Assembly (NCBI GenBank): GCA_052390515.1 | Contig: JBQTGV010000037.1 | Span: 1 to 27,976 of the forward strand | Reading direction: 5' to 3' | DNA: 27,976 nt | Origin: Candidatus Eiseniibacteriota bacterium | GTDB taxonomy: Bacteria; ARS69 | Shown here: positions 1-27,976 of the stretch, piece after piece | How positions within the stretch are numbered: position 1 is the stretch's first letter | How the letters are laid out: each line of letters starts with the position of its first letter | Program-made: the position numbers and the translations under genes | Notes under the pieces: model-generated | What the model was told of the DNA's origin: nothing | Seen by the model: the letters and a program-made list of their open reading frames with translations, nothing else | The model's database searches: none

Positions 1-437
1 CCGACCTCGTCGCCTGCGGCGCGCCGGACGCGCGCGACTCCCGCCCATCCGGCCGCGGCCCCTTCACCCTCGGCGATCGACTCGAGGTGCAGGGCAAGGG
101 CCTCGTCGCCGCGCGCCGCGCCTTCCAGGAGCTCGGCCAGGGCGAGCCGCGAGGCGGCGCGGTCCTTGGGTGTCCGTGCCGCGGCCACGGCGCCGCGCAG
201 CAGTGATTCGGCTTCGGGAAGCCGGTCCATGCCGGCGAGGCGGCGCGCCTCCGCGGCTGCACCCCGATCGGCCACGCGCACCGACGGCTCCGCGTCCGAC
301 TCCGGCTCGGGTGCGCGCGACGCGGTCCGCGACGTCGCGCATCCCGCCGCGACGAGCACCAGCACCACGGCGGCGAGACGGAGAACGGCGCCGCCGACGG
401 CGCGCGAGCTGGAACGGTGCGGGCCTTCGCCTCTCAT
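1..437 (-). CDS. Lipoprotein with helical TPR-like region, partial (C-terminus runs off the window)
   Basis: Manual translation from ATG at 437: MRGEGPHRSSSRAVGGAVLRLAAVVLVLVAAG-C33 (lipobox), then Ala/Leu-rich helices (AESLLRGAVAAARTPKDRAASRLALAELLE). No stop codon before position 1. Starts 10 nt after the DUF151 stop. Absent from the supplied ORF track because it lacks a stop. Confidence 0.75.
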   Translation of the reverse strand, partial: MRGEGPHRSSSRAVGGAVLRLAAVVLVLVAAGCATSRTASRAPEPESDAEPSVRVADRGAAAEARRLAGMDRLPEAESLLRGAVAAARTPKDRAASRLALAELLEGAARGDEALALHLESIAEGEGAAAGWAGVARVRRAAGDEV

Positions 438-447
438 GCGCAACGGT

Positions 448-930
448 CTACGTCCAGAGCTTGCCGAATTCGTCGGGGTCCATGTCCTCCAGCGAGCGCT
501 GGAGTTCCTCCATGGACTTCTCCCCGCCGATCTCTTCGGTCGCGTCCTCTTCGCGGAGCAGATCCTCGTTCACGAAGATGGGCGAACGCGTACGCAGCGC
601 CAGCGCGATGCAGTCGGAGGGGCGCGCGTCGATGGCCAGCACCTCGTCGCCCCGCTCCAGGTAGACCTTGGCGAAGTACGTCTTGTCGCGCAGCTCGACG
701 ATGGCGATCTTGGGGACCTTCGCCTCCAGCCCGTCGATCACGGTCTTGAGCAGGTCGTGGGTGAGCGGGCGCTGGAACTTCCGGCCGGTGAGCTCGATCG
801 CGATGGCGCTCGCTTCCGACGGCCCGATCCAGATCGGCAGCATGCGCGAACCCGTCTTCTCCTTGAGGAGAACGACCGGCGTGTGCGTGCGCTCGTCGAT
901 GGCCAGGCCGGACACGGTCATCTCGATCAT
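448..930 (-). CDS. Bifunctional nuclease family protein (DUF151)
   Basis: Motifs LPIWIGxxEAxAI, RPLTHDL and IDARPSDCIALALR; 160 aa; ATGA overlap with the upstream gene. Confidence 0.93.
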   Translation of the reverse strand: MIEMTVSGLAIDERTHTPVVLLKEKTGSRMLPIWIGPSEASAIAIELTGRKFQRPLTHDLLKTVIDGLEAKVPKIAIVELRDKTYFAKVYLERGDEVLAIDARPSDCIALALRTRSPIFVNEDLLREEDATEEIGGEKSMEELQRSLEDMDPDEFGKLWT

Positions 931-2093
931 CGGGAAGCCTCCAGGGAGTCCGGCGTCCAGCCGTCGTCCTCGAAGTCGGGCTCCTCGCTCCCCGAACTAA
1001 GCATCCATCGAGCCGACTGCGCAAGGTCGGAGTCCGGATCGATCTCGATCACCTTCTCGAAGGCGGCGGCCGCGCCGAGCGGGTCCCGGAGCTCCTCGGC
1101 GAGGATGAAGCCGATCATGAACTGAGCATCGATCAGCCGGTCGAAGTCGGGAAACCGGGCGATGATCTCCTCGTACAGCTCGATGCGCCGGCGAGGATTG
1201 CCCTCCGACTGGGCTTCGGCGAAGAGCTCGTCGGCGGACTTCGCCCCGGGCTCGTCGTGGATCTTCACGTCGTAGCGCTCGTTCAACTCGGAGAGGAGCT
1301 GCGGCAGGCCGCGCGACGTCCGCTCACGGGAGATGCGGCCGACCACGTCGTCCTTCACCTCCTCGAAGGGACGCAGCCGCTCTTCGCGGATCTCTTCCAC
1401 GCGGAGCACGATCCACCCCGCGCTGATCTCGAACGGCTCGCTGAGCTGGTTGACGGGCAGGGAGAATGCGGCCTCGTGGAACTCCGGGTGATTCCCGATC
1501 CACGGGACCGCCCGCCCCTGGCGTATCCACGTGGGAATGAGCCCGCGCGCGGAAACCACGAACGTGTTCTCCGAGAAGCGGCCGCACAGGTCCTCGAAGA
1601 GGGCTCCGTCGGCGACCATCTCTCCGATCCGTCGGGCCACGTTCTCCCGAGGCGTGAGGAGCATGCGCGCCCTCACCATCTTCTCGGTGCGGTAGTCATC
1701 GAGGTGCTCGTCGTAGAAGCGGCGTGCCTCGTCCTCGTCGACCTGCGACGCCTGCTGCTGCATCCGGTCGAGGTATGTCTGGACCACCGTCTCGCGCTCG
1801 ATCTCGCGGAGGCGGGCGCGCACCGCGTCGTCGCGATCGATGCCGTCCTCGACCGCGGCGCGGTACAGCACCTCCTCCTCGACCATCTGGCGGAGCATGC
1901 GGGTGCGTCCGATCGGGCCCGAGAACTCGGGCCGGGACATCCGCGGCACGCCGGCGATGCGGGCGTCGACCTCCTGGGCGGTGATCTTCCGCCCCCCGAC
2001 CTCGGCGAGGATCTGACCCTCTTCGCCGGGGGGAGAGCACGCGGACGCCCAGCACGCGACGGCGAAGACCGCCGGAAGCGGGAAGCGACTCAT
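927..2093 (-). CDS. PrsA/SurA-like parvulin-fold foldase lipoprotein with C-terminal TPR domain
   Basis: Lipobox WASA-C; LAEVGGRKIT SurA/PrsA N-domain; PEFHEAAFSL...SEP..I.AGW.VLRV parvulin region; C-terminal TPR-like helices (YEEIIARFPD..AQFMIGFI..AAAAFEKVIEIDPDS). Confidence 0.82.
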   Translation of the reverse strand: MSRFPLPAVFAVACWASACSPPGEEGQILAEVGGRKITAQEVDARIAGVPRMSRPEFSGPIGRTRMLRQMVEEEVLYRAAVEDGIDRDDAVRARLREIERETVVQTYLDRMQQQASQVDEDEARRFYDEHLDDYRTEKMVRARMLLTPRENVARRIGEMVADGALFEDLCGRFSENTFVVSARGLIPTWIRQGRAVPWIGNHPEFHEAAFSLPVNQLSEPFEISAGWIVLRVEEIREERLRPFEEVKDDVVGRISRERTSRGLPQLLSELNERYDVKIHDEPGAKSADELFAEAQSEGNPRRRIELYEEIIARFPDFDRLIDAQFMIGFILAEELRDPLGAAAAFEKVIEIDPDSDLAQSARWMLSSGSEEPDFEDDGWTPDSLEASR

Positions 2094-2101
2094 CGCTGCC
2101 T

Positions 2102-2824
2102 TCAGGCTTCCTCGCCGCCCTCTCGGCCGGCGGCCGCCGCCGGCTCGTCCGCCCCGGCCGCGCCCAGCGGCTTCCCACGCCGAGCTTCCTCGCGCGCCTT
2201 GGCTTCCTCTTCCTCGCGCGCCCGTCGCGCGGCCGCCCGCTCGATGGCGACACGGGTAGCCTCTTCCGCTTCCTTCTCGCGCGCGGCGCGCGCCTCGGCC
2301 TCGATCCGCGCGACTTCCTGCGCGGCCTTCGCCTCCGCGTCATGTGCGGCCTGCTCGTTGGCCGCGCCCTCCTTCGATCCGCTCTCGCGGTCGACGAAGA
2401 GCCGGATGTGCGTGTCCACGTCGGGGTGGATCGCGATGGGAACGGCGAAGACGCCCAGCCGCTTGAGGGGGGCATCGAGTCGGATGCGGCGGCGGTCCAC
2501 CTCGAGACCGGCCTTGCCGAGCAGCACGGCGATGTCCTTCGCCGTCACCGCTCCGAATGCCCTTCCTTCGCTGCCGATCTTGAGGGTCATGAAGATCTCG
2601 TGCTCCGCGAGCCACGAGCCGACCCGCTCCGCCTCGGCGCGCTCCTTGCGGTTGCGCACCACGCCGAGCTTCTTGTCCTCGGCCATGCGCCGGGCATTCC
2701 CGGGCGTGTCCAGCATCGCGAGCTGGCGGGGCAGCAGATAGTTCCGCGCGTAGCCGGCGGAGACGTCGAGGCGATCCCCCCGCGCCCCCACTTCCGCGAC
2801 GTCCATCGTGAGAATCACCTTCAT
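2102..2824 (-). CDS. rplI: 50S ribosomal protein L9 with long C-terminal extension
   Basis: MKVIL...GYARNYLLP N-domain; G.AFGAVTAKDI and LKRLG C-domain; rpsF-ssb-rpsR-DUF2232-rplI synteny. Confidence 0.97.
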   Translation of the reverse strand: MKVILTMDVAEVGARGDRLDVSAGYARNYLLPRQLAMLDTPGNARRMAEDKKLGVVRNRKERAEAERVGSWLAEHEIFMTLKIGSEGRAFGAVTAKDIAVLLGKAGLEVDRRRIRLDAPLKRLGVFAVPIAIHPDVDTHIRLFVDRESGSKEGAANEQAAHDAEAKAAQEVARIEAEARAAREKEAEEATRVAIERAAARRAREEEEAKAREEARRGKPLGAAGADEPAAAAGREGGEEA

Positions 2825-2834
2825 CGCGTCTCCC

Positions 2835-3734
2835 TCACGTTTGCTCTCCGGTCCGAATCCGCCGGAAATCGAACCATGCGTCGAACAGGCCGAGCCCGGC
2901 TCCGACCGACGCCACCACGGGCAGCGCCAGGATCACGCCGGCCCCGAACACGGCGACTTTCAGCCCGCGGCTCCAGCCCGCGCGCTCCATCCAGAAGCTC
3001 TGGATCGCCGCGCCGCGCAGGGCGAAGACGAAACCCGAGCCGAGCACGAGGTTCCCGCCGACCGTCGTCGCGACGTCCGCCGGGCCCAGCTTTCCCCACA
3101 GGACCAGCGCGAGCCCCGCGATCAACACGCCGACCCACCCGTCCGGTACGTCGAACAAAGGCCAGCGGCCGAGCCCCGCGCCGCCGCCGCGTTCTCCCAG
3201 CCGGCCGAGCAACCACCAAGCCGCCACGACCATCACCCACGACCCGACGATCTCCGAAGCCACCCAGGTGCGCCGGAGCACCTCGACGGCCGTCGCCGCG
3301 CTCCGTTCCAGCTCCTGGAGCCGCTCGGGCGCGACCCGAGCTTCGCCCCACATCCCGGCGAACGACTTCACCGCGTCCTCCGGCACCGGGTCGAACCCGG
3401 AGAACGCAACCGCGAGCGTCCACGCCGCCGCCGGCAACACGCCGAGAACCAGGGCCAGCCCCGGCGAGGCACCCGCTCGCACGGCGCGGGCCGCGATCGG
3501 ACCGGCCAGGATCGCCGCCGCGAAGGCCGCGATGCCCGACCCGCCCACGATCCACACCGCGGCGACGCCGGGCGCCATGGCCAGCAGCCAGCCGCCCAGG
3601 CTCCCGCGCAGCGCCCAGCCGATCGACGCCGCTGGAATCAGCAGGGCGGCGAACGGCGAGAGCGGCGGCACCCGAACCGCGGCCACCACCACGAGCGGCA
3701 CGGCGAGCGCGAGCGCCAGGAGTCGCGGGCTCAT
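2835..3734 (-). CDS. DUF2232/YybS-family membrane protein
   Basis: Multi-TM protein from ATG 3734 (MSPRLLAL...), C-terminal GLGLFDAWFDFRR signature, located between rpsR and rplI. Confidence 0.88.
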   Translation of the reverse strand: MSPRLLALALAVPLVVVAAVRVPPLSPFAALLIPAASIGWALRGSLGGWLLAMAPGVAAVWIVGGSGIAAFAAAILAGPIAARAVRAGASPGLALVLGVLPAAAWTLAVAFSGFDPVPEDAVKSFAGMWGEARVAPERLQELERSAATAVEVLRRTWVASEIVGSWVMVVAAWWLLGRLGERGGGAGLGRWPLFDVPDGWVGVLIAGLALVLWGKLGPADVATTVGGNLVLGSGFVFALRGAAIQSFWMERAGWSRGLKVAVFGAGVILALPVVASVGAGLGLFDAWFDFRRIRTGEQT

Positions 3735-3751
3735 CGGGCGCCCGGCTGCTC

Positions 3752-3976
3752 CTACAGGTAGTGGTCGCTCGTGTACGGCAACAGAGCCAGGTACCGCGCG
3801 CGCTTGATCGCGGTGGTCAGGCTCCTCTGGTGATACGCGCTGGTTCCGGTGATCCGCCGCGGAACGAGCTTGCCCCGGTCGGTGATGTACCGCCGGAGCC
3901 GCTCGACGTCCTTGTAGTCCACGACCTCGATCTTGTCCTGCGTGAACCGGCAGACCTTTCGCCTTCTGTCCCTCAT
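3752..3976 (-). CDS. rpsR: 30S ribosomal protein S18
   Basis: [27 protein letters not shown]...[25 protein letters not shown] upstream. Confidence 0.98.
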
Positions 3977-3989
3977 CGACTCCTCCTGC

Positions 3990-4031
3990 GACGGAGCCCG
4001 CCCCGGGGTCTTCCCGGAGCGGACCCTCGTC
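3990..4031 (-). promoter_or_regulatory. Long RNA hairpin between ssb and rpsR, next to the rpsR SD
   Basis: GACG-A-GGGUCCGCUCCGGG / CCCGGGGCGGGCUC-CGUC, about 18 bp including 3 G-U pairs (valid on the minus strand only); no U-tract. Confidence 0.55.
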
Positions 4032-4042
4032 CTCGGCCCACG

Positions 4043-4474
4043 CTAGAACGGAACGTCGTCCCCGGCCATCGACTCCCGATCCGGTTCCGCACCTCCGCCG
4101 GCGAACGCCGGCGCCCCGTCGCGGGCACCGCGATCGAGGAACTGGATGCGGTCGGCGAGGATCTCGATGACCGAACGCTTCTGTCCGTCGTCCGTTTCCC
4201 ACGACCGGCTCTGCAGCCGGCCCTCGACGAACACCGCGCTGCCCTTCTTCAAATTATTCCCGCACCGCTCGGCGAGCTCGCGCCAGGCGACGACGTTCAC
4301 GAAACACGTCTCGTCGCGCCATTCGCCGGCGTTGTCCTTGAACCTCCGCGTCGAGCCGATGCGGATGTTCGCGACCGCCGCCCCGCTCTGGATGTAGCGA
4401 ACTTCCGCATCCTGCGTGCAGTAGCCGGTGATCAGGATCTTGTTCAGGGTGGGGAGCCTCAGTTCTCTATCCAC
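4043..4474 (-). CDS. ssb: Single-stranded DNA-binding protein
   Basis: NKILITG..., LKKGSAVFVEGRLQSRSWE, C-terminal DDVPF tip. Confidence 0.97.
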   Translation of the reverse strand: MDRELRLPTLNKILITGYCTQDAEVRYIQSGAAVANIRIGSTRRFKDNAGEWRDETCFVNVVAWRELAERCGNNLKKGSAVFVEGRLQSRSWETDDGQKRSVIEILADRIQFLDRGARDGAPAFAGGGAEPDRESMAGDDVPF

Positions 4475-4928
4475 GGGATCTCTCCCTCGCTCCCGCCGGT
4501 TCGTCGTCGTCGGACTCCTGCTCGAACCGCCGTCCTCGGCCGGATTCGCGCGGTGGTCCGCCGCGACGGTATCCCGGTCGGTCGCGGCCTTCAGGTTGAT
4601 CCTCGAACTCGCTCGGCAGACTGGCGTACTCGAGCGGCGTGCCCTCGTCCCGGATCACCAGGTTCCGCAGCACGATCTCGCTCAGGCGAAAGTGGCGGGC
4701 GAGCTCATCGAGGCCGGTCCGGTCGGCCAGCGTGAAGCGCAGGATCCAATACGCACCCTCGGAGAAGTCGCGAATGGGGTAGGCGAGCCTCCGCCTGCCC
4801 CAGTCCTTCTCCGCGGTGATCTCGCCGCCCTTGGACGTGATGACGTTCTTGACGGCGTTGACCGCGGCGGTCACGCCTTCGGCGTCCAGCGTGGGCGCCA
4901 GGATGAACGTCGTTTCGTAGGACCGCAT
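4467..4928 (-). CDS. rpsF: 30S ribosomal protein S6
   Basis: MRSYETTFIL, WGRRRLAYPI, EGAY, VLRNLVI; charged C-terminal tail. Confidence 0.97.
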   Translation of the reverse strand: MRSYETTFILAPTLDAEGVTAAVNAVKNVITSKGGEITAEKDWGRRRLAYPIRDFSEGAYWILRFTLADRTGLDELARHFRLSEIVLRNLVIRDEGTPLEYASLPSEFEDQPEGRDRPGYRRGGPPRESGRGRRFEQESDDDEPAGARERSRG

Positions 4929-5003
4929 GCTCGGTTTCCTCCTCGGAACGGCTCTCCCCTCGAGCCGGTCATGCGTTTCTTTTCATCCGGGGAACGGGGG
5001 AGT
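4929..5003 (-). promoter_or_regulatory. Possible rpsF leader (S6:S18-binding RNA-like)
   Basis: Hairpin CGGCUC-GAGGGGA-GAGCCG (4949-4967) ending in CCG just 5' of SD GAGGAGG, with a 5' pyrimidine tract CUCCCCCG able to pair with the SD. Position matches the known S6:S18 leader; not checked with a covariance model. Confidence 0.4.
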
Positions 5004-5636
5004 TTACTGGCCGGCCCCCGGGTGGTCAAGCGAAGCAGGGTTGAAGCGGTTCATCGCCGCCAGCACTCCCTCGGTCAGGAAGATCCGTACCCCCTCGGCC
5101 CCCCGGGCGACGACCTCCTCGACCGTCTCGCGCTCGTCGTCCCGGAACGTATCCAGGACGTGGTCCACCACGTCGGTACTCTCCCCGGCGGTCTCGGGCC
5201 GGCCGATCCCCAGCCGGAGACGCGGGAAGTCCCTCGTCCCCAGCTCCGAGATCAGCGAGCGCAGGCCCTTGTGGCCACCGTCCCCGCCGCCCGCGCGGAA
5301 GCGCATGCGCCCGAGCGGCAGGTCGAGGTCGTCGCAGACCACGAGCAGCCGGTCCGGCGCCAGGTCGGGGAAGCGCTCCCGCAGCTCCTTCACCGCGACG
5401 CCGGAGCGGTTCATGAACGTCACCGGCTTCACCAGCAGACCCGCGGCCCCTCCGAGGCTCGCTCTGGCGAGCCCGTAGGCGCCCGGCCCCATCGGCAGCG
5501 CGACTCCGGCCGAACCGGCGAGCGCGTCCACCACGCGGTAGCCCAGGTTGTGGCGGGTGCCCTCGTAGCGGCTCCCCGGGTTGCCCAGGCCCACCACGGC
5601 GAACGTCGGAGTCGGGCCCTCGCCGCTAGGAGGCAT
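5004..5636 (-). CDS. pth: Peptidyl-tRNA hydrolase
   Basis: VVGLGNPGSRYEGTRHNLG, KPVTFMNRSG, DDLDLPLG, GGHKGLRS, RLRLGIGRP; ATG at 5636 preferred over 5654. Confidence 0.97.
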   Translation of the reverse strand: MPPSGEGPTPTFAVVGLGNPGSRYEGTRHNLGYRVVDALAGSAGVALPMGPGAYGLARASLGGAAGLLVKPVTFMNRSGVAVKELRERFPDLAPDRLLVVCDDLDLPLGRMRFRAGGGDGGHKGLRSLISELGTRDFPRLRLGIGRPETAGESTDVVDHVLDTFRDDERETVEEVVARGAEGVRIFLTEGVLAAMNRFNPASLDHPGAGQ

Positions 5637-6339
5637 CTCCCTTCGCCGCGCCACCCTTCGCCGAGCCCGCCTTGACCGGGGCGGCCTTCGCCGTGCCGGC
5701 CTCCTCCTTCACACCCTCGGCGGCTTCGCCCTCCGCCGGCACCGCCACGGCCGCCTCCTCCGCCGCGGTGACCACCTTCTCGACCGTCGGAGCCGCCACC
5801 TGCGCGATCACGCGGGATGGGTCGTCCAGGATCTGGTAGGCGGCTTCGGGGAGGTCGCGGACGTGGATGGACTGGCCGACCAGCAGTTGCGAAACGTCCA
5901 CGACGATGTGCGAGGGCACCTGGGCGGGAAGGCACAGCACCTCGACCTCGCGGGTCTGGTGCTCGAGGATCCCGCCGAAGTTCTTCGCTCCCTCCGGCTG
6001 GCCCGTCAGATGCACGGCCACCTTCACGTGGATCGGCTGGTTCATGTCGATGTGCTGGAAGTCGACGTGCACCGCGGCGCGGGAGACCGGGTCGTGCTGC
6101 ACCTCGCGCGCGATGGACTTGAGCGGCGTCTTCTCGCCGGGCACCTTCACGTCGAACAGGATGTTCTCGCCGTGCGCCTCGTACAGGGCGTGCACGAACT
6201 CGTGCCGGTCCACGGACACGAGCACCATCTTGCCCTGCCCGTAGAGCACGCCCGGGATCCGCCCCGAGCGACGCGCTTCGCGGGCGCCACCCTTGCCGGT
6301 GCGCTCCCGCAGCTCGACTTCGATCGCTATCGTCTTCAT
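5626..6339 (-). CDS. rplY: 50S ribosomal protein L25/Ctc (long form)
   Basis: RERTGKGGAREARRSGRIPGVLYG, VQHDPV, HVDF, GGILEH, LLVGQSIHVRDL; prs-rplY-pth synteny. Confidence 0.97.
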   Translation of the reverse strand: MKTIAIEVELRERTGKGGAREARRSGRIPGVLYGQGKMVLVSVDRHEFVHALYEAHGENILFDVKVPGEKTPLKSIAREVQHDPVSRAAVHVDFQHIDMNQPIHVKVAVHLTGQPEGAKNFGGILEHQTREVEVLCLPAQVPSHIVVDVSQLLVGQSIHVRDLPEAAYQILDDPSRVIAQVAAPTVEKVVTAAEEAAVAVPAEGEAAEGVKEEAGTAKAAPVKAGSAKGGAAKGDAS

Positions 6340-6373
6340 CTTTTCCGTCCTCGCGTGGAATGGCTCGCCCGAC

Positions 6374-7312
6374 TCACCAGTCGAACAGGCTCGAAATCGA
6401 TTCGCTGCGGTGGATCCGCCGGATGGCCTCGGCGAAGAGGTCCGCGGTCGGCAGGATCTGCACCTTCTCCGACTCCCGGCGCGACGGGAAGGTGTCGGTC
6501 ACGACCACCTTGGAGATCGCCGACCGCTCCAGGTGATCCAGCGCGTCGCCGGACAGCACCCCGTGGGTCGCGCAGGCGTAGATCTCCCTCGCTCCGGCTT
6601 CCTTCAGCTTCTCGGCGGCACGGATGAGCGTACTGCCGGTGTCGATCATGTCGTCGATGACGAGGAGGTTCCGCCCGCGAACCTCGTTCATCCCGATGAC
6701 GTTCAGCACCTCCGCGGCGTTGGCCTGCGGCCGGCGCTTCTCCACGATGGCCAACGGCACGCCCAGCCGGTTGGCGTAGGCGCGCGCCATCTTGACGCTC
6801 CCGAGGTCCGGCGCGACCACCGTGAACTCCCGGAGGTCGAACCCCTCGAAGAACTCCATGAACACCGGCATCGCGTACAGGTGATCCACGGGGATGTCGA
6901 AGAACCCCTGGATCTGCGACGCGTGCAGGTCCATGGTCAGCACGCGGTCGGCCCCGGCGGTGGTGATCAGGTTCGCCACCAGCTTGGCCGCGAGCGACAC
7001 GCGCGGCTGATCCTTGCGGTCCTGGCGGGCATAGCCGTAGTACGGAATGACCGCCGTGACCCGCGATGCCGAGGCTCTCGTCGCCGCGTCCAGCAGCAGG
7101 AACAGCTGGATGAGGTGATCCTGCCCCGGCACCGTGGGCTGGACGATGAACACGTCCACCCCGCGCACGTTCTCGTTCAGCCGAACGAAGATCTCGCCGT
7201 CGGAGAACCGGGAAATCTCGACGTTCCCGAGGGATACGCCCAGTGCCCCGGCGATCCGCTGCGACAGCCGCTCGTTCGCGGTGCCCGAGAAAACCACCAT
7301 GCCGTCGGACAC
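6374..7312 (-). CDS. prs: Ribose-phosphate pyrophosphokinase
   Basis: FSDGEI, VIPYYGYARQDRK, DLHASQIQGFF, DDMIDTGSTL, ATHGVLSG. Confidence 0.99.
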   Translation of the reverse strand: MSDGMVVFSGTANERLSQRIAGALGVSLGNVEISRFSDGEIFVRLNENVRGVDVFIVQPTVPGQDHLIQLFLLLDAATRASASRVTAVIPYYGYARQDRKDQPRVSLAAKLVANLITTAGADRVLTMDLHASQIQGFFDIPVDHLYAMPVFMEFFEGFDLREFTVVAPDLGSVKMARAYANRLGVPLAIVEKRRPQANAAEVLNVIGMNEVRGRNLLVIDDMIDTGSTLIRAAEKLKEAGAREIYACATHGVLSGDALDHLERSAISKVVVTDTFPSRRESEKVQILPTADLFAEAIRRIHRSESISSLFDW

Positions 7313-7354
7313 CGAGCACTCCTCGCGCAGGCTCTGTGCGCAGAACGGCCGGTC

Positions 7355-7383
7355 ATTCTAGGGGAGGCCGGTCGGTCGGGCAA
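7355..7383 (-). promoter_or_regulatory. Putative sigma70 promoter for prs-rplY-pth-rpsF...
   Basis: TTGCCC (7383-7378), 17 nt spacer, TAGAAT (7360-7355), about 40 nt upstream of prs. Confidence 0.65.
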
Positions 7384-7437
7384 CCTCGAAGTCGCCGGGA
7401 GGGCCGGCGGGCGCGGAAACGCAGGTTCCCGGGGGGC

Positions 7438-7508
7438 TTGGGGCGGGAGGAGTCGAACCTCCATTCTCGGCTCCAAAGGCCGATGTCCTGCCATTAGACG
7501 ACACCCCA
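7438..7508 (-). tRNA. tRNA-Gln (anticodon UUG), CCA not encoded
   Basis: TGGGGTG/CGCCCCA acceptor stem; D arm around AATGGC; TCGGC-CT TTG GA-GCCGA anticodon arm; GGAGG-TTCGACT-CCTCC T arm; classic ispE-tRNAGln-prs position. Confidence 0.96.
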
Positions 7509-7625
7509 GCGGGGCGTGGGCGGCCCGGATGCGGCAGCCGCGCCGGCTGTCGGCCACGCGCTCGCTCGGTTCGACGAAGGCCGCGGCCGGCCACCGGCGA
7601 CCGGCCGGCCTGGCGGCCGGCACCC

Positions 7626-8489
7626 TCAGACCAGGGTTTGCGCCCGCGTCACCTTCCACTTGGGGCTGGCCACCTTCTTCGCGATCCTCTCGGCGGCTTC
7701 GGCGTCCGCTGCGATGCCGAAGACCGTCGGGCCGCTGCCGGACATGACGGCCCCGAGGGCCCCCGCGGACTTGAGCCGGCGCTTCGCCTCGGCCACCACC
7801 GGATGGGCCTTGGCCACTCCCGGCTCCAGCTCGTTCACCAGGTTCGCGGCGAGCAGATCCAGGCGGGCGGACGCCAGCGCGACCTTCACCATGCTGGTGG
7901 CCCCACCGGCGCGGGTCAACTCCTCCGGCACGTGATCGTAGGCCCACTGCGAGGAAACCCGCAGCGCCGGATGCACGAGCACCAGCTCCACCGGGGCGGC
8001 GCTCTGCAGGGGCTCGAGCACTTCGCCCCGCCCGGTGGCCAGGCAGGTCCCGCCCCGCAGGAAGAAGGGCACGTCCGAACCGAGCTCGAGGCCGAGCGCT
8101 GCGAGCTTCGCTTCGGAGAGGCCCGCTCCCCACACGTCGTTCAGGGCACGCAGCACCGTCGCCGCATTGGAGCTGCCGCCGCCCAGCCCCGCGGCGATGG
8201 GGATGCGCTTCACGATGCGCACGTCGATGCCGTGGCGGACGCCGGTCCTCTCGGCGAGCAGCTGCGCCGCGCGCCACGCGAGATTCCCGCCTTCCTTGGG
8301 TGCGCCCTGGCCGCCGTGGAACGAGAACTTCCGGCCGCCCGGCGTGAGCGTGACGGTGTCGTGCAGAGTGACCGGCGCGAGGATCGTGCGGATGGAGTGG
8401 TAGCCGTCGGACCGCCGGCCCAGTACCTCCAGCGAGAGGTTGATCTTCGCCGGAGACTCGAGGAGGAGCTTTTCCTTCGTGGCGGTCAA
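7626..8489 (-). CDS. ispE: 4-diphosphocytidyl-2-C-methyl-D-erythritol kinase
   Basis: SPAKINLSL, KRIPIAAGLGGGSSNAA, LGSDVPFF, MSGSGPTVFG; TTG start with SD GGAGG. Confidence 0.98.
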   Translation of the reverse strand: MTATKEKLLLESPAKINLSLEVLGRRSDGYHSIRTILAPVTLHDTVTLTPGGRKFSFHGGQGAPKEGGNLAWRAAQLLAERTGVRHGIDVRIVKRIPIAAGLGGGSSNAATVLRALNDVWGAGLSEAKLAALGLELGSDVPFFLRGGTCLATGRGEVLEPLQSAAPVELVLVHPALRVSSQWAYDHVPEELTRAGGATSMVKVALASARLDLLAANLVNELEPGVAKAHPVVAEAKRRLKSAGALGAVMSGSGPTVFGIAADAEAAERIAKKVASPKWKVTRAQTLV

Positions 8490-8508
8490 TCCGGACCTCC
8501 CGCGGCGC

Positions 8509-9393
8509 CTATCCGAGATAGAGGATCGCGACGATCGCCGCCATCCAGGCCACGACGCTCAGGGCGAGGGCCGAGTCGCGGAAGAGGATTTCGGAAGGAT
8601 TCCCGCCGAGCCCTCTCTCCCGGATCAGGAACTGGTACCGGAAGAACCCATACACGACGAAGGGGACGGTGTAAACGAGTTTGTCCGTACCGATCCTCGC
8701 CACGGTCTGCGGCCAGATCGTGTAGATGGAGTACGTGAGGATCGCCGCCGTGGAGACCATGGGGATGATGCTGTCCAGCAGCTCGGTGCTGTAGTCGCCG
8801 AGGGTGGCGCGGTGGCGGGCCGCCGCCTCGTCCAGCAGGCGAAGCTCCGAGCGCCGCTTGCCGAAGCCCATCACCAGCGCCAGGAAGAACGTGCACAGCA
8901 GCAGCCAGTGCGAGAGCGTGACGCTGGAATCCACGTCGCGCAGGACCTCCACTCCGCCGATGGCCCGCATCATGAAGCCGACGGAGATGCCCATGACGTC
9001 GATGATGACGTGGTGCTTGAGCCAGAGCGTGTACAGGAGGTTCAAGGCCACGTACGACGCGCAGGCGATGCCGAAGCGGGTGCCCAGCTGGAAGGCGATC
9101 GCGACGCCTCCGCCCCACAGCGCCAGGAACAGGAGCGTCGCCGCGCGCTTCCCCACCGTGCCCGACGCGATCGGGCGCATCCGCTTCTCCGGATGCAGTC
9201 GGTCGCGCTCCGCGTCCACCAGGTCGTTGAACACATAGGTACCGCTGGACACGATGCAGAACGTGGCGAACGCGGCCAGCGCGCGCAGCACGAGCTCCGG
9301 CTCACCCAGCCTCTCGGCGAAGACCACGCCGGCCAGCACGACGACGTTCTTGATCCACTGGTAAGGGCGGATCAGCGTGACCAGCGCGGTCAT
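8509..9393 (-). CDS. UbiA-family decaprenyl-phosphate phosphoribosyltransferase-like membrane enzyme
   Basis: IRPYQWIKN, YVFNDLVDAERDRLHPEKRMRPIASG, LKHHVIIDV, FGKRRSEL, RATLGDYS: motifs of the DPPR-synthase subgroup of UbiA. Confidence 0.9.
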   Translation of the reverse strand: MTALVTLIRPYQWIKNVVVLAGVVFAERLGEPELVLRALAAFATFCIVSSGTYVFNDLVDAERDRLHPEKRMRPIASGTVGKRAATLLFLALWGGGVAIAFQLGTRFGIACASYVALNLLYTLWLKHHVIIDVMGISVGFMMRAIGGVEVLRDVDSSVTLSHWLLLCTFFLALVMGFGKRRSELRLLDEAAARHRATLGDYSTELLDSIIPMVSTAAILTYSIYTIWPQTVARIGTDKLVYTVPFVVYGFFRYQFLIRERGLGGNPSEILFRDSALALSVVAWMAAIVAILYLG

Positions 9394-10055
9394 CGCTCCT
9401 CCACCGCCGCTTCGGCCCGGTCCAGGACTTCTCGCATCTTGGAGACGATCAGGTCGATGGCCACGTCGTTGAATCCGCCCCGCGGGATGATGAAATCGGC
9501 ATGGCGCTTGGAGGGCTCGACGAACTGCTGGTGCATCGGCCGCACCGTGTCCTGGTACTGCTGCAGGACGGAGTGCACGGAGCGGCCACGCTCGTGGATG
9601 TCGCGCAGGAGGCGGCGCATCAGCCGCTCGTCGGCCTCAGCGTCCACGAAGAGCTTGATGTCCATCAAGGCACGCAACTCCTCCACGGTGAGCACCTGGA
9701 TTCCCTCGACCAGGATGAGGCTGGCCGGCCCCGTCGGCCGTTCCGCGTCCCTGCGAGTGTGGGTCTCGTAGTCGTAGACCGGCACGGGCACGGCGCGTCC
9801 GGCACGCAGCTCGACCAGGTGCCGGGCGAGCAGGTCGTTCTCGAACGCGTCCGGATGATCGTAGTTGAGCCTCGCCCGCTCCTCGAGGGAGAGGTCGGGG
9901 CGGTTCCGGTAGTACGAATCGTGGTGCACGATGACGACGCTCTTCCCGGCGAAGCGGTCCGCCAGGCGGAGCGCGACCGTCGTCTTCCCGGAGCCGCTCC
10001 CTCCGGCGATGCCGATCACCACGGGCCTCATGATCGGCGCGATCTCAGCGTTCAT
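9390..10055 (-). CDS. udk: Uridine kinase
   Basis: GIAGGSGSGKTT, DSYY, NYDHPDAF, RRLLRDIHERGRS, VRPMHQQFVEPSKRHAD. Confidence 0.97.
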   Translation of the reverse strand: MNAEIAPIMRPVVIGIAGGSGSGKTTVALRLADRFAGKSVVIVHHDSYYRNRPDLSLEERARLNYDHPDAFENDLLARHLVELRAGRAVPVPVYDYETHTRRDAERPTGPASLILVEGIQVLTVEELRALMDIKLFVDAEADERLMRRLLRDIHERGRSVHSVLQQYQDTVRPMHQQFVEPSKRHADFIIPRGGFNDVAIDLIVSKMREVLDRAEAAVEER

Positions 10056-10061
10056 GTCTCG

Positions 10062-10188
10062 AACGCGAACAGCAGTTCCACCCCGCTCGATCTCGCTCGG
10101 CGTCCTGCCTCGCTCGCATCGTGGCCTGAGGCCACCGCTCTCCGTGGCTCCGTCTCGGCGGCGACGACGCGACGCAGAACCTCGCGTT
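10062..10188 (-). repeat. Structured intergenic repeat, copy 1 (upstream of udk)
   Basis: Shares blocks cgctc, ctcgctcggcgtcc(a)tgcctcgctcg, gtggct and cggcggcgacgacgc with 25118-25205; flanked by aacgcga/tcgcgtt inverted repeat. Confidence 0.85.
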
Positions 10189-10205
10189 GCTTCCGGCTCA
10201 TGATT

Positions 10206-10568
10206 CTACGTTCGCGAGATGAGCCAGACGCCGAACGCGACGACCAGCGTGCCCAGGAACCTGGCGGGCGTGACCGACTCGTGCAGGATGAAGCGAGAGA
10301 GCAGCACGACCAGGATGTAGCCCATGGCCAGCATGGGATACGCGTACGAGAGGTCCGCCCGGGTGAGCACGATCAGCCACAGCGCAGCGGAGATCCCGTA
10401 GCAGGCGAACCCCAAGATGACGACGGGATTCGTCGCCGCGCGCAGCAGGCGCGGCATCACCTCGGCCACCTCGTCCACGACGTCGCCGGACGACATTCCG
10501 TGCTTGAGCAGGAACTGCCCGATCACGCCGAGGCAGACGCAAGTGAGGATCAGGAGGAAGTTCTTCAC
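10206..10568 (-). CDS. SMR/EamA-family small membrane protein (ArnE/ArnF-like lipid-linked sugar flippase)
   Basis: 120 aa, 4 TM helices, GQFLLKHG, WLIVLTRADLSYAYP, ILHESVT..RFLG..VVAFGVWLI. Confidence 0.85.
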   Translation of the reverse strand: MKNFLLILTCVCLGVIGQFLLKHGMSSGDVVDEVAEVMPRLLRAATNPVVILGFACYGISAALWLIVLTRADLSYAYPMLAMGYILVVLLSRFILHESVTPARFLGTLVVAFGVWLISRT

Positions 10569-10590
10569 CGCGAGCCCCGCATCCGCGCCA

Positions 10591-12105
10591 TCAGTACGCC
10601 TCCTCCTGGGACAGGAACCGGAACAGCGTGAGCACCAGGATCTTCACGTCGAGAGCCAGCGACCAGTTCTCGACGTACCAGATGTCGTAGCGGGTTCGCT
10701 CCTCGATGGAGGTGTCTCCGCGGAGACCGTTCACCTGGGCCCAGCCGGTCAGTCCGGACTTCACCCCGTGCCGCTCGAGATAGCGTGGGATGCTCCGGCG
10801 AAACTCCTCCACGAAGTGCCCGCGCTCCGGCCGGGGGCCGACCAGCGACATCTGACCCCTCAGGACGTTCCACAGCTGCGGCAGTTCGTCCAGGCTCGAG
10901 CGGCGCAGCACCCGGCCCAGCCGGGTCGGGCGGTCGTCCTCGCGATTCGCCCGGACGGGCCCGGTCGTCTTCTCCGCGTCGGGCGGCATCGACCGGAACT
11001 TGAGGATGTGGAACTCCCGGCCGTCCCGGCCCACCCGGCGTTGGCGGAAGAACACCGGCCCCGGCGAGTCCAGCTTCACGGCCAAGGCGAGCAGGGCGAG
11101 GAGCGGCAGGAACACGGTGAGGGCACACGCCGAGACGACGAGGTCGAGCGTGCGTTTCTTCACCCGGTCGATGCGGTCCAGCGGGTGCAGCCGCGAGCCC
11201 ACCAGCGGGATTCCGTCGAGCTCCTCGACGCGGACCCGTCCGAGCATCACCTCGAAAAGGTCCGGAACGAACTCGCAGCGCAGCCCGGCGTCGTGGCAGG
11301 CCTCCACCACGTCGAGCCGCTCGTCGTGGGTGAGCTCGGGATCGGTGACGATGATCCGCTCGATGCCGTGCTCGCGGGCGAAGGTGCAGACGCGCTCGGC
11401 GCTGCCGGCGGCCTGTGCGCCGGCGCCATCGCCGGGTCTCCAGTCCTCGCCGTCCAGCCGGGCGACGACTTCGAGCCCGCTCCCCGGTCTTGTGCGGATG
11501 TTCTCGGCGAGGCGGTCGGCCAAGCGGCCGCCGCCCACGATGCCGACGCGCTGCACGCCGAAGCCCCGGCTGCGGAGTCCGCGGTGCACGCTCAGGGCTG
11601 CTCCACGCAGCGCGACGACGGCCATCCAGGAGACCGCGAGATAGCCGACCAGAAACGTCCGCGAGTAGGAGAAGTCGCGGTAGAAGAAGGCGATGGACGC
11701 GAGCAGGACGCCGAGCAGCACCAGCGCACGGGCCGCGCGCATGGCGTCGCGGAGCAGACCGGCGGTACGGTGCGGGCGGTAGAGCCCGGCGGCGTTCGCC
11801 ACGAAGAGCCCGACCGGAACCACCACGGCGAGCGATCCCGCGTAGAACCCGGGCGCCGGAACGCCGAGCGGCACCGGGAAGGCACCGGACAGGAAGCGGA
11901 TCCAGTACGTGGCGAGCATCGCCGCGGAGAGCGCGAGTGCGTCCGCCAGGACGAGCGTGGCGGTGAAGACCACCGGCGCGAGCTCCCTCGTGGCCGGCGG
12001 CGTCGGGCGGCTGGGCGGCGTCGACGGGACGCGCAGCCGGCCTTTCGCCGGCGCGGGAGCCGGCGGGGTGCGGAGAGGCCGTGGCGCCGTCCGGGTGGGG
12101 CTCAC
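10591..12105 (-). CDS. Undecaprenyl-phosphate glucose phosphotransferase (WcaJ-like priming glycosyltransferase)
   Basis: KRTLDL, SPGPVFFRQRRVG, KFRSM, LRRSSLDELPQLWNVLRGQMSLVGPRPE, GLTGWAQVNGLRGDT, YDIWYVENWS; four N-terminal TMs; GTG 12105 overlaps the gmhA stop, SD GGAGGA. Confidence 0.93.
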   Translation of the reverse strand: MSPTRTAPRPLRTPPAPAPAKGRLRVPSTPPSRPTPPATRELAPVVFTATLVLADALALSAAMLATYWIRFLSGAFPVPLGVPAPGFYAGSLAVVVPVGLFVANAAGLYRPHRTAGLLRDAMRAARALVLLGVLLASIAFFYRDFSYSRTFLVGYLAVSWMAVVALRGAALSVHRGLRSRGFGVQRVGIVGGGRLADRLAENIRTRPGSGLEVVARLDGEDWRPGDGAGAQAAGSAERVCTFAREHGIERIIVTDPELTHDERLDVVEACHDAGLRCEFVPDLFEVMLGRVRVEELDGIPLVGSRLHPLDRIDRVKKRTLDLVVSACALTVFLPLLALLALAVKLDSPGPVFFRQRRVGRDGREFHILKFRSMPPDAEKTTGPVRANREDDRPTRLGRVLRRSSLDELPQLWNVLRGQMSLVGPRPERGHFVEEFRRSIPRYLERHGVKSGLTGWAQVNGLRGDTSIEERTRYDIWYVENWSLALDVKILVLTLFRFLSQEEAY

Positions 12106-12683
12106 GCCACTCCTCCGACCACGGCCTGCTCCAGCGCCTCGCACAGCAGGTGCTCCATCACGAGGTGAGCCTCCTGGATGCGCGGCGTCGCGGCGGACGG
12201 CGCGCGCAGGCAGTGGTCCACCACCCGCGCGAGCTTCCCGCCGGATGCCCCGGTCAGGCCGACGGTGACAAGCCCGAGCGCTCGCGCGCGTTCCGCGGCA
12301 CGCACGACGTTCGCCGAGTTGCCGCTGGTGGAAATGGCCAGCAGGACGTCGCCGGGCCGTCCGAGCGCCTCCACCTGGCGGGCAAAGATCTGCTCGAAGC
12401 CCAGATCGTTCCCGGCCGCGGTGAGCACCGAGCTGTCCACGGTGAGCGCGAGCGCGGGAATCGGCCTCCGGTCGGCAAGGTAGCGGACGGTGAGCTCCGT
12501 CGCGACGTGCTGGGAGTCCGCGGCGCTCCCTCCGTTCCCGCACACCAGGATCTTCCCGCCCGCGGCGATCCGCCCGGACACCACCCGGGCAACCACCTCG
12601 AGCGTGGGCGCGACCTCCGCGGAGAGCTGCTGCAGCACCGCGACGGTCTCGCCGATCGAAGCTCGGATCTTCGCCTGGTCCAA
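12102..12683 (-). CDS. gmhA: D-sedoheptulose-7-phosphate isomerase
   Basis: CGNGGSAADSQH, GNDLGFEQIFARQV, STSGNSANV, TPRIQEAH; TTG start with SD GGAGGAGG. Confidence 0.95.
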   Translation of the reverse strand: MDQAKIRASIGETVAVLQQLSAEVAPTLEVVARVVSGRIAAGGKILVCGNGGSAADSQHVATELTVRYLADRRPIPALALTVDSSVLTAAGNDLGFEQIFARQVEALGRPGDVLLAISTSGNSANVVRAAERARALGLVTVGLTGASGGKLARVVDHCLRAPSAATPRIQEAHLVMEHLLCEALEQAVVGGVA

Positions 12684-12745
12684 GGCGTTGGCCCTCCTCC
12701 GGGTCCCCGCCGACCGCGCCGAACGCCGAGGGGCTCGCAGGCGCG

Positions 12746-12774
12746 AGGATCCGTCCAGTCCCCGAGGATGTCAA
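12746..12774 (-). promoter_or_regulatory. Possible sigma70 promoter for gmhA-wcaJ
   Basis: Perfect TTGACA (12774-12769), 17 nt spacer, weak -10 GATCCT. Confidence 0.35.
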
Positions 12775-12832
12775 GGAGACCCCCGGGGGAGCGCTCCCTG
12801 AACGAGGCCGAGGGCCCGGCGAGGACGCCGCT

Positions 12833-13579
12833 TCAGGCGGGGGCGCCGCTGCGGTAGCGCGCCACCACCGTGGCGGGGTCGCCGTCGGCGATCAGCCTAC
12901 CTCTCTCCAGCAGCACGACGCGGTCGCAGAACTTCTCGACGGTGTGCAGATCGTGGGACGCGAAGATGATGGTCTTCCCCGCATCGCGGAACTCGTTCAT
13001 GCGGAGCAGACATCGCTCGTGGAACGCCGCGTCGCCGACGGCCAGCACCTCGTCGATGAGCAGCACGTGCGGATCCACGTCCGTCGCGATGGAGAACCCC
13101 AGACGCGCGCTCATTCCGGCGGAGTAGTTCTTCACCGGGACGTCGATGAAGCGCTCCAGCTCCGCGAACCGCACGATGCGGTCGAACTTCTCGCTGACCT
13201 GCGCGCGCGTGTGCCCGAAGAAGGCTCCGGCCAGGTACACGTTCTCGGCTCCGGAGAGCTCCGGATCGAACCCCGCGCCGAGCTCGATCAGCGTGGACAC
13301 ACGCCCTTCGACGTGCAGCGAACCCGATGTCGGTCGCAGCACCCCGGCCAGCAGGCGGAGCGTGGTGGTCTTCCCGCTGCCGTTGGCGCCGATCAGACCG
13401 AGCGTCTGCCCCTGCGGAACTTCCAGGTCGAGCGAATCGATCGCCCGGAAGTGCTCCACTTCCATCCTTCGCCCCTTGAGGAGGCGGATCGTCGCTTCCT
13501 TCAGCGTGACGTTGCGCTCGTGGACCAGGCGGTACTCGACCGTGACCTGGCGGAGCTGCACGGCGGGCCGGGTCGTCAC
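12833..13579 (-). CDS. wzt: Polysaccharide ABC exporter ATP-binding subunit (Wzt/TagH-like, no C-terminal CBM)
   Basis: GANGSGKTT, LIELGAGFDPELSGAEN, YSAGMSARLGF, LLIDEVLAVGD, ASHD; GTG 13579 overlaps the wzm stop; 248 aa. Confidence 0.93.
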   Translation of the reverse strand: MTTRPAVQLRQVTVEYRLVHERNVTLKEATIRLLKGRRMEVEHFRAIDSLDLEVPQGQTLGLIGANGSGKTTTLRLLAGVLRPTSGSLHVEGRVSTLIELGAGFDPELSGAENVYLAGAFFGHTRAQVSEKFDRIVRFAELERFIDVPVKNYSAGMSARLGFSIATDVDPHVLLIDEVLAVGDAAFHERCLLRMNEFRDAGKTIIFASHDLHTVEKFCDRVVLLERGRLIADGDPATVVARYRSGAPA

Positions 13580-14355
13580 GACAGGTACTGCAGGAAGAGG
13601 TGCTCCCCCTTGCGGAAGACGGCCAGCCCGGCGAGGAACGTGAGAACGGCCAGAACTCCGGAGATGGCGAAGACCTCCGGACCGGGAAAGGCGCCTTCCA
13701 GGAAGATCGTGCGGAAGGGTACGGCCAGATACACGAGGGGGTTCAGCTCGAACCATGATCGATAGGACGCGGGAATGATCGCGATCGGGTAGATGATCGG
13801 CGTGAGATAGAACAGTCCGGTGAGCACGACCTGGATGATGTGCGTCAGGTCGCGGAAGAAGACGCTGCCCGCCGCGAGCGCGAGCGTCACGCCGCTGGTG
13901 AAGGCCCACAAGGTCAGCGCGAACCAGGGCACCACCAGGATCGCGGCGCGCGGCGGGACCTGCTGCCAGAGCATGACCAGCAGCAGCGGGATCATGGCCA
14001 GCAGCAGGTTCATGAGCTGGCTCGACACCATGGCGATCGGGAAGATCGCGTTGGGCACGCGGATGTTGCGGATGAGCCTCTCGTTGTGCAGGACGGACAG
14101 GCACCCGCTGCTGAGGGACTGGGCGAAGAAGTTCCACGGCAGCAGCGCACTCAGCACGAACACGGGGAAGCGATCGATGGGCAGGCGCATGGCGTGGGAG
14201 AAGACCGCGGTGAGGATCATCATGGTCATCAGCGGGTTCATGATCGTCCACATCAGGCCGAGCACGCTGCGGCGGTAGCGGAGCTTGAGCTCTTTGGTCA
14301 CGAGCACCCAGCACAGCTCGCGGAAGCTCCACAGGTCCTGCAGCGAGCGCAGCAC
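13576..14355 (-). CDS. wzm: Polysaccharide ABC exporter permease
   Basis: ELKLRYRRSVLGLMWTIMNPL, LLPWNFF, FFRDLTHI, FYLTPIIYP, LNPL. Confidence 0.94.
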   Translation of the reverse strand: MLRSLQDLWSFRELCWVLVTKELKLRYRRSVLGLMWTIMNPLMTMMILTAVFSHAMRLPIDRFPVFVLSALLPWNFFAQSLSSGCLSVLHNERLIRNIRVPNAIFPIAMVSSQLMNLLLAMIPLLLVMLWQQVPPRAAILVVPWFALTLWAFTSGVTLALAAGSVFFRDLTHIIQVVLTGLFYLTPIIYPIAIIPASYRSWFELNPLVYLAVPFRTIFLEGAFPGPEVFAISGVLAVLTFLAGLAVFRKGEHLFLQYLS

Positions 14356-14381
14356 GCCACCCTCCCGCCGAAAGGCGGCGC

Positions 14382-14495
14382 ATCATACTCCACACCCTCC
14401 GCCTGCGGAAGGCGATGCCGCTGCCGGCCCCGCACCGGACCGCCGCGACCGCTCGTGGTGCGGCGCTTGACAGGCCGTGCCGCCGGCGTCACCTT
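14382..14495. promoter_or_regulatory. Divergent promoter region between wzm and the GT2 block
   Basis: Plus strand: TTGACA (14467-14472), 17 nt, CACCTT (14490-14495). Minus strand: -10 TATGAT (14387-14382) about 27 nt before wzm. Confidence 0.45.
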
Positions 14496-14581
14496 GGCCG
14501 CGCGCGCCGGAGATCTCGCGCCCACCCGAGTTTCCCGCGGCCGGCGCTCCGTTTTCCCGACCCCGTCTGGTGCGCGTCGCG

Positions 14582-15436
14582 ATGAACATCCCCGTCCTCG
14601 TGGTCAGCTACGGCGTGAAGGGCCTGCTGGAGCGGTGCCTCGCTTCGCTGCGCGAGGACGGCTGGACCGACGTCGTGGTGGTGGACAACGCCTCCCCGGA
14701 CGGCAGCGCGGAGATGGTCCGCGCCCGGTTCCCCTGGGTGCGCCTCATCGCGCTCACCGAGAACCGCGGATTCTCCGCTGCGGTGAACTTGGCCGCCGCC
14801 GCCGCCACGGGGGATGCGCTGTTCGTGCTGAATCCGGACACCGTCGTGCCCGTGGGTACGCGCGCGGGAGCGCTGCGCTCCCTCCGGGATCATCCGGAGG
14901 CCGCCGCCGTCGGGTTCCGTCAGGTGGATGAGGACGGGACGTTCCAGCTGAGCGTCGGCCTGCAGCCCGGCTTCGCCACCGAACTGCTCCGCTGCATCGT
15001 GCAGAGGCGGCTCGACTCCGGCGACCGCAAGCTGGCCGCGCGCATCGATCGCCGGCTCTCCACCGCCCGACCGATCGCCTGGGTCTCCGGCGCGACGCTC
15101 CTCGTTCGCCGGGACGCGTTCGATGCGGTGGGCGGTTTCGACGAAGGGTTCTTCCTCTATTTCGAGGACATCGACTTCTGCCTTCGCGTAGGCCGGAGCG
15201 GTCGCGTCATCCTCTACGATCCGAGCGTGACGGTGCTGCATCACCGCGGCGAATCCGCACGCACCAACTCGGAGCGTGCCGCCCGCGAGTACCGGAGGAG
15301 CCAGTTGCGCTTCTGGGAGAAGCACTCCGGCCGCGCGACGCGCCGCGCCGTCCGCCTCTATCAGAAGGTCCGTGGGTGCGAGGTCGACGAGGAGCCCGCC
15401 GCCGCGCAGACACTGGGCGAAGGGCGCTGCTCGTGA
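14582..15436 (+). CDS. GT2 glycosyltransferase (WbbL-like, possible rhamnosyltransferase)
   Basis: VVVVDNASPDGS, ENRGFSAAVN, LNPDT, WVSGATLLVR, GGFDEGFFLYFEDIDFC. Confidence 0.9.
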   Translation: MNIPVLVVSYGVKGLLERCLASLREDGWTDVVVVDNASPDGSAEMVRARFPWVRLIALTENRGFSAAVNLAAAAATGDALFVLNPDTVVPVGTRAGALRSLRDHPEAAAVGFRQVDEDGTFQLSVGLQPGFATELLRCIVQRRLDSGDRKLAARIDRRLSTARPIAWVSGATLLVRRDAFDAVGGFDEGFFLYFEDIDFCLRVGRSGRVILYDPSVTVLHHRGESARTNSERAAREYRRSQLRFWEKHSGRATRRAVRLYQKVRGCEVDEEPAAAQTLGEGRCS

Positions 15437-16527
15437 GCCGAGTCCTGCACGTGACCGCGTCCGGCGAAGGAGGCGGCGCCGTCCACCTGACGATGCTGCT
15501 GCCGGCGCTCCGGCGGCTGGGGATCACCTCCGAGGCCGCCGTCGAGGAGCGCGGCCCGCTGGCCGGCCGGCTGCGCTCGCTCGGGTTCACCGTCCATCCG
15601 CTGGATCTCTTCCGCTCGCGGTTCGACGCGACGGCACCGTTTCGCCTCGCGAGCATCGTGCGCCGGTCGAACCCCGACGTGATCCACTACCACGGTACCC
15701 GCGCGGCCTTCTTCGGTGCCTGCGCGCGCCTCCTCCTCCGGCACCGCCCGGCCACGCTCTACACCGTGCACGGTCTCTCCTATCGCAAGGAATCGAACCG
15801 CATCTCGCGGGCGGTCTTCCTCTTCGCCGAGCTGCTCGCCTGCCGCGGCGCGGACCTGGTGATCTCGGTCTCGCAGGTGGATCTGCAGGACCTCGCGCAG
15901 CGCGGCCTGCTGGGGAGGACGCCCGGACGGCACATCCCCAACGCCGTGGACGGAGAGCGATTCTCGCCGGGAGATCGCGGCGCGGCGCGCGTACGTCTCG
16001 GCCTGCCGCGCGATGCCTTCATCGTGGGCACCGTGTCGCGTCTGGTGCCGCAGAAGTCCGTGATCGACTTGATCCACGCCGCGGTCCGGCTGCCCGCCGC
16101 CTTCGTGGTCATCGTGGGCGACGGACCGGAGCGACCGCTCCTGGAGCAGGCGGCGCGTCCGCTCGGCGAGCGGATCCTCTTCCTGGGCCACCGTGACGAT
16201 GTCGCCGAGCTGCTGCGCGCCTTCGACGTGTTCGTGCTGTGCTCGCGGTGGGAGGGGGAACCGCTCGTGCTCCTGGAGGCGATGGCCACGGCGATCCCGT
16301 GGGTGTCCGCGGCCAACACCGCGGCCCGGGAAATCTTGGAGAGCGGGGGCGGCGGCCTGATCGTGCCGGTGGGCGAACCCGACGAGCTGGCGCGGGTGCT
16401 CGCGGAGCTGGCCGGTGCGCCGGAGTCCCGCAGCGCGATCGGCGAGACCGGCCGGCGTGCCGTCCAGGGGCGGTCCGCGGACGCGCTGGCCCGGGCCGTG
16501 GCGGAAGCGTACGCTGTCGCCACCTAG
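15433..16527 (+). CDS. GT4 glycosyltransferase
   Basis: GGGAVH, PDVIHYH, YTVHG, IPNAVD, RLVPQK, VGDGPER, SRWEGEPLVLLEAMA (EX7E); GTGA overlap. Confidence 0.92.
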   Translation: MSRVLHVTASGEGGGAVHLTMLLPALRRLGITSEAAVEERGPLAGRLRSLGFTVHPLDLFRSRFDATAPFRLASIVRRSNPDVIHYHGTRAAFFGACARLLLRHRPATLYTVHGLSYRKESNRISRAVFLFAELLACRGADLVISVSQVDLQDLAQRGLLGRTPGRHIPNAVDGERFSPGDRGAARVRLGLPRDAFIVGTVSRLVPQKSVIDLIHAAVRLPAAFVVIVGDGPERPLLEQAARPLGERILFLGHRDDVAELLRAFDVFVLCSRWEGEPLVLLEAMATAIPWVSAANTAAREILESGGGGLIVPVGEPDELARVLAELAGAPESRSAIGETGRRAVQGRSADALARAVAEAYAVAT

Positions 16528-16555
16528 CCCTGGCCACGACACGTCGATCCGTCGG

Positions 16556-17491
16556 ATGGAACACTCCATGGTCGAAGCACAGGCCGGACGAGCGTGCCTC
16601 CTCTGCGGAGGCGAAGCGCACGACGTGGTCTTCCGCGAGTTCGGCGTGGACGTGCTGCGCTGTCGCCGGTGCGCGCACGTGTTCTCCGCGCACGACGGGG
16701 CCTCGGACTACGAGGGTTACTGGGGCGACCGGGTGGTGGACGCCGGCGAGTTCTATTGGGACCGGGCGCACGGCGCCATCTGGCAGGACTTCTTCGCGCG
16801 CTTCGTCGCCGGACGGCCTCCCGGGCGCCTCCTCGACGTGGGATGCGGGCTCGGCTACTTCGTCCGTGCGATGCAGCGCTCCTTTCCGGAGTGGGAGACC
16901 GAGGGCTGGGAGATCTCCCCTGCCGCGGTCCGCCATGCCCGAGAGGTGCTGGCCGTGCGGAACGTGCACCAGGGGCGGATCGAGCCGGGGACGCTCCCGG
17001 AGGGCCGCTTCGACGTCGTGACCCTGTGGGACGTTCTGGAGCATCTGCGGGAACCAGATCCGCTCCTGCGCGCCCTGCGCGCCGCGTTGAAACCGGACGG
17101 CCGCCTGTACCTGCACACTCCGAACGTGGACGTGCAAGTCCCCAAGGCGAAGATCAAGCGGCTGCTCCGCGGCATGAAGGCGGGCGTGCACTATCTGGAG
17201 GCGCGCGATCACCTGCATCTCTACTCGCCGAGGACGGTCCGCATGCTCCTCGAGCGATGCGGCTTCGCCGACGTGTCCGTGTTCCACCAGCGCCCGATCC
17301 AGTCGGTGAGCGGGTCGCGCAGCGCCCTGCTGCGCGCGGCGAAGAACGCGGGCTTCGCGGGGGCCCGCGTCCTCGACGGCGTGACCGGCGGTCGCCTCAA
17401 CCTGGACAACCTGCACGTCACGGCGCGTCGTCCCGCGACCGTCCCCGTAGCGCAGGCCGGTGTGCCGCGCACGCCGGGCTCGCCCGCGTGA
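16556..17491 (+). CDS. Class I SAM-dependent methyltransferase with N-terminal zinc-ribbon (glycan-locus type)
   Basis: CLLC...CRRC, LLDVGCGLGYF, FDVVTLWDVLEHL, ALKPDGRLYLHTPN, HLHLYS. Confidence 0.9.
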   Translation: MEHSMVEAQAGRACLLCGGEAHDVVFREFGVDVLRCRRCAHVFSAHDGASDYEGYWGDRVVDAGEFYWDRAHGAIWQDFFARFVAGRPPGRLLDVGCGLGYFVRAMQRSFPEWETEGWEISPAAVRHAREVLAVRNVHQGRIEPGTLPEGRFDVVTLWDVLEHLREPDPLLRALRAALKPDGRLYLHTPNVDVQVPKAKIKRLLRGMKAGVHYLEARDHLHLYSPRTVRMLLERCGFADVSVFHQRPIQSVSGSRSALLRAAKNAGFAGARVLDGVTGGRLNLDNLHVTARRPATVPVAQAGVPRTPGSPA

Positions 17492-18606
17492 ACCGCCGTC
17501 TCGATCGCCTCGTCGGAGTGCCGCTCGTCGCCGCGCTCTCGGTCTTCGCCGCGCGCCACCGCGGCATCCCGTCCGCCCCCGCGCGGATCCTAGTCATCAA
17601 GCTCGCCGCGGCGGGAGACACGGTGCTGCTCGTTCCCACGCTCCGCGCCCTCCGGCGCAGGTTTCCCGCCGCGCACATCCACTGGCTGGTCTCCCCCGTC
17701 AACGAGGAGCTCGCGCGGACGGTTCCGTACGTCGACGGCTGGACGGCGTGGGATGGACGGTTCGGCAGCCTCGCGAAGCTGGTCGCGCAGTTGCGGGACC
17801 TGCGCTTCGACGTCGCGCTGGACTTCGAGCAGTGGGCGCGCGGCAGCGCCCTGCTGGCGTTTCTCTCCGGCGCCCCGGTCCGGCTGGGGTTCGACACGCC
17901 GGGGCAGTCCCGGGCGGGCCTCTTCACGCGCGCCTGCCCCAAGTCGTCGGGCCGGCACGAGCTGCTCGAGTTCCTCTCGGTGGCGTCGCTCCTCGCCGAA
18001 GTGGACTTGGACACCACCCTCGAGCTGTGGGAGACCGAAGCCGGGCGCGCCGAGCTGCAGCGCGCCACGGACGGCCACGACTGGGAGGCGGAGCGCGGGC
18101 CGCGCATCGTGCTCCACCCCGGTTGCGGCACGGACGGAGCGCCCCGCGAATGGCCGCTCGATCGATACGCGGAGCTCGGCAGCTGGCTCGAGCGCACGCG
18201 CGGTGCGCGGCTCTTCCTGACGGGAGGCCCGGACGAGGTGGAGAAGACCGACCGTCTCGCCCGGGCGCTGCACGGGCGGGCGCTGGACCTGGGCGGCGGG
18301 CTGTCGTGGCCGGGGACGATCTCGCTGGTGCGTCGCGTCGACCTCGTGGTCTCCGGCAACACCGGCATCATGCACGTGGCCGCGGCGCTGGCGAAGCCGC
18401 AGGTCGCGTTGCACGGTCCGACCAACCCGCTGCTCTGGGGGCCGAGGAACCCGCGCGCACGCGTGCTGCAGGCGGACCTGCCCGCCGGTCCTTCGCTGGT
18501 TCTCGGCTTCGAGTACCGGCCGGAGGACCGTGACTGCATGAGGACCATCCGGCTCGAGCAGGTGACCGACGCGGTGGGTGCGCTGCTCGACGAACGGCGC
18601 GGGTGA
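17488..18606 (+). CDS. GT9 glycosyltransferase (heptosyltransferase family)
   Basis: ILVIKLAAAGDTVL, FDVALDF, LHPG...REWP, VVSGNTGIMHVAAAL, LHGPTNPLLWGP; GTGA overlap. Confidence 0.92.
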   Translation: MNRRLDRLVGVPLVAALSVFAARHRGIPSAPARILVIKLAAAGDTVLLVPTLRALRRRFPAAHIHWLVSPVNEELARTVPYVDGWTAWDGRFGSLAKLVAQLRDLRFDVALDFEQWARGSALLAFLSGAPVRLGFDTPGQSRAGLFTRACPKSSGRHELLEFLSVASLLAEVDLDTTLELWETEAGRAELQRATDGHDWEAERGPRIVLHPGCGTDGAPREWPLDRYAELGSWLERTRGARLFLTGGPDEVEKTDRLARALHGRALDLGGGLSWPGTISLVRRVDLVVSGNTGIMHVAAALAKPQVALHGPTNPLLWGPRNPRARVLQADLPAGPSLVLGFEYRPEDRDCMRTIRLEQVTDAVGALLDERRG

Positions 18607-18624
18607 GGCGCGTGCGCGCGAGCC

Positions 18625-19860
18625 TCAGCCGATCCCGGTGAGCTTCCCGGCCCACCGGCAGAGAGCCGCCGCCGCATCCATCGCCCACGCGAGCACGCGC
18701 TTCCCCCGGGCGCCGAGCCGCGGCGTGCCGCGCACGTACACCTTCATCAGGCGGAAGTTGTCGCGCAGGAACTCGGCGAAGGGAGGGCGCTTCTCGTCCA
18801 GCAGCAGCACCTGCTCCGCGTTCTCCGGACGGCGGAGCCAGTCGCGGTAGCAGCCCACGCCGTTCTCCCCGGGAGCCACGGCGAAGGGATCCGGGAACGC
18901 CTCTTGCAGATCGCGGCGGCGCCGGTAGAGGATCCGTTGCTTCTGCTCGATCTTCTCGCCGTTCTCGAAGTACCCGAAGCGCCACGGGATGGCGGCCATC
19001 TCGTCCTGCCCGTGCTTCGCGGACTCTTCGCGGTACCACGCGTCCAGGTCCCACGCGGCCGGCACGTCCTGAGCGTACTTCTCCAGCATCATGCGGCTCG
19101 CTCCGTTGTCCACGCCGGAGTAGTGGTGGAAGCCGAGCGGACGGCCGTCCACGCGGAAGCCCTCCGCGCGGCTGCCGCTGATCGCGCGGGTCGAGTAGTT
19201 CCAGGTGGCCACGTTGAACTCCGGATCGCGGACGATCCGGCAGTCCTCGAAGAACGCCGGGACGAAGTCCATCCAGCGCTGATCGGTGAAGAGACCGCGG
19301 GGAATGTCGTCGTGGCAGAAGAGCATCAGCCGATCGCACCACCACTCCACCAGGCGGCGTCCGGCCTCGTCGCGACGCAGTCCCAGGAAGCCGAGGTTGT
19401 AGATGCCGTGCGCCATCGAGGAGATCTCGTTGTCGACGACCCCGCTGGGGTTCCGATCCGGCTCGGACACGTGCGGGGTCATCACGATGCTGGCCCCGTC
19501 GAGCCGATCGAAGAGTCGATCGCAGCGGGAGAAGAAGACCACGTCCGGATCGAAGTAGAAGAAGCGCTGCGCGTCCCGCGTCTCGAACAGGCGGCGGAAG
19601 GCGAACGGCTTCACCGCGGTGCACAACTCCACCACGGAGTGGCCGAATGCCCAGGACTTCCACCGGTCGATGCCCAGATCCTCGATCCGGAGGACGGAGT
19701 CGAAGGGCTCGCGGGAGAGATCGAGCCACTCCGGCACGGCGTCCGCGAGCATCAGGTGCAGGCGAATCTCGGGGTGGTGCCGGCGGAGCGAGTGACCCAG
19801 CACGCGCGCCTTGGCGAGGTAGTTCAGGTTGGTGCTGGTGAACGCCTCGGAGGTGCTCAC
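18625..19860 (-). CDS. Putative GT-A (GT8-like) glycosyltransferase
   Basis: FTSTNLNYLAKARVL, ELCTAVKPF, YFDPD (DxD), MTPH, GIYNLGF, FTDQRWMD, NVATWN, FHHYSG; GTG 19860 overlaps the upstream stop. Confidence 0.8.
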   Translation of the reverse strand: MSTSEAFTSTNLNYLAKARVLGHSLRRHHPEIRLHLMLADAVPEWLDLSREPFDSVLRIEDLGIDRWKSWAFGHSVVELCTAVKPFAFRRLFETRDAQRFFYFDPDVVFFSRCDRLFDRLDGASIVMTPHVSEPDRNPSGVVDNEISSMAHGIYNLGFLGLRRDEAGRRLVEWWCDRLMLFCHDDIPRGLFTDQRWMDFVPAFFEDCRIVRDPEFNVATWNYSTRAISGSRAEGFRVDGRPLGFHHYSGVDNGASRMMLEKYAQDVPAAWDLDAWYREESAKHGQDEMAAIPWRFGYFENGEKIEQKQRILYRRRRDLQEAFPDPFAVAPGENGVGCYRDWLRRPENAEQVLLLDEKRPPFAEFLRDNFRLMKVYVRGTPRLGARGKRVLAWAMDAAAALCRWAGKLTGIG

Positions 19861-22169
19861 AGATGTCGCTCCACGGCCAGGTAGCCGCGGTCGGCCAGCC
19901 TCTTGAGCGCCGGCCGCCGCCGCACCTCGCGGGACAGCCGGACGATCCAGCGCAGCCGGAGGTCCTCGTCGAGCACGCGATGCGCCACCTGCAGCGCCTC
20001 TGCGGTCGTCGTCGCCACGGTTCCGTCGGCGTCCGCCCGGTCGGCGAAGAACTCCCGCAGTGCGCGGCTCCGCGACGTCACCCGCCGCACGTCGGCGAGG
20101 CCGAGCTTCTGCGCCAGACGGTAGTACTTGCGCTCGTCCAGGACCTTGCCGACGAGCGAGCGCATCTCTTCCAGGGACACACGCACGTCGATGCGCGCCT
20201 GCTCCCGGCGGAACGGGGGAAAGGACGCATCGATCTCGGCGGCGCGGCGGGCCTCCTCCTCCGGATCCGCCGGCACGCGGTACAGGGACGTGACGCGGTC
20301 GACCAGCCCGAAGTTCCGCCGCGATGCGTACCGCAGCCACAGATCCCAGTCCTCGAGCAAGGCCAGCTCCGGGTGGAAGCCCCCGAACTCGTCGAACAGC
20401 TCGCGGCGAAAAAGGACGGCCTGGATCGGGAAGAGGTTCCGCACCCAAAGGTCCTGGCGGTCGAAGGGCTCCCGCAGCGGGATGTCACGCTTCACCTCCT
20501 CGTAGCGGAACGGCGTGTACGAGTGCACGCGCGTGAAGGCCCGCTCGGCGACGGCGTAGGCCCCGGCGAGCTCCGGCCTTCGCTCCAGCTCGGCGACGAG
20601 CGTGGAGACGTGGTCGGGCAGCAGGCGGTCGTCGTCGTCCAGGAAGCCGGCGTACTTCCCCGATGCGATGGCCAGACCCCGATTCCCGGCCACGCAGCGC
20701 CCCACCTTCGGCAGCGGCTGGTACGTGAGGCGGACGTGCGGGGGCAGCCGCAGCGTGGCGAGCCAGTCCCGCGCCGCGCATCCGCCGTCCTCGACGACGA
20801 CGACCTCGAGATTCGGGTGGTCCTGCTGCAGGATGGATCCGACCGCCTCTTCCAGGCAGCCACGCCGTCCCTCGCAGGTGCGCACGATGAGGCTCGCGAG
20901 GGGAGCGGCGGGAGCGGACGTCCCGGACGGAGCACGTCGTTCGGGCTCGTCGAAGGGCGCCGGCTCTCGCGGGACCGACGCATTCTCGGAAGGGATCGGC
21001 GGGTGCTGCGCCGCCGGAGCCGCAGGCGGGCCTGACTTCACGCGCGCGAGCCATCGGTCGTACGCGCGGCGCCGGGCGCTGCCCGCCGGGAAGAGCACGT
21101 CCTTCGCCCGGCCGAGCGACCGGGCGAAGCGAACCGTCAGGCTCGACTCCACCGAATCGACGTACTCGCGATGCTCGCGAGCCAGCGCCGAGAACCTCGC
21201 CTCCGACGCCTCGTGGTCCCGCCGGGCCCGCTCCGTCTCGGCTTCCGCGGCCTCGATCCCCCACACGAGCTCGCGGATCCGCTTCGCCTGTTCCTCGATC
21301 GACCGCTGCGCGGCGACGCTCTCCGCCGGATCGCGCAGCTCGCCGACGACCCGGGCCATCTGCTCGAGCGCCGCCTCGCGCTCGGCCCCGACGACCCCCC
21401 CCGCGATCGGCCCGGAGCCGGTGTCGAGCAGCGCGCGCAGCCCCAGGTGGAGCAGGTTCGCGCGGAACGAGATCTCCGGTTCGACGATGGCCTGCTCCGG
21501 CGCTCCGACGTGATGGCGAAGGGAACCGTGGATACGACTCATCGCCTCCGCCCGCGCGCAGTCCGGGTCCAGCCCGCAGAACTCGGCCAGCTCCGCGAGG
21601 GTCTCGCCGGGATGCGCCAAGAAGTCCTCGTAGAACAGGAAGAAGCGGGCCGCACCGGCCGTGCCCAGCACCGCTTCGCGCGTGTACTCCACCCAGAGCT
21701 CCGATCCCCGGCGCAGCGGGAGCGCGTCCCGGCGCTGCAGCGACAAGGCGACCTCCAGCGGACTGCGCAGACACACGACGAAGCGAAGGTCCGGCAGGAG
21801 AGCGCGCCAGAACGGGAGCAGCAGCGTCGTCCGCGGGTCCTTCCAACCCCACGGCGAGCTGCTCCCGACCGAGGCTACGGCCTGCGCCGCCACCTCGCGG
21901 TGAGCGGCGAGGTGCTCCGACGTTTCCCAGCCGGCGAACCGCACCGGCGGCTCGCTCCAGGTGCCGCCGAGGGAAGCGAGCAGCGCCTCGTTGACCCCGA
22001 GGAAGCGCAGGTTCTCGAAGTGTCCTTCGGGGTTGGAGGGCTCCGCGCCGAGCACGTCGGCCTCGGCGCCGAGATGAAGGCCCGCGGCTTGCAGCACTCC
22101 CGCCACCATGGACGTACCGCTTCGGTGCATCCCGATGACGCAGACGGCGGAATGCGTGGCCTCGCTCAT
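19857..22169 (-). CDS. Sulfotransferase / coiled-coil / GT2 fusion protein (770 aa)
   Basis: GMHRSGTS (5'-PSB loop), NPEGHFE, WGWKDPRTTLL, RSPLEVALS (3'-PB); helical linker; GT2 motifs VVVVEDG, GFLDDDD, GGFHPELALLEDWDLWLR; ATG 22169 overlaps the rfbD stop. Confidence 0.88.
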   Translation of the reverse strand: MSEATHSAVCVIGMHRSGTSMVAGVLQAAGLHLGAEADVLGAEPSNPEGHFENLRFLGVNEALLASLGGTWSEPPVRFAGWETSEHLAAHREVAAQAVASVGSSSPWGWKDPRTTLLLPFWRALLPDLRFVVCLRSPLEVALSLQRRDALPLRRGSELWVEYTREAVLGTAGAARFFLFYEDFLAHPGETLAELAEFCGLDPDCARAEAMSRIHGSLRHHVGAPEQAIVEPEISFRANLLHLGLRALLDTGSGPIAGGVVGAEREAALEQMARVVGELRDPAESVAAQRSIEEQAKRIRELVWGIEAAEAETERARRDHEASEARFSALAREHREYVDSVESSLTVRFARSLGRAKDVLFPAGSARRRAYDRWLARVKSGPPAAPAAQHPPIPSENASVPREPAPFDEPERRAPSGTSAPAAPLASLIVRTCEGRRGCLEEAVGSILQQDHPNLEVVVVEDGGCAARDWLATLRLPPHVRLTYQPLPKVGRCVAGNRGLAIASGKYAGFLDDDDRLLPDHVSTLVAELERRPELAGAYAVAERAFTRVHSYTPFRYEEVKRDIPLREPFDRQDLWVRNLFPIQAVLFRRELFDEFGGFHPELALLEDWDLWLRYASRRNFGLVDRVTSLYRVPADPEEEARRAAEIDASFPPFRREQARIDVRVSLEEMRSLVGKVLDERKYYRLAQKLGLADVRRVTSRSRALREFFADRADADGTVATTTAEALQVAHRVLDEDLRLRWIVRLSREVRRRPALKRLADRGYLAVERHL

Positions 22170-23041
22170 GGGCGCCTCGGCGCGAGCCGCGAGAGGCAGC
22201 GCGCCAGCGCGTCCTCCCAGGACGGCATGGCCGGGATTCCTTCGCCGGCGAAGCGCGTGTCGACCAGCACCGAGTTCGCCGGTCGGGGGGCGGGCCGCGG
22301 GAATTCCGCCGTCGTGACCGCGGTCACCTTCACGGGCAGCCCGGCGCACTCGAAGATCGCCCGCGCGAACCCGCACCACGTCACGCGCCCGCGGTTGGTG
22401 ACATGGTAGATGCCGCCGCGGCCCTTCGCGGCGACGTCCAGCAGCGCCTCGGCGAGATCGGCGGCGAACGTGGGGCTGCCCTCCTGGTCGTCGACGACGC
22501 GGACTTCGCCCTTCTCCCGACCGAGGCGAAGCATGGTGAGCACGAAGTTCTTGCCGTGATCGGCGTAGACCCACGCGGTCCGCGCGATCGTTCCGCGGCT
22601 GCCGAGGATCTCCTGGACCGCCTCCTCCCCGGCGAGCTTCGAGCGCCCGTAGGCGGAGATCGGCGCCGGAGCATCGCCCTCGGTCCAGGGCTCCGTCCGA
22701 TTCCCGGCGAACACGTAGTCCGTCGAGACCATGACGAGCTTCGCGCCGCACTCCGCGCATGCCCGCGCGACGTTCGCCGTGCCCTCCCCGTTCACGTGCA
22801 TCGCCCGATCGGGATCGCCTTCGCAGCCGTCGACATCCGTCCAGGCGGCGCCGTGGATCACGACGTCGGCGCGCGCCGCGGCCACGACGCGACGTGTCGC
22901 ATTCGCGTCGGTGACGTCCAGCGCCACCCGGTCCCAGGGCACCAGGTCGAGCCCACGGCCGGCGGCAGCACGACGCACCTCCCGGCCGAGCATCCCGCCG
23001 GCACCCGTCAGAGCCACGCGCAGCGGGGTTCCCGGATCCAT
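22166..23041 (-). CDS. rfbD: dTDP-4-dehydrorhamnose reductase
   Basis: TGAGGMLG, AAWTDVDGCE, STDYVFAG, YGRSKLAGE, RTAWVY, VVDDQEGSPT, RPAPRPANS. Confidence 0.97.
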   Translation of the reverse strand: MDPGTPLRVALTGAGGMLGREVRRAAAGRGLDLVPWDRVALDVTDANATRRVVAAARADVVIHGAAWTDVDGCEGDPDRAMHVNGEGTANVARACAECGAKLVMVSTDYVFAGNRTEPWTEGDAPAPISAYGRSKLAGEEAVQEILGSRGTIARTAWVYADHGKNFVLTMLRLGREKGEVRVVDDQEGSPTFAADLAEALLDVAAKGRGGIYHVTNRGRVTWCGFARAIFECAGLPVKVTAVTTAEFPRPAPRPANSVLVDTRFAGEGIPAMPSWEDALARCLSRLAPRRP

Positions 23042-23047
23042 GAAGTC

Positions 23048-23081
23048 AGCATAGCCGGAAAGGCCCACGGCGGGATATCGT
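23048..23081. promoter_or_regulatory. Back-to-back -10 boxes, probable leaderless promoters
   Basis: Minus strand TATGCT (23053-23048) is 6 nt before the rfbD ATG; plus strand TATCGT (23076-23081) is 6 nt before GTG 23088; no SD for either gene. Confidence 0.55.
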
Positions 23082-23087
23082 GCCCTG

Positions 23088-23822
23088 GTGAACGCTCGGA
23101 AGCTCTTCGTCGGTCTCGGGATCCTGGCCGCCGCCGGCATCGCCGTCGTGGTCTGGATCGGCGGGTCGCTCGATTCGCTGGTGAAGGCGGGCGTCGAGAA
23201 GTACGGACCACGGATCACGCGCACCGAGGTAGCGCTGGCGTCGGTGAAGCTCGACATCCGCGGCGGACGCGGCACGCTGAAAGGGCTGCGCGTCGCCAAC
23301 CCGGCGGGCTTCTCCAAGGCGGACGCGCTCTCCCTCGGAGAGATCACGCTGGACCTGGACGTCAGCTCGCTCGGCAAGGAGCCGATCGTCATCGAGCAGC
23401 TGCGCGTCGCCGGACCGGAGCTCCTGCTCGAGGTGGCGAAGGGCGGCGGGACGAACCTCGGCCACCTTCGCGACGCGGCGGAGCAGTACGCGCCTCCTCA
23501 GGCCGGCGGCATCGACGGCAGCCTGAAGAGCCCGGATGGACCCATGCCGCGCCTGGTCGTGAAGAGGCTCGAGTTCGACGCCGGAACGATCCGGGTCGAC
23601 GCCACCGCTGTCGGCGGCACGAAGTCCGAGCGGGAACTCGGCTCGTTCACGCTGACCGATCTCGGCGGATCGAGCGGCGTGCCGGCCGACCGCCTCGGGC
23701 GGGAGATCCTTCGCACCCTCGTGCGCCGTGCCATCGAGGAGTCCGCCGGCGGTGAGCTGGAGCGCCTGGCCAAGGACAAGTTGAAGGACGCGGGTGGGCT
23801 CCTCCGGTCGCTCACGGACTAG
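23088..23822 (+). CDS. AsmA/DUF748-like membrane-anchored periplasmic protein
   Basis: N-terminal TM, then LDSLVKAGVEKYG, GTLKGLRVANPAGFS, EPIVIEQLRVAGPELLLE...TNL, typical of the AsmA-like N-terminal beta-taco region. Confidence 0.7.
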   Translation: MNARKLFVGLGILAAAGIAVVVWIGGSLDSLVKAGVEKYGPRITRTEVALASVKLDIRGGRGTLKGLRVANPAGFSKADALSLGEITLDLDVSSLGKEPIVIEQLRVAGPELLLEVAKGGGTNLGHLRDAAEQYAPPQAGGIDGSLKSPDGPMPRLVVKRLEFDAGTIRVDATAVGGTKSERELGSFTLTDLGGSSGVPADRLGREILRTLVRRAIEESAGGELERLAKDKLKDAGGLLRSLTD

Positions 23823-23851
23823 GAGCGTGCTGAAAGACAGCACCCTCCTAG
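23819..23851. repeat. CTAG-bounded hairpin (collapsed MITE-like remnant or terminator)
   Basis: CTAGGAGCGTGCTG-AAAGA-CAGCACCCTCCTAG, 13/14 inverted match, overlapping the TAG stop of the AsmA-like gene. Confidence 0.65.
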
Positions 23852-23864
23852 GACTTTGGAAGAT

Positions 23865-23943
23865 GGAGGCCGCTGAAAACCCTTCTTCCTTCCCCTCTCG
23901 CCCTGCCGGGCGGGAGCGGAACGGGTTTTCAGCAGCCTCCTAG
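23865..23943. mobile_element. MITE-like element with 18-bp terminal inverted repeats
   Basis: GGAGGCCGCTGAAAACCC ... GGGTTTTCAGCAGCCTCC (17/18 match); inner hairpin CTCTCGCCC-TGCC-GGGCGGGAG; right end CTAG; no coding capacity. Confidence 0.6.
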
Positions 23944-23997
23944 AGCTCTGTCTCGAAAGAAGTGATCAGATGGCCGAGCGCCGTAGCCGCCCGCCGC

Positions 23998-25065
23998 CTA
24001 CTCCGGGACCTGGATCTCGCAGTTGTCCCCGATCATGAAGCGGTAGGCGCGCGGCCGGGCCGGGCCTCCGGTGATGCGCGCGTCCTTGCCCACGAGGCTG
24101 CCTTCCATGCGGTGCCCCAGGCGTTCGATCGTCGAGTTCTCCAGCACGATGGAGAACTCGATCTCGGCGTGCTCGATGCGGCAGCCGCGCGAGATCGAGG
24201 TGAACGGCCCGACGTACGCGTCCCGGACCACCGTACCCGCGCCGATGATCAGCGGTCCGCGCAGCTCGGAGCGTTCGACGACCGCGCCCTCCTCGACGAT
24301 GACGTCGCCGTGAATGACCGACGCCGGATCCACCCGGCCGCGCACGTCCAGCGCGATCCCGGACAGCGCGACGCGGTTCGCCTCCAGCATGTCGTCGAGC
24401 TTCCCGGTGTCCTTCCACCAGCCCTTGATCACGTGGCTGCGCACGTCCAGACCCTGGTCGATCAGCCACTGGATCGCGTCGGTGATCTCCAGCTCTCCGC
24501 GCTTCGACGGGCGAATGGTGTTCACCGCTCGGAAGACGTTCGCGTCGAAGAGGTAGACGCCGACGAGCGCGAAGTCCGACTTCGGTTTCGCCGGCTTCTC
24601 CTCCAGGCGCACGACCTTGCCGTCCCGGATCTCCGCCACGCCGAACGCGGACGGGTTCGCCACCTTGGCCAGCAGGATCTGCGCGTTCGGCCGCTCGTCG
24701 CGGAACTCCTGCACGAACTGGCGGACGCCGTCGGCGATCAGGTTGTCGCCCAGGTACATCACGAAAGGATCCTTGCCGAGGAATCCCTCGGAGATCTTGA
24801 CCGCGTGCGCGAGGCCGTCGGGCGAAGCCTGGCGGATGTACGTGACGCGAACGCCCAGCGCCGACCCGTCGCCCACGGCGGCCCGGATCTCCGGCTCGGT
24901 GTCGCCGACGACGATCCCGATCTCCTCGATGCCGGCGTCTCGGATGGCCTCGATCCCGAAGAAGAGGATGGGCTTGTTCGCCACCGGCACGAGCTGCTTC
25001 GCCTGCGTGTAGGTGATGGGGCGAAGCCGACTGCCCTTCCCGCCGGCGAGGATCAGGCCTTTCAA
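23998..25065 (-). CDS. rfbA: Glucose-1-phosphate thymidylyltransferase, long form
   Basis: GLILAGGKGSRLRPIT, KQLVPVANKP, YLGDN, EEKP, SKRGELEITDA, WWKDTG, plus C-terminal beta-helix-like repeats; TTG start with SD GGGGAGG. Confidence 0.95.
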   Translation of the reverse strand: MKGLILAGGKGSRLRPITYTQAKQLVPVANKPILFFGIEAIRDAGIEEIGIVVGDTEPEIRAAVGDGSALGVRVTYIRQASPDGLAHAVKISEGFLGKDPFVMYLGDNLIADGVRQFVQEFRDERPNAQILLAKVANPSAFGVAEIRDGKVVRLEEKPAKPKSDFALVGVYLFDANVFRAVNTIRPSKRGELEITDAIQWLIDQGLDVRSHVIKGWWKDTGKLDDMLEANRVALSGIALDVRGRVDPASVIHGDVIVEEGAVVERSELRGPLIIGAGTVVRDAYVGPFTSISRGCRIEHAEIEFSIVLENSTIERLGHRMEGSLVGKDARITGGPARPRAYRFMIGDNCEIQVPE

Positions 25066-25087
25066 CGAGTCCGACCTCCCCTGCGCC

Positions 25088-25235
25088 GCGCTTCGGATCG
25101 AATGCCGGAGAAGGCCTCGCTCAACCTCGCTCGGCGTCCATGCCTCGCTCGGACCGGCGAAGCCTTCTTTCGCCGTCTGTGGCTACAGCGCGGCGGCGAC
25201 GACGCTCGGCCTTCTCCGACCTTCTCCCGAAGCGC
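25088..25235 (-). repeat. Structured intergenic repeat, copy 2 (upstream of rfbA)
   Basis: Same conserved blocks as 10084-10170, enclosed by cggagaaggcc/ggccttctccg (11 bp) and gcgcttcgg/ccgaagcgc (9 bp) inverted repeats. Confidence 0.85.
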
Positions 25236-25242
25236 TCGCCCC

Positions 25243-26034
25243 TCACCCATCGAACAACCTCCTCCACAGCGTACGAGGCCCGCCACGTCGCGGGAGGGTC
25301 ACCGGCTCGACGCGGATGTCCTCGCCGCGCGCGATGCTCCAGGGCCTTCCGCTGGTGAGCCGCTCGGCCTCCTCCTCGCCGACGATCTCCGCGGCGGCGC
25401 GCCTCCCCCGGTCCAGACAGAACGGCCGCCGGCGCTCCACGCCGTGCGCGTCCGAAGCGAGAACGTGCGCCGCGCCGGCTTCCAGCAGCTCCACCGCGCA
25501 GGACTGCGCGGCGTCGCCGAGCGTGCCGAGGACGCTGCCGGCGTTCACCTGCAGCAGGGCGCCGGCGGCGATCCAGTCGGCGAGCGGCGCCGGATCCACC
25601 TGCACGTCCCGGTTCCGCTCCGGATGAGCGATCACCGCCACCCTCCCTCTCCGCGAGAGCGCCTCGACGGCCTCGAGGACGTTTCCGGGCGCCTCGCGCA
25701 TCGAGAAATCGAACAGAACATAGCGGCCGGGGCTCCCCAGCGGAACCGCGTTCTCCGCGAACCGCTCCGCGCCCATCTCCTCGGCGAGGAAGTTCTCCGC
25801 GCCGGGAAAGACCTCGAGCCCGATCTTCTCCTGCCGGAGCGCGGCCACGAGCTTGGGATGCTCGGTGGCCAGGAGCGCCGTGGACGTGTCGAACAGGCCT
25901 TCGCCGAGGTGCGACGTGGCGCAGACGGCCCGGCAGCCGGTCGCCAGGGCCGCCCGCGCCATGGCGAAGGCATCGGCGAGATCCACGGCACCGTCGTCCA
26001 CTCCGGGGAGGATGTGACAGTGGAGGTCGAGCAT
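25243..26034 (-). CDS. PHP-family tyrosine-protein phosphatase (CpsB/CapC/YwqE-like)
   Basis: DLHCHILPGVDDGA, ATSH, GAEN, IAHPERN, LQVNAGS, LASDAH. Confidence 0.92.
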   Translation of the reverse strand: MLDLHCHILPGVDDGAVDLADAFAMARAALATGCRAVCATSHLGEGLFDTSTALLATEHPKLVAALRQEKIGLEVFPGAENFLAEEMGAERFAENAVPLGSPGRYVLFDFSMREAPGNVLEAVEALSRRGRVAVIAHPERNRDVQVDPAPLADWIAAGALLQVNAGSVLGTLGDAAQSCAVELLEAGAAHVLASDAHGVERRRPFCLDRGRRAAAEIVGEEEAERLTSGRPWSIARGEDIRVEPVTLPRRGGPRTLWRRLFDG

Positions 26035-27976
26035 CAGGAGAGCAGCTCCGCGACCATGCGGGGCACGGCCTCCAGCGCGTCGGCCAGTTTCGCCGGGTCC
26101 TTCGCTCCGGCCGTGGCGAGGTGCGGCTTGCCCCCGCCACCTCCGCCGGCGAGCGCGGCCACCTTGCCCACGAGGTCCCCCGCCTTGAGCCGGCCGGCCT
26201 TGACCACGTCGTCCGAGACCGCCGCCACCAGCGCGACCTTGCCCTCCATCTCGGCGCCGAGCACGACGACCGTGGCCGGCCCCGAGCCGCGCAGCTTGTC
26301 GCCGAGGTCCCGGAGAGCGTCCCGCGTCTCGACCGGAGCCCGACCGGCGATGACCCGATGCCCCGCGACCTGCTTCGCCGAGGCGGCCAGCGAGTCCGCC
26401 GCTCCGCCCGCGAGCACGCCCTCGAGCTCCTCCACACGGCGGCGAAGCCGCTTCAAGTCATTCTGGAGCTCCTCGATCTTTCTCGAGGAATCCTCGGGGG
26501 TTGCCCTGAGCACCCGAGCCACCGCCGCGAGCTCCGCACGGAGCGCCCGCACGCTCCGGAGGGATGCAGTCCCGGCCAGCGCGGTGACCCGCCGGACCCC
26601 CGCGGCTACCGAGCTCTCGGACACGAGCGTCACCAGCCCGAGCTCTCCCGTGGCGCGTACGTGGGTCCCTCCGCAGAGCTCGCGGGAGGGTCCCATCGTC
26701 ACCATGCGGACGACGTCGCCGTACTTGTCGCCGAAGAACGCGAGCGCGCCCTTCTCGACGGCCTGGCGGTAGGGCAGCTCCTCCGCCGTGACGCGGTGAT
26801 CGGCCAGCGCGAGCTCGGCCACGCGGTCCTCGACGGCGGCCATCTCGTCGGGCCGCAGCGCCTCGCCGTGGCTGAAGTCGAACCGCAGGTGCTCGGGTGC
26901 TACGAGCGAGCCCTTCTGCCCCACGTGCTTGCCGAGCACCTCGCGCAACGCGTGGTGCACCAGGTGCGTCGCGGAGTGGTGCGCGGCGATCTCCCCGCGG
27001 CGCGTGGCGTCGACGCGCTGCCGGACGGACTGTCCGCTCCCGAGCTCGCCCTGCTCGACGACCCCGAAGTGCACGAGGATCTCCCCGCCCGCAGCCTTCT
27101 GCGTGTCCTCGACGCGGACGCGGCCGCCGGGGGTCTCGATCTCGCCGGTGTCTCCGACCTGTCCGCCGGCTTCGCCGTAGAAGGGCGAGGCGCGCATCAC
27201 CACCGCCACGGCCGCGCCCTCTGCGGCCCGCTCCGCCGCGGCGAGCCCGTTCTCTCCCGCCACGGCAACCGCAATCACCTCGGATTCGCCCTCCAGCGTA
27301 TCGTAGCCGGTGAAGCGCGTGGCGCCGAGCTCGGCGCGCCGCGGGGCGAGAAACGCATCCGCCGCGCCCTTCTCCCCGCCGCCCTTCCAGCTCGCACGGC
27401 TGCGCGCGCGCTGCGCTTCCATCGCCGCGAAGTACCCGGCCTCGTCCACCGAGAAGCCGCGGCGCACGCCGACCGACGCGGTCAGCTCCAGGGGACACCC
27501 GTACGTGTCATAGAGCCGGAACGCCACGTCGCCCCTCAACGTGCGAACGGCCCCACTCCCGCTCCAAACGCGTGGGTCCTCGATCTGGCGAAGGAGGTCG
27601 TCGATCCGCCGCATTCCCTCCTCCACGGTGCGAAGGAAGAGCGTCTCCTCGGCCTCCGCGGCGCGGTGCACGGCCGTGGCCCGCTCGAGCAGCAGCGGGT
27701 GCGCGTCGCCCATCGTCTGGCTGACGGCCGCGACCACCTCGGCGAGGAACGGCCGGTCCATCCCGAGCAGCACGCCGTGGCTCACCGCCCGGCGCATGAT
27801 CTTGCGCAGCACGTAGCCGCGACCGGTCTTGTCCGGATTCACGTCGTCGGCCAGCAGGAACGCGGTCGCGCGCGCATGATCGGCGATGACCCGCATCGAG
27901 ACCGACTCCTCGGAGCCGTCCGCCGCGTACCGGCGCCCGACGATGCGCTCGATCCGCGCGAGCAGCGCGCGGAACA
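26034..27976 (-). CDS. alaS: Alanine--tRNA ligase, partial (N-terminus outside window)
   Basis: IADHAR, RGYVLRKIMRRA, FRLYDTYG, PFYGEAGGQVGDTG, HSATHL, QKGSLV, ELCGGTHV, AAGVRR, GGGGGKP; frame stays open to the window edge. Confidence 0.99.
   Translation of the reverse strand, partial: FRALLARIERIVGRRYAADGSEESVSMRVIADHARATAFLLADDVNPDKTGRGYVLRKIMRRAVSHGVLLGMDRPFLAEVVAAVSQTMGDAHPLLLERATAVHRAAEAEETLFLRTVEEGMRRIDDLLRQIEDPRVWSGSGAVRTLRGDVAFRLYDTYGCPLELTASVGVRRGFSVDEAGYFAAMEAQRARSRASWKGGGEKGAADAFLAPRRAELGATRFTGYDTLEGESEVIAVAVAGENGLAAAERAAEGAAVAVVMRASPFYGEAGGQVGDTGEIETPGGRVRVEDTQKAAGGEILVHFGVVEQGELGSGQSVRQRVDATRRGEIAAHHSATHLVHHALREVLGKHVGQKGSLVAPEHLRFDFSHGEALRPDEMAAVEDRVAELALADHRVTAEELPYRQAVEKGALAFFGDKYGDVVRMVTMGPSRELCGGTHVRATGELGLVTLVSESSVAAGVRRVTALAGTASLRSVRALRAELAAVARVLRATPEDSSRKIEELQNDLKRLRRRVEELEGVLAGGAADSLAASAKQVAGHRVIAGRAPVETRDALRDLGDKLRGSGPATVVVLGAEMEGKVALVAAVSDDVVKAGRLKAGDLVGKVAALAGGGGGGKPHLATAGAKDPAKLADALEAVPRMVAELLS

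Follow-up and report, generated by a model that had tools for sequence, protein, structure and literature searches.

The window analysed here, a stretch of 27,976 nucleotides of a Candidatus Eiseniibacteriota genome, contains two intergenic stretches that are very probably copies of a dispersed, mobile and co-transcribed long-hairpin repeat, a divergent and G+C-rich branch of the motif known as TwoAYGGAY (Rfam RF01731). According to this explanation, the repeat would multiply in the manner of miniature mobile elements, with some enzyme acting on it in trans, and the rod shape of its AYGGAY strand would be a requirement of the multiplication step or of the transcript. Selection would act on the rod within the element's own multiplication cycle, while insertions into genes and promoters would be purged, leaving copies to survive just behind stop codons. 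The two copies in the window would ride passively in operon transcripts, lengthening the spacer between two genes; neither would be a regulator specific to udk or to the nucleotidyltransferase gene, the genes downstream of them.

A sequence-only reading of the window had described the segments 10084–10170 and 25118–25205 as homologous and in the same orientation. This holds, since the two intergenic stretches share 74% mean column identity and copy 2, used as the query of a whole-genome search, recovers copy 1 at E 2.4e-8. An alignment of the minus strands showed the blocks in common, the 15-mer that does not differ between the copies, and inner and outer inverted repeats that do, all as first described. 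The extent of 87–88 nt given at that time was too short, as a full copy is a rod, of 146–167 nt in most cases, that consists of an 87-nt core between two closing arms of about 35 nt each and reaches the upstream stop codon. Both window copies lie on the minus strand, which is the strand of all four flanking genes. Positions are collected in Table 1.

Table 1. Repeat copies, hairpin loops and flanking genes in the window (R1, covariance model built from 26 copies of the repeat in this genome)
Feature	Position	Strand	Evidence or remark
Uridine-kinase-family gene (udk), downstream of copy 1	9390..10055	-	Pfam PRK, 144.7 bits
Copy 1, long-hairpin repeat	10056..10205	-	R1 match 10071-10184, 82.2 bits
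Copy 1, hairpin 2 loop	10102..10106	-	AGGAC, the form one base shorter, seen in 10/26 copies
Copy 1, hairpin 1 loop	10140..10145	-	ACGGAG: AYGGAY with the last base altered, GGA intact
TAG stop of EamA-like gene	10206..10208	-	copy 1 begins directly behind
EamA-like gene (small membrane protein), 5' of copy 1	10206-10568	-	Pfam
Third copy, partial: 5' arm and first core bases	23940..23991	+	arm pattern with 3 mismatches
Sugar-nucleotidyltransferase gene, downstream of copy 2	23998..25065	-	Pfam NTP_transferase, 191.8 bits
Copy 2, long-hairpin repeat	25084..25239	-	R1 match 25105-25219, 109.3 bits
Copy 2, hairpin 2 loop	25136..25141	-	ATGGAC, exact AYGGAY
Copy 2, hairpin 1 loop	25175..25180	-	ACAGAC; GGA gone
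TGA stop of CpsB/CapC-like gene	25243..25245	-	copy 2 begins a few bases behind
CpsB/CapC-like gene, upstream of copy 2	25243-26034	-	Pfam

The window copies are poorer examples of the structure than other copies. Copy 1 is decayed and its outer stem is paired only in part; the closing stem of copy 2 is well paired and specific to that copy. An exact AYGGAY is present in only one of the four loops (hairpin 2 of copy 2). The loop of hairpin 2 in copy 1 is flanked by CGAGCGAG repeats, which give two tandem G.A pairs, and such pairs are present in both copies. Folded singly, copy 2 did better than shuffles (z −3.27; none of 200 shuffles as good) and copy 1 did not (z −1.25; 22 of 200 shuffles as good). 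The third, partial copy abuts the stop codon of the nucleotidyltransferase gene.

The repeat, at first taken for a two-copy element, was searched for in the whole genome (4.27 Mb in 223 contigs, 70% G+C, 95% complete). The 15-mer alone occurs 15 times (8 forward and 7 reverse; 0 and 1 for the reversed control), and BLAST with copy 1 returned 40 scored matches. Three rounds of nhmmer yielded 66 matches, 31 of them full length, and R1 yielded 57 at E≤0.001, counts which somewhat exceed the number of distinct copies because fragments at contig ends may be halves of one copy. Such contig-end matches (19 of the 66) are to be expected of a repeat that breaks assemblies. Copies of one young subfamily are 87–99% identical to the query over the matched lengths, which points to recent multiplication. 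A search with the arm sequence additionally found truncated and internally deleted copies, among them the third copy in the window. Of the two interpretations put forward at the outset, that of a REP/MITE-like family is supported by the more than 50 dispersed copies, many of them between convergent genes, and by the many contigs that break inside copies.

Between copies, the columns of the inner arm are on average 44% identical, as against 86% for the core. The earlier statement that pairing is conserved while the sequence of the stem is swapped was based on two copies and holds across 26. Standard pairs occupy 92.1% of the cells compared with 76.1% in shuffles, and sliding the partners by one to three columns leaves only 28–43% of the cells paired. 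Seventeen pairs change on both sides, and among the closing-stem pairs covariation of this kind is found in 13 of 16; the copies being related to each other, shuffle and binomial statistics overstate the significance, though the covariation is evident from the alignment itself.

The core consists of two hairpins on a common basal stem, as seen in single-copy folds, in the RNAalifold consensus and in pair counts. The six-base loop of hairpin 1 reads AYGGAY in 22 of the 26 copies. In hairpin 2 the loop is AYGGAY in 12 copies and A-GGAC, one base shorter, in 10. GGA itself is retained in loop 1 of 24 copies and in loop 2 of 22. The two tandem G.A pairs of hairpin 2 are present in 25/26 and 26/26 copies, and two further pairs of this hairpin switch cleanly between G-C and C-G (16 to 8 and 13 to 13). 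Stem mismatches are G:T or T:G 43 times and A:C or C:A 21 times (binomial p = 0.008, with copies that are not independent), which means that folding is better on the AYGGAY strand than on the opposite one. A role of this strand as RNA or single-stranded DNA would produce such a difference; a transcription-linked mutation bias could yield the same skew. In the main subfamily, the inner stem is followed by a T/C-rich run, which other subfamilies have not retained, and the palindrome runs through CTAG at both ends.

The position of the copies relative to genes was determined with a crude gene caller of our own, which called 3438 genes and assigned 91.6% of the genome to coding sequence. The 66 nhmmer matches are placed between convergent genes (25), between tandem genes in the same sense (15) or in antisense (6), inside a called gene (1) and at a contig edge (19). 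None lies between divergent genes, an arrangement that accounts for 313 of the 891 intergenic regions of at least 100 nt. Restricted to strong matches away from contig edges (n = 31), the count is 19 convergent and 0 divergent; the chance of having no divergent site among 31 is about 1.5e-6 if sites are drawn from the intergenic background. Strong matches between tandem genes are in sense orientation ten times and in antisense twice, a preference not repeated in the loci from other MAGs described below (4 sense to 6 antisense).

The reference point of this placement is the stop codon: the core of most copies begins 33–35 nt past the adjoining stop, so that the arm begins at the stop itself, and a rod in a convergent gap often has a stop codon directly at each end. 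TAG is used at 38 of the 66 abutting gene ends; across the genome it accounts for 775 of 3284 stops of the kinds TAG, TGA or TAA. In many copies CTAG stands at either end; this tetramer is self-complementary and may belong to the stem. Considered as a candidate insertion target, CTAG has 876 sites in the genome, 288 of them at stop codons and 344 intergenic.

Comparison with related genomes allowed the junctions around the two window copies to be examined without the repeat. In 10/10 related genomes udk lies next to the EamA-like gene, with some 5–25 nt between stop and start, and R1 found no element at any of these ten junctions. The EamA-like protein has the C-terminus ...LISRT both in this genome and in its relatives, so the element was inserted just behind a stop codon already present. 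The orthologue junctions also suggest that the true start of udk is an ATG located 24 nt inside the called gene. Copy 2 is likewise absent from the junction of the CpsB and nucleotidyltransferase genes in the 9/9 related genomes which retain the gene pair. According to tblastn alignment, this gap measures 22–85 nt in the nine relatives and 177 nt here, and the nucleotidyltransferase gene has kept its ribosome-binding stretch and TTG start behind the insertion. Judged from these orthologous sites, both window copies are lineage-specific insertions in operon junctions. A contig of one sequencing run (X1) spans copy 2 unchanged. Empty-site joints were not seen among the listed contigs from four sequencing runs, in which no listed piece covers copy 1, and mobility is consequently argued solely from the comparison with other genera.

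The element had been considered undescribed. Its fold is that of the TwoAYGGAY motif, even though the window copies give no Rfam match. At the gathering threshold Rfam reported only tRNA in the window, and nothing at E≤5 in 9900–10400; with six other copies from this genome, no TwoAYGGAY was returned at E≤10 and the one match, to Moco-II (E 9.1), was at chance level. The RF01731 model, for which the gathering threshold is 43 bits, was then run on all 12 whole genomes available for the phylum and on 14 control genomes. This genome gave a single match below the threshold, at 32.5 bits, which falls exactly on a copy of the repeat (C147:13656-13813) in the same orientation. Seven matches (32.8 to 44.1 bits, one of them above threshold) were found in G001, which belongs to a sister genus of the same family, and none in the 14 control genomes. 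R1 has 13 matches in G001 and 3 in a further genome, G002; it links the copies of this genome to those of G001 at 38.9–51.1 bits, and RF01731 scores two of the G001 copies at 44.1 and 41.7 bits over the full length of the model.

TwoAYGGAY was reported from the human gut, gamma-Proteobacteria and Clostridiales and listed as probably an RNA and not cis-regulatory, as stated in the accessible part of Weinberg et al. 2010 (PMC2864571). The portion available of Gardner and Eldai (PMC4333381) gives two tandem-GAs as characteristic of the motif. A preprint (bioRxiv 10.64898/2026.09.22.753630) describes, in its available sections, two sequential hairpins with AYGGAY loops that arise from a common basal stem. 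In Pseudomonas these are said to be multi-copy and mobile-like (median 11–23 copies per genome, maximum 202), with extended stems and flanking repeats and with doublets that are divergent in 68.4% of cases and a median of 249 bp apart. Function is left there between a Csr/Rsm sponge and a mobile-element-like expansion, and in the sections of its main text that were accessible neither 'stop codon' nor 'terminator' is used. The repeat described here shares the basal stem, the two successive AYGGAY-loop hairpins and the tandem G.A pairs in one of them. It is also multi-copy and dispersed, and divergently oriented doublets occur in related genomes. It differs in that the copies of this genome score below the 43-bit gathering value, most having no RF01731 match at all, in that hairpin 1 is longer and contains internal loops, and in the loop 2 that is one base shorter in 10/26 copies. 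The copies in this genome are singletons starting at stop codons, and an informal look saw neither the 5-6-mer arrays nor the large flanking repeats of the Pseudomonas elements. The host phylum lies beyond the taxa named for the motif in the accessible text of these sources (gamma-Proteobacteria/Pseudomonadota, Clostridiales/Bacillota and human gut). Given the features of TwoAYGGAY that are present and the link through G001, we read the repeat as a divergent G+C-rich branch of this motif, one not accepted by Rfam's own criterion.

Within the phylum, R1 matches at E≤1e-4 occur in three of the 12 available genomes, all 12 of one family (53, 12 and 2 matches), counts that are lower bounds as a rod of another genome, G011, went unreported by R1. 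Outside it, a search of public MAGs with the core pattern returned 61 loci, mostly titled Woeseiaceae or Gammaproteobacteria. The patchy occurrence in the phylum together with that in Gammaproteobacteria fits horizontal spread. R1 has 62 matches in the 61 loci, forming 51 units, which were placed relative to genes called with a self-trained, crude caller of our own: 24 are convergent, 12 tandem and 13 at a contig edge. One unit is inside a gene (35.4 bits) and one is divergent (39.5 bits), both low-scoring and in records of other taxa. The bias towards gene ends thus recurs, with 24 of 38 non-edge units convergent. Doublets are found in G001 and in 11 of the 51 units and were not detected in the genome under study, in which 19/66 matches sit at contig ends. 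None of 20 Woeseiaceae-type loci reached the gathering threshold of RF01731, and Rfam at E≤1 gave no TwoAYGGAY in five more such loci or in two loci of G002.

Despite searches of several kinds, the means of mobility was not found in this genome. No linked transposase was detected, and the best match to Y1_Tnp/RAYT (PF01797) has 22.4 bits, below the cut-off of 23 (in a genome 95% complete and in 223 contigs). The arm pattern of the main subfamily has 47 matches; every one inspected proved to be a copy (full, truncated or deleted) or a contig end, and none flanks a gene. The arm-only sites inspected were truncated copies or lay at contig ends and revealed no parent insertion sequence sharing these ends; insertion sequences are often unassembled in such drafts. 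There was no sign of target-site duplication, the longest flanking direct repeat averaging 6.96 nt compared with 6.88 nt in mismatched pairs, and the flanking repeats noted by eye at copies 1 and 2 (an 8-mer and a 5-mer) are not above chance.

Palindromic intergenic repeats are known from other bacteria, for example the Correia elements of Neisseria and ERIC of enterobacteria. Like MITEs, the present repeat is short and does not code for protein, has inverted ends, occurs in many copies as well as in deletion derivatives, breaks contigs in assemblies and varies in presence at orthologous sites (copy 1 absent from 10/10 and copy 2 from 9/9). It is unlike them in that the inverted ends are specific to a copy or subfamily, only the pairing being conserved, and in that neither a target duplication beyond the palindromic CTAG nor a parent insertion sequence was seen. 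With REP/BIME elements and REPINs it shares the extragenic palindromes at gene 3' ends and between convergent genes; its length is four to five times theirs, and its core is branched. That the repeat is itself a REP/REPIN system with a RAYT (Y1) transposase as its mobiliser is very improbable. It is extragenic, palindromic, multi-copy and located at 3' ends, the doublets of relatives are inverted, and REP arrays beside TwoAYGGAY in Pseudomonas fluorescens SBW25 are mentioned in the available sections of bioRxiv 10.64898/2026.09.22.753630. Against this stand the length of the units (146–167 nt instead of 20–40 nt), the singleton copies of this genome and the sub-threshold score of the sole Y1_Tnp match. 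The orientation of the copies, moreover, shows no bias towards the putative leading strand as judged from GC skew (21 to 14, p = 0.31).

The remaining alternatives assign the repeat a function in the cell. A cis-regulatory leader RNA with pyrimidine nucleotides as its ligands and with udk and the nucleotidyltransferase gene under its control was suggested by the location of both window copies upstream of, and on the same strand as, genes which handle nucleotides. We give this almost no credence. The more than 50 copies stand beside unrelated genes, and the 25 of 66 between convergent genes have no gene downstream, a distribution that rules out a cis-regulatory RNA for pyrimidine genes and one which the sequence-only reading had itself named as speaking against such a role. 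The orthologous operons lack the element in ten and nine relatives, respectively, and its position is fixed to the upstream stop codon, not to the downstream start. Nor is there a promoter-like site: the TAG of the 'TAGAAT box' at 10208–10203, proposed as a promoter for copy 1, is the stop codon of the EamA-like gene, a promoter scan found no sigma-70-like site in 9800–10700, and at neither window copy was a promoter-like site found on the gene strand. Some REP elements act as terminators or stabilise the 3' end of mRNAs, and a transcription terminator or 3'-end stabiliser, a rod that halts RNA polymerase or bars 3' exonucleases past the upstream gene and works in both directions between convergent genes, would agree with copies that occur only at gene 3' ends and often fill the whole gap from stop to stop, with the same bias in the other MAG loci, and with the T/C-rich run behind the inner stem of the main subfamily. 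This is less far-fetched than a leader, yet still unlikely. The T-rich run is not kept outside the main subfamily, and the scan for a stem followed by a T-run found no such terminator on the gene strand at either window copy. Above all, the window copies are inserted between tightly spaced genes of one operon, which is hard to reconcile with a strong terminator, as the downstream gene would be cut off; on a leader-RNA model such an insertion has no bearing.

The alternative with the most in its favour is a module useful to the host, in which the GGA loops would bind CsrA, a global regulator, and copies located in 3' untranslated regions or in the spacers of operons would either titrate this protein or bring flanking genes under Csr control. 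GGA is retained in both loops of most copies, the genome encodes CsrA (PF02599, 69.5 bits) and the wobble mismatches favour the AYGGAY strand; that the loops have stayed so well conserved even in old copies might likewise reflect a role for the host. CsrA binding of TwoAYGGAY was proposed from motif matches in the accessible portion of PMC4333381, and the idea is repeated in that of bioRxiv 10.64898/2026.09.22.753630; the proposal is, as these texts present it, itself a motif-based prediction. Copy 2 has lost the GGA of loop 1 and copy 1 is structurally decayed, and nine of the 12 genomes available for the phylum are without an R1 match, so that any role would be dispensable. The repeat resembles small RNAs of the CsrB/RsmZ type in having GGA motifs in hairpin loops in a genome encoding CsrA. 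It differs from them by its two candidate sites per unit, and by being located inside mRNAs or gene gaps instead of forming a separate gene with promoter and terminator. On balance we consider such a module possible, though with the greater weight against it; a CsrA role is compatible with mobility, and both may hold together.

The reading as a mobile branch of TwoAYGGAY bears on a motif that has been catalogued since 2010 without a function. The motif would thereby extend to a small phylum of which few genomes have been sampled; the form found there is rich in G+C, is missed by Rfam's model and has a closing stem constrained for pairing alone. For annotation, the case argues for a broader TwoAYGGAY covariance model. 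In the genome studied here, copies are found at stop codons, promoter-only gaps are free of them, and two can be dated as insertions into operon junctions. This combination rules out a gene-specific leader and makes a strong terminator unlikely; the copies also provide clean material for tests of CsrA binding and of mobility. A bolder version, which we hold to be rather improbable, is that TwoAYGGAY-type rods form a cross-phylum mobile class that homes to the bases directly behind stop codons and installs a pair of candidate CsrA-binding GGA loops at the 3' end of host messages, the closing stem, free in sequence and fixed in pairing, being read by the mobilising enzyme. If it were true, the spread of such rods would rewire which genes answer to Csr.

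A side observation concerns the choice of site. In G011, the orthologue of the gene preceding another copy of this genome (C213) is followed, directly after its TAG stop, by a different rod, for which neither R1 nor Rfam gave a match. It contains two hairpins of the form GGCC-AUGGAU-GGCC and folds with a z of −7.97 against shuffles. This hairpin motif occurs 11 times in G011 and seven times in G001, the reversed controls giving 0–2. The presence of a different rod of the same class at an orthologous gene end is a hint of site preference.

The TwoAYGGAY-like repeat is also part of a larger arrangement in G001, a related genome of another genus, where a composite unit of ~780 nt occurs in at least seven copies at 75–97% identity (L143:1398-2173 and six further loci). 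In each unit, a pair of divergently oriented TwoAYGGAY-like elements flanks a spacer of ~330 nt whose ends are formed by inverted repeats. No conserved reading frame was seen. This organisation agrees with the TwoAYGGAY ‘divergent doublets’ of Pseudomonas, as described in a 2026 preprint (bioRxiv 10.64898/2026.09.22.753630). The genome under study has only one stretch resembling a Y1 transposase (C130:1193-1387), which at 22.4 bits falls just below the Pfam cut-off of 23.

Reduced forms of the repeat were found as well. The window holds a third, truncated copy that stops right at the nucleotidyltransferase gene's stop codon; this copy was missed both by nhmmer and by R1, the covariance model built from 26 copies of the repeat. 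Elsewhere in the same genome are two deletion derivatives, at C80:5640-5758 and C113:8950-9031, one of which retains only the arms and hairpin 2; the second breaks off behind the loop of hairpin 2. The palindromic repeat adjoining the truncated copy (see the table) is a different one, with two more near-full copies in the genome (C12:2097-2220 and C141:1394-1509). Shorter fragments of it also occur, including one that adjoins a TwoAYGGAY-like copy on contig C35.

Features located in the window and on one further contig
Feature	Location	Strand	Remark
tRNA gene	window 7438-7508	-	Rfam, 63.3 bits
Palindromic repeat, ~120 nt	window 23823-23945		directly adjoins truncated copy
Third repeat copy, truncated	window 23940-23991	+	5' arm and first bases of core
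c-di-GMP-I-GGC riboswitch	L096:1216-1299	-	66.2 bits (threshold 59)

A different long rod lies in G011, a relative from another genus, immediately behind the TAG stop of the orthologue of the gene that precedes our own copy on contig C213 (L198:2617-2800). This rod, which has a pair of identical AUGGAU hairpins of 14 nt each and folds with a z-score of −7.97, was missed by both R1 and Rfam. Either the two rods reached this gene end independently, or they go back to a single, very old insertion that has since diverged.

Beside copy 1, comparison with orthologues suggests that the true uridine-kinase start is not the first in-frame ATG but one lying 24 nt downstream of it (window 10029-10055). 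If so, the stretch between rod and start would be ancestral spacer.

The contig bearing the riboswitch belongs to a MAG titled Woeseiaceae and likewise carries a TwoAYGGAY-like repeat.
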